Shown here: one piece after another, positions 1-64,000 of the stretch
How positions within the stretch are numbered: position 1 is the stretch's first letter
Layout of the letters: each line of letters starts with the position of its first letter
Source: Guillardia theta CCMP2712
Lineage: Eukaryota; Protista; Cryptophyta
Reading direction: 5' to 3'
NCBI RefSeq assembly: GCF_000315625.1
Contig: NW_005434650.1
Coordinates: 628,369-692,368, forward strand
Length of the DNA: 64,000 nucleotides
Program-made: the position numbers and the translations under genes
The notes under the pieces: model-generated
What the model was told of the DNA's origin: nothing
Seen by the model: the letters and a program-made list of their open reading frames with translations, nothing else
Database searches by the model: none

Positions 1-2624
1 ACAAGAAGCTTGTAAAATTAGAACTCACCGCTTCGTCCTCCTTCGTTCCATAAACTCCTCCATTCTTCCACCACTTGGAGGACATGATCGTGAACTCGTC
101 GCTCTGCTCGTTTTCTTCATCGAGCGTCATGTTGATTGAGTTGAAAGCATGAGTCTTGTTCATCTCCTTTGCAATGGTATCGTAATCCCCAGGGATGACG
201 ACATCGCCGTCGTACGACTGGATCATCGTCTTGTCCATTTGCGTTCGGAGCATCTCAGGCAAGAAGGAAATGTTCTGATCCCGAGGTATTCTTCCTGCAC
301 AAATCGTTCACGCTATGAGGAAGGGCTGCACTCTAACTACCTGAATGGAGAGGAAAGATCGGGTCCACCCTCAACGCCTTGAACGACTCGATGTAATCAA
401 TGGGGGCCCCTTGCTTGTACAAGTTTTCCTGCACCACCGTGATCAAGTCGTAGACGGGGAGCCAGCAAAGCTGGTGAAGAACTCCCACCTTGAACATCTT
501 CACCAGGTCCTCCTTGTGGTGGGAGATTGCTAGACTAAGAGGACAGTGACCAAACCTGCCAAGAACTTCACTGGAGAAGTTTTGAGCCTCAGCGTGAGGT
601 TGAACCGATTCAGCACGTCGGGACGACACCCTTTCTTTAGCAAGTATTCCGCAATCTCTGTGTTGCCCCAAATTGCTGCGATGTGCAGAGGCCTGGATAG
701 AGTGTGAAGAGATAGTTCGGATGAATAGGAATACCTATCCAGCAGAATGTCCTTGGCATTATAGTCAGCTCCGTACGATATCAGCAAACGAGCTATGTTC
801 AATGACGAGTAGATGCAGGCTGAAACCAGCTGTGAGACTGAACTATGGAAAGAAACGTTACTTTCACCCCGGTGGAGGGCAGTCCGTCCGTGATTATCCT
901 TGTGATCAACCGAAGCGCCAGCATTCAACAGGAGCTCAGCTGCACGGAAGAAGTTCTGGTCGCAAGCGTACTGCAAGGGAGAGGCTAGGGTTGATCAGTG
1001 CGAGCACATGGTGAAGGGCTGAATGTACACCTAGATTCGCATCGACTTCATTCGGTGTTGCTCCATTTCTCAGCAGAACAAGCATCGCACCTATTTCACC
1101 AGAGCCCGCAGCCAAATGCATCCCTGATACCTGAAATTCCTGTCAGCGTTTGAACTAGCAGTCCCATGATCCCACTTTGAACGGCGAGTCAAAAGAAGAT
1201 CTATAAAGAGCTCCCATCTTCATGTATTTCTCCATGAGGGACTGGTTGCCTTCGAGGACTGCCTGTACCCAGGATCTGTCAAGGTTTGAACCAAACTGTT
1301 TGGAATAAGCTACTTCTTCAAACTCATATTGCAATGTCAGGTTGATTGCCCTGGAGATATTTCGCTTCTTCATCCCAGAGAGCTGAGAGCCTTGGAATCA
1401 GCAACGAAGGCAACTTTTGAAGGAAGCTCACTTCTTCCTCTGTAGGATAGTCCTGTCAAGAGTTTAGACGTTGACAACTGGTTCTATGCAAAACCTGGTG
1501 ATACAAGAGGAGCGTACAATTGTTATTGGCGAGATAAAAGTACGTGGTATCGGTAATACATGAGGAGTTGACGATCTGTACAAGCAATCATCTAATTAAA
1601 CGGGGTGTCTACAACCGCCAACCTTCATGTTGCTGTTCTGTAGAAGGGCACTCCTTGATTGAAGAAGTGTTTCCCTGGATCGGAGATGTTCATTGCAAAA
1701 CCATTCAGCTTCGCACAACACCTGATTTTTTCCTTTGATTTAGCACCGCTCACTGCAGGATTCAGCTCTTCGGAAGTGAGAGCTGAGAAATCATTTATAT
1801 CCCCCAGCTTCACACCAAGTCAGTGTCTGAACATTCCAAGTTCATGGGACTGATAATACCAGCCCAAACTTGTTCTTCATCGCTTTCAACTTCTTTGACT
1901 GGAATGGCCAAGGGGCATTTTCAGTATCCTAATCCTACAATTACAATATACAGATAGAACGTAACGACTAGACCTTTGGACCATAGGGCAATGATTCTCT
2001 ATCCCAAATATGATCAACCTTCTCGGGCTTTTCTTGTCGTGGGATTTGTTCTTCTGACGTTATCGAAGTCGCTTTCAGAAGGTCGTCAATCTCTTCCACT
2101 GCATCCTTCTGTGTCTCTTCTAAAGTCTCCTCCTCTCTGTCAAATTCCTCCAACACCTGCCTTTTCTCATCCTCCAAGATTTTCTCAGCGGTCTCCTGCT
2201 CCTCCATCATCCGGCTTAATGTCATGTTGCACTTGAAAGCCATATCTCTCTCAGTGTGCATCTGTCGCATTTCTTTCTCGAAGGATTTCTTCAGCTTTAG
2301 TAAACTTTGAATCCTGTAACGGAACAGGCTTCGGTACATCGCTTCTGCTTCATCCTCAGACGTTTTCTTCACGGCATCATCTTCGTTTTGCATATATTCT
2401 TCAGATGATTCGCTGCTTCCTGTAGTTTCTCCGGAAGATCCTCCTCGCAACTGCAAAACAAGACAACTCGCACTCGAGGAAAGCTCATCAAGCCTGATGT
2501 TGATGGTATGAAACGAGGACGGCAGTGGTGATAGTGATGATGATGGTGGTGATGAACATGCAATGATCACACAGATCAACACGAGCCTCCTCCTCCATTC
2601 CCCTGGCATTTTCGCCGCTTTCAT
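1..2624 (-). CDS. Ankyrin-repeat protein with signal peptide + LRGG leader and acidic/coiled-coil regions; multi-exon, 3' end runs off the window
   Basis: Exon 1 = ORF 1968-2624 (hydrophobic LVLICVIIACS, then LQLRGG). Downstream pieces carry ankyrin motifs (MHLAAGSG..LLRNGATPNEVD, LLLNAGASVDHKDNHGRTALH, PLHIAAIWGNTEIAEYLLKKG). Donor gtgag at ~29 on minus strand shows the gene continues. Confidence 0.8.
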
Positions 2625-3597
2625 CTGATCCCTTCACACCATCGCAAGTCGCATTCACCCGATTCTCCACACTCACAACCCCACCCCTGGGGTCATGGCA
2701 GAATGAGCTACCCCTACTTTCAAGGTTCCAAGTACCGGTTCTTTAATACCCCATACTCCCAATCAAAATGGGTCCTATAGTGAAGTTTTATCCTCTATTG
2801 GTGTTATAGTCAACAATCTCATAGTCAATATTTATTTTTTTTCTCGGTTGTGCGCGTGCGCAGGAGGAATTGAAGCCATGGCAGCGGTAAGCGAGCAAGT
2901 GACGGCGGTGATGGCGGGATGTGGAGGAGGCTTGAAGTGTTGGGGAGGGAGGTGGACATGCAGGATGAGGAGACATGTGCAGGGCAGATGAGGTAGATAT
3001 GTTGAAGGAGGAGACGCGTGCAAGAAAGATGGTGAGACATGATGAAGAGGTAGCTGTGAAGGGCACGGGTGAAGCATGGATCGGAGAAGGCCTTGTTAGA
3101 CTGGAGGAGAAGGTTTGTGGACGGTGAGACAGAATCAGAGTGCTACAATGTATGCGAGGAGCAGAACTTCTATGAAGGGAGGGAGGGAGGGAGGATGGGA
3201 AGAGCATGGAGAGTGGTTATAAAGCCGTGAGATGTGTGTTGGGCCAGGGACACAAAAAATACAGTGCTGATGATTGAAGTGTGGCCAATGATCTCTTATT
3301 GTATTGCAACTTTGTGAATGAAGAGCACAAGTTTTCAGTCAGATGAATTGCAGGAAAGCAGACGAAAGGACAGTTTTATCTCTGTTTCTCGTGAGCCAAA
3401 TGCTAGTTCGGTTCACTGTGACAAGCTCATGAATGATGACACATTGAAATTCTTGATCATGAATGTTATTTCAAATCAATCTTGTTATCTGGGTTAGCTC
3501 TGTTCGTGTACCTGGGTTGCTGCTGTTGATGTCGGACAGGCCGCGAATCATTCAGTCATTTCCAAAAGCTGACTTGTCCGTTCAGTTGGATGAAAAT

Positions 3598-4028
3598 ATG
3601 CTCGCGTGCACATACGCAACCCTGATTCTTCACGATGACGGGCTTCCCATCACCGCTGACAACGTTGCCAAGCTTACTGAGGTCAAACTAAATGAGAGGA
3701 GGAAAAGATTTTCTCACCCCACTGCAGGAGGCTGGACTAGAAGTCCCGGGATTCTGGCCGAAACTCTTCGTCAGCGCCATCGCCGATTCAAACATCAACG
3801 AGCTCATGATGAATGTCGTAGCGACTAGCCCAGGAGGAGGCGCAGCAGCAGGAGGCGCTGCTCCTGCTGCCGCTGCCGCCGCTCCTGCTGCCGGCGGAAA
3901 GCCCGGTGAGAATCTTGAAACTGCTCGTTCCCCTGCTCTTACTGACTTCCTCGGCAGCTGCTGATGCCAAGAAGAAGGCACCGGAACCTGAGGAGGAGGA
4001 GGACATGGGATTCTCATTGTTTGACTAA
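3598..4028 (+). CDS. RPLP1: 60S acidic ribosomal protein P1 (introns ~3682-3727 and ~3907-3957; true start may be slightly upstream)
   Basis: LACTYATLILHDDGLPITADN...WPKLF, Ala/Gly hinge and C-terminal EEEEDMGFSLFD* typical of P1. Confidence 0.95.
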
Positions 4029-4122
4029 TCATTTAGCATGGGGAATTAAAAGTCATCTCTGGGAATTTATTGTTATAGTTAATGCAGGACATGAAAGAAA
4101 CTGTTTGTTTTTGCAGAAGCGT

Positions 4123-5903
4123 CTACCGATGGACTCGCAGCATCTTCTCTTGTAGCGCCTTGCGCTCATGATAGGGCACTGGAACGTACGGACGTTTCCC
4201 GCATCCCCCGCTTGGACGGCGATTGTCAACGATGCCTGGCAAGCGCCGCCGGTCGTTCTGCATGACATGCTCGTCATTTCCTAACGTATCACATTCACTT
4301 GCATCTACTGACCTCCTTCTCATTCTCCTCCTTCGTTACAACGTCTTCGTTGGCCTGCATCACAAACGACTTCCGTACTTGCAAGTCCCGACCCTACTCC
4401 ACGCAGTCAGTATCCTCCATGTCATCATACGAGTATCCGCGCCTGCGCAGTCGGAGGAACGCTGAAGTCTTCACTGCGTCTTCCCTGAGATGTTCCTGGC
4501 TTGTTTGCGGGATACTTGGAACCTGGCAGTTTGCTCTGGAGCTGTGGCAAGGGGTCAGCTGGAGTGTCAAGGAGCCGCACAACCCACTTGGCTGAGCTGC
4601 CGAGGGACGCGGATTGTGTCGACGAGGTTTTTGCTTGTATGGCCTTCAGTGTCTGGACCGCATTTGATCGCAGCGTCCGCCATCCTTCTCTGGACTATGG
4701 GATGATTCCTGGGGGATTGTCAGCCGTTGGACATGCACCAGGCGCAAACTCATCACAGGATGTCGTCGACTGTTGGTCTCTTTGCTGGGTCTACTTGAAG
4801 GAGCAGGTTGACCATGATCGAGAGATCTTGACTGTATGTAGCAGGTATTGACGGATACACTCCCCGAATCACCTACATTTGACAACCATGGTCCATCAAC
4901 GGTCGATGAACATGATTAGTATCACCTTCTCAGCCAGGCTGCGTTCATCCCGCGCTTCGAATGGATGCTTGAGGGCTGCTAGCTCGTACCTTCATCCGCT
5001 TGTCAAATACAAAGCCAGCAGGTCGAGGCTCTTACAAGAGGCATCCCACAGACCAGATGTCGGATTTCTTGTTGTAAGGCCTTCTCCTCCAGATCTCGGG
5101 TGACATGTAGTATCTTGATAAGAGTGTCAGATGCACGTCGACCATCATGGAAGTTGAGCATGGAGCTACGTACGGAGTTCCGATCTGAGTGTACGCCATC
5201 CCACCCTTCGTGACCTAGCAAGAACATTCATTCCTGCGATCCGGTTCTCCCTTGCAGCTGCTCTATCACCTTTGCTACTCCCAAGTCTCCAATCTTCACT
5301 TCTCTAGCAGCTACAAGAAAGATGTTTTGCGCTTTGATATCTCGATGTAAGATGTTTGCAGAGTGTAATGACCTTAACCCTTGGCAAGTCTGCAAGCAAC
5401 AGCAAGTGACTACATCAATGTCATACGGGCGAATCTGCTCCTACCTGTATAAAGAATCCCCATATCATGTCTTCATTCATCGGTTCATTTCTCGCTGCGT
5501 GCCGTTTGACCTGCCACTCTCAATCAGCCATGCTGTCAGCATGTTATGGACTCTACCTTAGCCCCGATGTCCCCACCCCTTGCAAGCTCAGTAACAATGA
5601 AGAGTCTATCATTCTCGATGAAAGCATCATAATATCTTACAACATCAGTCATTCGCATGAGCGATCTGATGTCACATCGATGCGATCTCACCTGATGACC
5701 ATGTTGTGATTGACTGACGCAAGAATCCTGACCTCGTTCACTGCATCCTCCCTCTCTCGCTGCGACATTGACTTGATGTTGACCTCCTTGATCGCGTACT
5801 CCTGGTTGTCGGAGCATCTGATACAGCGATAGACTCTTCCAAATGATCCCTTGCCGATGAGCCTGAGGTCTCGGAAAGACTTGAGACTGCTACCCTCGCT
5901 CAT
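4123..5903 (-). CDS. NIMA-related (NEK) Ser/Thr kinase, multi-exon
   Basis: [68 protein letters not shown]; NEK-typical N-lobe. Confidence 0.9.
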
Positions 5904-6726
5904 CCTCTGCCCTAGTCTGATCAGGAGATAAGAGTTGTTCAGGACGGGGTCACTGTCATGAGCAGACTGTAGAATGAATATCAGAACCAGAGAAAAACAA
6001 GAGAAATCTTTTCAAGTTTTTTGTTGTATACAAAGAGAGTTAGTTTTGCATGAAGATGATTTCGATCCCAGCGATGCCGCGCATCGCTGGGAATTGTTTT
6101 TCAGTCTGCGATGAGTGCTTTTCTATGCCGAATGAATTCATTAGGCTGCATGCGTAACGAATTCCGTCAACAAAGGTGATATTCACTTTCGAATGACTGA
6201 CGCTCACTGCTATTTTCTACACCGTCTTCCGACAGGTCATCGAACAGTCTTCTGACACTTCCAACATGCCGCACACCCAAACACTTCATCATGCTTGGCA
6301 AGATCGAATCCAATCTCTACCAAAACTTGCAATTGAGTTCGTAACTACATGTAGAATCAGATCATGGGGCATTTTTTCTCTGTAAATCTCGTTCTTCCTC
6401 TCCCTCCCCCTGCATCCCGTTCCCTTCGTCTTTCATTTCGTATTTGCTAGATAACGGCTTTTCCCTCATAATCTCATCCCCCACCCCCTCTTTCCCCTTT
6501 GATTTCCCTACACCCCTCATACACTTCGTGTTTGCCTCAAGGCTCTACCGTACCGGTGCAGTCACTGTACCCTCCCTTTTCCCTCGATGTACCCCCCACC
6601 CCCACCGCTAATGCCCGGGCCCAGCATCGGAAGCCGGTAGCGCGGCTCACAGCCGACTCTCGACTGAGAAACTCAGAACCTGTAAGAGCGGGGATGTGGT
6701 GTCAACCCGCCATTTCAACGGCTGCC

Positions 6727-7626
6727 ATGTCCGAGGACGCTGCTGGAGCGGGGGGAGGGGAAGCCGCGGAGGAGCGGAGCGGAGAGGAGGAGGCAGGGGT
6801 GTCTCTTACCAAGGATGATATCAAGACCTCGCTCAAGGGACTGTCGAAGACGATTGATGGCAGTGGATACGCGTTCACCATAGCAGAACTGCCCGGTAGG
6901 GGGTTGACGGACATAAAAGAATTGCAGGGGTACGTGCACTTGAGATATGTGAACCTCTCGGGGAATCTGATTACAGAGCTCGATGCTCTTTCGGAGATGA
7001 ACCATCTTCTCTCTATCGACCTGTCGAACAACAGATTGGAGAATGTGAAACTGCCTGCGCTGGAATTCCTTCAAATTCTAGATCTCTCGAGGAATCGTAT
7101 CAAAGAGATTCAGGAGCTCGCCTTTCCCATGTTGACAAAACTCATCCTCAGCCAGAACCAAATTGAAAGCATCGGAAAGCTGGATGGGAACCCGAACTTG
7201 AAGCACCTGGACCTCGTGGAGAACCAACTAACATCATGCGAAGGACTAGGGGTATCTTCGTTGGAGCAGCTGAAGCTTCGAGCAAACAAGGTGACAGGAC
7301 TGAAAGGGCTCGAGAATGTCGTACATGTCACAGAGCTGGACATGAGCGAAAATGCGATCGAAAGCCTGGCAGGGCTGAATCCTGAGGGGAAGCTGAAGAC
7401 TTTGATCGTGGCTAATAACCAGATCCCTACCATGGAGGCCTTGGAGGCGCTGGGAGCTTTGAAGTTAGAAAACTTGGACGTGAGAGAGAATCCGATGATG
7501 GAAAACTTTGAGAAGCCAAAGCTGATCAAGACGATCCCCTCCCTCAGCTCGCTGAATGGAGAGCCATTGACCGCTGAAGAGAAGGAGGCAGCGCTGAAGG
7601 AGGAGGAAGCTGCAGAAGCAACATAA
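6727..7626 (+). CDS. LRRC23: Leucine-rich repeat protein, LRRC23-like (axonemal radial-spoke associated); intronless
   Basis: N-terminal LSKTIDGSGYAF..LTDIKELQGYVHLRYVNLSGNLIT resembles the recalled LRRC23 N-terminus; ~9 SDS22-type LRRs and LRR cap (ENP..IPSLSSLNG). Confidence 0.75.
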   Translation: MSEDAAGAGGGEAAEERSGEEEAGVSLTKDDIKTSLKGLSKTIDGSGYAFTIAELPGRGLTDIKELQGYVHLRYVNLSGNLITELDALSEMNHLLSIDLSNNRLENVKLPALEFLQILDLSRNRIKEIQELAFPMLTKLILSQNQIESIGKLDGNPNLKHLDLVENQLTSCEGLGVSSLEQLKLRANKVTGLKGLENVVHVTELDMSENAIESLAGLNPEGKLKTLIVANNQIPTMEALEALGALKLENLDVRENPMMENFEKPKLIKTIPSLSSLNGEPLTAEEKEAALKEEEAAEAT

Positions 7627-7743
7627 TGCGAGGAGTGCGGGTGAAAGAGAAACCTATCATCCTGGGAGATCGCTTTTTAATGATGAAGGGAATGGGAGCA
7701 AAAAGAGTCAATAAAGAGGATTGCTTGAATTTTTCTGTGCAAT

Positions 7744-8908
7744 TTAGATACTTTCCGGCACTGTGTTGTCTAGGGTATATTTGCAGAGTTTGCCTGATCT
7801 GTAGTTCGCGATGAGGAATTTGGCTGCTTTTGTCAGTGAGATTATATTTTCTATTTTCCCGCTTGTGTTGCGTTTTGCCTGCTCAAACAAGGACTGTTTC
7901 TCACCCACGGCAGTCAAGATCTCACCAAGGTCAGTGCAATCAGTCGGGAGCGATAATTCTGTGAGGTAGTTGGTTGACTGGCGCATGGAGAGCATGTGTA
8001 TAAGAAACTCGGCGAGAATAAGGGGGTCGATGAGCGAGTCTTTGATCGCTCCAGTGAGAGCAAGCTTCAGGCCGTCGATCACATCGAGATCCATCTTGAC
8101 TATCCCGGGGGTGTCCACCAGGAAGGATGGAGGTTTCACATGGAACTGAATGGTGGAAACATGCTTAGTCACTCCTGGAAGCGCCCCTGTGTTGGCAACT
8201 TTGCCCGGACTCTTCTGCTTGCCATCCTTGTAGCCAAAGTTCCTAAGCGTGTTGATCAGAGTGGATTTCCCTGTGTTGGGAATCCCGACTATCATGCACA
8301 GGAGCGTTCGGTCAAGCCGGGATATCAATCCTCTAGCATGCAGCTCCGAAGGCATCAGCTCCTTGATGTTGGCCCCATGGACTGCTTGCGTGAAGGTCAC
8401 AGTGTCCCCCTTGTCCGTGAAGAACTTTCGCCATTTCTCACGCTCGGACGGCAAGATCAGGTCTTGCTTGTTGAGGACTATCACGCGTCTCTTCCTGGCC
8501 AGCAACTCCTGTATCCGTGCACACTCTGAAGTCAAGGGGATCCTTGCATCGCGAACCTCTATCACCTGCCATGCACCATCATTGCGATCGAGAGCGGTTC
8601 CAGGGATCTTACCATGTCCGACACCTTGATGCGCTGCTCGATCTTTCTGACGGCCTCTGCCATGTGCCCGGGGTACCAGTTGATCTTTGAGGCATCGAAA
8701 GAACGGAAAGACATCGAGAACGAGGAGGAGGATGGGGGCGGAGGAGGAGCAGTGGGGGAGGAGGCGGAGCGGGACAAGGAGGGTGCTTGCTGCCTTTTTA
8801 AGTATTTCCATTAAATTTATAGGAAGCAACTATTAAGCAGTTGCTGCCCCGGTGTTGCAGAAATCTTTGCAGGTTGGAAATTCCCACACAGCCGGAGGGA
8901 GCAAGCAT
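7744..8908 (-). CDS. MTG1: Circularly permuted ribosome-assembly GTPase (MTG1/RbgA/YlqF family), probably mitochondrial; start uncertain (8908 or 8714)
   Basis: INWYPGHM, EVRDARIPL, NKQD (G4), GIPNTGKST (G1), PGVTK (G2), DTPG (G3); intron ~8566-8613 joins the two ORFs. Confidence 0.9.
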
Positions 8909-9147
8909 GCTTGAGAAGAAAGGAATGAAGGAGCAGGGAGGCAGGGAGCAGGGAGGCAGGGTGGGAGGCAGGGTGAGAGGCAGAGTGGGAGGTGTGAGAC
9001 TAACCTTCTAGTGTTGTTCACAACTTCTGCAAAAAACGAATGTTTGTACTTGGTTTCCTTCTACCTCTTCTCGATGCAGTCTCATCTCTCAGATCTCCCT
9101 CCCTCATACCTCTCCTCGATCCATCTAGACTCATCCTCCCTTGTTGA

Positions 9148-12100
9148 TCACCAGAGTTTGATGCTGCTGTCCTGTGAAGCAGAGAGCAGGCGGCCGGAGG
9201 AGGTGAAGCACAGGCGAGACACTTTGTTCTCGTGATTGGTATCAATCACGGCGATGCAGGTGTGACTGTACAGGTCCCAAAGTCTGCCAGGCAGAGGGAG
9301 GGAGGGGGACAGGGAGGAAGAGGAAGAGGAAGAGGAAGAGGAAGAGGAAGGGGGGAGGAAGAGGAGAAGCAGATATATCAGGCAAGGGCGTCAGGAGCGG
9401 TCAACCGACTACCTGATGGTCTCGTCATCTGATCCGGAGGCCAGGAAGTGCCGATGGGGCTCGAGGACAAAGTTTTCTCCACAGACAGGGATGAAGGTGT
9501 TACCTGAGATGAAACATCAGAGAGGACTTGTCAAGTATCACAGTGTCGATCACAGAATATCAACACTTCTCCATGATCGTTCTCCTTGTCGTCCAGCACC
9601 TGCAGATGATAGCTACCTCCCTTCCCAGCAGAGTACGTCACTGCGCATTCCCAGCCATCAGGGAACTGTTCCCCCTTCCTCGTCCTCCCGATGCTCGTGT
9701 CCCACTTTACCCTGCAGGCCTGCTTGTCCTGCGAGACTCGGGTAATGACGCCGGGACCTCCCTTCGACTCGTCCACGTTGTCCCTCCTCTTCAGCCACTC
9801 CTGTCCTTCACTCGACACCTTCACTCGCATGCCGACCGCAGGAGGCGTCTCTCTGCCCACCAGCAGAGCATCAGGCGAGATCGGCACCCAGCCGCCATAG
9901 TCGGCTCCATCGGGAGGGCCTGTGCCGTCAGCGCCTGAGATCTTGCATGCTCTGGTGAGGTAGTCCGGTAGCAGGTCGCCGACGACGCCGTGCCAAGACC
10001 CCATGAAGTCATCTCCTGTACCGTTCCAGTCCCAGACCTCCACTCTGACAGGGATGTTGCGCACGCTGCTGCCTGTGGGCGACTTGATGTCTCGAATCTC
10101 GGGAAGGATGAAGAAGAATGTTTCGTTCCATCTCGGATTCCTGTTCTGTTTCATCACCCTGGTCCGGGCGGACTTCTCCTCAACCTTATACAACTTCCCG
10201 CTCACTTTCACGATCCCCCCCACGATCACCACAGCGAACGGATCACTGGAGCCCTCGCCGTCCATTCCAACGTCCGCCACGTCCAGGTCCCTTGCCTTCA
10301 ACAGGCTGATGGTGACGCAACAAAACCGCTGGCACTCTTCGCCGGTCCGGTACTCCGACATCGTCAGCTGCGACTGAGCCCGCCTGGGGCTCTCGAAGCT
10401 CGGGTTCTCATCCTGAACCACCTCATGGAGTTGAGAGACGAGGACGGAGGTGAACGAGGAGAGGCTGGTCACGTAGGCGCTATGACCCTCTAGTCTTGTT
10501 ATGATCTTGGACTGCAGATGGTCCATCACTATGATCGACTGATCGCTAGTGGCCACGTACAGCCGCCCCCCGTACGACAGCAAGTCATTGCAGATGTTGC
10601 CCTGGAGGTCCACCATGGCGAGGGCCGCGAAGCTGAAGACATCCCAGATCCTGACTGTAGTGTCCATGGAGCCTGAGAAGATGCGTCGATCGTCGACACA
10701 CAGTGCGGTGATGGAGCTAGTGGAAGGAGAGGACAAGCATCAGTCATACTCGCAAGCCAACAACTTCTTCTGCCTACCTGTTGTGACCTTTGAGCACCCC
10801 TAAGGGCTCGGGCCCTTCCGCGTCGGCTCCCTTATCTCCTATGAATGTTGCATCGTAGACATGGATGTTCCGATCGCTGGATGCTGTGTACAGTCTGACG
10901 AGCCCGTGAGCAAGTTCATGGCGGATGTTGGGGTTGATTCGCCTGTGTACCAGGCATGTGATGTTGCCCTGGTGCCGGTTGAACTTCTGCAGACAGGGGA
11001 TGGTCGAATTGGATTGAAGCATCTCCTCTGCGATTTGAAAGGTGTGGAGGTAGTTTGAACCCGTGAACAGCTGGAGTGAGTACCTGCCGCTGCCAACCGC
11101 CAGGCAAGAGACCACCTCATCGAAGTACAGGTCAATCACTCTGATACATTCACCCGTCGTCATATCCCAAACTCTCACAGTCTTGTCCATCGACGAGGAG
11201 AAGAGCAGGTTCTCATGCTGGCCGAGGCTCGTCACTGTCTGGTAGTGACCCCAGAGTGTTCTTTCGCACGACGTTGACAACATCTCGCAGAAGTCAACCT
11301 GCCGATTCCGAATCGTCGGCTCGTGCATCTCGTCTAGGGTTTCTTTCTTGAGGTAGGGGAGATCGCAAGGTCGAATCAATTCCTCTACCACAGAGAGGAA
11401 CATGTTTCTCAAGTCGTTCAATATCCGATGACGTGCTTTCCGTGACCCTGGTTGGTTCTCGGGGCAACAGCAACAATCCGCATCGGATGATCGAACTTTC
11501 TTCTGATCGATGTCTGGGAGCATTTGTTAGTTGGTTTCAACTGCTTCACAGTCCTCGCCTGTTAGATTCAGCTCTTCATTCACTGCAACCTTCAAATCTT
11601 GGAGCTTCAAGATCTGCGCAAGAATATCCTGAATGTACTCAACGATACTGGAGGGATCGGTCTTGGATTTGAACACCATGGCGATCATCAAGCACTTGTA
11701 AGCCAGCACTTTATCCTCGTCATCACCTTGTAACATTGACAACACCTTGTTCGCCAACCGTTTCACGTCACTCAGGAGCGAGTCCGCGGCATAGAGCTGG
11801 TTGAGAATCTGAGCACTGACAGACTTGATCAGGCCTTCGATCATGGCGTGAAGATCCTTCTTCACTGAAGGGTTGATCCCATTCCTCACAACCTCCAAGC
11901 TGCAGAGACTCGTGAGCTCGTAAAACACCACTAGCACAGCTGCTGACCTTGATCTCATCTTCTGCAAGATGGTCTGAGACGTCTGAGCCTTGAAGCTCAG
12001 GTCAGAGTTGTCCACAACAACCTCTGGCCCCCAAGGTCTTCGGATGACTGTCTCGTCCTCTTCTCTTGTCACCGTCTGCTCCATCTCACTTCCTTCATCC

Positions 12101-13314
12101 TCCATGTGCTGCCCGTCTTGAAGCCTCAGGCTCAGCAGGACTTGACCAGCATGCGAGGAGTCCGCCTTCCGTTGCACAGCATGGAAAGCTCTGGAGTCAT
12201 CAGGAGTGAGCGAGAACCTAACGAGCAACTGTTCAGCAAGAGGAGCAGAGAAACACTCGGACAGCTGACCATCTCTCTGAACGCTCTCCTTTGACCAGGT
12301 CCCTTGAGAAGTTCACGTACACTTGGCCGATCAAGTCATCCCGGTCGTCGTTGGCGTCCCACACCTGCACTATGAGTGGGAGCGACGCTCCGGCCTGGTC
12401 AAAGGACATCGAGAATGTTTCATTCCATTCCTACACAGCATCAAGACATGTGATGAACGATCATCGAACCTCACAGGACGGTATGTTTCGTATACAGTCT
12501 TGCTTCTGAACCTCTCTGTTCCGTCATACCTCAAGACCACGTAAGGGTCACAACCGTCCCTGTCAGAGATTCCAACAGCATCCATCTGCGGCAGCCCCTC
12601 TGCTCTCAGTATCCCGATCTCGAGGAAGCGTCTCTCGCCGAGCATGCCTGACAAGCAGGAGGCGTCACGAGCTGGCTATCAAAGTCGTTGAGCACCGGGC
12701 GAGTCTTGGACGTTCCTTGAACCCCTGCTGACCTTGTAGATGGGGTATGTATCCGTGTAGACATGAAAGAGCTTGTACGCGAGTCGCAAGGCCCACTCTG
12801 TCGTCTGGCTGAACTTCTCGTTCTCCTGGAGCGCTTGCTCCGTTTCTCGTCGTCGTTGTACATCTTTGGGCAGCGACAGAGTGTTACCAAGAGACCTGCA
12901 ACGGCATGTATGATGCGGCAGCGAGGAGGATCATTGAGTCGACCTTATGATCGAGAGGTTCTCCTCCGGGTCTGCTCTCCCTTCAGAGGGAGGATGGTAT
13001 GTTCCTGTAGAGTCTCCGTCTGTGCCTGCAGCAGGGGCTATGTTTCCTCCACTCCCCCGAATCACCATCCCCCGCTCCAACGTGGTCGTGACATCGTTGA
13101 GAGGCTGATGGAACGTCTCTTGCTTGTTCTGGTAGGAAGAGTTCGTCCTCCAGTCTCCCACATGCCTGCTCTTCCGGAATCCCATCTGCACCAGGCACCC
13201 CATCCCGTGCAGCCCTTCCTGTTGGGGGTATGGCCGAGACATGGCTGCTCGCACATCTTTCTTGTACTCCTCGAACTCTTCGTCAAGCTTCTTTAGCCGC
13301 GCCTCCTTGTTCAT
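9148..13314 (-). CDS. Multidomain protein: C2 - helical - WD40 repeats - C2 - MIB/HERC2-like - WD40; multi-exon
   Basis: C2 ([18 protein letters not shown]; [36 protein letters not shown]); WD40 ([20 protein letters not shown]; [12 protein letters not shown]; SGSDDETIR|LWD; [11 protein letters not shown]); [27 protein letters not shown]. Confidence 0.8.
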
Positions 13315-13328
13315 AGCTGCCTTGCTCC

Positions 13329-13515
13329 TCCCTCTCCCTCTCCCTCTCCCTCTCCCTCTCCCTCTCCCTCTCCCTCCTCCCTCCTCCCTCTTCCTCCCTC
13401 TCCCTCTCCCTCTCCCTCTCCCTCTCCCTCTCCCTCTCCCTCTCCCTCTCCCTCTCCCTCTCCCTCTCCCTCTCCCTCTCCCTCTCCCTCTCCCTCTCCC
13501 TCCCTCCCCTCTCCT
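13329..13515. repeat. (CTCTCC)n hexanucleotide microsatellite immediately upstream of the C2-WD40 start codon
   Basis: Visible tandem cctctc array with one interruption. Confidence 0.95.
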
Positions 13516-13839
13516 CTCGTTCTCGCCCCTGCGGTCTTAACAGTAGTAACCCAGCGCCATTCCCACAAACTGTCCAACGGAGGTGGGTGAGACAGGCTAT
13601 TCAGGGGGGTAGGGGTAGGTGGAATCAGATCCACCGACAGCAACTAGCAGACAGCATAGAAGAGATCATGGTATCATGAACAATCAAGCGAGAAGTTGTA
13701 AAGATATGATGTGTCAGACTCGCTGCTGTCTGCTTCCTACCCATGAGGCACGTGAAGGGGACTTGTGTGGTGGTTGGAGACGAGTGGAGAATTATCACAG
13801 TCAACAATAGCAAAATGACTTTGTGTTTCACTGACGCCT

Positions 13840-15290
13840 CTACTCTTCGTTTCTGCATGCAACCTGTGCTTTCTTCGTGTCTTCGTCCGCCGTCTCTCCT
13901 CCCGTTGTCCACATCAGTCTGCGATTCAAGTTAGCCTCGATCAACATCCCAGGAAGAAGAAGCAAAGACCTCCGTTCTTCCTCAGAGAAGCTCTCCAATG
14001 ACAATCCTTCTCTCACTCTCAACTGCTATAGCATCACCCAAGAGCAGCAGATGGCAGACTCTTCTTCCAACCTCTCGCACCCCCAAGTGGTTTAAAGTAG
14101 CGTATTGATACAAAAGACGATCTGCCTCGTGAGGCTCCAAGTCTGCATCGCCGAGGTCAAGACCCACAGGAGATGGTTCGCATGCTTGCCAGACCTGTCA
14201 TCTTTCCTCCCAGCGCCAGCTCCCGCTTCCTCCTCCCCCTGGCGAACAGGTCATCGTGCTCAAAGCGTATGCTGGAAGGCGGCCACTCCCACCAGTGAAT
14301 GCAGATTCCCGCTGCAACGCTGACGTTGAAACTCTCCGTCAGCCCTGACAAAATTCAACGACGTCATGACCAACTCAGATTGAAAGGATAGCATCTTGTG
14401 ATCGTTTACACAGGGGAATACATGAATACCATGCATGTCAATGCAGAAATCGCCATCGCACAGCTCTGACATCTCCTGTGAGTTACTTAAGCTCCTGGTG
14501 TAAGGCGTCGCTTCTTCTCACCGAGGAGACGCCATTCTTCTCGTTGCCTATGATCAATGCTGTCTTCTTGCCGAAGTCAACCTCACTGGCAGGAATATGA
14601 GTCCTCTCTCCCTCCTCCTTCAAGATTGCCTGAGCTCTACAGGGTTTCTCGCGGTGTCAGTTTGAGGGTTTCGTGGCTTGGCAGCGAGGATCTGGGAAAA
14701 ACCTTCTTGACGGAGGTGATGCAGGCAGTCTCCAGCGGTCTACGAATGAGAGTGACAACCCTCCAGCTGGCACCCAGCACTCACGTTGTGGAAGTGAATC
14801 CTCAGCCACTGCTCCCCGCCTTTCGTGATCGACTTGGAGAGGCTGGTCCTTCTTTGCGGCTTGTCCCTCACATAGCGGATGACATGCAGGTCGAGCAGCC
14901 CCAACGCCTCCGCCGTTCGCATCACTGCCGCATGGTTCCCAGGGTCTTGCACCCCATCAATGACAATTCGAAATCCGGACATCCTGTTAAGGACAGCTCT
15001 CTGCAGCTTTGCGAGCCTCTGAGGAAGAGCGCTGATTACAACCGATATCTCAGCAGCTCAAGCCCTCTTGCCTGAGGAGCGACGGGCAACAGCATGTGAA
15101 TCATCGGCCCCCTGCCAGCCTGAAATACCAATCACATCTCCCGAACGAGTGTCTAGCAGCAGCTCTGCTGCTATCGCTCTCCTACCCTGACAAGTTTCAG
15201 ATCTCCCCACTGCCCTAGCCCCCTCAGCATACTCCCATCCTCTTGCCTGCTCTGCCTCACTCCGTCCTCCCTACCCCAGTCCCCCTACAC
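13840..15290 (-). CDS. SPOUT-class tRNA/rRNA 2'-O-methyltransferase (TrmH/SpoU family); both ends approximate
   Basis: IVIDGVQDPGNHAAVMRTAEALG (motif 1), GNEKNG (motif 2), IDMHG|LTESFNVSVAAGI (motif 3). Confidence 0.88.
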
Positions 15291-15412
15291 GTGTTTGATC
15301 GCCCGATCGGACGAGTGCATGTTTCAAGGGGCTATCCCTCGTCCCCCCGCTGATCCATTCCGTTCAGCTGCTGCTTATGCTGCTCACATTTGAGCGTGAG
15401 GCCGAGATTAAG

Positions 15413-15543
15413 TAGAGGAGAGGAGAGGAGAGGAGGGGAGAGGAGTGGAGAGAGGAGGAGAGGAGAGGAGAGGAGAGGAGAGGAACAGGGAAGAGAGGAG
15501 AGGAGAGAGGTGAGGTGAGGACAGGAGAGGTGAGGTGAGGAGA
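15413..15543. repeat. (GGAGA)n-type pentanucleotide microsatellite directly upstream of the pseudokinase ATG
   Basis: Degenerate gagag/aggag array. Confidence 0.9.
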
Positions 15544-15545
15544 CA

Positions 15546-18503
15546 ATGGACTCGTTGGCAATTGTGAAGGACATTCTGGTGCTGGTCCAATGCTTGGTCG
15601 AAGACAGCTCCTTTCTGGCATTGTGCAAGAAGACGAAGTTGGAAGAGGGCCTTAACACCCTGGTTGACATGAAAGAGAAAACCGCCAACATGAAATGGCC
15701 TAATGTCCCATCAGATATGACGCTCAACAGGCTGCTGAGGTTGCTCGCTGTGACCAAAGGGTTCCTCGGCTCGTTTAAAGATCCGCGGAAGAGTTCTGAT
15801 GAGCTTGAAGTGTTCGAGAAGAGCATAGAAGGGACGATTCAGTCAGTCACAGGATTCTGGCAGAAAGCTCTTGTTGAAGCAGCCAACCCCGATGAAGAAG
15901 AGGATGCCGATTGGTGGCCATTCGACGTGCAGATGAAGACTTTGGAAGGGTTCACACCGGAGACCCTGGAGATTGATAGGAACCTGCAGGGGTTGCCAGT
16001 GAAGCAGATCTATGCTGGAGAGGGGAAGATCATCGGTGTGGGAACATACGACGGGGTAGAGGTTCATGTAAAGATGCCGAACAAGAATCTCTACAACTCA
16101 GCGATAGTCAAGAAAGCCCTGGAGGAATTCTCAACAGAGAAGTGCATGCTTGAAGCTATGTTTCATCCATACATTGCCACATGCCTGGGGGGCCTAACAG
16201 TTGACCCGCAATCTAATCAGCCTCTGATGTGGCTGGTATACGAGAAGTTCAGCATGAATCTGGTTGATGCTGTGAATAAGAAGGTGCTGGAGAGCGAGGA
16301 CACACGGCTGCGAATCATCTGGGGGGTCCTGCAAGCCATCTCTTACTTGCATGTTGAGTTTCGACCCCCTGAGGGTGACAAGACTCAGCCTTTCATCTTG
16401 GGCAACTTGAAGCCGAGCGATATCATGCTGGTTACCGACAATATCCCGAAGCTGTTCGAGCTTGGACGAACCAAGGTCAGCGACAAGTACCTGCGATCGT
16501 TGACTGGGATACCAGTGGTCATCGAGTACATGGCGCCCGAGCAGATCAAGTCGCACCAGATGACGACAGAGGCAGATATCTACTCCTTCGGGCTTGTTGC
16601 ACGTTACGTATGGACGGGCAAGACGCCGACGAATGAAGGGCGGCCTGTGTCAAAGGTAGCTACATCTTCTGCAGCAGAGCGTTGGATGCCGAACAGGTTG
16701 ATGGACGGAATGCCCAACGGAATCTCTGCCACACTCCATCAATGCATCAAGCCAGACCCGAGCAATCGACCAGATGCAAAGCAAGCTCTTCACAAGATGA
16801 AGTTCGAGATGGGGATGATTAAACAATCAATCATGCACGGGGGCGATGTCAACGGACAGAACGAGATGCCATTCTGGCGGGAGCTGAACATCTGGAAGTT
16901 TGGAGATCCGGACACTGAGTCCGGCAGCCTGACCAGCTCGAGGGTGTTTGACGATGACGATGATGATTCTGGCTTCGACGACGATCTCTACGGGATCAAG
17001 CAAGCGACGATCGACAAGTTGGACTCCATAATTGAGCAGTTTGAGCAGGTAAGTGACCTGGGGAAGGCGAATGGTGCTGACGATGAATGCCCAGCAAATC
17101 AACGAGAAGAAGCTTCTGATGGATTCAGATGAGCTGATGCAGCTGAAAAAGACAGTGTCGTCTGAGACCATGAAGGCAAGCTTCAATGAGATCATTGAAA
17201 GTATCAAACAGTCTGGGATGCCGGACCCCGGGTTGGGACCGGGAGATTCGGAAAAGAAGCTCGTGGAGCTGTGTGAAGCGACCTTCTTCACAAAAGCAAC
17301 GGGGGCGAAGTCTAAGTCTGAGCTTGCGAGAGTAGAGCGTGACCTGTCGAGCATGAAGGGTATGTGGATTGAAGGTGGAGAAAAAGGATTTTGATCGCGC
17401 TATGCAGACGCATTCAGCATCGTTCTGTACAGATCAGAAGAAGAGTCAGGAAAAGACATGCATCTAGTTGAGCTACACTTGAACGGGGTAAAGCTCGATG
17501 CGCAAATTCTTACATGAAAGTTGAATTTATGTTTCAAGGGCTTCACTTGGAAGTTCTTGAAGGAGATGTTGGTTCAGAAACTGGGAATGAAAGAGGTGAG
17601 TGTCCTTTTGAACATGTTTCGACCAGTTTTGCAGTGAATGCACTTTCACTCTCCGTCATCTCCCGACGCCTTGTGGAGGACTGATGGGTTGACGCAGATC
17701 CATGGGATAAAGTTCGAGCTCATGGATTCGTCGGAGCAGTATCTGTGCCGAAATGAGGACGAGTGGATGGTGTGCTTGATTATTTTCAATCCGTGACAGC
17801 CTCTCACGTAGCTGGCAAGACCTGTGTACAGGCGATACTGAAGCAGCCGGAGGCGATGGCGAAGGCCTACCTCATGAGGGAGGTGACACGCTCCCCTGCT
17901 GCTGATGCGACCGTTGAAGTTGGTGGTTGCAAACGCAGGCGCCCATGAAGGCGTTCAAGGTTTCGTTGCCGGTGACGCTATCGAAGGGAGGGGAGGTGGG
18001 GAGGTTGCTGACCACGAAAGCAGGTCAGCACGAGCTCTCAGCCCGCGTTCCACAAGAAGAAGATCTCTTACGAGAACTTCTACGACTCGCCCGTCATGTA
18101 CATCCTGTCGAGCAACAGTCAGGTGGGTCGAGTTTCCGTCTCTACAGGGGAGTCATTCTGGATTTCCTGCAGAACGTGCAGCCGTCGAAGGATACGAAGA
18201 TCTTCGTGAAGAAGAGGGAGAAGGCAGATTCCGCTTGCTGCTCTCACAAAGTACTGACGCTTCTCCTCAAGACGGCGGTGAACTTCAGGATACGATCCTC
18301 GACCAGAGCAAAGGAGGAGGTAAGTTCGAGCCTGCCTGAGTTTCAGGTGGATGGAGAAGTTGACAAGTGATGGCTAGACTTCTTATCTGTACCTGACGGA
18401 GACTGAGACGAACATCGTCCACACACTGAAGGTGATGCAGAGACATCGGGAGAGTGAGCTGACGCTGGAGCAGATCTTCGTGAAGTGGAGCGAGGAAGGT
18501 TGA
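15546..18503 (+). CDS. N-terminal helical bundle + TKL-like pseudokinase + C-terminal extension (possible PB1-like segment); multi-exon
   Basis: Kinase-fold motifs VHVK, HPYI, YMAPE, DIYSFG present, but HRD reads LGN and DFG reads ELG; downstream exons splice to ...IFVKWSEEG* at 18503. Confidence 0.75.
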
Positions 18504-18814
18504 GTTTCCAAATTAAGGGCCAGGGCTATGTAAATAAGAATTGATCGCGAGCAATGAATATCCATTTCATGATGGTATAGCGTTTGACCTGGACAGCATA
18601 CATGGCGGCACTGATACCATCATAGCATTGGCTGATTTGCTACCAACATACTCGGTCGGGCAAACTCTCAGTCTACCCGGCGGGCCGCCGGGTCCTGTCC
18701 GGGACCGTTACGGTCCATAAACAGTTTGCAGGCGGCCATGAAGGACTCTGGAACCAGACAGTAGGGAGGGAGAAGAGGGGAGGGTTGAGAGAGAGAGGCG
18801 CGAGGCTCTGAGAG

Positions 18815-20844
18815 ATGGCATGCATGGTATCGATACAGGTAGAGACATGTGTAGAGTCCCTCAAGGAGATAACAAGTACACAGCAATGGTGATGGTCCGG
18901 GGCGGATAGAGTAGTGATGTTTTCGTTCGATTCACAATATTACGTACAAGTCGATCTTTCTGTGATGAAAGTGTTTCATTCTTACAGGATCATCTTACTC
19001 TTGGCCGGAAGAAATTATCTTTCAGTTGCTCGATGCAGCGGCATCCACCGACTCCCCTCCACACAACGATACAGGTTCGTCTTAACATTCGGGCGACCCA
19101 GGAGCTGGTGTTGAACAGTAGTTGACATGTTCGGAGCAGGACTATGCTTTTGAGAGCAGCCTGGAGTTTTCAGATGGGGGCTCGTTGTTCTACAAAGGAT
19201 ACAAGATCTCGAGCAGGTTCTGCCCCGCATGCTGTGGACCTAACGCTGGTAAAGTTTCAACAGAGGTTTGTCCGGACCGTCGGGCTCGGAGCCCAAGTCA
19301 GGTACTACTAGAGCTCCTGTCTCCCACCACCTCGTCTGAAGATGAGCAGGGCTGAGCGTTCACGACCTTGAGTTCACTAGTGAGATCGGGAAGGGGTCGA
19401 GCAGTGTGGGTGAGCACCGTCGGTCGATTTTATCCGATGTGTCAGTAATGTGCATGTCAGTATGGACAGCCCAAGTCCTGACATCTCCTGATCTGCTTCA
19501 TCCCCATGGATCGCCGACAACAGTTGCTGTGAAGGAAGGGAGTCCATCAAACCCTTGATGAGCCGATGACGAGGATGTACAGGTCATGCATACTGTTCAC
19601 GATCCCGACCTGCGGAGACAGCTATTTGCCGAGCTGCAGGTCATGCTGGAACGAAATTTCAAGAGTTCCTGGTCTGATCGTGGAGCAGAACATTTGCCCG
19701 AAGTTGCAAGCGAAGCCCTGCAGGAACATTGCGAAGATTTTCGATGTTCTCTACAACAAGGTGGTGACATCTTCGCAGTAGTGGCTCAACTGACCAGGAG
19801 GTTCAGGACGGAGATCGGTTATTCATTGTGTTGGAATTCTGCAACGTTGGCTCGGTCGATGACGTTGATTGATCGCTCTTGCTGGATTTACTCATAAGGT
19901 GTTTGCAGCTGGACAGGGTGATCAAGACCTGTGGGCCGGCACCTGAGGCGATGCTCTCAGTTATCGTTAGACAGGTCAAAGAGACCAATTTTACTCAGCA
20001 TCTCTGACTTCAGTTGAAAGCTCTTCTTTGGGCTCTCGTACCTTTTCGAGGCAGGTGGGAGCATGTCCGATGCCCCAGCTGGCTCAGAGTGAGATCGATT
20101 CTTGTAGGGATACAGCATCGGGACATCAAACCGGCCAACATTCTCATGAACAGGTCAAACTCTCCAACTCACAGATGCAACGTGCATGACAACGTGGGAT
20201 CAGCAAGGGGGAAGTGAAGATCACAGACTTCGGCTCGAGGTGAGAAGGCTGTGTGAGGAAACTGGAATTTCCTTTGCTAAGGATGCAACAGCAAGGCAGA
20301 TGTGAAGTCAGAGACGTTCTGCGGAACGACGAGGTCTATTCGAATGTGCGTTGACGATTGGTTGTGATGTTCGACAGATACATGTCACCGGAGCGGCTCA
20401 ACGGGAATACATACGGTGGAATCTCTTACTCACTGATGAGCTCGCAGTAGCACAGATGCTGACTGGTCGTCAGGCTGGCAGGCAGACGTGTGGGCGGCTG
20501 GCGTCGTCATGCTTGAGGTCCTCTCTCCCGTCCATGTCGTCGGAGCTCAAGGTCTCTGTGCAGGCTGGAATGGGAAAACATCCTTATCAGGCCGTCTACG
20601 GCGAGGACTGCAGGTGTGCAATGCTCAACCAAGTTGGAAAGGTGACAGGCTGATGAAAACAGTTTTGTCGCAATGCTGGAGTACACACAGAAGCCAATGC
20701 CGTAAGTTGATGTTGGCCAGCCTGTCAATGACGTTCCTTCTCATGTCAGACAACTTGGCGAGAACTACTCTGAATCCGCAAGAAATTTCGCAAGCCTCTG
20801 CGTCGTAGAGGTAAAAATGGCTCTACAGTGCCCCTTCTCCTTCT

Positions 20845-20893
<49 letters not shown>

Positions 20894-21053
20894 TCATCTG
20901 AGATCGCTACAGAATCCTATGTTGCGACCGAGCCCTGTTCAGCTTCTCCCGGGAGGAGAGTCAGATCTTTCGTGCGCCCATCCCTTCATTGCAGAGCATT
21001 CGAGTCTTACCAGCATCGTAGATCGAGCATATCCTAGTATGCGGCTGTACTGA
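18815..21053 (+). CDS. MAP kinase kinase (STE7/MEK family), highly intron-rich; start approximate
   Basis: EIGKGSSSV, VAVKE, RRQLFAELQ, LFIVLEFCNVGS, HRDIKPANILMN|SKGEVKITDFG, TFCGT, YMSPERLNG, DVWAAGVVMLE, GKHPY. Confidence 0.85.
20848..20891. repeat. (CCTG)n microsatellite in a MAP2K intron
   Basis: ~11 tandem ctgc units. Confidence 0.95.
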
Positions 21054-21185
21054 CGTCCCTTTCCAGAGCTTGCTTCCTTACATATCGAGAGCGATGAGCG
21101 GGATGTGACAAAGGCATCGGCAACAAGGAATTTGTACATTAATCTACTGAGGGAGGAGGGGGCAGGCAAATTCAACAGCTCTTCC

Positions 21186-22136
21186 TCATTCCTCCTCCCT
21201 CCACTTCTTCTCGTCAATCTTCACATTCTGCTCAATCTCCGCTGCCGCCTCCTCCACCTGCTGCCGGTTCCTCCCTTCGACCCCGATCCGCACCAGCCAT
21301 GGCCCCTCTTGCACGCTGGGGTAGCTTCCGATGTGCACGTGCGGATGCTGCGACAGCGTCACGGCGGAACAGAGCACGAGCATGATCACCTTGGACACGA
21401 CGGAGCTTAGAGCAGCCGCCATGTCACCCTCCCCAACCTTAGTGTAGAGGTCCATCGCATGAAACGAAGGTCCCGAGAAGTGGTGCTTGTGGGCAGCGAT
21501 CATGGGCTGGAAGAGGCGCGGGATGCCTGGCAGAATCAGGACGTTGTGGACGATGGCGAGAGGGACCCAGGGGACAGAGAGGCTCTCCGTGAAGCGAACC
21601 TGGCAGGGGGACGGCAGGGTCGCCATCCGCTTTCGCGCATCGGTGATCTCCAGCCCTCGGCCATGGTAGTATGCCGTCATGCGCTGCAGCGTCTCCTCGT
21701 GGACCTCCAAGGGGAGGGAAAACGCCCCTGCAATCGCCTCGTAGGTAACGTCGTCGTGCGTTGGGCCGATCCCTCCGCTCGTGAAAATCCAGCCGCCCTC
21801 CCCCACCATGTTCTTGAGCCTCAAAACGGATTCGACGATCTCTGCCTTATCGTCCCGCACGTACTCGACACGGACAGTGTCGACCCCTCGGCTATGTAGC
21901 GTCTTGCATAGGAAGGAGGAGTTGGAGTCTATGATGCTTCCTGAAAGGATCTGCCACCTCAAGTTCAGTGCAGGACCTCAACGCATTCTACAAACCTCGT
22001 CGCCGATTATGATGGCGGCAGCCTTGGGAAACTCGAGTTGAGGAGGAGACGAGGAGAGCAAGCGGCGACGAAGAGCATGAGGGGCAAGAGGGAGGACTCT
22101 ACCCGCAATCTTCCTCGCCCCTCCCCACCTCTGCAT
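21186..22136 (-). CDS. Molybdopterin-binding/CinA N-terminal (COG1058) domain protein, FAD/ADP-ribose pyrophosphatase-like, with putative mitochondrial presequence
   Basis: AAAIIIGDE|ILSGSIIDSNS, TSGGIGPTHDDVTYEAIA, ILPGIPRLF, IGSYP; Arg-rich acid-free N-terminus (MQRWGGARKIAGRVL..RRRLLSS). Confidence 0.88.
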
Positions 22137-22180
22137 CGCTCGCAGTAGCACTTGTGCTTGTATGCTTAGCTCATCTCTCT

Positions 22181-22523
22181 TTTTACTCAAAGTTAAGTTA
22201 AAATCAGTACGAGGACAATCAGGAGAGTCGAGCCCATCAGTTTACTCATCACCGTCGGCAGGTCCGGCCCGGCGGGCCGCCGGTCACACCGTCACCGTAC
22301 TGAGTCGGACTGCCAAAACTTCGGCGGCGGCCGGCGGGCGGGCCCGGCCTGGCACCGTGTGGCCGCTCGGACTCAGTAATGGCCGCAACTCCAAGTTAGG
22401 ACAGGAATTGACTTAACTTTGAGTAAAATCAAACGTTTCTCGTACTTTGAGTAAAATCATACGATTGAAGGACAGTGATTTCTAACTTAACTTTGAGTAA
22501 AGGGACTTAACTTTGAGTAAAGG
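22181..22523. mobile_element. Putative small non-autonomous inverted-repeat element (MITE-like)
   Basis: ttttactcaaagttaagt at 22181 is the reverse complement of acttaactttgagtaaa copies at ~22411, ~22485 and ~22505 (partial at ~22444); GC-rich palindromic core; no ORF; no clear TSD. Confidence 0.4.
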
Positions 22524-22729
22524 GACTGGCTGACGGAAGGCCTGTGGGCTGGACCAAATGACACAGTGTCCGGTCGAGTCAGTCCGATCACAGAGTCACT
22601 GAAGCCTGGCTAGTTCCGAAGTTCGGATCACCGTTGTGGGGCTCCTGGGCCCGGCCGGGTCGGCGTAAGTTTCTCGGCTGTGGAGGGTCGTTCCGGGTGG
22701 TGTGCCGAGGAAGTACCGGTGGTGGACGG

Positions 22730-23080
22730 ATGAGGGGTAGGGTTGCTCCCAAGGGATTGATGGTAAATCACTCTAATATCAAGGGGGTAGGGGTACCCTC
22801 CAGGGGTCACCGGGTATTCTCGGAGTTCAAGTTCGGTCTTTCAAGGGGTGGGGTGGGGTGGTTGGATGAAATGTGCCTGAGGAATCACTGCCTTTCACAT
22901 ACAAAAGAGGGTGGGTGGGGGTACAAGGATAAGGGGTAGGGGTACTGAATTTGGGGGTGAGTTATAACATGGACGGGTGTCAATGAATATAGTTGGCAGT
23001 CCAAGGTAGGGGTCCATATGCATAAGGTGGGGCAGATTGAAAAAAAGGGGGGTAGGGGTCCAGCAGAATCGTGGTGTTTG
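22730..23080. promoter_or_regulatory. GGGGTA/GGGGT-rich upstream block (one of several in the window)
   Basis: Repeated ggggtaggggt / ggggtggggt motifs between the divergent CinA-domain and membrane-protein genes; function inferred only from position. Confidence 0.35.
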
Positions 23081-23642
23081 GGGAATGCATCGAAGGGAAA
23101 CTGCGATGGCGACAAATCACGAGGGATGGGGTGGAATGGTTGCGACGAGGAGGAGAGAAGGAGGGGAAGCAGCATGCGAGAGCTGAAGGAGGAGGAGGAG
23201 GAGGAGGAAGAGGTGCTGGTAATAACCTGAAAGGACCGAGGGCATGTTGTTGATTTCAGAGAGGACAGCATAGGACTAGTGGCGCGGGCACGTGAGGGTT
23301 GCAAGAAGGTGCTGAGGAGGTGGCGAGGAGGTGACACGAAAGAGAGGACAACATCAATGATGACTCGAAAACGTTTGTCGTAGCAAGGCGATTGCGATCC
23401 TGCGGAATTAATCCTCCGATAAGGTTTAACGATGCATGAAATGTGTCAGGATTGGAGTGAAGTCAGGGTTCCAAAGAGATTCATTGTTCAGATTGAGCAG
23501 GTACATAGATACTACAGATGAGCAACAAGTTTCATGGTTAGATTGTGACACAAGCAAGGATAGGAGTCGATTGTTTCTTGAAGTGACTGGAAATCTGTAC
23601 AGGCGGTTCGATTGTAGTACAAGTGGGTGGAAACAAATAAAC

Positions 23643-26063
23643 ATGGGGGGAAAAGACGAGGAGAAGGCAGTGGAAAATGAATTCATTACGATGCTGATGA
23701 AGCATCTGGCTCTTGACAAAAGCAGTGTGAATTATTTAATCCTTTGTTTCCTCGCTTGTCATGGGATGGTCATGACGTCGGTATTGGTCCTTGCAGGTAT
23801 GCTTCGAGCCTCATTTCTTTTTCTCCATTGAATTTGTTGCACGCTCCCTACTGCACCTGTTGTATCATATACCTTCCACAGAACGTTTCTATGCCCTTGA
23901 CCGAACTTATTATATAATCTCTACAGAACTTGTTGTAATTGTATAACCTGATTAGAACTTGTTGTAATTGTATAACCTGAATAGAACTTGTTTTAATTGT
24001 ATAACCTGAATAGAACTTGTTGTAATTGTATAACCTCTATAGAACTTGTTGTGATTGAATCGTTGATGCAGATGAGAAGGACGACGTTGTCAGCAGCAGC
24101 TGCACAGTCCTGGCTGTTGCTTGGCTGACCTATTTCGTCCTCATCCAGTCGCTTCAGAACTCTTTCCTTCACACCGGATGGCTGCAAACCGCTGTCGGCA
24201 TGTCAGGCTCGGCCAGCGTCGTCCTCGCCGTGTTCGCGTCCATGTTCGTGGTCCTGGAGTACCCGGACTTTGGAGTGCTGTTCGGGACGATGTCCGTGGT
24301 GTCAAACCTTGTTTCTGTGTCAGGCTCGTGCTGTTGGGAGCTGTACTTCCTAACGCACGACAAGATCAGTGAGCTGCACGACTCGGTGAAGTGGGGTCTT
24401 GTCAGCATGGTGGTGCTGTGCGTGGGGCTCGACCTGTCGTTCATCTTCTTGGAGATCTACGGTCAGCTGATGTTGACGTTCTTCGTAGCTTGCCTGGTTG
24501 CTGTGCTCCTCCCGTTGCTGTTCTTGCCCAAGGGCATCAAGGTCCCTTCCGTAGGTGAGGAGCAAGTCGACCTAGTCCTTCATGTCTTTGGCAACTTTCT
24601 GGTCAAACATAAGGCGGAAGCGGATCAAAAGATCTACGATCACTTGCAAAATGCTAGAAAATTTGCTTCAAACTTGCACGGGATTGTGTGTATGGAGGAC
24701 AGGCTGTACGTGATGCTTGCAGGGTATGCCTTCATTGCCAACATCTATTTATCCGCAAGGCTCCTGGAAGACAACGACTTCAATCTTGGCCTCTTTTCCT
24801 GCCTGTTGATGTTGATATCGCCGATCCTGGGAGGCCTTGTCATATCCAACGATAAGCAACTGAGCAAAGAGGAAAGGAGGAGACATTTGAATGAGATTTC
24901 AATGTCTTGTCAGAGTGTTCTGAACATGATTGAGTCCAGTTGCGCTCAGGTCCAATGAGCGTCATCCTGGTTGACAAGAGTTTGACAGTTGTCTGCAGAT
25001 GCCTACCTTGAAGGTTCTGTCTTCACCGCTGACCGCTGATGTGGGACGAACTTCGTCGTCGGACCGTGTGAACAAGCCGTCTGACCCGCTGCATTGCGCT
25101 GCCTCCAACGGCGCGACGGAGAGTGAAAGAGCGAAGGTGGCGGAGCTCACGTCGAAGATTCAAGAGCTTGAGAGGAACGAGGAGAAGTTGAAGGAGGAGC
25201 GAATGAAGTCGGCCAAGGTCGTTGATCGCCAGGTGAGCGAGGATGCTCTCGGTCGGACAATCCCTTGCTGACGGTCGTGCGGCCTTGCAGAAGGAAGAGA
25301 TCGAGAACAAGAACCGAAGGATCGCTGACCTCGAGGAGCAGAACAAGGGGTTGAAGCAGGAAAACTCCCTGCTCAGCTCGAGCAAGGCTGCCAACTCTGA
25401 GTTGAACGGTTCCAGCGAGTCGCACATGGGGGGTCACTCAGTTGGAAAGGAGCAGAGGGGACGAGTTGGTCCGAGGGCAGAGGAGCAGGAGCAGCAGGTG
25501 AAAGCTCTTTCGCTCGAGATCGAGGGGCTGCGGAAGAAGGTGTTAGACGCTGAAGCAGAGTGCGTGCGCATGCGGCAGAGCCGCGATCGCGAGTTGGAGC
25601 AGGTGAAGAGTGAGCTGGGGCTGCAGGACAAGAGGAGAGTCGAGCTGGAGGCGGAGGCGTCAAGGGTTCGTGCCAAGGCGGCAGAGCTAGAGGAACTGCT
25701 GTCGCAGAGCAACAAGAAGCTCGAGGAGGCTCTGAAGTCGGTCAAAGATGCCATCCAAGGGTCCAAGGAGGAGGCAAAGATTGACGAGAAGTCGTTAAGC
25801 TCGCCTGTCCATGTTCACCGAGTGCTGCTGGGGGCTGCAGGGGAAGGCCAAAGGACCACGTTCACTCACCCAAGGAAGTACGTGGAGCCGGCCGGACAGA
25901 ATCAGCGGGAGCAGGAGCAGGAGCAGGTTAATCAGGCTGAGAACGGAGTGACCATAGGGGAGGTGGAGATGGCTGCTGTTTTTCTCGCCTGTCGCAGCTG
26001 TCGAGCATGTTGATCTAGAGCAACTGGACGCATCAAAGGACGACGCCCTCTGGTGCTTCTGAA
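23643..26063 (+). CDS. Uncharacterised multi-pass membrane protein with long C-terminal coiled coil; 3' end uncertain
   Basis: Exon MGGKDEEK..VLVLA splices (intron ~23798-24071) in frame into the hydrophobic ORF 24200-24958, then coiled-coil ORFs 24999-25271 and 25243-26013. Confidence 0.6.
23925..24057. repeat. 29-bp AT-rich minisatellite (~4.6 copies) in an intron
   Basis: agaacttgttgtaattgtataacctga(t/a)t starting at 23925, 23954, 23983, 24012 and 24041 (partial). Confidence 0.95.
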
Positions 26064-26314
26064 GGATTTCATTTGTCGAATCTCTTAACCTCTCGTGCCC
26101 CCTCCCTCTCCCACCCTCCCCTTGGGCTCTTTCTCAACCCCTCCCTCGCTATTTTCCTGCTCATCTTAACATTTTTTCCATTTGCAGCATATTGAACTTA
26201 TCTGCTTTCGTTCGCTTGCCCTAAGCCTCCAACATCCACTTGCCCTGCTTGTTTCTTCTTTGCGCATCTCTCTTCCTTCTCTGAAAGTGCTAAAAGCATC
26301 GATATCATTTCTGC

Positions 26315-28874
26315 TCATATCACGATGATGTTGTGCTTCACAGAAGAGGAGGAGGAGGAGGAGGAGGAGGAGGAGGAGGAGGAAAAAAGTCTCCATAGCA
26401 GTTGAGCTGCCCTCTCCCACGAGCGCACCCAGACCTCTGGTCGGAACAGGAAACTGCTCCTTCTCAGTCAGCCATCGCAAAGACGCCCGTCTCCTCACCT
26501 GCTGCTCCGAGTTGCCTGCAGCCTCCTCCTCACCTCTGCCAGCTTCTTGTAGCGGGGGAACGGGGGGCACTTGCAAGATGCGCCTGCTTCACAGCTGGGC
26601 TGCAGCAGGCGCCGAGCGATCATGAGGAAGTCCTCCTCGTTCCTAGCGGTGAGATGAGAGATGCCGAGATCCTCGTTGAGACTTGATCCTAGAACATGCA
26701 CACCGGTCAAAGTGGGAGTGAAGTGAATTTGGATGCCAGAAGAACGAGGAGGAGGGAGGAGGGAGGCAGAGTTGGGGGAAGGAGGATTGAGGATGGAGGA
26801 GGAGGAGAAGGAGGAAGGAGGAAGGAGGAAGGAGGAGGAGTAGGGAGGGAAGAGGAGGAGGAGGAGGAGGGAGTGAGAGCAGGAGTATGGGTAGTAGGGT
26901 ATTAGATGAGGATGGAAGATGGAAGGGAGCAAGAGCTTGCGAGGGAGGAGAGGAGAATACCAACTCGATCACAAAGTCGTTCTCCGGGCAGCGTAAGAGT
27001 TGGAACCCCCGCCCAGAGAGCGTCCGCTGCTGTGCCATGAGCCCCGTAGCGGAGCGTGTCGAGATGTATCCAAGCGCGAGACTGGGAGGAATGAGTCGTG
27101 AGTTGAAAACAAGGGGCAGGAGGAGGAGGAAGAAGGATGCGGGAAGGAATGATGAGGAGGAAGAGGGATAACAGCAAGACCTTGAGGCTGATGTGCTCGG
27201 ATTCTTCGCTCAATTCAGTGAATTTCAGTCGTTGAGAAGAGATGTTTATCGAATGTGCTTGTGATCTGAGATGTCCTGCAGCAACATCCGCGTTGTTTCC
27301 TGCAAGATTTGATCAGATCAGATGCACGTACAGCCTGGTTTCAACAATGGATTCTGCTGTCGTCTCAAAATGATACGAGAGAAGTGAACTTTGAGAGAAT
27401 GGCTCTATACGACATGTATCTTGTCGTTTTCATATGGATTTGCCTTACCATGCTTCAACAACCAGAGAGCCGAGTCGTCGTCCGACAGAAGAGCTCTCAT
27501 CCACAGCGACCAGGTTGACCTCCACAGAGTCGTCAGACACCACGAGCACAACCTACCTCCTCACCTGTCGATCTTCAGCATCCTGTTAAAAGACGCGAGA
27601 ATGGGGCGATGGCCACAAGTCGACGTATTGATCCCTTCCTCCTCGGCTTCCTCCCGCGGCTGCTGCTCAAACTGCCAGCAAGTTCAGCACCCTGGCCTGC
27701 CGGACGCGACGAGGGACCTTCTCGGGGTTTCCAAGAGGGGGATGAGGGAACATATGAGCATGATCGGTCGCCAAGAAGGTGTGGGGGAGAACGACAAGCT
27801 TCTCCGACATCATCATCGAGTGTTCTGGTGGGACAACAACCTTGTCCGACAGGTACAAGTCGATCCAACAGGCTCCCGAGGTCCCCGCGTAGCTCCTGAA
27901 CAGCAGCTGGAGAGGAGCTGGACGCAGAGCAAGGACGTCTGCTCGTGCTCCCTTCGTGTGGCCGTTGAGGTCGAGCAAGATCTGCAGGACTGAATTTCAG
28001 ATTCTAGGAAGCAGGAGGGGAGAGGAACAGAGGCAGAGGGGGAAAGCAAGCTTCTCGTCACCATGATCTGTGCGGAGGAGATGCTTTCAGCCAGCTCTTG
28101 GGAGGAGGAGCTACGGCCAGTTACTGGTTCGACGCCGTGGATGACGTTCTCGACAGCAGCTTCCACCCTCCTCCTGCACTGACTCCCATCGCTCTTTGTC
28201 GTCATGATTGCGACGATGTGGAACTTTCTTGTGCTGTGGCTGGCCAGAAGCGTCTGCATGCTTTGACAAACAGTGTGAGCTCCGAAGTCGCTGGACATGT
28301 ATCCTATCGTGATTCGCCGATCTTGCCGCTTGCTCAGCGTCACGACGAGCTCAGGTAGCAGCAGGCGGCAGCTCCTCGCAACATGGTCCGCGTGATTCCT
28401 GCTCACCTCCAGCTGGACTCTTGGGTTCACGTCGTACACCTGCGCCTCCCACGGGGTGAGAGAAGAGAGGTTCCCCCACCACCTGGTCTTCCTGCCCTCC
28501 TGCTGGGGTTGGAGCTGGTGAGGTATCAGTACCTTCATCATCCACTCGAAAAGCTCCTCAAATTCTTCCCACTTGCATAATTCCCGCAGTCGGAGCAGGA
28601 CGGACGCGAACGCGTTTGACAGCAGCTGCTCTCCACCTGGGAAACTCCCGAGCTCGAGAGCCTCCCTGTAGTACCTTCCTGCTGCAGGGAAGTTTCCCAG
28701 CTCCTTCTCAGCTCGTCCGAGGGCCCCGAGGATCTGAGCTCTGTGCGGGTCAACCACTGCGCCCCACCTGTGCATCTTGAGGGCCTTGTGCAAGTGTTCG
28801 CGAGCTTCGACGAAGTTCTCAATGTCCAGGAGGACGATACCGAGGTCCTCGTGCAGGAACGCTGAAGTATGACC

Positions 28875-28933
<59 letters not shown>

Positions 28934-29790
28934 CGTCGGAAGGGGAGGGCATGGATGAGCAGCTTGCGATTCCAGTTTGAAGCCACTTTCTCGCTTTCTT
29001 CAGCTTCTTGCCCTCCCTGAGCGTTTTGCCCATCCCAAGGAAAGCGTCGCATATCACTGCACGTTGGCAGACCTGGCTCCTTCCAGCAGAAACTTGGGGT
29101 TGAGATGATGGAAGCTTATGCGCCCCGCACAGGGTGAGCACCTTCTTGAATGACTTCTCGGCGCCCTCAAGTTTCCTCGCCTCCAACAGGGTCCTCGCGT
29201 ATGCGAGCAGCAGGGACATGTCTTCCTTCTGCTGCTCCATCAGCTCCTTGTAGATATTGAGCGCTTCCTTGTACCTGTTCAACTTTCGCAAGACGAGAGC
29301 ATACTTGACCCAGACCTGCGCGTTCTGTGGCCCCTCGGCAAGCGCTGCCTTGTAGTATCTCGCGGCGTCTTCATACCTCTCCAGCATGGAGTAAGCCTGC
29401 GCTAGGAAAGGAAGTGCAGCTGTTCGATGCTCCTTGAGAGCTTCTTCATAGCACCTCACTGCTTGCTCCCAATCGCTCTTTCGCTCAGCGATGGCGCATT
29501 TTAGCATCTGGTCATCCGTGCTTAGCTCCAACCCTGCCTCCTCTCGCTGCAAGATCGTTTGTTCAGCTTCATCGACATGTCCAAGTTGGAAGTGAGAGAG
29601 TGCAAGATGTGTGTAGACGATCGTCTTCTGCTGAGTTGACAGTTCTCGTTGGAATCTCCGCAGGAGTATGCTCAAACAACGCACAGTGCGCGAGAAATGA
29701 AGGGCTTCAACTGACCGGCAGGAAGCAGCCCAGGCTGAAGCAGCATATCCTTAGTGTCGCTCTCCTTGCATGGCTCGTTCAAACAGGGAG
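26315..29790 (-). CDS. TPR-containing GT41 protein O-glycosyltransferase (OGT/SEC-like); 5' end uncertain (near gap)
   Basis: Multiple TPRs in ORF 27813-29684; IGYMSSDFGAH, LDLNGHTKGAR..LALRPAPLQ, ASFNRMLKID, LDTLRYGAHGTAADALWAGVP, terminal FLFRPEVWVRSWERAAQLLW..IIVI*. Confidence 0.88.
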
Positions 29791-30020
29791 CGAGTGAAAA
29801 CGTCAAGATCAGGATCAGCACTCTTGCAAATTGGAAGGGTGAACACATTCGTCAGTGAGGAGGGGAGGAATGAGGGAACTAAGGCGAGGGAGGGAGTGGG
29901 AGGGGAGGGGGAGAGGGGAGGGGAAGGGAGGGGAGGGGAAGGGAGGGGAGGGGAAGGAGGGAGGGAGGGAGGGAGGGGAGGGGAGGGGGGAGGGGGGGAG
30001 GGGAGGGAAGGTTGGTGGGT

Positions 30021-30120
30021 NNNNNNNNNNNNNNNNNNNNNNNNNNNNNNNNNNNNNNNNNNNNNNNNNNNNNNNNNNNNNNNNNNNNNNNNNNNNNNNN
30101 NNNNNNNNNNNNNNNNNNNN
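30021..30120. other. Assembly gap (100 N) flanked by G/A-rich low-complexity sequence
   Basis: Run of n. Confidence 1.
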
Positions 30121-30738
30121 GCACGGGGGCGACAATGTATTCATGGCAGGGGTGGTAAAACAAGGAATAATTGGGGTGGGGTTACGTACCGAGTTGAGTA
30201 AAAGAATCGCGGCGGATCGCACTATGCGGAAGAAGAGGGGGAGGGAGGGGTGAGGGAGGAGGGAGGAGGGAGGAGGGAGTAGGGGGCGATCATGTTGGGG
30301 AAGACGGTAAAGGAGGTGGAGGAGTTGAGTTGAGTGTTGGAGCATCTCATGCAGTGGGAGATACCTTGAGATCCGTTTCAAGGCAGGAGCAGGATTCTGT
30401 GTGTGGGAAGCATGGCCCTGCTTGTAAGTTTGAAGCGACAATGAAGGGGAACGATAGCAAAATGATGAGAATCGAAGATCAACTATGAGCAGAGATGAGA
30501 TGTAGTATTTTCCGGGCTGTTTGGGGGAGCAGGGAGTGAGAGGAAGGTGTTTACATGTATGGTCGTATCTTGCGCATCGGGAGAATCTTTCTTCATCTTT
30601 CCAGTCCCCGTTAGATTTCCTCTTCCAGCCCTTCTGATTCGCTTCCTGCTCTTTCCCTGCAGGTCGAGACTTGTTCCGGAGGAGATGCAGAGCTAGAGAC
30701 CATCCTGGATCGATACCATGATAGTCTCCTCGAGCCGC

Positions 30739-33104
30739 ATGCGCGGCCTCTGTGTTTGTCTGGTTCTTTGCTCCGTCACCAGCCATGTCTTTCCTTCCAC
30801 TAGCACGAATTTCTTCTACTCAGACGGGTATTGCTTGCCTTCAAGTTCCAAGGGTCTCAGAAAGGCTGCCGTTCCCGGCAGCAGGGAGAAACTGGGCGTC
30901 TTGGGCTCCTTTGGAACCGCGCTGCACTCGACAGAGTTGCTGGATAGGATGCTCTCTACTGTGAGGTTAAGAGGAGGATCAAACGCTGAGGGAGGCGAGA
31001 ATGAAGATGAACCTCCTCGTCCTCCTATCGATGACTATCCTCCTCCTAGCGAAGAAGGCGACTTCCGTCCCAACACGGGCCGAGGAGGCTACAGGGACGA
31101 CCGCGACATAGAGGACGCGCGGCATCCAGATCATGCAGACTCATGGCGAAATGTGGATGAGTATCCTCCCGAAGGAGACTGGGCCGATCGCCGGAGGGGC
31201 AGCCGATCCGGAGGCTACAGGTGTCACTCGACGATCCCTTCCTATCCTGACGCGATGAGCAGAAGGAGAGCTGGCGGGCGTGACAGAGGCTACGGGGGAG
31301 GCTTTCAAGTGAGCAACGGAGCTTATGTAGTAGCGTGAATGACGCTCGTGTGAGCAGGACGATGATAGAAACGATGATGGAGGCATCCCTCCTCCTCCAC
31401 AGGAGGACAGGTATCATGAAGGTCGACCAGCCGATCACCGCGATCCTCGGGATCGAAGTTTTCGAGAAGGCATTCTTCACAGGGAGTACGAGAGGGCACA
31501 GGATCCTGAGTTCGATCGGAGAGCCCCGACGAGGTGAGAGGGTCAGGAGCGACTTCTCAGCTCGAAACTCACATCCTGCCTCAGACCACCGTTCGATGAC
31601 TACGAAGATTCGAGAAGGCCAGAGAAGGAAAACGAACCTCCTGGGGGCCGGCAGGAGGCTCGAGATCTGGACAGGGCGGCTAGGCCTGTTCCTTACCTTC
31701 CACGAGGATATGACTATGAGGAGAGGTGAGGCTCGAAGTAGTCTCATGACAAACGAACCCCCTGACCTAGTCAAAGGAGGCGGTCAGGACGGTTTGACGC
31801 ACGAGGGCCTCCTTCCCCGTATGACCAGCGATCCCGGTAGATCCCTTGGGGCACATGGTGGCCACGAGTGTCCTGATAGCCTTCAGGTACGATCGACCCT
31901 TGTCTCCGCCCAGGTTCAGCCGAGGTAGAGAGCGCGATCCCCGCGACCGAGACCCAGCCGATCGAGATCGCTATCGAAGCTATGGGCGAGGCAGAGCCGT
32001 CGACCAGCCACCGTATGAGAGGGATGCCTACTGGTGGAAGCGATATTTGCTTGATCGCAGGGTTGACGAGCTCGAGCAGGTCAAGAGATCGCACTCCCAG
32101 CATCCCCAAGGATCGTCGCTACCCTGATCCCAGGTGGGGGTCGAGAGGAATTTTCAGCTGCACTATGTGATGTTGGTGAAGGGCCGGCGAACCCGTCAGT
32201 CTGCTGATTCGCAATCTCTCTCGCTCAACTACAGCGGAAACGCTTAGACAGGCAGACTAGTTTGCAGAAAGACGTGAGAACACAGCTGACTCTCCCATCA
32301 GGTCTTCAACAGGTTTGGGAGGATTCTAGACGTTTACATCCCTCGTTCCTATTACAAAGGCATCCCAAGGGGTTTTGCCTTCGTGGAGTTTGAGAATTAT
32401 CTGGACTGCAAGGTCACTGGTGATGCCTGTCAGCCTGTTGAGCTCACGGAGGCTGTGCAGGCGGCTCTGAGGAGCTACGACGGAACGAGACTCGACGGGC
32501 GAGTCCTCAGCATCTGCTACGCACAGTGAGCTGCCCGTTGATGTGCTGCCGTGGTACTGACGAGTCGCTGGCAAGAATGAATAGGAAGAGCTCGGGGGAA
32601 ATGAGGAGGAGGAATCGCCAACCTCGCCATCCTGAGAGCTACAAGCGCCCGAGGCTTGATTCTGTTGACGAAGGCGGGCCAAGAGACAATCGGGACGAGT
32701 TTCCTCCTCCTCCTCGACCCGGCAGCACAGAACCTTTCTCCCGCTCCGTAGATCGGAGAGCTCGTGAGGACGAAGATGCTTATCGTGGACCCGATGGGCC
32801 GGATCGAGATGACAGCCCAGGCAGAGGGGAAAGATGGAGGACGCACGAAGAGGCTGAGGCGAGAGCTTGGCGAGATGTGGAAGGGCCCGGTGGAGAGGGG
32901 AGATGGAGAGAGGACGACCGAGATGGAGAAGATAGGAGAGAGGAAGAGGAGACTAGAGACAGAGAGCATGGAGAGGAGCAGGAGTCCCATGACAGGGACC
33001 CTCCTGCTCCTGAAAATGGAGGATACAGTGAAGGCCAGCGCGAGCAAGGGGCATCAGAGCATCACGATGACAACTACAAGCCCGACGAGCACCACGAGGG
33101 ATGA
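30739..33104 (+). CDS. SR-like RRM protein (SC35/SCL-type RRM) with R/D-rich repeats and signal peptide + LRGG leader; multi-exon
   Basis: SLLIRNL (RNP2), DVYIPRSYYKGIPRGFAFVEF (RNP1), MNRKSSGEMR; RD/RS-rich flanks; N-terminal MRGLCVCLVLCSVTS...VRLRGGS. Confidence 0.8.
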
Positions 33105-33204
33105 AATTTCCTTCAAACATAACATATGTACAAGTATGCAATCCTGTCTAACCGAGTCTTGCTATAAATAAACTATGACCATGCATGGAGCCAGCGCCGA
33201 AATG

Positions 33205-36200
33205 TCATAGATCATCGTCCATGTCGATCTCCTTGCTCAACCAGATGCACTGAGGAGCAATCTCCTGTGATATCCCCCGTACGTGTGTCAGGACCTGATT
33301 GTAATGCACGTCTTCGAACTTGCCATGCTGCAGCCTCTGCTCGTAGGGAGGAAGGATTTCCATAAGCGCCCTCAGGTTATTGACCGCCTCGACCTCCACA
33401 CGCTGAAGGTGCCGCTGCAAGGAGTCGTTAGCACTGCTCTTCTGCTTATGAGATTCCAACTCGACCATGACGATCTTCCTGATCATGAACGTCAGCATCT
33501 CGCTGATGTTGACTTGGTTCCCAGGGACGCTCTGGTAACTTTGGGAGCACTTCCTGGTGACTTCCTTGGGCAGGGGAGGCGGCAAGACCGTGCGGGGGAT
33601 TCCGACGGGAACGAGGATGCTGGTAACGCTATCAGCTTCCTGCGAGCCATTTGAAGAGTTGATAGAGTCGTGCCGACTCCCTGACGTTGACACTCCGGGG
33701 CTGGCTGGAGCAACGAGCGACATCGTCATTCCTGCATTCCGACCATTCACACTGTCCTTGACTGTGCAATGATTGGCAGCGAGCGGGTGGCCAACCACTG
33801 CGTTCGGAGAATGCTTGATGACTGTTGGGTGAGGGTTCGCCATGCCATTGGGGTAAATCAGAGGAGCATTGTCCGAGCCGTTGCTTCCTTGACCTTGCTT
33901 TTGAATTCTCTTCGTCGCCATCAGATCTACAACGTAAGCCTCCGGTGCCTGGGGATGGCAAGGAAACCCTGCAGTGACGGCAGGTCGATCAGCACTTGCC
34001 CCTTTGCTTCCTCCAGACTTCCGGCCTTTCTTCGGCCCTTGTCTTCCTTGGCTCAAATTCACACCGGGCGGGTTCTTCAGCAGGCCTGGCACCTGAGAAT
34101 GACCATTGGAGAATTGCGAAGCAACCAATTCGTGAGGACTAGCAACAACAGTGTTCAGCCCCTGATTGAGTGTAAGATGTTGAGCTTTTCCATCCTTCTT
34201 GTCCCCTTTATATACGGAGCTCGCCAGCAGCGGTGATGTTCTGCTCAAAGGTAGAAGGGTTGGAAGCTGATTGCCCAAACTGACATGCGCCATCGATCCA
34301 GAGACATTAGAGACGGGCTGAGCATTCGAGATCATATTCAAGTCGTTTCTGACTGGACCATTCGAGCTGGGAACAACCGATAAGCTCAATTCATGTGGCT
34401 TTGCAATGGTTGTAGAAGGCACATTCGACTGAAGGACTGTCGGTGCTCCCTTCTCCATTCCCAAGTACTGTCTTTGCTGCTGACTCTCACCTTGGCTCAG
34501 AAACCTCGTCATGGCCTCCACATTGCTGTGCAGTTTCTCCAGGTCCTTCCCCCTCTCGGTCGACACAGCCATTGAAACATCGCTCGGGTTAATTGCTACG
34601 CCAGATGCCCGTGCATGTCCATTATTCTGAGGAGGCATCACACTTTGGGGGGAAGTTCCGAATTCGACGGCTCGAGGACCTTGTCCCTTCTTTCTCCCTT
34701 TCTTCTTGTTGTTGGCTTGACTTCGGTTTGTAGTGCAAATTCCTCCGAATTCATTTCCTTGAGCGCTAAGAGGATTCAATTCTGTGTGTTGAATGATCAC
34801 ACCGACCTCTCCTTGGTCCTTTGCAAGTTCACTGGAGTTCATAATGGCAAACGTTGTCTGAGCATCATTCCCACTTTCAGTCTTCACTGCATGGTTCATC
34901 ACAGCTGTAGAAACGTCATCTTTCTTAATGGCCGGCAGAGCATGCGAGTTTTCCAGTCCGTTCAACGTCAATTGCACTTCTGCTACCGTCTCTATCAAGC
35001 TAGAATTATTTGATTTCACCTCCAAAGTCAATGCTTCCTGACCAGAGCTTGCGGGTGTATCCTCTTTTGTGACTGAAGATTGCGGTATTGGTCCAGTATC
35101 ATTCTCCAGTTTCTTTTCGTCTGCTATGCTCTCCTGACTACACTTTTCTGTGGAGACGTTTTCTTGCTGTGATGACAAATTTGGTTGTGATTTCTCAGCC
35201 TCGGACGAACCAGCAACTGCAATTGGAGTCTGTGAATCAACGTTAGGGTTCAACACTTTGTCCTCTGATTTGACATGTTCATGGCTGGTCAGACTGAAAT
35301 CAACATCGTTGTCTACTTCCAGAAATTCAAAGTCTGCATGATCACCACCATAATCTTGGCGATCTTGCTTCTGTGAGTCCCCTTGAAGCTTGCTCTTCTC
35401 AGACAACAACAAGTGCTCTCGATGTTTCTTCAATTTCGAAAATCTATCCAGCTTCGTCATGCTGTTTGCAGCCTTTGTCCTCTTAGAAATCATCACAGAA
35501 TTTTCTCTGATGTTCTTCGAAAAAGGACGTAACCGCTTCAATTCTTGCAATTCTTTTCTTTTCCTGTTGAAAGCAAATGATTGCGACCTCTTCTTTTTCA
35601 ATCCAAGATCAAGAGCAAGTTTCGAGTTGTCACAACGAAATGCAAAGTGCTTCCGTTGCTCAAAGTTCTCGATTCCTCGGATATTCCCAACAACACCTTT
35701 CTGTGCTGCTTCTGAAGCTCCGAAGTCATCACACTCTAAATCCATTGGAAACTGAATCTTCTGTTCATATAGCCTCCATACTTTCTCCAAACCTGATTCA
35801 AAGCTTCTTATCCACCTTTCTGGATCGAATAGTGGAGCGCTTAATCGGTTAGCTTGCAGTTTCGTCTTCCATTCTCTCAACATCACCGGATCGTTTCCAA
35901 GTTTTACCGCCAATTCTTCATACTCCGCTAGATTCGATACTGCCATTTCAGGCATTCCGACAGACTTTGCGATACATGTAGCCACAAGCGAAGGCCAGTT
36001 ATCGCCACTGACAGTCACGAAGGGAACTCCAGCCCACAGCATATCACTAGCTGTTGTATGTCCGTTGTAAACAATGGTATCCAAGCAGAGGTCGGCCAGC
36101 GTGACTCGTTTGAGATGTTCGATCTTCGGGCTACAGGGTGGTCCAAACACAAGGCGTTCTGGGGGTATTCCTGATCGTTTCGCTTGTAGTTGTAGCCTTG

Positions 36201-38157
36201 GCACAGCTGCCTTCGGATGCTTGTATAACCAAATTACACTGTTCGGCACTCTACGAAGAATATTCATCCAGATTTGAAACAAGTCTGCAGTAATCCTACC
36301 AAGTCTGCAAAAGTTACAAAATACAACTGTTGGATGATCTGGGAGTTGATGATCGTCCCTGGTAGGAAGATTCTTTTGATCTAAAATTTCTGGATAAAGG
36401 TGACGGAAGGAGTTTGTCTGATAACAGTAAGGCATATGTAGAATTCGTTCAGTATAGAATTCCCGGTGCTTCTCTGGGCATACAGTTCGATCGGCGACGT
36501 TGAAATCGATGTAATCTGCCCCCATTGTGCCTGGATAAGCTAAGTAAACAAGCTGCACGGGTGCAGGGCGAAGCGCGCTGATTCCATTACGGTCCCCAGC
36601 AGTATGCCCATTCAAATTGACCAGGATGTGTATTCCATCTTCAGCAATCGCCTCTGCACATTTCTTGTCGTTGTCTCGTTGAGAAAAATTACGAAAATGC
36701 TCAATTTCTTGAGCAATTGTTTTTCGGTAATGCGAATTATCATCATCTCGTGTGATGGAGTAACAGAAAATTTCAAATTTAGAGTCGTCATGCAGCAAGA
36801 GAGCGCTTTGGATCAAGTCTGCTGTTGGATGGTCCACAAAATCTGAGCTGATATAACCTATTCTTAGACGCGGAATGCCATTTTCGGAAGGATTCAAGAT
36901 TATCTTTTCATCCCTCCATGCATGGTATTCATCGTCATCTTCTTTGTTCGGTTTTTGCTTGATGAGTTTCAAAGCTTTTTCCTTCGCATCTTTCGCATAT
37001 GCCTCCGCTATCCGTCGAATCGTACCCTTGTCAAAGCTTACTCCAGAAGAGGTGTAATGCAACGCATGAAAGGGCATAATGACAGGAACCTCACCATTAT
37101 CCAATTGATTCAATACATGTCGCACTAGTGGTTCAATATTTCTGTACCATTCCTCCCATGCGCACGCACAAAGCAAGTCAAACACAAGTTGAGAAAAGCA
37201 GTCTTGTCCTTTCGAGGAAATATCATTGCCTTCTAGCCGTTCTCTAGACTTAGCAATATTCTCTTTCAACATCTCATCGTACCGCTCTTGCCCAATGCAC
37301 TCGGGACAATGCCAAAAGTCAGGTGGAACCGTCGCATTACTGAGGCACATACACGCAAAACAGAATGACCGACAACACGAATCGCAGGTGGTCGACTCGA
37401 TCTCATGATATCCACACGAGCAGCACTGCAACGCCTGTTCTGGCAGCTTCCATGGACCTCTACATGTTTGACTTACAACCAGCACATGTTTTTCCAATTT
37501 TTCATGGGCGTGATGTATACAAGCATTGCATGTCCAGCGATGGGAAAGAGGAAAATTTGCAAGAATACCCATGCAGCTCTTATGAAAGCTAGATGGACAC
37601 TCAGAACAATGGACGTCAACTCCAGCATGCCCACATACATCGCAAAACCTCGAATTGTTGTATTTCTTCTGCAACTTTCGCAAGAGTTGATTTTCCGTTT
37701 CATTGGCGCCCGTAACAACCACTTCAAATTGATCCATTCTCTCTGAAAGAGCTTCTTCTGGAAGTATAGCGATCTCTGAATACGATACTTGGCTCCCCTC
37801 GCTGAAGGCCGACCCACAAGCTGGACAAAACTTCCAAACACCTAAATTTTCACGGATTAAGGGTCCCCAGAAGATACCATGGCAATGACTACAAATGTAT
37901 CCAGTATCTCTGCCAAAAAGTGGCTCCTCATTAAACCTCAAGCGTTTCCTGTTCCTTTTTGGACCTTTGCTATGCCGTTTTCGTCCAAACACGGTAGGCT
38001 TTGGACAAGTTTCTGGGGTATCCCTTGGACCTGTTTCTGGGGGTTCCTGTGGAGCAGTTTCTTGGGGGACGCTTTCAGGATGTTCGTTGACAGCAAGAGT
38101 GGGATCCGAATCGACATCATCCACTGCAACCAGTGAAAAGTCCGCCGTTGAATCCAT
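33205..38157 (-). CDS. Intronless 1650-aa Zn-ribbon + 2x PHD finger + GT41 (O-GlcNAc transferase-type) catalytic domain + long disordered tail
   Basis: CSHC..CPAC; CDVC..CSECPSSFHKSC..WTCNAC; CCSC..CDSCCRSFCFAC..WHCPEC; RIGYISSDFVDHPT, ILVNLNGHT, LRPAPVQ..YPGTMGA, KIEHLKR, LDTIVYNGHTTASDMLWAGVP; basic NLS-like patches. Confidence 0.9.
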   Translation of the reverse strand: MDSTADFSLVAVDDVDSDPTLAVNEHPESVPQETAPQEPPETGPRDTPETCPKPTVFGRKRHSKGPKRNRKRLRFNEEPLFGRDTGYICSHCHGIFWGPLIRENLGVWKFCPACGSAFSEGSQVSYSEIAILPEEALSERMDQFEVVVTGANETENQLLRKLQKKYNNSRFCDVCGHAGVDVHCSECPSSFHKSCMGILANFPLSHRWTCNACIHHAHEKLEKHVLVVSQTCRGPWKLPEQALQCCSCGYHEIESTTCDSCCRSFCFACMCLSNATVPPDFWHCPECIGQERYDEMLKENIAKSRERLEGNDISSKGQDCFSQLVFDLLCACAWEEWYRNIEPLVRHVLNQLDNGEVPVIMPFHALHYTSSGVSFDKGTIRRIAEAYAKDAKEKALKLIKQKPNKEDDDEYHAWRDEKIILNPSENGIPRLRIGYISSDFVDHPTADLIQSALLLHDDSKFEIFCYSITRDDDNSHYRKTIAQEIEHFRNFSQRDNDKKCAEAIAEDGIHILVNLNGHTAGDRNGISALRPAPVQLVYLAYPGTMGADYIDFNVADRTVCPEKHREFYTERILHMPYCYQTNSFRHLYPEILDQKNLPTRDDHQLPDHPTVVFCNFCRLGRITADLFQIWMNILRRVPNSVIWLYKHPKAAVPRLQLQAKRSGIPPERLVFGPPCSPKIEHLKRVTLADLCLDTIVYNGHTTASDMLWAGVPFVTVSGDNWPSLVATCIAKSVGMPEMAVSNLAEYEELAVKLGNDPVMLREWKTKLQANRLSAPLFDPERWIRSFESGLEKVWRLYEQKIQFPMDLECDDFGASEAAQKGVVGNIRGIENFEQRKHFAFRCDNSKLALDLGLKKKRSQSFAFNRKRKELQELKRLRPFSKNIRENSVMISKRTKAANSMTKLDRFSKLKKHREHLLLSEKSKLQGDSQKQDRQDYGGDHADFEFLEVDNDVDFSLTSHEHVKSEDKVLNPNVDSQTPIAVAGSSEAEKSQPNLSSQQENVSTEKCSQESIADEKKLENDTGPIPQSSVTKEDTPASSGQEALTLEVKSNNSSLIETVAEVQLTLNGLENSHALPAIKKDDVSTAVMNHAVKTESGNDAQTTFAIMNSSELAKDQGEVGVIIQHTELNPLSAQGNEFGGICTTNRSQANNKKKGRKKGQGPRAVEFGTSPQSVMPPQNNGHARASGVAINPSDVSMAVSTERGKDLEKLHSNVEAMTRFLSQGESQQQRQYLGMEKGAPTVLQSNVPSTTIAKPHELSLSVVPSSNGPVRNDLNMISNAQPVSNVSGSMAHVSLGNQLPTLLPLSRTSPLLASSVYKGDKKDGKAQHLTLNQGLNTVVASPHELVASQFSNGHSQVPGLLKNPPGVNLSQGRQGPKKGRKSGGSKGASADRPAVTAGFPCHPQAPEAYVVDLMATKRIQKQGQGSNGSDNAPLIYPNGMANPHPTVIKHSPNAVVGHPLAANHCTVKDSVNGRNAGMTMSLVAPASPGVSTSGSRHDSINSSNGSQEADSVTSILVPVGIPRTVLPPPLPKEVTRKCSQSYQSVPGNQVNISEMLTFMIRKIVMVELESHKQKSSANDSLQRHLQRVEVEAVNNLRALMEILPPYEQRLQHGKFEDVHYNQVLTHVRGISQEIAPQCIWLSKEIDMDDDL

Positions 38158-39228
38158 GTGAAGCGCTTTCTGCTTTCAAGGGGCTGATGGGTCAGTGCAG
38201 AAGATCATTCAGCATGCCAGGCGAGGCACAGACCAACGATCCTCTCACACAAGACGGTGGTCGACGTTGGGCATCTTGCAGAGAGAAGGGAGGGAGGAAG
38301 GAAGAGATCGAGGGGGAGGGGGAAGAGAGGGTAAAATTTCAGAATGAAGCAACGAGAAAGTGTGAGCCCCTGTGCAGCAACCACGGACTCCAGGAGGGGG
38401 AGGTCGGGGAGGAGGATGTCGTCTCCTGCTTCAGCTTGCCGCCCATTCTTGTCTCCCTCCCGAACGCCCGCCATGTGCTGCCACAAACTTCGAGAGCGCG
38501 CGGCCTGCCATGCTTCAAGAAGCTGAGCAGGGGTAGTTGTGAGATACGTTCTGCTGGTGGGGTAGTTCTGCCAGATCAGGAGGGGTAGTAGGCAGACGAA
38601 AAAAAAGGGTGGGTAAGGGGATATCTGTGCAGGGGGCCAATTCGTAGGGTAGGGGTGTGACCTCAACCCCTTCGTAATCATATTCAAAGTGTAGAAAATA
38701 GGGTGGGGGGTACAACAAGTAAATCGATTTTGACCTTGAGCTAGTATGCCAAGGGTAGGGTGATAGAATAATGGAGGGTAGGGGTGGTCGTGTGACCTTT
38801 TCTGTGAGAAGAAAGAACACGACCACAACAGTTATAAGATGTTTTTAAATTTCAATTATTGACAAGACATTTTTCAAAATAGAGAACAAATATTTCAAAA
38901 CAAATCAAACCAGTTTCAACCCGTTTGATAAAAGCGACATCGTTCCCCTAGCAAGACCTCTTCGGGTCGCAGTTCCTTTCGCAGTTCCATGCGCGAAAGC
39001 GACCACGGCAGGCACAGGATGGTTAAGTCCTCGAACGACACACAGAATGGGTAAGTCCACGAGCATGCTCCTCCTCTCCTCCGAGGAAGAGATAGTCTCA
39101 GGCGTCGGTGATGACAAGGAAGGATTGCCGGAGTGCTGAAGGTTTCCACCCCACAGACGTTGATCTCGAGGATCGAAGTGAGAATCTAAACTCCGATGCA
39201 GTCCTGCTCTCGGGGAGCGAACGTAGCA

Positions 39229-40287
39229 TCAGTCGGCTGCCTTCAAAAATTCTCCTCCTATGCTGCAGACCAGCTTGCCAACCCGCGTCTCCTCTCTCAT
39301 CTTTGCAATGGCTGTCTGTACCTCGGACATGCGGTAAACGGAGCTGAGATGAGGCCTGATCTTCCCATCGAGCACCAGGGGCCATACCTTAGTTCGTATT
39401 GCCTTGAACATCTTGTTCTTGAACTCCTCCTCGCTGTTGCGGATGGAGCATCCCAGCACTTCAACCTTCTTCTCTATCAACCTTTGAATATTGAATTTCC
39501 CCTCCTCCACCATGCAGCCTTGGAATACAAGTTTCCCCCCTGGTTTCAGCAACTGAATGTTGCGATCGATCGTATCTCCTCCTATGCAGTCTATCACAGC
39601 ATCCACACCCTTGCCGCATGTTGCCGTCCTTACGATCTTGTCGATGTCCTCTGTGTTGCTCTCACATGCGTAGTCAGCTCCCAAGGACAAGCAGAATTCA
39701 ACCTTCTGCTTGGAGCGACAAGTCGTGAAGACCTCGATGCCGAAGTTTCTTGCAACCTGGATCATGATGTGCCCGACCCCACCCGCCCCTCCATGGATGA
39801 GGACCGACGTTCCTTCCTTCAGCTCCGCCAGCTCGAACAGGCAAGACCATGCAACGCACAGGCCCAGCGGCATAGCAGCAGCGACATTCCAGTCAAATCC
39901 TCTAGGGAGCAGCAGCGCCTGTTGCTTCTTGCAAACACAGAATTCAGCGTAACCTCCGCCTGAGACCATCGCACAGACTGCTCCGCCCTCGACCATGCCA
40001 TCGGTCTCCTCATCTACGATCATGATCTCACCAGACACCTCCATGCCGATGATGTCGGTGCATCCTCTCGGGGCAACGAACCTTCCCTTCACCTGCTCCA
40101 AGTCTGCACCACTCACCGCGAACGAACGGACCCGCAGGAGCATCTCTCCTTCCCCTGGCCATGGAATCGGACGAGCATACATCGCTATCGCGTCCTCCTC
40201 CTTCACAGCCCATCCAAGCTGCTGTTGCTTCCCCGTCGGCTTCACCACCCTGGAGGGTCCGCATGCCTCCCCCACCGGCGCGCTCAT
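39229..40287 (-). CDS. NAD(P)H:quinone oxidoreductase, PIG3/zeta-crystallin (MDR) family; intronless
   Basis: DLEQVKG..IIGMEVSG, VSGGGYAE, VLIHGGAGGVG, GVDAVIDCIG, GKLV. Confidence 0.9.
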   Translation of the reverse strand: MSAPVGEACGPSRVVKPTGKQQQLGWAVKEEDAIAMYARPIPWPGEGEMLLRVRSFAVSGADLEQVKGRFVAPRGCTDIIGMEVSGEIMIVDEETDGMVEGGAVCAMVSGGGYAEFCVCKKQQALLLPRGFDWNVAAAMPLGLCVAWSCLFELAELKEGTSVLIHGGAGGVGHIMIQVARNFGIEVFTTCRSKQKVEFCLSLGADYACESNTEDIDKIVRTATCGKGVDAVIDCIGGDTIDRNIQLLKPGGKLVFQGCMVEEGKFNIQRLIEKKVEVLGCSIRNSEEEFKNKMFKAIRTKVWPLVLDGKIRPHLSSVYRMSEVQTAIAKMREETRVGKLVCSIGGEFLKAAD

Positions 40288-40581
40288 GTTCAGGGTCAGA
40301 CCATTGCGATCTCCTCCCTCCTAATGTTTAGTCAACTCAGTTTGCCCTTGGGCAGAACATGGAGGGGAGTCGTAGGGACGACGGAGGGAGGATGGAAGGA
40401 GGTGGAAGGAGGAGGGGGGAGAGAAGGAGGGGCGCTAGAAACTAGTAAGAGCGGGGGAGAGAGGAAACACGTCAGAGAGGAGGGAAAGAGGCGAGGCGGG
40501 GGGGGCGAGAAGAAAGGTTGTCATTGGTGCATGGATGGACCAAGTTCGAAGGTGAAACGCATAGTGACAGATAGTAACAGG

Positions 40582-41995
40582 ATGGGACTTACTGTGAACA
40601 TCAAGACTGTGAGTGGGGAAACTGCCAAAGTACAGGTAAGAGACACGCCCGAACAAGACAGCTGCATTTACCCCGTTGTAGGCTCTTTACACAGATACCG
40701 TTGAGCACTTGAAGAACAAGGTTGAAAAATCTACAAGTCTAGGAAAGATACGTGACTTTGTTCGGAAAGGGGTCATTCTAGACGGTGAGTTTATCCGGCT
40801 TGAAAGGATTTCTTTTTGATTATATTTTGTCTTTCCCAGACTTCAAAACATTAGCTCAGTGCGGGTTCGAAAACAACGAATTGATCATAGCCACCATAGA
40901 AAAATCAGCACCCCCAAAGTTTGTGTGAATTCTTCATTCTCTGTACTTCAGTTGACATGTATTCTGAAAAGAGCTGTGGAGATTGAAGACATAGAGACGT
41001 CCTCGAAGCAGGAAAGAAAGCTAGAAAAACCCAAGAAATGTGCTACGTGTGGTAAAGGAATCAACCTCGTCGAGCAGAACATGCCATGTAGATGTAGTCT
41101 AGTTTTCTGTGAGTTTCGATCTGATGACCTTTCATCGAGCTGAAGTTGTCTTCACGAACACAGGTGAACATCACCGGCCACCCGAGAAGCACCATTGTCC
41201 TGTCAACATATCTTTGCTCAAGAGAGAACAGCTGGCTCGAGATGTAATAGTTTTGCTAGCATGTCCTCTATCCATGACGCTACGACTGTGCAGCTCATGC
41301 CAAGTGAAAGTAAAGGATCTCGGTCAACTAGCAGTTCGGCCAAGGGCATTTTGATCTACAATGAGTTCGCCGCTTCACACAGGTCGAAAGCTTGTCGCCA
41401 AATGCATGCAGTAGGTAATGGGGCGGAATGGAAGATTGTTTCTTCCTTCAGTCGTCGTCTGCCCACTGAATCCTACCTGCAGCACTTGGATTCCTGGCTG
41501 GCGGCTGTTTGTCTGCGCTAGGAGCTGAGTGGGATGGTCAAGGAGTTCCGACCTGGATTAAGAGATTGGTAATATAAGTATGACGACGACTCTGTGATCA
41601 ATGATGGATTCATGTCGATTCAGGTTCTCGGATACAGTCTTGCCTACCTCATTGGTCAATGGTCTCATTCAAAAAGGATCAATGTGAGTGTTTCACGTCA
41701 CCGGGAGGGAGGAACTGCCATGATTGCGCTCCTGATCTTTTGAAACAGAATGCTTCCGGAGACGACCACGACTTTACCTACTGTCTGTGGAGCAGACAAG
41801 TATGGCAGCAACCTTGGGGATGCCTCAAGGCTGAATTTCGAAACTTGGTGAGGCGAATCGCAGCAGCATCGAAATGAGTCGCCGTGAGCAGTCACTAATG
41901 CAGCTCATGTGTTCCATTTGCAGGTCAGAGTGCTGGTGGACCTTGTGACCCATGATCGAAGTAGTCTCTTGCTAAATTATGGTGGAACTGGCTGA
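40582..41995 (+). CDS. Ubiquitin-like + AN1 zinc finger protein with probable C-terminal Mpo1/DUF962-like membrane domain; multi-exon
   Basis: MGLTVNIKTVSGE..DTVEHLKNKVE..GVILD|DFKTLAQCG; CATCGKGINL..CRCSLVFC|GEHHRPPEKHHC; spliced tail HRSKACRQMHAV..LGYSLAYLIGQWSH..PWGCLKAEFRNL..GTG*. Confidence 0.7.
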
Positions 41996-42857
41996 TTGCT
42001 TGCTCGCAGGGAACTGTGTGACGCGGCATGCTCTCAAGTACAAGAAGTTTTATGATCCAAGTTAGATGCTAAGTTCCTCGCTGGCCGCCATTGGAATTTT
42101 CAGCTTCACTCATTTCCCGTTGTTATTGAACACGGGAACCTGATTGTCAGATAGTTTGCATATAAAGTGCGTCAGTGTGCGGAGTTTGCCAAGATTATGC
42201 CAGGCTGCTGCACCCAGGCTGTCAAGTTGGCTGATGTACCTAGCCAAAGTAATGCAGCGGCCGGCCCGGGCGCAAGTCTAACCAGCACTCAGGTAAACCC
42301 TAGTTGATTGTCCAGATCATCATTGCCAATCGGATCGGCGGATGGTTGAGTTCTGGACGGGAGTCCGGGCCCGGGCCTGGACTGGTGCGGGCCGCCGCGG
42401 CGCCGGCGGGCACTCCGACACGGTACCGTACGGTCCGATCACTGAAACGCCGGGTGACAGTCCGGCAAAGGGAAACCTGATCGTTACGGAAGCGTTTATG
42501 TTTGTAACGGAGTAGCGCCATGGCGCGTTGGGCAGGAGGAGAGATGGCAGTAGAAAGGGGAGGGGAGAAAGGGCCCAGCGTTGACATGCTGCTTCTTCGG
42601 CTCCTCAACCACTTCTGCCTCCATTCCTCACATCAACTGCTGAGCTGACCTTTCAGTGCGCCGTTTCTCACTCACAGACAAATCGATCCTGCCTTTCCCC
42701 ATTTCTGTAGCCCGACCGCCTCGATACTGGTCGTCAGCATCAGCTAGCTTGACCCTCTTTGACATCTCTTGTGCATGTCTTGGAAACTCAGCATGGTAGC
42801 AAGAGGAGCGGCGATCGACACTTCACATGCCATGATGAGCGGATAAACAATTCGGCG

Positions 42858-45800
42858 ATGCTCCCGAGAATTGGAGGTCCTCGCTCGGGCGCGGCCACTC
42901 AATCAAGAGGAGGTTCGGGAGCTGCCTCTCAGGCGAACAGGAAAGTATTGGCAGCAAGGCAGGACCTGTCCGATTCAGAAGAAAGCAGCTTCGAGGCGAG
43001 CGAGTCCGACCATGATGATGAATCCGTCATGCAGCTCAACTCTCGGGGCCGATCCGCTCCTGGCCATGACCCTCGGATCGCGCGCACTACCTACCCCGAG
43101 GTGAAGAGAGTGTCGCACAGCAGCACGGGACACGATGCAGGATACGATCAGCTCCCGCGGGCTCTTTCCCGAGGCTCGGTCCTCAGGACCCCCGAGGCTG
43201 AGAGAACGAGCAGTGGAGGGTACGGGAATGCGAGGGAGCAGCAGGGACGGTATTCCTCAGTTGAGGTTGAGATGAAGAGACCGCCCAAGATTGAGGAGAA
43301 AGTCTACGACATGCGCGCGCATGCGGCAAACAGCAGCCTGACCGATAGTGAAGGGACGGAAGACAGTGAAGGGGATGCGCAAGGGAAGCAGTACCTGCAA
43401 CAAGCGCGCATGGCGAGAGACGCGGATGCCGATGATATGAAGGGAGCGATTCGAACAAAGTACGGTGTCAAGGTAAAAGTGGACAAAGTCGAGATGGACA
43501 GATTCTCCGACTTCGATACGATGGTGCAAACACAAACTCGTGAGGGCCGGGCGAGCACGAAGCTGCAAGATAAGGTGAGGGTCTACCCTTGTTGGTGCTT
43601 GAGAGGAGGAGGACTGACGGGACTGCATCACCTAGACGCGCATGATCGAGTCAACCATGGCGACGCAAGCGCAACGAAGAGCATTGGAAGAGAAGGCGGA
43701 GGAAGAGATCAATCATCTTGAAGACATCGCCACGAAACGCGAAAGATGGCTTCTGCGGCAGCAAGAGCGAAAGATGAAGGCGGCAGAGGCTGCGCGGAGG
43801 AAGCTGTCCGACAAGGGGATGATGGTAGCCAAGTGGTGGCTGAGCGCTGTGAGGCGGCAGGTGATGGAGAGGTCTTCTGACGTGAGCTGTGCTTGACGTG
43901 GTGTGCAGGGCCCAGAGCTTGCGAGTCCACGGTCAGCCGTTCCAGGCGCTGGTTACGATGAAGATGCGAATGGTTCCGAGAGATTGATGAGTAGCCTTGA
44001 GATGAGCCACAGAGAAGATACAGCAAGACATCGTCTCTACCAACAAAACCAGCAGGTTGTTGTCTTCTACAACTATGGACCCGAGCTGATTGTTGTTTCT
44101 CCCTCCCTCTTCCTCTCTGATTCGTCAGGACATCGATCTCTATAGAAGGGAGCTGCAAAGTTTGGTCGAGAAGGAAGCGGAGCAACGGAAAATCCTGAAA
44201 GAGTTGTGGGAGCAGAAGACTGCGATGAAGTCCAAGGAGGACAAGTACTCGGAGATCATATGGGATGTGCGAAAACATATTCTCGAGCAAAAAGAGAACC
44301 TTGAGAAGCTTCTGAAACGAAAAACCGAGGCTGAATTGCAGCTGTCTCAAGTTGCCGATGAGATCGAGGCCTTCAAGAATGAAAGTGAAGAGATCATGCA
44401 GAGACGAATGGCCCTGATCGAAGAAATCAACAGCCTGAAGCAGAGCAGAGATGAGCAGCAAGAGCTGGAGAGAGAGCAGCTCTCCCTTGCTATGAGGATG
44501 AGACGAGCGCAGCAGCTGCGGGAGAAGAAGAACAAGGAGCTCCGGGAGGAGATGGAGCAGTTGGCGGTGGAGGGAAACAAGCAGCAAGAGCAGATTGAGA
44601 AGGCCGAGCAAGAGATAGACATTGTGAAGAAGGAGATCGATAGCGTGAAATCATCCATCGACCAGAAGCGACATGCTCTTGATGGCATCTTGGCTCAGAA
44701 GCGTGAGAAAGAGAGAGAGGAGAGGTCTGTCTTGGACGAGATGCAGTCCGCCATGCACGACCTTGAAGTGCAAGAGCGGCAGGTCGCCGTACAGATGGGC
44801 AACGTGGCAAAGGTGCGGGATGACATCGAAGCGAGCAGGATGAAGGAGAAGGAGCTGATGCAGGAGGTAGAAAATCTCCGGAGATCCTTGATGGAAGGCG
44901 AGACTCAGATCAGGATGAAGGAGATCCACTCCCAGATGAAGGAGGTGGAGAAGGAGAAGGAGGCAGCAGAAGCCGTGAAGGCAGCGGCAGAGGCAAAGCT
45001 CGAGCAGGCCAAGGCAGAGCTTACAGAGGTGAAGATGTCGGAGAAGATGCTGCAACAGCAGGAGGAGGCGGCGAAGACTGAGAAGCTGATGGTCGAGGCG
45101 CGCAAGGACGACTACCTGAAGAGGATCGCGCAGCTGAAGAAGGACAAGGAGGCTCTGGAGTCGGACTCAGTATCCTTGAAAGACCAGATGCTCTACTTGC
45201 AGCAGGAAGAGAAAGCTGTGGAGAGGAAGGAGATGCTGACGAGGCACGAGGAGACGCTCATCAGGTCGCGGATCGACACGAGGAAGAAAACCATCGACGA
45301 CATCCAGCAGAACATTGCAGGGCTCGAGGAGGAGAACGCGAGGATCCAGGCTGAGCTAGATGGGATGATGAAGCTGGAGAGTCAGGCGAATGCCAGGTGC
45401 AAAGAGCTCAAGGAGAAGGCTGTTGCCAGCCTGCAGGAGAAAGTTCGACTCCATGACATGGAGGAAGACTACCGAGCAACGCTGAAGGAGGCGGAGGCGG
45501 CGCTAGAGGAGGCGAAGAGAAGCTTGAAGAGGGTGGAGAATGAGCAGGGGGAGGTGGACGAGGAGCTGGCGAAGGCGAGGAAGAAGCTTTCAGACTCCAA
45601 GTCGTTCCGCGACTTGAAGCTTGAAGAGCTGCAGAAGATGCAGCAGGAGCTCAATCTCGAGACGAAGAAGCTGGAGGAGCAGCAGCAGAGGGTGCAGGAG
45701 CAGGTGGAGAGGAGGAGGACGGAGCAGAAGAACCTCATGGATGAGATGAACCGGCTCAGAGACGAGAGGTTGTCCATCGAGCATGGGCAGCGGGACCTGC

Positions 45801-48800
45801 AGGAGGAAGCAGCGAAGCTCAGGACGGAGAAGGAGGCAGCGGAGAAGAAAGCGAAGCAGAGGGTTAACGAGATCGACCGTCTAAAGCAGCTGTTAGAGGG
45901 TCTGGAGAAGAGGGAGGCGGTGCAGGAGAAGGAGCTGGCAAAGCTGCAGAAGATGTTCGAGGAGCGAGAGGTCAGGGGTCAGAACCGCGTCAGCGAGATC
46001 AGCCAGCTGAGAAACGAGATTGAATCCGCGCAGACATCCCTGTCGGACAACAGGGAGATGCTGCAGGAGCTGCTGAGGAGGAAGGAGGAGCTGCTGGGAG
46101 CCCTTCAGATGGCGACCGAGGAGCGAGAGGCAGCAGACGGGCAGGTTCACTTCCTTGAGATGCGCCTCAAGAACTTGTCGGTGCAGTCGGACTCGTCCCG
46201 ATCGCAGCGGGAGGTGCTGGAGAAGGCAGTGGAGGAGGCAGAGGAGGAAGGGAAGATCCTCTTGCAGCAGCTGAAAGACGCTGAGAGCAAGCGGGATGTG
46301 CACGTGAAGGCGCTGGAGGAGATGACAAGAGTGTTGGCCCAGGCTCAGGCAGATCTGCTGGAGAAATCCCACGCTCTGCAGAGCAGCAACTCCACGAAGG
46401 AGGAGATGGAGCAGAAACTGCGCGCTGACTACGACAGGGAAAGGATGCGAGCTCGAGACCTGGAGGAGAGGAGCAGCGAGCTGCAGAAGCTGCTGGAAGA
46501 GACGAAGAGAGAAGTGGAGGAGCGCAAGGAATCTTGTGCGAGCAGGGAGGAGGAACTGAAGCGCAGGATGAAGGAGAAGGAGATAGCAGCTGCTGACGCG
46601 GACACGCGCATTCAAGAGCTGGAGAAGATGGTCAAGGAAGCCGAGGTGAGACGGTTGATGGTGCTGCTGATTATGCTTGTGATGATGATGATGATGATGA
46701 TGATGACGACGACGACGACGACGATTATAATGATGCTGCTGATTACAGTGAATAATATAATTGTGGTGAATATGATGGATACGATGAATAAGATGATAAG
46801 AAATGTTGTCATGATGTTGTGATGATTGATGGATATGATGATGACTGTTATGTGCAGGAGCGATGGAGCTCTGTCGAGTCTGGGGAGGCGTCACAACATC
46901 AAAAACTTCTCGATCAGAAGTTGAAAGAGATCGAAAACAAGCGTGCGGAGCTGAAGGAGACGAAGAAGAAAGTATCTGACGTCTCATCTCAATCCGATGA
47001 GATATCTCGGGAGCTTGCTGGTGTGCAGGACGAGTACGCTAGAGACTATCGAACCAAGGTGACGTTGGCTGTTGTGGTAGTTCTATTAGTTGTTTTTCTA
47101 TTAGTTGGTTTGTATCAGTAGTTGTGCTGTCAGTAGTTGTCCTGTTTGTGCTATCAGTCGTTGTGCTATCAGTAGGTGTTGTATAGCATCAGCACTACTA
47201 TCAGCTGTTCTCACATCCGCTGTTGTTCTTTCTTCAGATGTTCTCGCTGATTACCATGATGATGACGATGTCCTGACGATGAGTTTCAGGTGGACCTTGA
47301 GAAGCAGCTCGAGAGGTCCCGCAAGGACCTTCTCGATCTTCGCAGCAAGCTCGCTCCTCTGCAGAAGGAGCAGCTGGTCTTGGAGGAGGAGATCCGCCGC
47401 CTCGAGGATCGTCAGTCGAACTCGTCCAAGCTAGCTGAGCAGCAGCTCGAGCAGCTGAAGCAGCTGAAAGACGATTACAGACAGGAGGAGACGATGAGGA
47501 GGGAGAGAGAGGCTGAGATCCTGTCGCTCCGCCGTACCCTCAACTCCAAGGACTTCTCGGCAGCCGAGCAGATTGCCGAGCTGGAGAGGCTGAGGAAGGA
47601 GGAAGGCAAGCGGCGGGAGGAGATGGAGAGTGCCCTGGCGAAGGCTAGAGGAGAGATGCCAGTGTACCAGAGGAGCGAGGAAGAGCTGAAGGCTGAGCTG
47701 GCGTCTGTGAAGGAGTCGATCGAGGAGCGAAAGTCCAACATCATCGACCTCCGTGATGAGCTCGGGCAGTGGAAGATCTCGGACGAGCTGCTGCGTGCTG
47801 AGCAGGCGGAGCTGCAGGAGGAGCTGAACGAGATGAAGTCCAACCAAGACGGCTGGGCAGAGAGGAGGGAGATGGTGGAGAAGGAGATACGCAGTCTGCA
47901 TGAGGAGGAGGATCACCTGAACGATCTGGAGCAGAAGCTGAAGGAAAGGCTGCAGAAGTTCGAGGAGGAGAAGGACGCGAAGTCACAGACGAGGAAAGAC
48001 CTCGAGAGCGCTCTGAACACTCTGATGGAGGAGGTGGAGGCGCTGGACGAAGCATGCAGGAAGCTGAGCGACGAGGTGCACGAGGCGTCGAACAGGAAGC
48101 ACGAGTCTCGTCAGAAGAAGGAGAGGCTGGAGAGAGACGTGCAGTCGCTGCGGTCGGAGATCGAGGAGCTTGAAGGTGTGGAGGAGAGTGAGCAGTCGAA
48201 GCTCGCGGCGAGGAAGGAGGAGCTGGAGACGAAGAACCAGCGGCTGCAGGAGGAGCGGAAGGAGATTGAGAAGCAGCTCCTTGAGATGGAGGAGACGGAG
48301 AGAGCGTTGGCTGCCGAGGCAGCAGAGGTCAGGAAGCAGCACGTCGAGGCGGAGAAGGCGAAAGCCATGGCCTTGGCGGAGCAGGAGGAGCTGAGGTCGC
48401 AGCAGCAGGAGCTGGACGCTCAACGACGCAGCGTCGAAGATGAAATCTCAGAGCTGAGAAAGCACCTCGAGGAGCGGCGGAAGCTGAACGAGGACGCTGA
48501 GAGCTACGCGAAGTCGCTGCGGGAAGCTCGTCAGGATGCGGAGGAGAGGGCGGAGGAGAGCAAGAGAGCGCTGGAGGGCATCGAGAGGGAGAAGGAGCAG
48601 GCAGAGAAGTCGATCCAGGCGTCACGAGAGGCGATCGAGAGGACCGAGAAGGAGGTGCAGAAGATGCAGCAGGCGAGGAGCTGGAGGATTTCTGTTGGCT
48701 GTGTTTGACATTTTTCTTTCAGATCGCAAGTGACATGCAGACGGTCCATGAGAAACTTGAGGAGCAGAAGAGAGAGCTCGCCTCAGCTGACGCCCAGCAC

Positions 48801-50363
48801 AGAGAGAAGATGCAGGAGCTGCAGGCAGTGGCAGAGGAGCGGAGGAGAAAGGTGAGGACGAGGACGAGGACGAGGATGGGGACGAGGATGGGGAGGGGGC
48901 GAAGGGGTGGAGGGGGAGGAGAATGGACAGATGGGAAGTGTGGGGGCTGAGGAGAGGAGGAGGACCACTTTCACACTCTCGAGCAGGAGAAGGAGCAGCA
49001 GGAGCAGATTGCTGCTATGGAGGATGAGCGACAGAGAGAGGAGGAGAAGCTGCGGGAGCAGAAGACAAACTTGCAGAGATTAGAAGCTGAAAAAGCTTCC
49101 CTGGATGCAAAGTATTCCCGAGAAGCCGAGAGGAAGGAGCGAATGGAGAAAGAGAAGGTCAGAGGAGGAGAGGAGGAGGGGGGACATTGAGGGGAGGGGA
49201 GGAAAGAGGGAAGGGAGAGGAGTGAGTGAGCGGAGGAGAGGAGAGGGGAGAGGGGAGAGGGGAGAGGGGAGAGGGGAGAGGGGAGGGAAGGGGAGGGAAG
49301 GGGAGGGGGAAAGGGGAGGGGAGAGAAGAGGGGAGAGGCTTGCAGCGGAGGGGAGGGGAAGGGAGCGGACGCAGCCCGCTAAACGTGATGACTGGCAGGG
49401 CGAGCACGAGGAGAAGATGAAGAAGCTCAAGGATGACTTTGAGAGAGTGCAGAAGGAGAAGGTCCAGCTGAGAAGTTTGCGGTGGTCAACTTATGGCGAG
49501 CAGGTGGAGCTGGAGGACCGTCAACATGCGATGGAGAAGCAACTGCAGCAGGTCCTGCAGGATCGGCAGGCGCTCGCAAAGAAGGAGGAGGAGAGGGCGG
49601 AGAAGCTAGCGCGAGCGAGGGCAGAGCGTGAGGAGGCGGAGCAGATTGAAGCAGAGGTGAGAGGAATGAGGATGGAGATTGTCTGCTGAGCGGTTGAGCA
49701 GGAGGAGCGGGAGTTGAAACAGCTGCAAGACTATACGAGGCAGCTGAAGGAGCAGGTGGGGGAGGACAGAGAAGTCAGAGGAGGGTTGAAGATGGCTGTT
49801 GTAGGCGGCGAGCAGGATCAGCGACCTTGACGTGTTGAGGAAGCAGCACATGGAAGAGGAGAAGAGGCAGAGAGAACATGAATCCGCGCTCGATAATGTG
49901 ACAGACACTTTCCTCCTCCTCCTCCTCTGCTCCTCCTCCTCTGCTCCTCCTCCTCTGCTCCTCCTCTTCTGCTCCTATTCCTCGATTCCTCCTCCTGCTC
50001 TGGTCCTCTTCACGTGCCCTCAAAATTCTCATCCATGCGCGTTCTGAATCTGACCTGTTCAAATCTCTCAGCTACGAAGGATGAAGCTGGAGAAGGAGAA
50101 AAGAGATCTTGAGCACTTGCAGGTATCCTCTTCTTCCCGCACTCTCTCCTCCATTCACTCCTCCTCCTCCTTCCACCACGAGCTCCTCCCATCTTCTCCT
50201 CCCTCCTCCCCCTCCTCTTTAGAATTCCTTCCCCGCCAACCTTGGTCGACGCAGGAGCTCGAGAAGCTGCAGAAGGAGAAGGAAAGGCTGGACAAGCGCG
50301 AGGCTGAGCAGATGGCGGCCAAGGAGAAGCTGAAGAACGAGATGAGCAAGAAGAACAAGGTGA

Positions 50364-50406
<43 letters not shown>

Positions 50407-51789
50407 CTCTCTCACCCTCGCCTCTGCCTGTTCCTCGACTTCCCTCAACCTTACGTTTTTACCCTGTTTGGTCCTAGTCCTCGTCCTAGTCCTAGTCCTC
50501 GTCCTCGTCTTTCTTTTCTGCCCCTCCCCTTCTGCTTCTTTCCTGACTGTTCCTGACTCAGGTGGACGACGATGCTCAGTCTGTCATGAGCGATGCCACC
50601 ATGGACACGATGGTGAAGTTCTTCCTATTCCTATACTCCTTCCTCGTCCTTGGCGCACGCTCCTCCTTTGCCCCTCCCTCCCTTCTCATTTCCTCCTCGC
50701 CGTTCCTTTCCTCCTCTTGTTCTGCTCCTTGCCTCTTCCTCCTCTTCCCATTTCCTCCTCCTCTTTGTCTCATCCTCTTCTGTCCTGCTCATCTCTGCTC
50801 CTCCTCGCATCCCTTCTCTCCACCTGACTATCCGCCGACAGGCCTCGGAGGAGCCTGACCGAGCAGCCGAGGAGCTCAATGAGGCGGAGAAGCAGCAGTG
50901 GGCGAAGGAGGGCAAGTCAGAGCTCGACAAGAAGTACTTCGGCATCTTCTCGCGAGCTCGTCACGGCCGCTATCACGACTGCGAGAGGATTCTGCTCACT
51001 GAGGTGAAAAGAGGAGAGAAGGAAGAAGCGGGGCAAGAGGAGTAGCAGGAAGGAGAGGACAGAGAAGGGAAGGAGGACAAGGAGGACGAGGACTAGGACA
51101 GAAAGAAGGAGGACGAGGACAACGAAGAGGACGAGGGGGTTGATCTAACATGCATCACGCAGGTTGATGGGAAGAAAGTTCCTGTGGACGTTCGGGATGA
51201 GAACGGCAACACACCTCTCATCGTTGCTTCCCAGAACAATCGCAAGAGAGTTGCGAAACTTTTCCTTCGCAACAAGGCTGACATCAACGCAATTAATGTC
51301 CACGGGAACACTTGCCTGCACTACTGCTTCACTTACGGGTCTCTTTCCTTCCTGGAATCGTTCTCCTCCCCTTCTCTCCTCTCCTCTCCTCTCCTCCGTT
51401 CTTCATCCTCCCTCCAATCTTCTCCCTGCTGCCATTCTTCGCTGACAACATCCCCCCCTTGCTCTTGCGCTCAGCCACTGCTCCTCTGATCCTCGCGTAG
51501 GTACGGTGAGCTTGGTGACTATCTTATCTCCAAGGGAGCCAACGATGGTGAGCAGAGGATGAGAAGGAGGGGAAATGAAAAAGAGGAGAGGGAGGAGACT
51601 GTCATAGAGGAGGAGAGGGAGGAGGAGATTGTCATAGATTGACATCTTTTCAGCGTTGAAGAACAAGAATGGCCTGACATGCTACGACGGACTGGATCAG
51701 ACCCGACAGGTGAGTTCAAGAGAAAGAGGCCAAAGAATTTTGACGTGCGACAGGCGTCTGCGGTACGTCCTCGGAGCAAGATGAAATGA
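42858..51789 (+). CDS. Very large coiled-coil protein with C-terminal ankyrin repeats; multi-exon
   Basis: E/K/Q-rich heptad ORFs 44090-46822 and 47290-48708 plus smaller exons; terminal DVRDENGNTPLIVASQNN..GNTCLHYCFTYG|YGELGDYLISKGAND|..GLTCYDGL..KMK*. Confidence 0.75.
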
Positions 51790-52365
51790 GTACGAAACGG
51801 TTGAGGGATGGGTGTGAAGCAGATCGAGGAGAATGAGATGTAGATAGGTGTGTACACAAGATGTATGATGTTATAAGTGAAGGTTCGAAGGAGAGGAGAT
51901 TATCACACGAGATTTAATTGCAAGAGAGTTAACCTGGATCTACGACAAAGCAGGAAAGACTTAAAATTCCTGTCTTCCCTTCCCACGCTGATTGTTCTGA
52001 GGATGAAAGACATGTGCTAGCTAACTTAGGGGCAGACGCTACAAGCACAGGATGAGGAACCCAACACCTACCGCTGGAAACATCAACGTCGTCGTGCCAA
52101 CCAGCCACCCTCCCTTCCTCCCGGCATGCACGAGTTCTCTTGTGTATGTAGTTGCAACACTCTTCACAATCACTATGAGAAACCATCTTCACCGCCCGTT
52201 ATCGCTGCAGCCTTGAGGTTCCAGGCACGATCATACGCTGCTGACGTAACCCAGGGCAACAACCTTGCAGATTAAAATCTCGAGTCTCCTTAACAAGGAA
52301 TGACCACTCGCACGCTTGCTTGTGATCAGGGCATTCAACAATCGCCCTTGCAGGGTCACGGACCC

Positions 52366-52758
52366 TTAGAAACCGTGAACCTTCACGCTGTCCTTGTCGC
52401 AGATCTCTTCCTTGATCAGGAAGGTCTTGACAGCTTCGCGCTGGTCACCCTGGAACTGCAGAACTTCCTTGCCAGATTCTTCGTCCTTAAGAACAGTGCC
52501 GTTGCAGCAATGCTCCTTCTTGATGGCCTTCTGAATCTTCTTCAAATCGAGCTTCTGAGAGAGACCAGTGACAGTCGTGATAGACTTGCGACCGTTTCTC
52601 TGCTGGATGCGAATGTGCACGTAGCCTTGTTCAAGCTTTTCACCAGTATCAGCAGTGGCGGCGTCCGCGAATGGATCTGACAAAGGCAGTGATGAGAACA
52701 AGTTGTGACACAGAGGTTGACACTTACCAAAGGGAGCAGCCAATCCAACGCTCGACAT
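52366..52758 (-). CDS. SUI1: Translation initiation factor eIF1 (one in-frame intron ~52678-52727)
   Basis: DPFAD..YVHIRIQQRNGRKSITTVTGL..CCNGTV..LQFQGDQR..KVHGF*. Confidence 0.97.
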   Translation of the reverse strand: MSSVGLAAPFGKCQPLCHNLFSSLPLSDPFADAATADTGEKLEQGYVHIRIQQRNGRKSITTVTGLSQKLDLKKIQKAIKKEHCCNGTVLKDEESGKEVLQFQGDQREAVKTFLIKEEICDKDSVKVHGF

Positions 52759-54154
52759 GCAAAGATCTCTCGCTTTTTAAGCGCTGCACATCAATTGTCA
52801 CAACTTGCAGTTTCTCAAGTCATTCTGGAATTCTCCATAAATTTTGACACCGACGCGAAACAGATACATCGAAGCTGCTACTCAGACATATGCATATCCA
52901 TATCCTTGCTGAAGACCATGAATCTAAGCATATCTGGAAAACTGTACGACTTCCAGCATTTGTACAGGAATTGATTTGGACCTGAAAGTTCTATCCAACA
53001 TCCGACACTTTTCTTCCTATCTTCATACATTACAATAAACCTTCTTCCAAAATGTCATAAAGTTGCACCAATAACTAGTCTCACCCTGGAAGTACAAAAA
53101 TCTATCAAAAGTATGCATTTGAGCTTGTTTCGCATGAAGACCGCGTTCACGCATGTCCCTCCTCTTTCAACATTTCCGCTGATCTCATCTCTTTTCGCCA
53201 GTCATGTTCCTTCCTCTCACTCCTTCTCTTCTCCTCCTCTCTCCTCCTCCTCCATCTTGTTCCCGTATGGCTCGTGCGGCATGAAACAGGCAAGCGGGAC
53301 ACCTCAACAACAACCACCCTACCTACTCCCACTATGTGACCCGTCCTCCCACCCACCCACCCTTAGTATTAAGGCTGACGTGTTGTGAACCTACTGATTT
53401 CCTACACTTTTTGTGTTTGAAGTACCCCTCCTTTATCACCCTACCCATATTGTATGAGACACTTGAATACTACCCACCCCATCATTACCCCTTAGTTGAT
53501 GACCCCACCTACCTGATCGTCAGATCATTCCGGCTGGACACCCTCCTGATACCCCTCCCATCCCCCAATGATACCCCACCGTTCCAGAACACATCCTCTA
53601 CTACCCCTGCCCCCCCCCCTTGTTTTTCTCGGACCAAAAAATCCTTGCCAATGGTGGAGTAAGGGGTGGGGTAGTTTGAGTAGATGTAGTTAAAAATTTT
53701 TAACTTGCATTTTGGGTACTATACTAGGTACACAAATTATATACAAAAATAAAATATATATATATATGTGTTCCTAGAAAAACAAAGGTCTCCAGTACCA
53801 CGGTTAAATATAATGTAATTATTTGGTAGATTTTACTATGTATACTTGAATCCAGAGTCTATTGGAAGGAGAATTTAAAATATCTTTTTGATGTCCCGAA
53901 AATAGAGAAAAATTTGGAGAATGTCAGGGGATGAGGGTTTCGAGATAGTAAGTGAGGGGACGAGGGCTAGATCGAACCCGATTGTCATGTCAAGGAATGG
54001 GCGTATGCAGGATCTGAAGACATCAGGAGGGAAGACGATGAGAGAGGAGGAGAGAGGGGGAAAGGAGAGAGGAAAGTGAGAGATAGAAGGTTACAGAGAC
54101 AAGGGGAGGGGAGGAGAAGTCTTGATTGGACGTGGACTGACCAAGAAACGGGAC

Positions 54155-54950
54155 ATGGAAGAAGGCAAGAGAAAGAAAATGAGGGCAAGTTTTGACGGCC
54201 CGGATGAACAAATCGAGGTAGCTCAAGTACTTGACGATTGGGTCAAGGTTGAAAAGATGAACTCTGGAAGTGAAGACGCTGGAAAGAATCTTTTCATGTC
54301 GTTGGAAGAAGCGTTTTACAAAGCATTCATCCTACATGAGTTGCAGATCCGTGCACAAGGCCAGGAGCACAAGTTCATCGATCGGGCAGAAGCGTGGAAG
54401 TTGTTTTCAGAGCGGAGCGTCGAATTTCAGAGGAATTTTATAGTCTATCATCATTACAGTCAGCGAGAATGGAGATTGATACAAGGGACCAAATACGGCT
54501 GCTCTTTCCTCCTGTACCCGAAGAGTGAAAGCAGCAATGACGACAGGCACAAACATGCTCCTTATGCGGTTCAGATCCTCCCTGACGGCAACAATTGCAT
54601 GACATGGCTGGGAGTTCAGAGGTCGAGCAGACTTGCAGGACAGGTTTGATGCATATGACGCGCATGAGAGGCTGACATGAAGATCCAAGGTGTCCAAGGA
54701 ACTGATTATTGCGAGTGTGGATTATGCGGCAACTGATCGAGAAAGGTGCTTGAAGAGGCTGAAAAAGCTGCCCCCTCCCCGTCCCGTATCTTTCTCTTCC
54801 TCTCCCCCTCCCCTCTCCCTCCTGTGTCTCCATAACCGAATTTCTGTTTGTGAGATGAAGAGCAGGTCGGCGATTTCCTTTGAGGAAGCATGCCAGGCGA
54901 AAGTGAGGGAGATCAAGGTTGCGAGATGGGAACCAGGGCGAGATCGGTAG
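54155..54950 (+). CDS. SEN2: tRNA-splicing endonuclease catalytic subunit (Sen2-like)
   Basis: LFMSLEEAFY, VYHHY..W..GTKYGCSFLLY, HAPYAV, RLAGQ|VSKEL (Tyr-His-Lys triad), terminal VARWEPGRDR*. Confidence 0.85.
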
Positions 54951-55002
54951 CACATCGTTGTTGAGGACACGAACTTCACTGTCATTGAAAGCAAGTCTGT
55001 CC

Positions 55003-59192
<4,190 letters not shown>

Positions 59193-59292
59193 NNNNNNNN
59201 NNNNNNNNNNNNNNNNNNNNNNNNNNNNNNNNNNNNNNNNNNNNNNNNNNNNNNNNNNNNNNNNNNNNNNNNNNNNNNNNNNNNNNNNNNNN
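59193..59292. other. Assembly gap (100 N) followed by a poly-C tract
   Basis: Run of n. Confidence 1.
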
Positions 59293-59929
59293 CGACTTTC
59301 CCCCCCCCCCCCCCCCCCTCCCCCCGCCTGTGCAGCATGAGGACCTAACTTCACCTAACTTGATTGTATCCAAATGCCTTGCTATCGTAGCTTGTCCCTG
59401 ATCCACTTTTGTTCTCACGTTGTTTCCAAGTACTCATCTTCATCCTACATCCTGGCATACTTACATTAAAATGACATGCGCCATCCGCATGCTGCCAGGT
59501 AGTACAATTCTACACTGTTCTTCTTTCCTTTCCTCCTCCTCTTGTTTACACGAATGCTCCTCAAAAAAGATTACTATTCGGCTACATGTGAACTCACTGT
59601 TGCAACCACCCTTGCGACACCCTCTGTGTAGCCCTAGGGTACACCTGATCTCCAGGGGTTTTCATGCTTCTGTTCGACTTTTCTCGTCCTTGCATTACGT
59701 TTGCACTGCCTCACTGCTTCCCTTGTTTCCCTCATTCACCTCTACCCTCGTCCTTCACTCCTCCTCTTCAGTGTTGCAACTTTTCTCTGCACCTTCCTCC
59801 TTCGCTTCGCTCCCTTCAACACATCGTGCCGACCATCTCCCGCACCCGCTCCCTCTTCGCCGTCTCTGTTTCCCCTCGTTCACGTTCGCATCTCATCTTG
59901 CGTACTGGGAGTTCGGACTACATTGAGCC

Positions 59930-60440
59930 CTGCCACCCTACCCCAATATGTAACCCACCACCCCTGTATTTCAGAATACCCTCGAACCACAACTGTTTCA
60001 TTTCTGACTACCCCATTTTTCTCTGTCCACTACCCCTGTTCAGACCAGGCTTCCAGCAAGGCTTCACAGCCCACCCACTAAAGAGTGTCTACCACCCCAT
60101 CGTTCCTCTGCTGAATCTCCCCCACCCCTCGTTATCTCATCCTTGCATTTCCGATCCCCAACTTCACCCACCCTACCCTAGCTAAGCTTGTACTTCACCC
60201 CTACCCCCTCAATCCCAGATCACTACCCCCAGGATGTTCTGAATACCCCCTTCAACTGATGTTCCTCTGTAAGGGTACCCCTACCATCTCCTTATGTCTA
60301 GTGAGCTATTCCTCGAAACACCTTGATGACCCCACCCCACCTCTCCTTTCCTTTCCACCTGTACACCTGGATACCCCTACCCCCCAGATAACATGTATAG
60401 GTACCGGTATCTGGAGAACCTCAATGGACAACCCCTACCC
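59930..60440. promoter_or_regulatory. TACCCC/ACCCCTACCC-rich upstream block (complement of the GGGGTA block)
   Basis: Repeated accctacccc/tacccc motifs upstream of BI-1; function inferred only from position. Confidence 0.35.
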
Positions 60441-60769
60441 ATATTTTTGCATATTAAAGGACGGGTCTGTATGGCTCTGACCCGAAGTCACTCAGTCACT
60501 CCAGGCCATCGGGCCGACAGCGGCTGCGCCGGTTGAAATTTGAGGCCAAACTTCAGATTCTATAGCCATATTTGAAATTTTGATTAATATTTTCAGTATT
60601 TCTAACTCCCATTTCATATTCAATATTGAAGATACAATGAGAATATAAGGCTTCAAATTTCAAATATTAAACCAATAATTCTGAAATTGTCCTTCGCAAC
60701 CCTTCGCTTGATGGCGAAATGTGATTTCTGGCTAGGGAACAAGAACTGATGGAAGGGAGGGGAGGACAT

Positions 60770-60862
60770 TACAGTACAGTACAGGACAGGACAGGACAGG
60801 ACAGGACAGGAGAGGACAGGACAGGACAGGACAGGACGGAAGAGGAGAGGAGAGGAGAGGAG
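60770..60862. repeat. (ACAGG)n pentanucleotide microsatellite grading into (AGAGG)n
   Basis: Visible acagt/acagg/agagg tandem array. Confidence 0.9.
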
Positions 60863-61252
60863 GAAGAAAGGGAGGGAGGAAATGGAGAAAGGAAGTAGAA
60901 GGTTAGGAACATAAGGCAAACTAGTTGATGAATGGAACAACAAGAAAGGCGAGGAGATGGCTGGACTGTCCGGGTCTATCAAGAGGGATGGATAGGAAGG
61001 TTCATGACAACAGAACTGCGAGGCGCTAGAGGAGGAGTCATTACAGATTAGACTCATGGCGCTTATTATCAGGAGCCGAGTCAGGTGTTAGCCAAGAATG
61101 GTAGAAAACGATAGAATGCTAATGCCCCCCGCCCCTGTTGTCTGCTCATATAAGTGAGGGTCGCTCACGCCTTTGTAGGCAGGAGCCGTTGAACAGCAGG
61201 AGACATCAGGTAGAGGCTTCACTTGGCTGACATAACCGAGCCCCCTCTCACC

Positions 61253-62249
61253 ATGAGCTCTGAAACCGAACCCATGCTGGGATCCAGTGGGTCGAGGAAG
61301 GTGGAGCGTCCACAGAACTGGAAGGACGCAACCAACTCGGGATGGCAAGCGCCGGTGTATGAGAGCGAGACCGTCCGCAAGCAGGTGCAGAAGGACTTCT
61401 TGATCAAGGTGTACAGCATCTTGTGCGCACAGCTCCTTGTCACCACCCTCATCTGCGCTCTCTTCGTGTTCGCGGAGCCAGTGACTTACTTTGTGCTGGG
61501 GAACATCTGGCTGACGCTCCTGCTCTTCATCGTCAACCTTTTCGTCATCATCGCGCTGTGGTTCCTCAAGAACACCTATCCTTGGAACTACATCCTCCTC
61601 GGTGTCTTCACCCTGTCCATGGGCTTCATGGTGGGGGTGACCTGCGCTGCCTACACGGTCAACGGGATGGGATACAACATCGCGTTCGCGGCCTTGCTGA
61701 CGCTCGTGATCTTCGTGTCCTTGACTGTGTTCGTTTCTGTCTCGGACATCGACTTCAGCTTCCTTGGACTGTTCCTTCCTGTTTGCTTGATCGTCCTCCT
61801 GGTCTGGTCCTTGTTCGCCATTATCTTCGGCTTCCAGTATGTCTCCTCCTCCACCTCTACCACCACCACCTCCTCCTCCTCCTCCTCCTCCTCTTCCTTA
61901 CCTCCTCCGTCTTCTCTTTATCCTCGTCCTTGCCCCTTCTTCCTCTGCTTTTCTCTCCCCTCCTTTCCTTTCACGTACCTTCCCTTACCTCTAGTCTCCT
62001 CCTTGCTGCTCCCTCCCTCCCCCCCTCTTACTCTCCCCTCCTCTTGCTCATGCTCCCTTCCTCAGGTTGGGGATGCTTTTCGGCGCTATCGGGGCGCTAC
62101 TGTTTTCCGGCTTCATCATTTACGACACGTGGATGATCATGAACAAGATGGGATGCGACGACTATATCATCGCCTCCATCGAGCTCTACCTCGACGTGAT
62201 CAACCTCTTCAGCATGCTGCTCTTGGTGATGGGAGGCGGCGACAGCTGA
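61253..62249 (+). CDS. Bax inhibitor-1 / TMBIM (Lifeguard/GAAP-like) membrane protein; intron ~61838-62065
   Basis: FLIKVYSILCAQLLVT, YPWNYILLGVFT, LFSGFIIYDT, DDYIIASIELYLDVINLF; ~7 hydrophobic segments. Confidence 0.93.
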
Positions 62250-62611
62250 GGAGGAAGGGTGCAGGAGGAGGAGGAGGAGGAGGAGGAGGAGGAGGAGGAG
62301 GAGAAGCGGCGGGCGGGTAACGGCAGGGCGAGGACGCTGCTGTGGACGAGTTCTAGTTTACAGGAAGAAACTTTTGGTGAAGTAAAGGAGGATTGCAAGA
62401 AGAGCTATGACGGAGGAGAGGACGACGAGGCTGTTCCCTCCCCCACCCTTCATCTCCTGCCCAGTCGGCACAACCTCCCCCTTCATCGCTTCCGTAGCTG
62501 CCTGTTGAAACCTCATTCGCTCTTCCATGCAGGAGGTGAGCAGTACCGCTGATGGAGAGGACTTGCTCTTCTTCTTCTTCTCCTTCCTCACTTTCGATGA
62601 CTGCATCCTCG

Positions 62612-62829
62612 TCACTTCTCCCTCCCTCTCTCCTCTTCCTTCAACCCCCCCCCCCTTCCTCTCCCTGCTGACTTTCCCTCCCTCTTCTCTTCACATTTGT
62701 CTTTACCTTCTCTACCGCCGTCATGTTCGCCTCTGGCCTGAGGAGAACAAATGAGCAACAACAAAAATAGATTGGGACAATCTGCAGCAGACTGCACGGG
62801 AAAGGGGAAGCAGAGGAGATAGGAGGTGG

Positions 62830-62877
<48 letters not shown>

Positions 62878-63129
62878 GGAGGAGGAGGAGGAGGAGGTAG
62901 TGGTGGTGGTGGTGGAAGAGACGTACTTGTCCAGCACTTCAAGTAGGGTGACCCATCCGTCCATCGACCCCATTGCTACGAACTTGCCGCGCACATGCAG
63001 GCAGGAAGCAGCATCCGCATCCTCAGGCACCACATGATACAGAAGCTCTTTCGTCACCTGTGTGATTTCTCCTCACCTCCCAACCAACATCCACCCTTTC
63101 CGCTCTTCTCCTCCTCCCTCCTGCTCCTT

Positions 63130-63176
<47 letters not shown>

Positions 63177-63910
63177 CCATGCCCTGCGTCTGCCTTCCTA
63201 CTTACACCTCTTCCTCCTCCCTTCCTCCTCCCTTCCTTCCCCAGCACAACTTGCTCCCCTCCCCTGCTCTCTCTGCCTCTTTCTGCTCCACAGCCTCCCT
63301 CTACCCCTTTCTGATCCTTCTTACCCAAAGTCTGACGGCGATGGTAGCCGAGCCATCATGTCTCAGCGCCGTGCTGAGCAGAAGATTGCCTGCGAAACTT
63401 CAGCAACCCAGAGTCTTCCTACATCCTCCTCCTCCTCCTTCTCACCTTCCTGCTGCAGACAACATCGCGCCTCTGCTTCTTCCGAGCCTTTACAGTCAGT
63501 GAAAGATGCAGAAGGCTTCTTGCATAGGCCAGCTTGTGCTTGCGACAGGTCCCAAACCTGACAAAGATAAAGAGGGTGAGAAAAGAAATGAATATGAGGA
63601 GAGAATTGTGAGGCGATGGTGGGGAAAACAACACGAAGGAGAAGGGGAATGACGAGTTTGATCAATATGATGATCACAATGATAATTGAAGGGTAAAAAT
63701 GCAGAAAGAGAAGAAAGAGCGGAAGATGTGGAGGGAGGAGGACGACAAGGGAGTTGGAGGAACGATTGACGGAGGAGGAGGAGGAGGAGGAGGAGGAGGA
63801 GGAGGAGCTTTACAAGACTCCGTCTCACCATGAGAGTCGCTGGGTCATGACCAGTGATGAGATGTCCGGGGCCGTTGGGGTCAGAGATGAGGCAGGAGGA
63901 GCGAACCTAC
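62612..63910 (-). CDS. WD40-like repeat protein, 3' part only (gene starts beyond the window); stop uncertain
   Basis: Spliced pieces GHLITGHDPATLM|VWDL.., LLLSTALRHDGSATIAVRLW, ASCLHVRGKFVAMGSMDGWVTLL. Confidence 0.5.
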
Positions 63911-64000
63911 AAGTTGCCTCATGCGATGGGAGGGAGGGAGGGAGGGAGGGGAGGGAGGGAGGGAGGGGGGAGGGGGGGGGGGTAGGACGGAACGGAGGGA

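What the first reader, a model, noticed from the sequence alone, without database searches (positions are those of the whole stretch)
15546..16810. MLKL-like architecture: N-terminal 4-helix bundle fused to a pseudokinase
Seen: the first ~110 aa are amphipathic helices (MDSLAIVKDILVLVQCLVE..LCKKTKLEEGLNTL..VPSDMTLNRLLRLLAVTKGFLGSF..), followed by a kinase fold lacking the catalytic Asp (ILGNLKPSDIML for HRDLKxxN) and DFG (KLFELG) but keeping the VAIK Lys and APE. Established: animal MLKL and plant MLKL-like proteins are HeLo/4HB + pseudokinase cell-death effectors. From memory, human MLKL has similarly spaced CKK, VPS and NR..L..G..F elements and GFE for DFG. Inference: candidate necroptosis-like effector in a unicellular alga, with an extra C-terminal module. 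The similarity is by eye and could be chance.
Basis: partly seen in the sequence, partly recalled or inferred. Interest (0 to 1): 0.8.

Follow-up and report, generated by a model that had tools for sequence, protein, structure and literature searches.

The report
MLKL-like bundle-pseudokinase gene in cryptophyte
An expressed gene of a cryptophyte alga (probably Guillardia theta) joins an N-terminal four-helix bundle to a catalytically dead kinase, the layout of the animal and plant cell-death protein MLKL, but kinship with MLKL rests on weak fold and language-model signals and the function is untested.

Summary
Residues 1-115 are predicted to form a four-helix bundle. Residues about 151-420 are a protein kinase domain (Pfam E 6e-20) that keeps the VAIK Lys, the alpha-C Glu and APE. 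It has LGN for HRD, Asp for the catalytic-loop Asn and ELG for DFG. All of these are identical in the only relative found, a Hanusia phi protein (66% identity).

The gene model was wrong. Spliced transcript contigs show 9 exons and a 789-aa protein. The end of the 528-aa ORF is intron 1 plus exon 2 read out of frame.

Kinship of the bundle with MLKL is not shown by sequence: there was no Pfam, PDB or HMMER match. Fold comparison puts plant NLR CC domains (Z 10.4), NRG1.1 CC-R (8.7) and the MLKL executioner domain (7.6) among the best matches, but these Z values are in the grey zone for helical bundles. Language-model features of both orthologues point to the MLKL_N/MCAfunc/RPW8 set (0.82 and 0.88; next family 0.79).

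There is no MLKL-type brace, and about 370 extra C-terminal residues remain unassigned. The scan has noted other MLKL-like bundle-kinase genes elsewhere in this genome.

Verdict: a plausible MLKL-like effector, a new variant of a known kind, with function inferred only.

The parts
15404..15545 (+). GA-rich low-complexity 5' leader (5' UTR) directly upstream of the start codon
   Evidence: Sequence printed. Read laying skipped 15404-15548 as a repeat. The transcript contigs carry about 90 letters upstream of 15549. In-frame stops lie 5 and 10 codons before the ATG.
15546..15890 (+). Residues 1-115: predicted four-helix bundle. Helix 1 (3-29, kinked at 19-20) is the most hydrophobic stretch of the whole protein. 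The best-conserved patch is D41-S56.
   Evidence: AF2 N-terminal model with pLDDT 81-91. VIA-align and Foldseek comparisons. Hydropathy. 44% identity to Hanusia.
15891..15995 (+). Residues 116-150: acidic, poorly conserved linker (11 D/E of 35; 29% identity to Hanusia). Predicted disordered. No MLKL-type two-helix brace.
   Evidence: pLDDT 35-41. Composition and identity.
15996..16805 (+). Residues 151-420: TKL-like pseudokinase domain. Kept: K176 (16071-16073), E198 (16137-16139), APE (16533-16541). Changed: HRD to LGN (16398-16406), catalytic-loop Asn to D292 (16419-16421), DFG to ELG (16458-16466).
   Evidence: Pfam Pkinase E 5.7e-20. PDB alignments. Coordinates checked. 80% identity to Hanusia with all motif residues invariant.
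16866..17048 (+). Residues 441-501: highly conserved tail of exon 1 (82% identity). It holds a Trp-rich segment, a run of six Asp, and the start of a long amphipathic helix that continues into exon 2.
   Evidence: Helix 481-508 in the low-confidence full-length model.
17049..17094 (+). Intron 1 (46 nt, GTAAGT..CAG). Reading through it gives the spurious 528-aa ORF end.
   Evidence: Joint seen in the contigs of runs X1 and X5. Boundaries. Identity to Hanusia drops to 21% over the intron-read residues.
17095..18370 (+). Exons 2-9: 17095-17359, 17408-17487, 17539-17595, 17698-17769, 17820-17882, 17939-17971, 18024-18122, 18173-18370 including the stop. They encode residues 502-789, with no family assigned.
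   Evidence: Eight GT..AG joints in the spliced contigs of two runs from two studies. Spliced translation of 789 aa. Boundaries. Pfam on the exon pieces found nothing.

Best explanation
The locus is an expressed nuclear gene of a cryptophyte alga (probably Guillardia theta) with nine exons. It encodes a 789-aa protein laid out as follows:
- an N-terminal four-helix bundle (residues 1-115)
- an acidic flexible linker
- a TKL-like pseudokinase (151-420)
- a conserved acidic and helical segment
- an unassigned C-terminal region of about 290 residues

The most likely reading is an MLKL-like regulated effector. The pseudokinase, which keeps the nucleotide-binding Lys and Glu but lacks the catalytic Asp and the DFG Asp, would act as a switch. 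It would hold the bundle in check until a signal releases it. That signal could be phosphorylation of its fully conserved Ser/Thr/Tyr-rich activation segment, or oligomerisation through the C-terminal helix and domain. Once released, the strongly hydrophobic first helix of the bundle would drive self-association and membrane attack or channel formation. MLKL, plant MLKLs, RPW8-type CC-R domains and fungal HeLo domains work in this way.

What is shown: the gene structure, expression as spliced RNA, the kinase fold, the loss of catalytic residues, conservation in Hanusia, and the predicted four-helix bundle.

What is inferred: kinship of the bundle with the MLKL_N/RPW8/CC class (about 55-60% likely), autoinhibition, and any membrane or death activity (about 25% likely).
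For: Gene and expression:
- Spliced contigs with 8 GT..AG introns occur in runs X1 and X5, which come from two studies. A colinear unspliced genomic contig occurs in X12.

Pseudokinase:
- Pfam Pkinase E 5.7e-20.
- The motif substitutions are read from alignments to DLK, CTR1 and CaMKI, and all are invariant in the 66%-identical Hanusia protein.
- The best PDB relatives are TKL kinases, including MLKL aligned over the whole domain (6vc0, E 1.7e-7, residues 157-419).

Bundle:
- The AF2 model has pLDDT 77 and pTM 0.71, with four helices filling residues 3-113.
- In a search of 48,161 representative chains, Rx-CC ranked 3rd (Z 9.0) and NRG1.1 CC-R 6th (Z 8.6).
- Among Foldseek's top 1000 chains: Rx-CC Z 10.4, NRG1.1 8.7, NRC2 CC 8.7, MLKL executioner domain 7.6 (112 residues, 4.1 A) and 7.4 (107 residues, 3.3 A). 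All are colinear from the first residue.
- For scale, the accepted homologues AtMLKL3 and mouse or human MLKL superpose at 3.7-4.0 A.
- ESM features of the window bundle give only MCAfunc/MLKL_N/DUF7792/RPW8 clusters at the top (0.82).
- The 44%-identical Hanusia bundle gives the same set at 0.88 with about 160 shared features. With those families removed, the next named family reaches 0.79 with 116 shared features.
- Helix 1 holds the most hydrophobic 17-residue windows of the whole protein (Kyte-Doolittle mean 1.6-1.8).

Context:
- Earlier notes of this scan report other bundle-kinase genes in the same genome. These were not checked here.
Against: - The bundle has no sequence-level link to any family. 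Pfam finds nothing at E 10. A PDB profile search at E 10 gives only chance hits. An exhaustive hmmsearch of 1.84 billion representatives gave one spurious hit, and the word search gave none.
- Foldseek against the PDB gives no match at E<0.001.
- The Atlas search by shape returns only bacterial helical proteins at TM about 0.5.
- VIA Z values of 7-10 are below the level (about 13) that the tool says unrelated helical bundles can reach. CBL 4H, IncA and designed bundles score as high.
- Structural alignments show only 9-13% identity.
- The AF2 model rests on two sequences, and only 2 of 5 models exceed pLDDT 70. The full-length model failed, with pLDDT 32, so no bundle-kinase packing can be assessed.
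- No brace helices are predicted.
- The bundle has net charge -1, so there is no obvious basic lipid-binding face.
- Atlas feature scores under 0.9 are leads only.
- The kinase is not specifically closer to MLKL (33 bits) than to DLK (38 bits).
Confidence: 0.45

Rival explanations
1. It is a non-lethal signalling scaffold. The pseudokinase would act as an allosteric partner or adaptor of active kinases, as KSR, STRAD or plant Raf-like partners do. The N-terminal helical bundle would be a generic dimerisation or regulatory domain, and the C-terminal region a docking module. The resemblance to MLKL would be only the common four-helix arrangement.
For: - Unrelated bundles (CBL 4H at Z 9.5, IncA at 9.3, designed proteins) match as well as the CC or MLKL domains.
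- No sequence or Foldseek support for MLKL_N.
- The long conserved C-terminal part, with a coiled-coil-like helix, suggests protein-protein docking.
- The bundle has no net positive charge.
- The neighbouring genes have no defence flavour.
Against: - The language-model neighbours of both orthologues are specifically the MLKL_N/MCAfunc/RPW8 set and stand above the next family.
- Two of the six best of 48,161 representative chains are plant NLR executioner domains.
- The bundle sits at the extreme N-terminus and has an unusually hydrophobic first helix.
Confidence: 0.35
2. It is an atypical but active kinase. D292 and E305 would stand in for the missing catalytic-loop and DFG residues, and the N-terminal bundle would be a regulatory domain.
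For: The VAIK Lys, the alpha-C Glu, two Gly-loop glycines and APE are kept. Acidic residues are present at 292 and 305.
Against: The catalytic base Asp of HRD is Asn. The HRD His and Arg are also lost (LGN). The DFG Asp and Phe are both changed. All of these changes are fixed in both species. This combination is typical of pseudokinases (established knowledge of kinase catalysis).
Confidence: 0.08
3. It is a lineage-specific orphan in decay, with no conserved function.
For: Only one relative was found anywhere. The bundle and the linker evolve fast, at 44% and 29% identity. Raw RNA reads in run X20 are few: 2 reads in 6% of the run.
Against: The 789-codon reading frame is intact across 9 exons. 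The gene is spliced and assembled from RNA in two studies, with contig depth similar to or above that of the neighbouring gene. The kinase and the acidic/helical segment are 80-82% identical to Hanusia.
Confidence: 0.05

Closest known systems
Vertebrate MLKL (four-helix bundle, two-helix brace, pseudokinase; necroptosis executioner)
   Same: - A four-helix bundle starts at residue 1 and is followed by a TKL-type pseudokinase.
- The pseudokinase keeps the beta3 Lys and the alpha-C Glu but lacks the HRD Asp and the DFG Asp.
- The bundle superposes on the MLKL executioner domain at Z 7.4-7.6 over 107-112 residues.
- The kinase aligns with MLKL over its whole length.
   Different: - No detectable sequence similarity in the bundle, and no Pfam MLKL_N hit.
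- An acidic disordered linker stands in place of the brace.
- LGN/ELG motifs replace HGK/GFE (the MLKL motifs are from established knowledge).
- About 370 extra C-terminal residues.
- No known RIPK3-type activator in this lineage (not examined here).
Plant MLKLs (AtMLKL1-3: HeLo bundle, five-helix brace, pseudokinase, C-terminal serine-rich extension)
   Same: The same order of modules, including a C-terminal extension with no known domain. An immune-type effector is plausible in both.
   Different: No sequence match, and no brace is predicted. The C-terminal extension here is not serine-rich; it is acidic and helical, followed by an apparently folded region. Plant MLKLs are described only in seed plants.
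Plant NLR coiled-coil domains (Rx, NRC2) and RPW8-like CC-R domains (NRG1.1)
   Same: These are the best structural matches of the bundle: Z 10.4, 8.7 and 8.7, with 101-108 aligned residues covering whole domains from the N-terminus.
   Different: In plants they are attached to NB-ARC-LRR modules, not to a kinase. Identity is 6-13%.
MCAfunc / DUF7792 / PUB10_N domains of plant proteins (MCA1/2, CNR13-like)
   Same: These are the nearest ESM-feature neighbours of the bundles of both orthologues, at 0.82 and 0.88.
   Different: There is no alignment-based support, and those proteins lack a kinase domain. Scores under 0.9 are leads only.

Membership tests
Protein kinase superfamily (Pfam Pkinase / PK_Tyr_Ser-Thr), TKL-like | Significant match to the kinase-domain profile over the whole domain | tested here: met
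   Pkinase E 5.7e-20, 72 bits against a cut-off of 31.7. PK_Tyr_Ser-Thr E 2.4e-16. The best PDB relatives are DLK, SYMRK, SOBIR1, CTR1, ZAK and MLKL.
Pseudokinase | Loss of at least one of the catalytic residues (HRD Asp, catalytic-loop Asn, DFG Asp) | tested here: met
   N287 stands for the HRD Asp, D292 for the catalytic-loop Asn and E305 for the DFG Asp. These are read from the DLK alignment and are invariant in Hanusia. Lack of activity itself was not assayed.
MLKL family | Sequence or profile match of the N-terminal domain to MLKL_N (PF22215) or to MLKL chains | tested here: not met
   No Pfam hit at E 10. No MLKL chain in the PDB profile search at E 10. Nothing in the exhaustive hmmsearch.
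MLKL family | N-terminal four-helix bundle superposable on the MLKL executioner domain | tested here: inconclusive
   Predicted bundle. Z 7.6 and 7.4, rmsd 4.1 and 3.3 A over 112 and 107 residues. This lies within the range of unrelated helical bundles according to the tool's own note. Foldseek gave no significant hit.
MLKL family | Helical brace linking the bundle and the pseudokinase | tested here: not met
   Residues 116-150 are acidic, 29% conserved and modelled at pLDDT 35-41 without stable helices. This is a prediction only.
MLKL family | Kinase domain groups specifically with MLKL | tested here: inconclusive
   MLKL scores 33 bits against 38 for DLK and 36-38 for plant receptor kinases. 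No tree was built.
MLKL family | Bundle-driven oligomerisation, membrane permeabilisation and cell death | not testable with these tools
   This needs expression and membrane assays.
HeLo / MLKL_N / RPW8 / CC four-helix-bundle executioner superfamily | Four-helix bundle at the extreme N-terminus with a hydrophobic first helix | tested here: met
   The model has helices 3-29, 33-48, 57-77 and 84-113. Residues 1-27 hold the most hydrophobic windows of the protein. The start codon is fixed by upstream stops and by the Hanusia N-terminus.
HeLo / MLKL_N / RPW8 / CC four-helix-bundle executioner superfamily | Detectable homology (profile, fold or embedding) to members | tested here: inconclusive
   Profiles were negative. 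Fold matches to Rx-CC, NRG1.1, NRC2 and MLKL are among the best but lie in the grey zone. ESM features of both orthologues point to this set and not to others.

The most novel reading that the evidence does not exclude
Cryptophyte algae have a true MLKL-type executioner. In this reading a HeLo/MLKL_N-class bundle is gated by a pseudokinase, and here it is extended by an oligomerisation or docking tail. It would be one member of a wider Guillardia repertoire of bundle-kinase proteins noted elsewhere in this scan. The bundle-plus-pseudokinase death switch would then either predate the split of animals, plants and cryptists, or have been assembled repeatedly. Unicellular algae would then carry a necroptosis-like programme, for example against viruses.
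Probability: 0.25. Interest if true: 0.8.

Novelty: new variant of a known kind. Interest (0 to 1): 0.55.

Why it matters
MLKL-type effectors (a four-helix bundle gated by a pseudokinase) are described in vertebrates and in seed plants. The library held no paper that links MLKL-like proteins to cryptophytes; the only paper naming both MLKL and Guillardia concerns RIP kinases. A cryptophyte protein with this layout would extend the module to a third, very distant eukaryotic lineage, and to a single-celled organism, where regulated lytic death is hard to explain except as defence of kin against viruses. The gene is small, expressed and has a clear orthologue, so the idea can be tested directly by expressing the 115-residue bundle.

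Tried and rejected
1. Full-length AF2 with the two-sequence alignment failed (pLDDT 32), so domain packing could not be studied.
2. An exhaustive profile search with the N-terminal domain gave one hit, P0007. This is a repeated tyrosine-phosphatase fragment that matches a short loop three times, so I rejected it as chance.
3. A word search restricted to residues 1-140 found nothing, not even the Hanusia orthologue. A blank from that search therefore has little weight.
4. A metagenome scan gave one unrelated kinase at 28% identity (L001).
5. Foldseek against the PDB and the Atlas search by shape gave only generic helical proteins.
6. Pfam on the exon pieces of the C-terminal region gave nothing.
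7. Residues 590-680 look like a PB1 or other beta-grasp domain by eye. They span four exons and have no reference, so the spliced sequence was not sent to any search tool. The idea is untested.
9. A literature search with five mixed terms returned only irrelevant phytoplankton papers.
10. Gene neighbours were checked for a defence or kinase cluster, and none was found.
Full report
**What is there**

The + strand carries an ATG-initiated ORF from 15546 to 17132, 528 codons long. In-frame stops lie 5 and 10 codons upstream of the ATG.

Pfam finds one domain. It is a protein kinase at residues 175-417 (Pkinase E 5.7e-20; PK_Tyr_Ser-Thr E 2.4e-16). Pfam finds nothing in residues 1-140 or in the tail, even at E 10. 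The closest solved kinases are all of the TKL kind or plant receptor-like: DLK/MAP3K12, SYMRK, SOBIR1, CTR1, ZAK, and MLKL. MLKL (6vc0, E 1.7e-7) aligns over residues 157-419. The scores are 33-38 bits and do not separate these kinases from one another.

**The gene model had to be revised**

Contigs were laid from four public runs. Two runs from different studies (X1, X5) carry a spliced form. It joins 17048 to 17095 and then skips seven more short segments. A third run (X12) carries the colinear, unspliced genomic form. All eight skipped segments are GT..AG introns of 46-102 nt.

The spliced message encodes 789 residues and ends at a stop at 18368-18370. The last 27 codons of the 528-codon ORF are therefore intron 1 followed by exon 2 read out of frame.

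The only relative found in 5.8 billion proteins is a 528-aa Hanusia phi protein from EukProt (66% identity). It shows the same artefact. Identity is 82% up to the exon 1 end, 21% over the intron-read residues, and 77% over the out-of-frame exon 2. That protein was therefore very likely predicted from an intron-retaining transcript.

The spliced contigs show that the gene is transcribed and processed. The one run kept as raw RNA reads gave only two reads from 6% of its data.

**The kinase is a pseudokinase by sequence**

| Canonical element | Residue(s) here | Source |
|---|---|---|
| HRD | L285-G286-N287 | DLK alignment, |
| Catalytic-loop Asn | D292 | DLK alignment, |
| DFG | E305-L306-G307 | DLK alignment, |
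| APE | A330-P331-E332 (kept) | DLK alignment, |
| VAIK Lys | K176 (kept) | CTR1 and CaMKI alignments, |
| Alpha-C Glu | E198 (kept) | CTR1 and CaMKI alignments, |
| Gly loop | G164-x-G166 (kept) | CTR1 and CaMKI alignments, |

Every one of these residues is identical in Hanusia, as is the whole activation segment with its Ser, Thr and Tyr residues. The domain has therefore lost the catalytic base and both metal ligands. It keeps the residues that hold nucleotide, which is the MLKL pattern in general terms. Absence of activity is inferred, not measured.

**The N-terminal domain**

AF2 on residues 1-140 with the two-sequence alignment gave a best model with mean pLDDT 77 and pTM 0.71. pLDDT is 81-91 across residues 1-115. 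The helices are 3-18, 21-29, 33-48, 57-77 and 84-113, which is a four-helix bundle with a kink in helix 1. Residues 123-140 are disordered. Only two of the five models exceeded pLDDT 70.

Results of the fold and sequence comparisons:

- Foldseek against the PDB gave no match at E<0.001.
- The Atlas search by shape gave only bacterial helical proteins at TM about 0.5.
- VIA-align against 48,161 representative chains ranked the CBL four-helix domain first (Z 9.5), IncA second (9.3), the potato Rx CC domain third (9.0) and the Arabidopsis NRG1.1 CC-R domain sixth (8.6).
- Re-aligning Foldseek's top 1000 chains gave Rx-CC 10.4, NRG1.1 8.7, the NRC2 CC domain 8.7, and the human MLKL executioner domain 7.6 (112 residues, 4.1 A) and 7.4 (107 residues, 3.3 A). 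All of these are colinear from the first residue.
- For scale, the accepted homologues AtMLKL3 and mouse or human MLKL superpose at 3.7-4.0 A.
- The tool warns that helical bundles can reach Z about 13 without kinship.

A second, independent kind of lead comes from ESM-feature neighbours. For the window bundle, the top neighbours are all MCAfunc, MLKL_N, DUF7792 or RPW8 clusters (0.82-0.77). The Hanusia bundle is only 44% identical, yet it gives the same set at 0.88-0.81 with about 160 shared features. With those families excluded, the best named family falls to 0.79 with 116 shared features.

Sequence methods are uniformly negative:

- Pfam found nothing.
- A profile search of the PDB at E 10 found only chance hits.
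- An exhaustive hmmsearch of 1.84 billion representatives gave one spurious hit.
- The word search found nothing.

**Other features**

- Helix 1 holds the most hydrophobic 17-residue windows of the whole 789-aa protein.
- The most conserved patch of the bundle is D41-S56, at the end of helix 2 and in the following loop, with three invariant Lys and a Trp.
- The bundle has no net positive charge.
- The linker 116-150 is acidic, 29% conserved and predicted disordered, so there is no counterpart of the MLKL brace.
- After the kinase come a Trp-rich segment, six consecutive Asp, and a long amphipathic helix that crosses the exon 1/2 junction. This stretch is 82% conserved.
- Residues 502-789 have no Pfam match when searched exon by exon.
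- Residues 590-680 look PB1-like or beta-grasp-like by eye. They could not be searched because the spliced sequence has no reference.
- The neighbouring genes are unrelated: a SpoU methylase, a WD40-C2 protein, an FAD synthase-like protein, and LRR, GTPase and TPR-GT41 proteins.

**Interpretation**

I judge homology of the bundle to the MLKL_N/RPW8/CC class more likely than not, at about 55-60%. The grounds are two weak but concordant lines (fold ranking and embedding neighbours in two orthologues) plus the position and hydrophobic first helix.

A gated executioner function is an inference by analogy, at about 25%. The main rival is a non-lethal scaffold pseudokinase with a generic helical dimerisation domain.

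Membership in the MLKL family proper is not supported. The profile test and the brace test were not met, and the kinase is not specifically MLKL-like.

**Novelty**

MLKL-type proteins are described for vertebrates and seed plants. The only paper in the library that names both MLKL and Guillardia concerns RIP kinases. Earlier notes of this scan report several other bundle-kinase genes in the same genome, with WD40, ARM, caspase-like or receptor parts. I could not check those, and they are not independent evidence. If they hold, this gene is the simplest, most MLKL-like member of a wider cryptophyte repertoire.

Noticed in passing
P0001 (Hanusia phi, EukProt), residues 502-528: The public 528-aa Hanusia protein seems to be predicted from an intron-retaining transcript. 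Its end matches the window's intron 1 read-through (21% identity) and then exon 2 out of frame (77%). Its true C-terminus is therefore probably missing from the database.
   Followed up: partly
window 15404-15548: A GA-rich low-complexity tract (GAGGAGAGG-type) lies directly upstream of the start codon. The reads tool skipped it as a repeat. On the opposite strand it reads as Ser/Pro/Leu-rich ORFs that are probably not genes.
   Followed up: no
window 17408-17882 (exons 3-6, residues 590-680 of the spliced protein): By eye this region resembles a PB1 or other beta-grasp domain: alternating hydrophobic strands and an acidic D-x-x-E...N-E-D-E segment. It could not be searched because the spliced sequence has no reference.
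   Followed up: no
window 14743-15025 (- strand): An exon with a SpoU rRNA-methylase match (E 1.9e-7) is covered by transcript contigs on the minus strand. This is a divergently transcribed neighbour about 520 nt from the start codon.
   Followed up: partly
window 9534-11523 (- strand): WD40 repeats followed by a C2 domain lie in adjacent ORFs, probably exons of one gene.
   Followed up: no
There are therefore two GT41-type genes close together.
   Followed up: no
window 15280: Genomic run X12 has one extra C after 15280 relative to the window, in the intergenic region, at contig depth 4. This may be strain variation or an assembly error.
   Followed up: no
P0007 (representative library): A 411-aa entry is made of a tyrosine-phosphatase domain flanked by three copies of the same PTP-alpha-like segment. 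It is probably a mis-assembled or repeat-collapsed prediction. It produced the only, spurious, hit of the exhaustive search.
   Followed up: yes

What the first reader, a model, noticed from the sequence alone, without database searches (positions are those of the whole stretch)
30739..30985. Splicing-factor-like RRM protein with a signal peptide and ubiquitin-like LRGG cleavage motif
Seen: MRGLCVCLVLCSVTS (signal-like), a ~60-aa Ser/Thr/basic transit-like stretch, then VRLRGG, after which composition switches abruptly to acidic/RD-rich, with an SC35-like RRM further on. Established: LRGG is the ubiquitin C-terminus cut by deubiquitinases; complex red plastids import proteins through bipartite leaders and ERAD-derived SELMA; cryptophyte nucleomorphs retain spliceosomal introns. 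Inference: a host-encoded SR-like protein sent to the periplastid compartment/nucleomorph, with its leader removed by a DUB-like protease at LRGG.
Basis: partly seen in the sequence, partly recalled or inferred. Interest (0 to 1): 0.75.

Follow-up and report, generated by a model that had tools for sequence, protein, structure and literature searches.

The report
LRGG-ended periplastid leader on RRM protein
A Guillardia theta nuclear gene makes an RNA-binding protein that always starts with a secretion signal and a variable spacer ending in ubiquitin's last residues (LRGG); the same mark ends the leaders of enzymes known to work in the alga's relict endosymbiont cytoplasm, so this protein is probably sent there or into the nucleomorph.

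Summary
Window 30718-33104 (+) is an 11-exon gene of Guillardia theta (GUITHDRAFT_106442). A transcript-derived protein (A0A7S4KUW8, 633 aa) maps onto it exactly. That places the signal peptide, a 65-residue spacer ending VRLRGG, an Arg/Asp-rich region and one SRSF2-like RRM in a single mRNA.

Against a 94%-identical relative, the signal peptide has no amino-acid change, the spacer changes freely, and RLRGG is invariant. RLRGG is also invariant in Hanusia phi.

Blind test: cryptophyte starch is made in the periplastid compartment. All 12 cryptophyte-type starch synthases with an intact signal peptide carry [LMI]RGG 40-60 residues in. None of 79 more distant homologs does. A second, unrelated gene in this window (2624-2439, minus strand) has the same leader.

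So targeting to the periplastid compartment or nucleomorph is well supported. Cleavage at LRGG by a ubiquitin-tail protease is plausible but untested. The protein is not a canonical SR protein, because it has no RS domain.

The scan has reported LRGG-ended leaders before on other DNA of this genome. I found no paper describing the motif. No RNA reads could be laid, and the stromal-leader control could not be run.

The parts
30718..33104 (+). Complete CDS of the gene (GUITHDRAFT_106442; true product = 633 aa, A0A7S4KUW8). It has 11 exons: 30718-31220, 31263-31308, 31358-31533, 31585-31725, 31777-31836, 31887-32033, 32080-32133, 32182-32251, 32302-32412, 32461-32525, 32576-33104.
   Evidence: Transcript-derived protein P0004 maps exactly, with 10 introns of 42-51 nt. 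In the 94%-identical relative L002 all exonic indels are multiples of 3 and the intronic ones are -8 and +1.
30718..30783 (+). Signal peptide, residues 1-22 (MIVSSSRMRGLCVCLVLCSVTS). The likeliest cut is VTS|H, which leaves a non-aromatic +1 residue.
   Evidence: Positively charged n-region, 12-residue uncharged hydrophobic core, small residues at -3/-1. AF2 predicts a helix at 5-24. 0 non-synonymous against 3 synonymous changes versus L002. No SignalP was available.
30784..30960 (+). Transit-peptide-like variable spacer, residues 23-81.
   Evidence: Residues 23-87 together have net charge +4, 23% Ser/Thr and 3 Lys. Residues 23-81 show 11 non-synonymous against 2 synonymous changes plus a 9-nt deletion versus L002. 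Residues 51-82 are about 6% identical to Hanusia phi.
30961..30978 (+). VRLRGG, the ubiquitin-tail-like end of the leader (LRGG = 30967-30978). Proposed processing site after Gly87.
   Evidence: Unchanged in L002/P0003, and RLRGG is unchanged in Hanusia phi P0002. The same motif class occurs in unrelated leaders.
30979..32197 (+). N-terminal low-complexity region of the putative mature protein, residues 88-381. It is acidic at first and then Arg/Asp/Pro-rich. It spans exons 1-8.
   Evidence: In 294 aa: 62 K+R, 69 D+E, only 2 Lys, 26 RD/DR against 10 RS/SR dipeptides. 59% identical to Hanusia over residues 88-168.
32198..32576 (+). RRM domain, residues 382-458, split over exons 8, 9, 10 and the first base of exon 11.
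   Evidence: Pfam RRM_1 E=4e-17. SRp46 and SRSF2 are the best single-RRM PDB matches. 3 non-synonymous against 4 synonymous changes versus L002.
32252..32301 (+). GC-AG intron inside the RRM, between RNP2 and the rest of the domain. The NCBI model misses it and so lacks RNP2.
   Evidence: The transcript protein reads ...AETLRQ|VFNRFG... across it. There is a 1-nt indel in the relative.
32643..32654 (+). KRPR (residues 481-484, context SYKRPRLDS): a candidate classical nuclear localisation signal for entry into the nucleomorph.
   Evidence: It is the only K[KR]x[KR] match in the protein. Its function is inferred.
2439..2624 (-). Leader of a second, unrelated gene in the same window: MKAAKMPGEWRRRLVLICVIIACSS...CLVLQLRGG|SSGETTG. 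An acidic coiled-coil-like region and ankyrin repeats follow downstream (533-976).
   Evidence: Six-frame LRGG scan, ORF list, unbiased scan, Pfam Ank E=9e-17.

Best explanation
The gene encodes an RRM RNA-binding protein that is made only as a precursor with a bipartite leader.

Proposed route:
1. The signal peptide (residues 1-22) takes the precursor into the ER lumen, which in cryptophytes surrounds the complex plastid.
2. The basic, hydroxyl-rich spacer (23-81) carries it through the ERAD-derived SELMA translocon of the second membrane, into the periplastid compartment (PPC), the relict red-algal cytoplasm.
3. The leader ends in VRLRGG. This motif is a conserved hallmark of cryptophyte PPC leaders. 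It most likely marks where the leader is removed, by a protease with ubiquitin/UBL-tail specificity (P4 L/M/I, P3 R/K, P2-P1 Gly-Gly).
4. The mature protein starts at Ser88. It is Lys-poor and RD/RE-rich with a KRPR motif, and probably enters the nucleomorph, where it binds RNA (splicing or other mRNA metabolism).

Shown: the gene model and single mRNA; constraint on the signal peptide; conservation of LRGG; recurrence of the layout in PPC-pathway enzymes across cryptophyte genera.

Inferred: the destination, the cleavage, the class of protease, nucleomorph entry and the RNA function.
For: - Organism and gene: P0001 = GUITHDRAFT_106442 of G. theta CCMP2712. The gene is single copy, and the next-best RRM in the genome is 29% identical.
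- One mRNA: transcript-derived P0004 maps exactly onto 11 exons starting at 30718.
- Selection against the relative L002: signal peptide 0 non-synonymous/3 synonymous; spacer 11/2 plus an in-frame deletion; VRLRGG unchanged.
- Hanusia phi transcript P0002 has the same Met, a signal peptide, a diverged spacer, then ALRLRGG|SNAE.
- No conserved internal Met could give a leaderless RRM protein.
- Blind test on a PPC-resident pathway (starch is made in the periplast, PMC6086201). G. theta starch synthase loci L024 and L025 have signal peptide...LNLRGG and ...MSLRGG. In L025 the motif lies 12 residues before the catalytic core.
- Among cryptophyte-type homologs, 12 of 12 with a signal-peptide-like start carry [LMI]RGG at residues about 40-60. 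Four 5'-truncated ones also carry it, and three have LKGG. Among 79 more distant homologs the count is 0 (Fisher p = 3e-15).
- Named genera with the motif: Guillardia, Teleaulax, Cryptomonas and Hemiselmis.
- A second unrelated gene in this window has the same leader.
- The predicted +1 residue is non-aromatic, which is the published PPC-versus-stroma discriminator (PMC12136025).
Against: - There is no experimental localisation and no mature N-terminus for this or any LRGG leader.
- No RNA reads could be laid.
- SignalP/ASAFind were not available, so the signal peptide and its cut site rest on heuristics. A Phe sits at +3 of the predicted cut.
That LRGG is specific to PPC rather than stromal leaders is therefore not shown by my own data.
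- In this gene RLRGG abuts a conserved mature N-terminus, so its conservation alone cannot separate a processing site from part of the mature protein.
- Most DUBs need the ubiquitin fold, which is absent here.
- The ptDUP clade is reported absent in cryptophytes.
- My unbiased 200-kb sample of contig C1 held no case, so I have no genome-wide frequency of my own.
Confidence: 0.6

Rival explanations
1. The protein is PPC-targeted, but LRGG is not a DUB cleavage site. Either it is a sorting, retention or recognition element, for example one read by SELMA's Cdc48-Ufd1-Npl4 or by a PPC receptor to keep residents from going on to the stroma. Or it is cut by a non-ubiquitin-type peptidase.
For: Conservation and recurrence of the motif show function but not cleavage. 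No ubiquitin fold precedes it. ptDUP is absent in cryptophytes. In L024-type starch synthases 70-150 residues of linker follow the motif, so it is not always flush with the folded domain.
Against: The motif always sits at the end of the variable spacer, where composition switches. The tolerated substitutions (L/M/I at P4, R/K at P3, invariant GG) match what I recall of the specificity of ubiquitin-tail cysteine proteases. In L025 it lies 12 residues before the catalytic core.
Confidence: 0.2
2. The protein is a plastid-stroma RNA-binding protein, like a chloroplast RNP. LRGG would then be a general feature of cryptophyte transit peptides rather than of PPC leaders.
For: A Phe lies 3 residues after the predicted signal-peptide cut, and the cut site is only heuristic. 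Chloroplast RNPs have acidic N-termini and RRMs, and the RRM search returned a weak hit to a green-algal chloroplast RNP. I could not run the stromal control.
Against: The RRM is single and SRSF2-like, with long RD/RE flanks and a KRPR motif, which are typical of nuclear proteins. Two plastid-type (A|F) leaders seen by chance in the C1 sample have no LRGG. The diatom stromal cleavage motif is different: Ala/Ser at -3 and Leu at -2 (PMC3774753). Starch synthases, which are not stromal in cryptophytes, carry the motif.
Confidence: 0.08
3. The first 80-87 residues are a degenerate ubiquitin-like domain fused to the RRM protein and released by ordinary DUBs, as in ubiquitin-ribosomal-protein fusions. 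On this reading it is not a targeting leader.
For: The stretch from MRGL to LRGG is 80 residues, against 76 for ubiquitin, and it ends like ubiquitin.
Against: No Pfam ubiquitin or UBL hit even at E<=1. AF2 predicts an N-terminal helix then disorder, with no beta-grasp, though at low confidence (pLDDT 48). In starch synthases the signal peptide to LRGG distance is only 40-60 residues in total, too short for a ubiquitin fold. The spacer tolerates indels and evolves as if unconstrained.
Confidence: 0.03
4. An ordinary secreted or ER protein, or LRGG here is a chance match with no function.
For: LRGG occurs by chance. There were 7 six-frame hits in this window and 17 in 200 kb of C1, most of them off-frame or non-coding.
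Against: An RD-rich RRM protein has no plausible secretory role. The motif is invariant in three taxa beside a freely changing spacer. The count of 12/12 against 0/79 in starch synthases rules out chance for the motif class.
Confidence: 0.04

Closest known systems
Bipartite targeting signals of periplastid-compartment proteins in cryptophytes and diatoms (Gould et al. 2006; Moog et al. 2011; ASAFind 2.0, PMC12136025)
   Same: A signal peptide followed by a transit-peptide-like region without an aromatic residue at +1. Entry goes through the ER and the ERAD-derived SELMA translocon.
   Different: Published descriptions and predictors use only about 25 residues around the signal-peptide cut. None that I could search mentions a conserved LRGG at the far end of the leader.
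Ubiquitin/UBL precursor processing and LXGG-specific cysteine proteases (DUBs, coronavirus PLpro, adenain (M/L/I)XGG|X; recalled from my own knowledge)
   Same: The leader ends in (L)RLRGG. The variants observed (L/M/I at P4, R/K at P3, invariant GG) fit that specificity class.
   Different: No ubiquitin fold precedes the motif. No protease has been identified and cleavage has not been shown.
SRSF2/SC35 and SRSF8/SRp46 SR splicing factors
   Same: The RRM sequence is closest to theirs among single-RRM structures (E about 1e-16). It carries the DVYIPR and RGFAFVEF motifs.
   Different: The RRM is central rather than N-terminal. There is no RS domain. The flanks are RD/RE/Pro-rich, with 39 RD/DR against 12 RS/SR dipeptides. 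The RD/RE flanks resemble U1-70K-type mixed-charge domains more.
SELMA ubiquitin machinery and its deubiquitinase ptDUP (Hempel et al. 2010; PMC12412216)
   Same: It provides a ubiquitin-handling context in the PPC in which a ubiquitin-tail-specific protease would be expected.
   Different: The ptDUP clade is reported absent from Cryptophyta. A UfSP-like (C78) putative DUB of unknown role is encoded in all four sequenced cryptophyte nucleomorphs (PMC6559170). It is only a candidate.

Membership tests
Periplastid-compartment bipartite targeting signal (cryptophyte/diatom) | N-terminal ER signal peptide | tested here: met
   The n-region has 2 Arg, the hydrophobic core is 12 uncharged residues, and VTS|H obeys the -3/-1 rule. 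0 non-synonymous/3 synonymous changes versus the relative. This rests on heuristics only, without SignalP.
Periplastid-compartment bipartite targeting signal (cryptophyte/diatom) | Transit-peptide-like region with a non-aromatic residue at +1 of the signal-peptide cut | tested here: inconclusive
   The best cut gives His at +1, and alternative cuts give Ser or Val. But Phe is at +3 and the cut site is not experimentally known.
Periplastid-compartment bipartite targeting signal (cryptophyte/diatom) | Experimental localisation to the PPC ('blob' in Phaeodactylum, or immuno-EM) | not testable with these tools
   No such data were found.
LRGG-ended cryptophyte leader (this scan's recurrent class, undescribed in the papers searched) | Signal peptide + variable spacer + [LMI]-[RK]-G-G directly before the conserved or mature part | tested here: met
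   Seen in this gene, in a second gene of the window, in starch synthases L024 and L025, and in 12/12 signal-peptide-bearing cryptophyte homologs.
LRGG-ended cryptophyte leader (this scan's recurrent class, undescribed in the papers searched) | Motif conserved in orthologs while the spacer diverges | tested here: met
   Alignment A1: RLRGG invariant, residues 51-82 about 6% identical. dN/dS pattern.
LRGG-ended cryptophyte leader (this scan's recurrent class, undescribed in the papers searched) | Cleavage after Gly-Gly | not testable with these tools
   This needs N-terminomics or Edman data. The 2006 papers on G. theta periplastid starch enzymes were not held.
SR proteins (SRSF family) | One or two N-terminal RRMs | tested here: not met
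   One RRM is present, but at residues 382-458 of 633, after about 290 residues of low-complexity sequence.
SR proteins (SRSF family) | C-terminal RS domain (at least 50 residues, rich in consecutive RS/SR dipeptides) | tested here: not met
   The C-terminal 175 residues hold 2 RS/SR dipeptides against 19 RD/DR/RE/ER.
Ubiquitin / ubiquitin-like fusion precursor | Beta-grasp ubiquitin fold ending in the Gly-Gly tail | tested here: not met
   No Pfam ubiquitin-family hit at E<=1. AF2 gives a helix at 5-24 and then disorder, at pLDDT 48 (a low-confidence model).

The most novel reading that the evidence does not exclude
Removal of the presequence from periplastid-resident proteins in cryptophytes is done by a ubiquitin-tail-specific cysteine protease that reads a linear (L)xLRGG tag without a ubiquitin fold. 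A candidate is the UfSP-like peptidase kept in all four sequenced nucleomorph genomes. Leader processing would then be part of SELMA's ubiquitin cycle. LRGG would be the long-missing positive mark that separates PPC/nucleomorph residents, such as this RRM protein, from stromal cargo.
Probability: 0.35. Interest if true: 0.85.

Novelty: new variant of a known kind. Interest (0 to 1): 0.66.

Why it matters
It is not known how proteins that stay in the periplastid compartment are told apart from plastid cargo, or how their leaders are removed. Current predictors rely on the absence of a Phe and find only about a quarter of known PPC proteins (PMC12136025).

A conserved, easily scored LRGG end-mark would do three things:
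- give a positive predictor of the PPC/nucleomorph proteome;
- point to a ubiquitin-type protease in a compartment whose import machine is ubiquitin-driven and whose deubiquitinase is unknown in cryptophytes;
- make both points testable with one GG->AA construct and one N-terminomics run.

For this gene in particular, it nominates a host-encoded, Lys-poor, RD-rich RRM protein as a factor for nucleomorph RNA processing. The nucleomorph genome encodes only part of its spliceosome (PMC6559170).

Tried and rejected
- **Reads.** There is therefore no read-level RNA evidence. No letters of 30243-30286 were sent to any search tool afterwards. Local scripts that scanned the whole window were the only later use.
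- **DNA-level RLRGG count.** A DNA-level count of RLRGG codons in the genome (2240 against a control of 2653) is uninformative.
- **Unbiased scan of C1:1-200000.** I looked for a signal-peptide-like Met, an ORF of at least 120 aa, and LRGG or its 11 permutations. It found 0 LRGG cases there and 2 in the window. Counts are too small for a genome-wide estimate.
- **The C1:136947 'ALRLRGG'.** This is an off-frame chance hit inside a PHD-finger gene.
- **That fetch used up the genome-letter allowance.** The planned negative control on LHC (stromal) leaders, and any look at candidate DUB genes, could not be done.
- **Three of the starch-synthase loci.** L026-L028 did not include their N-terminal exon in the flank. 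L030 has LRLRGG without a signal peptide in the same ORF, and I left it unresolved.
- **Ubiquitin-like-domain idea.** Rejected.
- **More distant orthologs.** Exon 1 found only G. theta, one metagenomic relative and Hanusia phi among 1.8 billion representatives.
- **Papers not held.** Deschamps 2006, Haferkamp 2006 and Curtis 2012.
- **Joined model.** Exons were scanned by reference, and the database protein P0004 was used by its id.
Full report
**What is there**

The window is G000:C24:628369-692368 of an 87.1-Mb, 669-contig assembly. The gene's database model is GUITHDRAFT_106442 of Guillardia theta CCMP2712, so the organism is settled.

Translating from 30718 gives MIVSSSRMRGLCVCLVLCSVTSHVF...LSTVRLRGG|SNAEGGENEDEPPRPP....

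**Gene model**

I worked beside those places and sent none of their letters to a search tool afterwards.

Transcript evidence came from the protein databases instead. P0004 (UniProt A0A7S4KUW8, from the MMETSP transcriptome of G. theta, 633 aa) starts with the same MIVSSSR.... Mapped locally onto the window, it reproduces exactly an 11-exon CDS, 30718-33104. The ten introns are 42-51 nt long, nine GT-AG and one GC-AG (32252-32301).

Signal peptide, LRGG, the low-complexity region and the RRM are therefore one mRNA. The 563-aa NCBI model is wrong in four places and lacks the RNP2 exon.

I sent no joined model of my own to any search tool. Exons were scanned by reference, and P0004 was used by its id.

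**Comparative check**

A metagenomic contig (L002, 4271 nt) is 94% identical over 3.7 kb. With my exon model:
- all exonic indels are multiples of three (-9, +6, -6, +3, -3);
- the intronic ones are -8 and +1;
- the relative has a stop in the stretch that the NCBI model reads as coding.

Substitutions by region against this relative:

| Region | Non-synonymous | Synonymous | Other |
|---|---|---|---|
| Signal peptide | 0 | 3 | |
| Spacer | 11 | 2 | 9-nt deletion |
| VRLRGG | 0 | 0 | |
| RRM | 3 | 4 | |

A Hanusia phi transcript protein (P0002, 46% identical) begins MGVVSSARYERVVCVVLL..., has a diverged spacer and then ALRLRGG|SNAE. In alignment A1:
- residues 51-82 are about 6% identical between Guillardia and Hanusia;
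- RLRGG is invariant;
- residues 88-168 are 59% identical.

An in-frame TAG lies seven codons upstream.

No conserved internal Met could give a leaderless RRM protein. M71 is Lys in the relative, and the next Met is at 459. The protein is therefore obligatorily an ER-entering precursor.

**The leader is not a ubiquitin domain**

- Pfam finds nothing in exon 1, even at E<=1.
- A single-sequence AF2 model has a helix at 5-24 followed by disorder (pLDDT 48, so weak evidence).
- In other proteins the whole distance from Met to LRGG is only 40-60 residues.

**Is LRGG a general leader mark? My own tests**

(a) A six-frame scan of this window found a second, unrelated gene with the same layout. It is on the minus strand at 2624-2439: MKAAKMPGEWRRRLVLICVIIACSS...CLVLQLRGG|SSGETTG. 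Ankyrin repeats follow downstream.

(b) A blind test used a pathway known to reside in the periplastid compartment. Cryptophyte starch lies in the periplast (PMC6086201, citing Deschamps 2006).
- Two G. theta starch synthase loci show MRILSVLCLLAGAGMILSAS...LNLRGG|TETT and [21 protein letters not shown]...MSLRGG|AGSDAIVPDQKLQIVFVSAEIAPWSVTGGLG. In the second, the motif lies 12 residues before the catalytic core.
- I searched the first locus's ORF against 5.8 billion proteins. Among the cryptophyte-type hits (P0008-P0046), all 12 with a signal-peptide-like start carry x[LMI]RGG 40-60 residues in. The variants are LRLRGG, LHLRGG, MRLRGG, LRMRGG, LRIRGG, LQLRGG, LYLRGG and MNLRGG.
- Four 5'-truncated hits also carry the motif, and three have LKGG.
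- Of 79 more distant homologs, none has it before the catalytic motif. Fisher p = 3e-15.
- Named sources include Teleaulax amphioxeia, Cryptomonas paramecium and Hemiselmis rufescens. The G. theta entry GUITHDRAFT_159665 falls in the cluster of the query's closest hit.

(c) An unbiased scan of 200 kb of contig C1 found none. I therefore cannot confirm a genome-wide number.

**The mature protein**

- The only Pfam domain is RRM_1, matching residues 383-452 at E=4e-17.
- Among single-RRM structures the best matches are SRp46/SRSF8 and SRSF2.
- The flanks are RD/RE/Pro-rich, with 39 RD/DR against 12 RS/SR dipeptides in the two flanks.
- The mature 546 residues hold 7 Lys against roughly a hundred Arg.
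- There is one KRPR motif, at 481-484.
- It is not a canonical SR protein.
- There is no close paralog in the genome: the next-best RRM is 29% identical.

**Mechanism proposed**

The route would be signal peptide into the ER lumen, spacer through SELMA into the PPC, leader removed at LRGG, then nucleomorph entry and RNA binding.

The tolerated substitutions are L/M/I at P4, R/K at P3 and invariant GG. These match what I recall of ubiquitin/UBL-tail cysteine proteases (adenain (M/L/I)XGG|X, PLpro LXGG|). That comparison is a lead from my own knowledge, not a test.

Literature context:
- The diatom stromal cleavage motif is different (PMC3774753).
- The diatom PPC deubiquitinase ptDUP has no cryptophyte member (PMC12412216).
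- All four sequenced cryptophyte nucleomorphs keep a UfSP-like putative deubiquitinase of unknown role (PMC6559170). It is a candidate.

**Is it known?**

No paper in the searchable library holds LRGG together with periplastid, Guillardia, cryptophyte or nucleomorph terms. The only paper pairing di-glycine with periplastid concerns an apicoplast ubiquitin-like protein. ASAFind 2.0 (2025) describes PPC leaders only by the missing Phe and by charge distribution near the signal-peptide cut.

Earlier agents of this scan reported the same motif class on other DNA of this genome. I treated those notes as leads. I re-derived the core claim independently on a different protein family, but I did not verify their count of about 200 or their statement about published PPC proteins.

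**Verdict**

- The PPC/nucleomorph destination is well supported, but only indirectly.
- DUB-type cleavage is plausible and untested.
- 'SR-like' holds for the RRM only.

Noticed in passing
window 2439-2624 (-), with exons down to about 533: A second, unrelated gene has signal peptide + spacer + LVLQLRGG, followed by an acidic region and ankyrin repeats. It is a candidate PPC ankyrin protein.
   Followed up: partly
window 30718-33104: The NCBI model GUITHDRAFT_106442 (563 aa) is mis-spliced. It omits the RNP2 exon because of a GC-AG intron (32252-32301), skips two other exon parts and reads through intron 32034-32079. The transcript-derived 633-aa protein is the correct product.
   Followed up: yes
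window 30685-30696: A three-codon upstream ORF (ATG CAG AGC TAG) lies 22 nt before the start codon. It is kept as ATG CAG ACC TAG in the 94%-identical relative. Whether it lies in the 5' UTR is unknown.
   Followed up: no
P0004 residues 88-633 (window 30979-33101): The putative mature protein has only 7 Lys in 546 residues against about 100 Arg, while the leader spacer has 3 Lys in 65. This may matter for a ubiquitin-dependent translocon, or may simply reflect RD-type low complexity.
   Followed up: no
window 30022-30120 and 30230-30290: There is an assembly gap (a run of N) and a GGGAGG-type simple repeat about 450-700 nt upstream of the gene.
   Followed up: no
L030 (G000:C37:427491-430784), minus strand near 2516: A starch-synthase-related locus has ...KKITLRLRGG|STQTN in a 69-codon ORF with no signal peptide in the same ORF. 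It may be a leader split by an intron, or something else.
   Followed up: no
L020:9525-9914 (+) and L005:4257-4655 (-): Two ORFs in the C1 sample have plastid-type leaders (signal peptide then A|F) and no LRGG. They have no Pfam domain. They serve only as an anecdotal stromal-type contrast.
   Followed up: partly

Follow-up and report, generated by a model that had tools for sequence, protein, structure and literature searches.

To our knowledge, all characterised eukaryotic GT41 enzymes (OGT, SEC and SPY) carry TPRs that choose their substrates, and reach chromatin solely via partners (TET proteins, HCF-1). Direct glycosylation of histones is still disputed. Histone-reader modules fused naturally to a GT41 domain would offer a direct test case for chromatin glycosylation. 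Here we describe a locus of the cryptophyte alga Guillardia theta, lying in a 64,000-nucleotide stretch of DNA analysed as a whole (the window), whose 1650-residue product begins with a basic patch and a zinc ribbon of the C4 type, continues with two PHD fingers, one C4HC3 (PHD1) and one all-Cys (PHD2), and then carries a GT41 domain, a tail and a C-terminal module. A preliminary description made from the sequence had supposed that GT41 combined with a zinc ribbon and a pair of PHD fingers, but lacking a TPR array, was undescribed. The architecture is real, conserved and transcribed, and neither PHD-GT41 proteins nor cryptophyte GT41 enzymes came up in our search of the literature. PHD-GT41 proteins are a small, previously undescribed GT41 family.

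The coding sequence (33205-38157, minus strand; from the ORF list and translation) is a single exon beginning with ATG, with an in-frame stop six codons 5' of this start. Its earlier reading as a single uninterrupted ORF is supported by agreement among the ORF list, the translation and jointless contigs of several runs, with assembled contigs of runs X1, X2 and X4 tiling 33205-38157 with no differences and no splice joints. Contig depth and RNA read ends delimit a transcript of approximately 5.4 kb (33100-38500, minus strand; ends approximate), whose 5' end lies near 38480-38516, X1 and X2 contig depth falling past about 38471, and whose 3' end lies near 33100, one X4 contig stopping at 33105. 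RNA reads of run X18 are concentrated at the 3' end (33098-33495) with first mates on the minus, or sense, strand, and sparse minus-strand RNA reads extend to 36082. A 5-kb single exon is atypical for the intron-rich G. theta genome. This oddity, together with a GC content of 0.473 in the ORF vs 0.525 in the window, could point to an artefact in the form of a chimeric assembly or of two neighbouring genes merged in one ORF. However, contigs of independent runs from several studies are identical across every domain boundary, two paralogs, as well as relatives on unrelated contigs, have the same architecture and length, and PHD2 directly adjoins GT41 and folds together with it in the predicted model. 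Given the jointless contigs and the recurrent architecture, we rejected chimeric assembly and gene fusion, and consider an artefact of either kind extremely improbable. Since the ORF is low in GC and intronless, a horizontal or viral origin was also weighed; it is disfavoured by intron-bearing paralogs and by relatives at 52-67% identity, which favour vertical descent within the lineage. The PHD-GT41 locus is thus a genuine cryptophyte gene that is transcribed and has no introns.

The GT41 catalytic domain, comprising N-lobe and C-lobe (residues 318-800; 35758-37206, minus strand), was delimited from PF13844, alignment with OGT, and fold. The PF13844 match (1e-109, residues ~318-800) scores 367.6 bits, the cut-off being 25, and the alignment with human OGT, at 325 bits, falls into two blocks covering residues 318-596 and 597-797. 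Structural comparison by VIA-align gave Z scores of 41.7 to XcOGT, ~39.5 to human OGT and ~36 to SPY, spanning ~500 residues for the solved OGTs. With PF13844 at 1e-109 and Z of ~40 to solved OGTs, the catalytic domain is complete, as first proposed. The suggestion that it stands nearer OGT/SEC than SPY was upheld by identity and score (34-36% and 325 bits vs 22-24% and 147 bits), but the short inter-lobe linker first adduced for it is a weak argument and cannot separate SEC from SPY, because both are without the metazoan insert. This intervening domain is also absent from the GT41 domain described here. An apparent loss of the His498 equivalent was dropped as uninformative, because the P-F-H motif at this site is common to non-metazoan OGT/SEC.

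No TPR family was detected at E <= 1 in a Pfam search of the 1650-residue protein, in agreement with the initial impression that TPR repeats are missing. The only remnant is a stretch at residues 318-334 that aligns with the last half-TPR of human OGT. It belongs to a segment of connecting helices with the conserved motif FSQLVFDL (residues 293-353; 37099-37281, minus strand), identified from the OGT alignment and the predicted model, in which helices are seen between PHD2 and GT41. The model covering residues 152-830 has a pTM of 0.83 and, from PHD2 on, superposes on OGT residues ~381-1028.

Upstream of the catalytic domain, subfamily conservation defines a C4 zinc ribbon with a conserved SYS helix (residues 86-121; 37795-37902, minus strand). 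The ribbon had been noted from the outset and has the pattern C-x2-C-x17-C-x2-C at residues 89-118; it is kept in two subfamilies, that of the query and that of P0012, and block-mean pLDDT over this stretch is mixed (~60-90). PHD1 (residues 172-216; 37510-37644, minus strand) was assigned from Pfam, PDB sequence matches and Foldseek, and its original placement at residues 172-213 (37519-37644) was exact. Its ligands are spaced C-x2-C-x9-C-x2-C-x4-H-x2-C-x14-C-x2-C, with W-T-C. Matches by sequence in the PDB include AIRE, TIF1a, CHD4 and Rco1, and the predicted fold resembles the PHD fingers of BHC80, AIRE, CHD4 and TRIM24 at an rmsd of ~2 A. All top Foldseek matches are PHD fingers (BHC80 TM 0.73-0.77, rmsd 1.9-2.0 A), with weak E-values of 0.007-0.2 for what is a very small domain. 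The Pfam score of the query itself against PHD (PF00628), 17.7 bits, falls below the 24-bit cut-off that the aligned finger passes in a paralog and relatives (24.7, 25.1, 27.4, 28.5 and 34.2 bits).

PHD2 (C4-C-C3, residues 245-292; 37282-37425, minus strand), delimited by family profile, conservation and the predicted model, is the most conserved finger, with 13 invariant columns among 22 sequences. Its spacing is closely similar to that of PHD1, and the ligand-5 His of PHD fingers is aligned with Cys. The preliminary description had recognised it as a second, Cys-only PHD-like finger; consistent with this, its family profile matches only PHD fingers in the PDB, with KDM5B PHD1 at the top (E 3.7e-5). 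In the predicted model, PHD2 has a pLDDT of 86-91 and is packed rigidly onto the catalytic domain. The PHD2 Trp of most relatives is Ser in the query, and a residue comparison of PHD1 and PHD2 revealed neither a complete K4me3 aromatic cage nor any known histone-reading signature in full. A complex prediction of PHD1-PHD2 (residues 160-300 with 4 Zn) with residues 1-40 of the alga's H3, run without controls, scored 0.00 and weighs neither for nor against binding. PHD fingers have non-histone partners too, and these fingers might instead bind other proteins or nucleic acids, or brace an active glycosyltransferase with ordinary nuclear or cytoplasmic targets, as the incomplete H3K4-reader acidic and cage residues and the predicted packing of PHD2 in the manner of a structural element would allow. 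Against this, the nearest sequence and fold matches are H3-tail readers (BHC80, AIRE, KDM5B, CHD4 and TRIM24), and relatives have gained further chromatin readers in the form of Tudor and chromo-like domains; we judge non-histone fingers to be unlikely.

The PHD-GT41 protein is one of a family and not singular. At least three paralogs of such architecture are present in this genome and ~25 environmental clusters share it, with relatives of 1626-1830 residues likewise encoded by single ORFs that keep the N-terminal fingers and the C-terminal module. Their catalytic domains form a clade of their own (SH-aLRT 100) outside the eukaryotic OGT/SEC clade (SH-aLRT 99), and the tree contains no supported joining of the family to a bacterial group or to the OGT/SEC clade. 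Among relatives, a PTM/DIR17-type Tudor domain was identified (28.9 bits vs a Pfam cut-off of 27.2), and one further relative has a full-length chromo-like match of 19.2 bits, below its cut-off. These additions independently support a chromatin context. An NLS-like N-terminal basic patch was located by pattern scan (residues 59-72; 37942-37983, minus strand); its sequence is unconserved, and basic patches recur among relatives. Further patches occur in the tail at residues 854-868 and 1151-1157, those at 59-72 and 854-868 corresponding to the NLS-like patches first reported. Such basic patches suggest that the protein may be nuclear. By BLAST and composition, the tail (residues 831-1530; 33568-35667, minus strand) is rich in Ser, Asn, Lys and Pro, and BLAST revealed no conservation of it with relatives. 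The tail of ~800 residues initially described as mostly disordered is hence unconserved over ~700 residues, but its last ~100 residues are a conserved module that had been overlooked. This helical module (residues ~1545-1641; 33235-33525, minus strand) can be aligned to the C-terminal ends of P0002, P0003, P0004, P0006, P0007, P0014 and P0027, and searches for known relatives returned only a chance match when its profile was run against the PDB (E 0.48) and nothing usable from the protein Atlas.

Lys842 is essential in human OGT, and we know of no GT41 with Arg at this site that has been assayed to date. In the query, the site table identifies a remodelled diphosphate-binding loop, FCNFCRLGR (residues 614-622; 36292-36318, minus strand), which differs from human OGT by N838C, Q839R, Y841G and K842R. 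The resulting R-x-G-R motif (R839, G841 and R842) is invariant in 19/19 family members, and is found in none of the 29 other GT41 sequences in the table, nor in TPR paralogs of the same genome. Since it replaces Q/N-x-Y-K, the essential, diphosphate-bridging Lys (human K842, SPY K665) has become Arg, which is Arg621 in the query and is shared by all 19 members, as opposed to Lys in 29/29 others. Y917 is also invariant in the 18 members whose sequence spans the site (P0071 ends short), and K898, H901, R904, H920, T921, T922 and D925 are identical in the query and every complete member. Catalytic-domain identity across the family is 45-66%, and no other part of the protein is as well conserved. 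Conserved UDP contacts and invariant R839, G841, R842 and Y917 are not what would be expected of a domain in decay. Non-catalytic roles are known for OGT, and K842R, Y841G and Q839R might likewise have ended transfer here, leaving a pseudoenzyme or sugar-nucleotide sensor in which GT41 serves as a UDP-sugar/peptide-binding scaffold brought to chromatin by the PHD fingers. Replacement of the catalytic Lys in every member is in keeping with such a loss, as is the finding that SPY K665 is essential and that its mutation kills SPY (PMC9715652). However, Arg retains the positive charge, the paired Y841G could give its longer side chain space, and a scaffold would have no need for such strict conservation of the other nucleotide-binding residues; we thus view loss of activity as improbable. 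Should the family prove inactive, it would constitute the first conserved GT41 pseudoenzyme family.

Donor use among GT41 enzymes is reflected in clan signatures, L866/R904/C917 for the UDP-GlcNAc-using OGT/SEC-like clan and K689/A731/Y744 for the GDP-fucose-using SPY-like clan (PMC10027727). The query has Y645/R684/Y697 at the former positions and does not match the signature L/R/C, which is found in the compared eukaryotic OGT/SEC sequences bar the divergent, long-branch P0052; against the SPY signature it reads Y/R/Y, with Tyr alone in agreement. Structural work indicates that Tyr at the Cys917 position, as in SPY, leads to a clash with the GlcNAc N-acetyl group (PMC10027727). The 'O-GlcNAc' label originally attached to the protein is consequently doubtful in view of Lys842 to Arg, Tyr841 to Gly, Gln839 to Arg and Cys917 to Tyr. 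Taken together, the Arg-for-Lys diphosphate loop and the Tyr-for-Cys sugar pocket suggest that the donor sugar of the family may not be GlcNAc. Counting against the chromatin-docked transfer proposed below, no O-GlcNAcase (GH84) was detectable in the alga's genome.

From these features, we propose that the TPR superhelix responsible for substrate selection in OGT, SEC and SPY has been swapped for a zinc ribbon and two PHD fingers, the all-Cys PHD2 being joined rigidly to the catalytic mouth via two helices and the last half-TPR remnant. The protein would enter the nucleus by way of its basic patches and dock through its PHD fingers, aided in relatives by a Tudor or chromo-like domain, to a histone tail or other chromatin protein. 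The GT41 domain would then move sugar from a UDP-sugar to Ser/Thr of the bound or an adjacent protein, using an Arg-built diphosphate loop in place of the universal Lys and a sugar pocket with Tyr in place of Cys, with a donor that is possibly not GlcNAc. On balance we lean towards this explanation of a transcribed PHD-GT41 gene and chromatin-docked transfer. The gene, its domains, their conservation and the altered active site are established here, whereas residence in the nucleus, binding to histones, enzymatic activity and the identity of the donor are inferred. As a hypothesis, the reader-writer idea is plausible. A more specific version, in which PHD fingers (joined in some members by Tudor or chromo-like domains) recognise histone tails and the Arg-based GT41, with its Tyr-lined sugar pocket, adds a non-GlcNAc O-sugar such as a UDP-sugar-derived hexose to histones or nucleosome-bound proteins, is offered tentatively as possible; given the active-site changes, the incomplete K4me3 cage and the putative nature of H3 binding, self-targeting histone glycosylation would be hypothetical. 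If this version were true, both the chromatin mark and the enzyme chemistry would be ones so far undescribed in eukaryotes. The fusion has been kept across the family and re-formed with Tudor and chromo-like domains. Sugar transfer to chromatin may be hard-wired in this alga, and the invariant Lys-to-Arg and Cys-to-Tyr changes represent a natural experiment on diphosphate binding and sugar choice in GT41.

Comparison with known systems places these features in context. Both fingers share the cross-brace ligand spacing and the Trp-x-Cys-x2-Cys end (P-x3-W-x-C-P-x-C in PHD2) of the H3-tail-reading PHDs of BHC80/PHF21A, AIRE (PHD1), KDM5B (PHD1), CHD4 (PHD2) and TRIM24, which are their top sequence and fold matches, but the His ligand of these readers is Cys in PHD2, and their K4me0/K4me3 acidic and cage residues are only partial here. 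With OGT/SEC, the family shares the catalytic GT-B fold (Z ~39-40), 34-36% identity to human and fly OGT, the UDP-contacting residues listed above and, with SEC, the lack of the metazoan intervening domain; identity rises to 38-42% for OGT/SEC from oomycetes, plants and green algae, in alignments that span 92-100% of the domain and take in the pre-N-lobe helices. It differs from them in lacking a TPR array, in possessing PHD fingers together with a C-terminal module and a long tail, in reading C-R-L-G-R in the query for N-Q-L-Y-K in the diphosphate loop, in having Tyr for both L866 and C917, and in forming a separate clade with a long stem. SPY, which has TPRs and shows the low identity noted above, agrees in Tyr744 (human C917), in a small residue at the Y841 site (Ala in SPY, Gly in the family) and in lacking the intervening domain, whereas its Ala at the uridine-reading R904 site is Arg in the query and its guanine-reading Lys is Tyr (PMC10027727). 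Further comparisons are with the 'intermediate' GT41 enzymes that prokaryotes and stramenopiles possess (PMC10027727) and with bacterial TPR-GT41s. R904 paired with Tyr917, as in the present family, is common in the bacterial relatives. The best fold match of the query, XcOGT, is itself a bacterial TPR-GT41, and bacterial sequences reach 40-44% identity over ~72% of the query domain, leaving its first ~110 residues unaligned. Unlike the PHD-GT41 family, all of these 'intermediate' and bacterial enzymes retain both the catalytic Lys and their TPRs.

The query, a 1650-residue PHD-GT41 protein, is encoded by 1650 uninterrupted codons on the minus strand of the window (33205-38157), opening with an ATG that follows an in-frame stop six codons upstream; every coordinate in the preliminary description proved correct to within a few codons. 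A 6924-base contig from public run X1 spans 32700-38214 with no differences and no joints, and contigs from two other studies (X2 and X4) likewise tile the ORF with no joint, an RNA origin being only a guess for all three runs. Contig depth falls steeply past ~38471, and one X4 contig stops at 33105. In X18, a true but 3'-biased RNA-seq run, the raw reads represent mainly the 3' end of the gene: they pile up at 33098-33495 with first mates on the minus strand, and same-strand reads scatter sparsely as far as 36082. The read and contig data fit a single unspliced transcript of ~5.4 kb. As contigs cross the ORF without joints, the public runs give no sign of a chimeric assembly, and we consider an artefact highly improbable. 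Immediately ahead of the ATG, the X1 contig is interrupted by a short inverted repeat, and a further repeat lies in the likely 5' UTR (38185-38209 and 38278-38328). The GC content of the ORF is 0.473 against 0.525 for the window (GT41 part 0.444, GC3 0.41), with GC3 reaching 0.74 in the last 120 codons; this low GC goes together with an absence of introns. The upstream neighbour (39229-40287, minus strand) resembles zinc-type alcohol dehydrogenases and quinone oxidoreductases (ADH_zinc_N 105.6 bits, ADH_N 34 bits).

Pfam searches bore out two central features of the preliminary description, namely a complete GT41 catalytic domain (PF13844, E 1.1e-109, 367.6 bits, cut-off 25) and the absence of TPR repeats, no TPR family matching the query even at E <= 1. 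Human OGT gives the best sequence match among solved structures, scoring 325 bits over two segments (residues 318-596 and 597-797), ahead of fly OGT (300 bits), Xanthomonas OGT (166) and Arabidopsis SPINDLY (147); the query lacks an equivalent of ~109 residues of the human intervening domain.

The protein is no isolated oddity: paralogs in the same genome and metagenome relatives make it a member of a family. An initial search recovered metagenome proteins of 1173-1830 aa, 52-67% identical to the query, which share its fingers and GT41 domain and likewise lack TPRs. Because the extreme C-termini of relatives align with query residues ~1545-1641, the entire layout of fingers, enzyme, long unconserved tail and terminal helical module is conserved; for the helical module itself, neither the PDB nor the Atlas yielded a relative. 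When 1.84 billion representatives were searched exhaustively with residues 75-330, only 83 matches reached E <= 0.001, of which the 18 at E <= 1e-10 were family members, mostly fragments, and the remainder ordinary PHD proteins matching the first finger, PHD1. One relative is a single ORF on a eukaryotic contig of 17-26 kb, where the two neighbouring genes checked are 46-56% identical to G. theta genes. Three partial members on contigs of 1.4-1.8 kb (P0141, P0142 and P0169; MGB1600255.1, MGB1596124.1 and MGB1598059.1) carry the NCBI label of a 'Promethearchaeia archaeon' MAG; at 90% identity they share clusters with PHD-GT41 proteins of eukaryote type from two subfamilies, and their contigs are most likely algal and mis-binned into an Asgard archaeon genome.

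Within the G. theta assembly (87,145,349 bases, 669 contigs) we identified at least two further members, both on the plus strand and with an R-L-G-R loop. One lies on the query's contig ~130 kb away (G000:C24:793000-795750; L015 3015-5733) and is split by short introns, in contrast to the intronless window copy; the other is on contig 23 (G000:C23:328000-330700; L014 6013-8691), with a PHD match of 24.7 bits. GT41 is greatly expanded in this genome, where PF13844 matches 83 times at exon level across more than 25 loci. Among these is an ordinary gene ~4 kb downstream of the query gene (27742-29684, minus strand), whose ORF at 27816-29684 matches TPR models many times and contains the beginning of PF13844, with further GT41 exons at 27742-28472.

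The canonical C4HC3 PHD of the preliminary description was upheld in its ligand spacing, with a Trp two residues ahead of the final Cys pair, and in its fold, although the query's own copy (residues 172-213) scores 17.7 bits, below the Pfam cut-off of 24; in one paralog the aligned finger reaches 24.7 bits, and in relatives it scores 25.1, 27.4, 28.5 and 34.2 bits. In an AlphaFold model of residues 75-330, built from a family alignment of 22 sequences (mean pLDDT 74.8, PHD1 ~90), the top Foldseek matches in the PDB were all PHD fingers, including BHC80 (TM 0.73-0.77 by target, rmsd 1.9-2.0 A), AIRE, CHD4, TRIM24/33/66, UHRF1 and the tandem PHDs of NSD3 and DPF3, with E-values (0.007-0.2) that are weak, as expected for a 50-residue domain. 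Of the fingers, the second, Cys-only one, PHD2 (residues 245-292), shows the strongest conservation, with 13 invariant columns across 22 sequences. As every PDB sequence retrieved by its profile is a PHD finger (KDM5B PHD1, E 3.7e-5; BHC80, 4.5e-5; then KDM5A, ATXR5, ING1/2/4/5 and AIRE) and a Cys occupies the His ligand position, PHD2 is, by this profile, a genuine PHD with ligand set C4-C-C3, in keeping with the original proposal. A zinc ribbon, C-x2-C-x17-C-x2-C (residues 89-118), is also conserved in two subfamilies. Judged by profile and model, both fingers most closely resemble readers of the unmodified H3 tail. PHD2 ends in P-x3-W-x-C-P-x-C and has two near-invariant Glu; the ING/BPTF cage Trp position holds Trp in most relatives and Ser in the query, and we therefore predict no particular histone mark.

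Some relatives possess additional reader modules. Between PHD1 and PHD2, P0071 and P0069 carry a PTM/DIR17-type Tudor domain (28.9 bits, cut-off 27.2, and 23.8 bits), and the N-terminus of P0186 gives a full-length chromo-domain match below threshold (19.2 bits, cut-off 25.1). Of the indirect evidence for a chromatin role, the strongest is this repeated pairing of the catalytic domain with chromatin readers of different types. The tail of P0007 contains a sub-threshold PDZ match (residues 1330-1398; 20 bits, cut-off 23.2), and the tails may conceal lineage-specific modules.

A second model, covering residues 152-830 (30 aligned sequences, mean pLDDT 81.8, pTM 0.83), joins PHD2 (pLDDT 86-91) to the catalytic domain without a break by way of helices at residues 290-353, and the last half-TPR of human OGT finds its match in residues 318-334. 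From PHD2 onward the model superposes on human OGT ~381-1028 (Z ~39.5, 34-36% identity), on Xanthomonas OGT (Z 41.7) and on SPINDLY (Z ~36, 22-24% identity). Based on the aligned ranges, PHD2 and its helices may sit where the last TPRs would, at the mouth of the active site. We regard as rather unlikely the alternative in which the enzyme is active but its fingers engage partners other than histones, or serve solely to brace the domain.

In a search confined to the catalytic domain, named oomycete, plant and green-algal OGT/SEC proteins are 38-42% identical to the catalytic domain over 92-100% of its length, and bacterial TPR-GT41 proteins 40-44% identical over only ~72%. In a maximum-likelihood tree of 48 catalytic domains, all of them other than SPY (quick search, LG+C20, SH-aLRT support only), the 19 finger-bearing sequences form one clade (support 100, stem 0.96), and a eukaryotic OGT/SEC clade (support 99) includes two metagenome sequences earlier labelled bacterial; the tree gives no supported branching order among these two clades and the bacterial group. 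The finger-GT41 family stands as a separate lineage, clearly nearer OGT/SEC than SPY and not inside OGT/SEC.

Mapping human OGT positions onto the same 48-domain alignment, we found H558, T560, K898, H901, R904, H920, T921, T922 and D925 kept in every complete family member. The human loop N838-Q839-L840-Y841-K842 becomes C-R-L-G-R in the query, and Arg839, Gly841 and Arg842 are invariant in 19 of 19 family members, a Tudor-bearing one included. Lys842 is kept in all 29 other sequences of the alignment and in the four ordinary G. theta GT41 paralogs with a readable loop (L001, L007, L008 and L010). The human K842M substitution is reportedly inactivating. Mutating the equivalent Lys of SPINDLY likewise abolishes activity (PMC9715652), and a conserved pseudoenzyme or sugar-nucleotide sensor could share such a loss; we give this reading a low probability, and the strict conservation of the unusual residues argues for function rather than decay. 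Three positions seen by SPINDLY cryo-EM govern donor choice (L866/R904/C917 in UDP-GlcNAc users, K689/A731/Y744 in the GDP-fucose user), Tyr at the Y744 position clashing with the GlcNAc N-acetyl group, and an intermediate group of prokaryotic and stramenopile enzymes shows mixed patterns (PMC10027727). The query has Tyr645/Arg684/Tyr697: Arg684 points to a uridine nucleotide and Tyr697 speaks against GlcNAc, although Gly at 841 may reshape the pocket.

We consider it somewhat more probable than the alternatives combined that the query is a nuclear glycosyltransferase, its PHD fingers directing the GT41 enzyme to chromatin, where the domain would use a UDP-sugar as donor. A six-frame search of the whole genome found no match to GH84 O-GlcNAcase (PF07555), and any sugar added would not be removed by the canonical eraser; plants likewise lack this enzyme. 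Full-text literature searches turned up no publication describing a PHD-GT41 protein or cryptophyte GT41 enzymes. Public protein databases presumably include the gene model, and the domain combination may therefore appear in automatic architecture tables. Compared with characterised systems, GT41 chemistry is already familiar; what is new is the set of targeting modules and the Arg-based loop.

What the first reader, a model, noticed from the sequence alone, without database searches (positions are those of the whole stretch)
36030..36330. Active-site substitutions in the PHD-GT41 protein (FNQLYK -> FCRLGR)
Seen: the segment reads VFCNFCRLGRIT, whereas human OGT (recalled) has YCNFNQLYKID with Lys842 essential for catalysis, and the neighbouring TPR-GT41 keeps FNRMLKID. 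Other UDP-binding motifs (KIEH, NGHTT, DMLWAG) and DFVDHP are retained. Inference: altered donor specificity, or a catalytically weak UDP-sugar-sensing pseudoenzyme on chromatin.
Basis: partly seen in the sequence, partly recalled or inferred. Interest (0 to 1): 0.7.

Follow-up and report, generated by a model that had tools for sequence, protein, structure and literature searches.

The report
Arginine-for-lysine PHD-linked GT41 glycosyltransferase clade
An expressed Guillardia theta gene joins PHD zinc fingers to an O-GlcNAc-transferase-like domain whose "essential" catalytic lysine is replaced by arginine; this change is fixed in a whole conserved subfamily, so it marks a re-tooled and probably still active enzyme, not a decaying one.

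Summary
An intronless 1650-aa ORF (33205-38157, minus strand) reads VVFCNFCRLGRIT and aligns without gaps to human OGT IVYCNFNQLYKID. That gives N838C, Q839R, Y841G and K842R.

It is not a one-off:
- 29 relatives (45-71% identity) all carry R-L-G-R. Two are further G. theta paralogues; the rest are unnamed metagenome proteins.
- They form one clade (UFBoot 99) next to eukaryotic OGT/SEC-type sequences.
- None has TPRs, and several have a PHD finger.
- Every canonical UDP and acceptor-serine contact that I could map is invariant in the clade. Only 19% of domain positions are invariant overall.

Across 363 GT41 domains, Lys is near-universal. Arg occurs in the clade and about four bacterial lineages, always with a non-aromatic residue at position 841.

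The published donor-specificity triad (L866/R904/C917 in OGT) reads Y/R/Y here. The uridine-reading Arg is kept, but a Tyr that is reported to clash with the N-acetyl group is present.

My best reading (about 0.5) is an active UDP-sugar transferase with an Arg-Arg diphosphate clamp and a re-modelled sugar pocket. A pseudoenzyme or sensor remains possible (about 0.25). No activity was tested. Another note in this scan covers the same ORF's architecture.

The parts
33205..38157 (-). Intronless ORF of 1650 aa: Zn ribbon, PHD finger, PHD-like Cys8 finger, GT41 catalytic domain, about 700 aa of low-complexity linker, and a conserved C-terminal region
   Evidence: ORF list and translation. Pfam PF13844 scores 367.6 bits against a cut-off of 25. 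No joints were seen in laid reads or contigs. The public model of this gene is only 437 aa (P0121).
36289..36312 (-). Motif F616-C-R-L-G-R-I-T623, equivalent to human OGT F837-N-Q-L-Y-K-I-D844. R618 (36304-36306) sits at the Q839 position, G620 (36298-36300) at Y841 and R621 (36295-36297) at K842.
   Evidence: Ungapped alignment to PDB OGT chains. R-L-G-R is present in 29/29 relatives.
36217..36225 (-). Y645-K646-H647, equivalent to OGT L866-R867-F868. L866 is one of the three published donor-specificity positions.
   Evidence: Alignment. Clade counts are Y 26/29, K 23/29 and H 24/29. Roles of L866 and F868 come from PMC10027727 and PMC8085782.
36106..36126 (-). K678-I-E-H681-L-K-R684, equivalent to OGT K898, H901 and R904 (ribose, uracil stacking, uracil O4). 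All three are retained.
   Evidence: Invariant in 28/28 relatives that cover this region.
36043..36069 (-). Y697-N-G-H700-T701-T702-A-S-D705, equivalent to OGT C917, H920, T921, T922 and D925. Tyr replaces Cys917; the rest is retained.
   Evidence: Invariant in the clade. Across 363 GT41 domains the 917 position is Y in 220 and C in 81.
36823..36843 (-). D439-F-V-D-H443-P-T445, equivalent to OGT D554, H558 and T560 (retained). D447 replaces H562 just downstream.
37057..37071 (-). F363-H-A-L366-H367, equivalent to OGT H498-H499-S-M501-L502. The L502-to-His change is clade-specific. The H498-to-Phe change is shared with oomycete OGTs.
   Evidence: M501, L502 and Y841 form the N-acetyl pocket according to PMC3660302.
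35668..37200 (-). GT41 catalytic domain (about aa 320-830), GT-B fold, without the metazoan intervening domain
   Evidence: AlphaFold2 model: pLDDT 89.4, pTM 0.88. Foldseek TM-scores (by query) are 0.79-0.80 to fly and human OGT, 0.74 to XcOGT and 0.69 to SPY. The alignment jumps across OGT chain positions 396-505.
37519..37644 (-). PHD finger (aa 172-213, Cys4-His-Cys3)
   Evidence: Pfam PF00628 scores 20.9 bits here, below the cut-off of 24. The homologous finger passes the cut-off in P0014, P0028, P0033, P0040, P0058 and the G. theta C23 paralogue. The Cys and His ligands are invariant in alignment A2.
37297..37425 (-). Second zinc finger, PHD/RING-like (aa 245-287), with eight invariant Cys, about 35 aa before the catalytic domain
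   Evidence: Alignment A2. No Pfam hit.
37816..37893 (-). CxxC...CxxC zinc-ribbon-like element (aa 89-114)
   Evidence: Alignment A2. Conserved in the closer orthologues only.
33235..33501 (-). Conserved C-terminal region (aa 1553-1641), function unknown
   Evidence: BLAST to P0014, P0015, P0016, P0026 and P0096. No Pfam family.
32991..33372 (-). Transcript 3' end / 3' UTR: pile of RNA-seq reads in the gene's orientation
   Evidence: Run X18, raw RNA reads. Depth is 7-26 here and sparse in the gene body, including 35856-36237.
26902..29684 (-). Neighbouring multi-exon TPR-GT41 gene that keeps the catalytic Lys (FNRMLKID at 27567-27590)

Best explanation
The gene encodes a functional member of a conserved GT41 subfamily that I call the 'RLGR clade'. 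The subfamily has no TPRs and carries PHD fingers. It descends from the eukaryotic OGT/SEC-type lineage.

In this clade the two side chains that hold the donor's diphosphate in OGT (Gln839 and Lys842) are both Arg (R618, R621). The aromatic residue between them (Tyr841) is Gly, which makes room for the guanidinium group. I infer that R621 takes over Lys842's role of neutralising the beta-phosphate and stabilising the UDP leaving group.

The uridine, ribose and alpha-phosphate contacts are unchanged: K898, H901, R904, D925, H920, T921 and T922. So are the residues around the acceptor serine and the sugar hydroxyls: D554, H558, T560 and L653. The donor is therefore most likely still a UDP-sugar.

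The pocket that holds the N-acetyl group in OGT is re-lined: L502 to His, Y841 to Gly, C917 to Tyr, G654 to Ala. The sugar is therefore probably not GlcNAc, or it is bound in a different pose.

The acceptor groove is also changed: H562 to Asp, Y632 to His, K634 to Ala, F868 to His. Substrate targeting by TPRs is replaced by zinc fingers of the PHD type, which suggests chromatin proteins as targets.

Shown here: the substitutions, their fixation, the retention of the other site residues, the fold, and transcription. Inferred: activity, the role of R621, the donor identity, and the chromatin targets.
For: 1. Alignment and numbering.
2. R-L-G-R is present in 29/29 relatives at 45-71% identity. 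The equivalents of D554, H558, P559, T560, T633, R637, L653, P897, K898, H901, R904, N918, H920, T921, T922 and D925 are invariant in every relative that covers them, while only 92 of 474 scored domain positions are invariant.
3. The clade is monophyletic (SH-aLRT 99; 89.4/UFBoot 99). It sits with eukaryotic OGT/SEC-type sequences (99.2/99). Its terminal branches (0.04-0.45) are shorter than those of other G. theta GT41 paralogues (1.4-2.35).
4. G. theta keeps a canonical OGT (L011: NQLYK, LRF, C at 917), so the RLGR genes are extra copies.
5. Arg at 842 always co-occurs with a non-aromatic 841 (34/34 domains, about 5 lineages), against 249 aromatic and 78 non-aromatic among Lys domains.
6. 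High-confidence GT-B model matching OGT.
7. The gene is transcribed and has an intact 1650-aa ORF.
8. Literature: K842 and Q839 contact the phosphates, and K842M and Q839A abolish activity (PMC2556091). The N-acetyl cave is M501/L502/Y841 (PMC3660302). C917 lies next to the N-acetyl group (PMC12645433). Tyr at the 917 position clashes with the N-acetyl group, and R904 reads uridine O4 (PMC10027727). In the metal-independent inverting GT-B enzyme POFUT1, an Arg (R240) is the beta-phosphate/leaving-group residue (PMC3180450).
Against: - No activity, ligand-binding or structural data exist for any Arg-842 GT41. No paper mentions K842R.
- Lys and Arg are not interchangeable in a fixed background: POFUT1 R240K is dead (PMC3180450). 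Function therefore depends on compensating changes that I can only infer.
- Conservation of the site is equally expected for a protein that only binds a UDP-sugar.
- Tyr at the 917 position is the commonest state across my GT41 sample (220 of 363). It is not by itself evidence of a new donor.
- I could not inspect model coordinates, so no distances from R618 or R621 to the diphosphate site were measured.
- The PHD score in the target is below Pfam's cut-off (20.9 against 24).
Confidence: 0.5

Rival explanations
1. Pseudoenzyme or sensor. The domain still binds a UDP-sugar but transfers slowly or not at all. It would act as a nucleotide-sugar-dependent scaffold that the PHD fingers recruit to chromatin.
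For: Lys842 is the canonical essential residue, and K842M is inactive (PMC2556091). Lys is found in 327 of 363 GT41 domains. Non-catalytic roles of OGT are documented (bioRxiv 10.1101/2020.10.22.351288, listed). Some bacterial Arg-842 domains (P0064, P0070 domain 1) also have degraded UDP sites. Binding-site conservation is compatible with a sensor.
Against: Residues needed for chemistry on the acceptor rather than for nucleotide binding are also invariant: the equivalents of H558, T560, D554 and R637. The change is to another cationic residue with a coordinated Y841G, not to a neutral residue. The clade has persisted through at least three paralogous lineages with short branches.
Confidence: 0.25
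2. An ordinary O-GlcNAc transferase. K842R is a conservative, functionally neutral change, the donor is still UDP-GlcNAc, and only the substrate targeting differs (PHD instead of TPR).
For: The uridine, ribose and phosphate contacts and the sugar-hydroxyl contacts (T560, L653, H920) are retained. The closest solved structures are OGTs. Tyr at the 917 position is common in GT41.
Against: All parts of the N-acetyl pocket differ in a fixed way: L502H, Y841G and C917Y. The donor triad is Y/R/Y, not the L/R/C found in OGT/SEC and in G. theta's own canonical OGT. Tyr at 917 is reported to clash with the N-acetyl group (PMC10027727).
Confidence: 0.15
3. A SPY-like O-fucosyltransferase that uses GDP-fucose.
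For: Tyr at the C917/Y744 position, as in SPY (PMC10027727).
Against: The guanine-reading Lys (SPY K689) is Tyr here, and the position that must be small in SPY (A731) is the uridine-reading Arg (R684). The clade branches with OGT/SEC-type sequences, not SPY-like ones. The match to SPY structures is weaker: TM 0.69 against 0.80, and E 1e-42 against 3e-96.
Confidence: 0.05

Closest known systems
Eukaryotic O-GlcNAc transferase, OGT/SEC type (human OGT, PDB 3PE4/4GZ5; Drosophila OGT 5A01)
   Same: - GT41 GT-B catalytic domain with N-terminal transitional helices; about 31-40% identity (E 3e-96, TM 0.80).
- Same residues for uracil, ribose and alpha-phosphate: K898, H901, R904, D925, H920, T921, T922.
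- Same residues near the acceptor serine: D554, H558, T560, R637.
   Different: - No TPRs; a zinc ribbon and two PHD-type fingers take their place. There is also no intervening domain.
- K842 is Arg, Q839 is Arg and Y841 is Gly.
- The N-acetyl pocket is changed: L502H and C917Y.
- L866 is Tyr.
- The acceptor groove is changed: H562D, Y632H, K634A, F868H.
- A 700-aa low-complexity tail and a conserved C-terminal module are present.
Arabidopsis SPINDLY (nucleocytoplasmic protein O-fucosyltransferase, GT41; PDB 7Y4I/8DTI)
   Same: Same GT41 fold and no intervening domain. Tyr at the sugar-discriminating position (SPY Y744).
   Different: SPY keeps the catalytic Lys (K665) and reads guanine with K689 and A731. 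The target has Tyr and Arg at those positions. SPY has TPRs. The target does not branch with SPY-like sequences.
POFUT1 (GT65; PMC3180450), with FUT8 and POFUT2 (from my own knowledge): metal-independent inverting GT-B fucosyltransferases
   Same: An Arg (POFUT1 R240), not a Lys, salt-bridges the beta-phosphate and promotes leaving-group departure. This is a mechanistic precedent for the role proposed for R621.
   Different: These are unrelated GT families that use GDP-fucose and act on secretory-pathway proteins. The resemblance is in mechanism only, not in family membership.
Other Guillardia theta GT41 paralogues
   Same: They belong to the documented cryptomonad GT41 expansion: 60 genes in G. 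theta according to PMC6260743, and 83 exon-level matches here.
   Different: At least 14 other loci, including the neighbouring TPR-GT41 and the canonical OGT (L011), keep Lys. Only three loci carry RLGR.

Membership tests
GT41 (Pfam PF13844, Glyco_transf_41) | Sequence match above the curated cut-off | tested here: met
   367.6 bits against a cut-off of 25, E 1e-109.
GT41 (Pfam PF13844, Glyco_transf_41) | GT-B two-Rossmann fold superposable on solved GT41 structures | tested here: met
   AF2 pLDDT 89.4. Foldseek TM-scores (by query) 0.79-0.80 to OGT, 0.74 to XcOGT and 0.69 to SPY.
OGT/SEC-type protein O-GlcNAc transferase | Catalytic Lys at the K842 position | tested here: not met
   Arg621. 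Arg in 29/29 clade members.
OGT/SEC-type protein O-GlcNAc transferase | Donor-specificity triad L866 / R904 / C917 (PMC10027727) | tested here: not met
   The target has Y645 / R684 / Y697, so only R904 is kept. G. theta's canonical OGT (L011) has L/R/C.
OGT/SEC-type protein O-GlcNAc transferase | UDP-binding residues K898, H901, R904, D925, H920, T921 and T922 | tested here: met
   All are present and invariant in the clade.
OGT/SEC-type protein O-GlcNAc transferase | N-terminal TPR superhelix for substrate selection | tested here: not met
   No TPR family in the target or in the clade members scanned. The precomputed Pfam lists of clade hits show only PF13844, with or without PF00628.
OGT/SEC-type protein O-GlcNAc transferase | Phylogenetic placement with OGT/SEC sequences | tested here: met
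   The clade is sister to, or within, the eukaryotic OGT/SEC-type group (88; 99.2/99). The trees use the C-terminal catalytic lobe only, and the more thorough tree search did not finish.
OGT/SEC-type protein O-GlcNAc transferase | Transfer of GlcNAc from UDP-GlcNAc to Ser/Thr | not testable with these tools
   This needs an enzyme assay.
SPY-type protein O-fucosyltransferase | Triad K689 / A731 / Y744 for GDP-fucose | tested here: not met
   The target has Y / R / Y; only the Tyr matches (PMC10027727).
PHD finger (PF00628) | Cys4-His-Cys3 ligand pattern and a profile match | tested here: inconclusive
   The ligand pattern is present and invariant in orthologues. The target scores 20.9 bits, below the cut-off of 24. 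The homologous finger scores 24.7-33.1 bits in six relatives. Histone binding was not tested.

The most novel reading that the evidence does not exclude
The RLGR clade is a separate nuclear glycosylation system. In this reading, a chromatin-reader-guided GT41 uses an Arg-Arg diphosphate clamp to put a sugar other than GlcNAc, from a UDP donor, onto histones or other chromatin proteins in cryptophytes and related protists. It would be a third donor/mechanism class within GT41, beside OGT/SEC (UDP-GlcNAc) and SPY (GDP-fucose).
Probability: 0.25. Interest if true: 0.8.

Novelty: new variant of a known kind. Interest (0 to 1): 0.58.

Why it matters
Lys842 is treated as the invariant catalytic residue of GT41. 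K842M is the standard "dead" OGT, and a photocaged K842 is used as an on-switch.

A natural clade under purifying selection has Arg there, together with coordinated changes at positions 839 and 841 and in the N-acetyl pocket. This gives a direct test of what the residue does. It may also reveal a third donor specificity in GT41, after UDP-GlcNAc and GDP-fucose.

The clade has swapped the TPR substrate adaptor for PHD-type fingers. It is therefore a candidate writer of a chromatin glycosylation mark in an alga whose GT41 family is hugely expanded and unstudied.

The public gene model is truncated to 437 aa, so existing annotation does not show the fusion.

Tried and rejected
1. H498 to Phe as a sign of inactivation. 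Rejected: oomycete OGT/SEC-type proteins also read QPFHAL.
2. C917 to Tyr as a clade-specific change. Rejected: Tyr is the commonest state in GT41 (220 of 363). It still bears on how GlcNAc would fit, according to PMC10027727.
3. N838 to Cys as part of the signature. Rejected: the position is C, N or G within the clade.
4. A "relocated lysine" (R867 to K646) that compensates for K842R. Weakened: K646 is present in only 23/29 relatives, and no other invariant gained Lys appears among the 38 group-specific positions.
5. Synteny between the window and a metagenome orthologue's contig (UEV neighbour). Not found, so the organisms behind the unnamed orthologues remain unidentified.
6. Literature on K842R, on Guillardia OGT, or on PHD-GT41 fusions. 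Nothing found.
7. PMC3064491 could not be read.
8. The thorough tree search did not finish in two runs. I replaced it with a reduced LG+G4 tree with 1000 ultrafast bootstraps. A first attempt failed on a thread setting.
9. Contig-based runs X1, X2 and X4 are collinear with the ORF but also cover the flanks, so they may be DNA. Only X18 counts as RNA evidence.
10. Model coordinates are not exposed, so I could make no distance or clash measurements.
11. I did not run the exhaustive representative-protein search. The claim does not rest on absence of relatives, and the operators flagged the search as costly.
Full report
**Observation.** The window (G000 contig C24:628369-692368) carries an uninterrupted 1650-codon ORF on the minus strand at 33205-38157. 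Pfam places a GT41 domain at about aa 330-860 (367.6 bits, cut-off 25) and a sub-threshold PHD finger at aa 172-213.

phmmer against all PDB chains gives human OGT as the best match (E 3e-96). It aligns VVFCNFCRLGRIT to IVYCNFNQLYKID without a gap. Using chain index + 308 = OGT numbering (checked on D925, H901 and R904), the target has:
- C617 at N838
- R618 at Q839
- G620 at Y841
- R621 at K842
- T623 at D844

The neighbouring gene (about 26.9-29.7 kb, minus strand) is a TPR-GT41 that keeps FNRMLKID.

**Organism, gene model and expression.** A paralogue is named GUITHDRAFT_68991 of Guillardia theta CCMP2712 (P0127). This agrees with earlier notes of the scan. The public model of the target itself is only 437 aa (P0121), so the zinc-finger/GT41 fusion is not in the annotation.

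Raw RNA-seq reads (run X18, a 3'-biased library) pile up in the gene's orientation at 32991-33372, right at and below the stop codon. They occur sparsely in the gene body, including 35856-36237. No read or contig shows a splice joint. Runs X1, X2 and X4 are collinear contigs but may be DNA. The gene is therefore transcribed and intronless. I gave read laying 5701 letters.

**Fold.** An AlphaFold2 model of aa 320-870, built with a 59-sequence alignment, has pLDDT 89.4 and pTM 0.88. Foldseek finds Drosophila and human OGT at TM 0.79-0.80, XcOGT at 0.74 and SPINDLY at 0.69. The metazoan intervening domain is absent: the alignment jumps from OGT chain position 396 to 505.

**It is a clade, not an accident.** Two word-index protein searches found 28 unnamed metagenome or genome proteins that are 45-71% identical over the domain. 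A genome scan found two further G. theta loci: C24:794946-795712 (CNFCRLGRIS) and C23:329850-330661 (CTFNRLGRIT).
- All 29 relatives carry R-L-G-R. The 838 position varies (C 21, N 5, G 3).
- None has TPRs.
- The PHD finger passes Pfam's cut-off in P0014, P0028, P0033, P0040, P0058 and the C23 paralogue.
- The zinc ligands of two fingers are invariant in the N-terminal alignment.

A tree of the C-terminal catalytic lobe recovers the clade as monophyletic: SH-aLRT 99 in the quick C20 tree, and 89.4/UFBoot 99 in a reduced LG+G4 tree. The clade is joined to eukaryotic OGT/SEC-type sequences and the K-type G. theta paralogues (88; 99.2/99). All three G. theta RLGR genes fall inside it. Its terminal branches (0.04-0.45) are much shorter than those of other G. 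theta paralogues (1.4-2.35).

G. theta also has a canonical OGT: locus L011, with CNFNQLYKID, LRF and CNAHTT. It groups with oomycete OGTs. The GT41 expansion itself is published: 60 genes in G. theta and 88 in Goniomonas (PMC6260743).

**How unusual is Arg?** In 363 GT41 catalytic domains from the retrieved proteins, the 842 position is Lys in 327 and Arg in 34. Of the Arg domains, 28 belong to the clade and 6 are bacterial: P0188, P0006 domain 2, P0070 domain 1 and three domains of P0064. Those included in the trees branch apart from the clade.

Arg always comes with a non-aromatic residue at 841 (G, N, A, I, V or S; 34/34 domains, about five lineages). Lys domains have an aromatic residue there in 249 of 327 cases. 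If the five lineages are independent, the chance of this pattern is about 0.24^5, roughly 8e-4. This points to steric coupling between positions 841 and 842. No paper in the library mentions K842R.

**State of the active site.** Across the 29 relatives, only 92 of 474 scored positions are invariant (mean conservation 0.70). Yet the equivalents of the following residues are invariant wherever covered, as are R618, L619, G620, R621 and Y697: D554, H558, P559, T560, T633, R637, L653, P897, K898, H901, R904, N918, H920, T921, T922 and D925.

The literature assigns these roles:
- K842 and Q839 contact the phosphates. K842M, Q839A, D925A, K898A, H498A and R637A abolish activity (PMC2556091).
- T560, L653, G654 and H920 bind the sugar hydroxyls and acetamide. 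M501, L502 and Y841 form the N-acetyl cave (PMC3660302).
- C917 lies next to the N-acetyl group (PMC12645433).
- Kumar et al. define a donor-specificity triad: L866/R904/C917 in OGT against K689/A731/Y744 in SPY. R904 reads uridine O4, and a Tyr at 917 clashes with the N-acetyl group (PMC10027727).

The clade reads Y/R/Y at that triad. It also has His at L502, Gly at Y841 and Ala at G654. Nucleotide recognition therefore looks like UDP, while the C2-substituent pocket is rebuilt.

Groove residues that a molecular-dynamics study implicated in peptide binding are changed as well: K634 to Ala and F868 to His (PMC8085782). H562 to Asp and Y632 to His change alongside them.

**Mechanistic reading.** The most economical explanation is a working enzyme in which R621, helped by R618, replaces the Gln/Lys pair as the diphosphate clamp and leaving-group stabiliser. 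Gly620 provides the room.

A precedent exists in POFUT1, a metal-independent inverting GT-B transferase. Its Arg240 salt-bridges the beta-phosphate and is the key catalytic residue, and R240K is dead (PMC3180450). That result also shows that Lys and Arg are not freely interchangeable, which fits the coordinated 839/841/842 change seen here.

Fixation of the new residues, invariance of the acceptor-side residues and slow evolution all argue against a decaying site. However, a UDP-sugar-binding pseudoenzyme would show much the same conservation. I hold that rival at about 0.25. Unchanged O-GlcNAc transfer (0.15) and SPY-like fucosylation (0.05) fit the pocket and triad data less well.

Chromatin targeting is an inference from PHD homology and from basic NLS-like runs in the sequence.

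**Corrections to tempting arguments.**
- H498 to Phe is shared with oomycete OGTs.
- Tyr at 917 is the majority state in GT41.
- The gained Lys at the R867 position is not universal in the clade.

**Novelty.** I found no description of Arg-842 GT41s or of PHD-GT41 fusions. I class this as a new variant of a known kind: clearly GT41, derived from the OGT/SEC lineage, but failing three defining OGT features (Lys842, the L/R/C triad and TPRs).

**Limits.**
- No biochemical data are available.
- No model coordinates were available for measuring distances.
- The orthologues are unnamed metagenome sequences.
- The trees use only the C-terminal lobe, about 200 columns.

Noticed in passing
window 33205-38157 vs protein P0121: The public G. 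theta gene model for this locus is only 437 aa (the GT41 core). The genome has an uninterrupted 1650-aa ORF, and the orthologues are 1600-1800 aa long. The annotation therefore misses the zinc-finger N-terminus and the long tail.
   Followed up: partly
window 34001-38000: The target ORF has 45-46% G+C, against 52-57% in the flanks. It is intronless in a genome whose neighbouring genes (for example the TPR-GT41 at 26.9-29.7 kb) have introns. The C23 paralogue is also one ORF (798 aa), while the C24:794-795 kb paralogue is split into exons.
   Followed up: no
window 33235-33501 (aa 1553-1641): A roughly 90-aa C-terminal region is conserved in several orthologues (28-33% identity) after about 700 aa of low-complexity sequence. 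It has no Pfam family.
   Followed up: partly
protein P0123 (metagenome orthologue), aa 10-69: One RLGR-clade member shows a weak chromodomain hit (19.2 bits, cut-off 25.1) in front of the GT41 domain. This may be another chromatin-reader fusion in the same clade.
   Followed up: no
protein P0064 (bacterial, 2526 aa), domains at about 553, 1084 and 2335: All three GT41 domains carry T/S-R-x-[IV]-R, so Arg sits at both the 839 and 842 positions as in the cryptophyte clade. However, their UDP-site motifs are degraded (H901 and H920 positions changed). This is an independent double-Arg case.
   Followed up: partly
G000 genome-wide: There are 83 exon-level PF13844 matches on more than 25 contigs. 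This fits the published count of 60 GT41 genes in G. theta. Most paralogues sit on very long branches.
   Followed up: partly
window ~29950-30060: A run of N (assembly gap) lies inside a low-complexity, Pro/Ser/Gly-rich region. It shows as a run of X in the ORF translations.
   Followed up: no
window 39229-40287 (-): An ORF of 352 aa is a zinc-type alcohol dehydrogenase or quinone-reductase-like protein (ADH_zinc_N 105.6 bits, ADH_N 34 bits). It lies upstream of the target.
   Followed up: no
window 26902-27213 (-), neighbouring TPR-GT41: The neighbour keeps Lys842 but reads RYGAHGTAADALWAG. It therefore has Tyr at the C917 position and Gly at the T921 position, another divergent donor site in the same family.
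   Followed up: no
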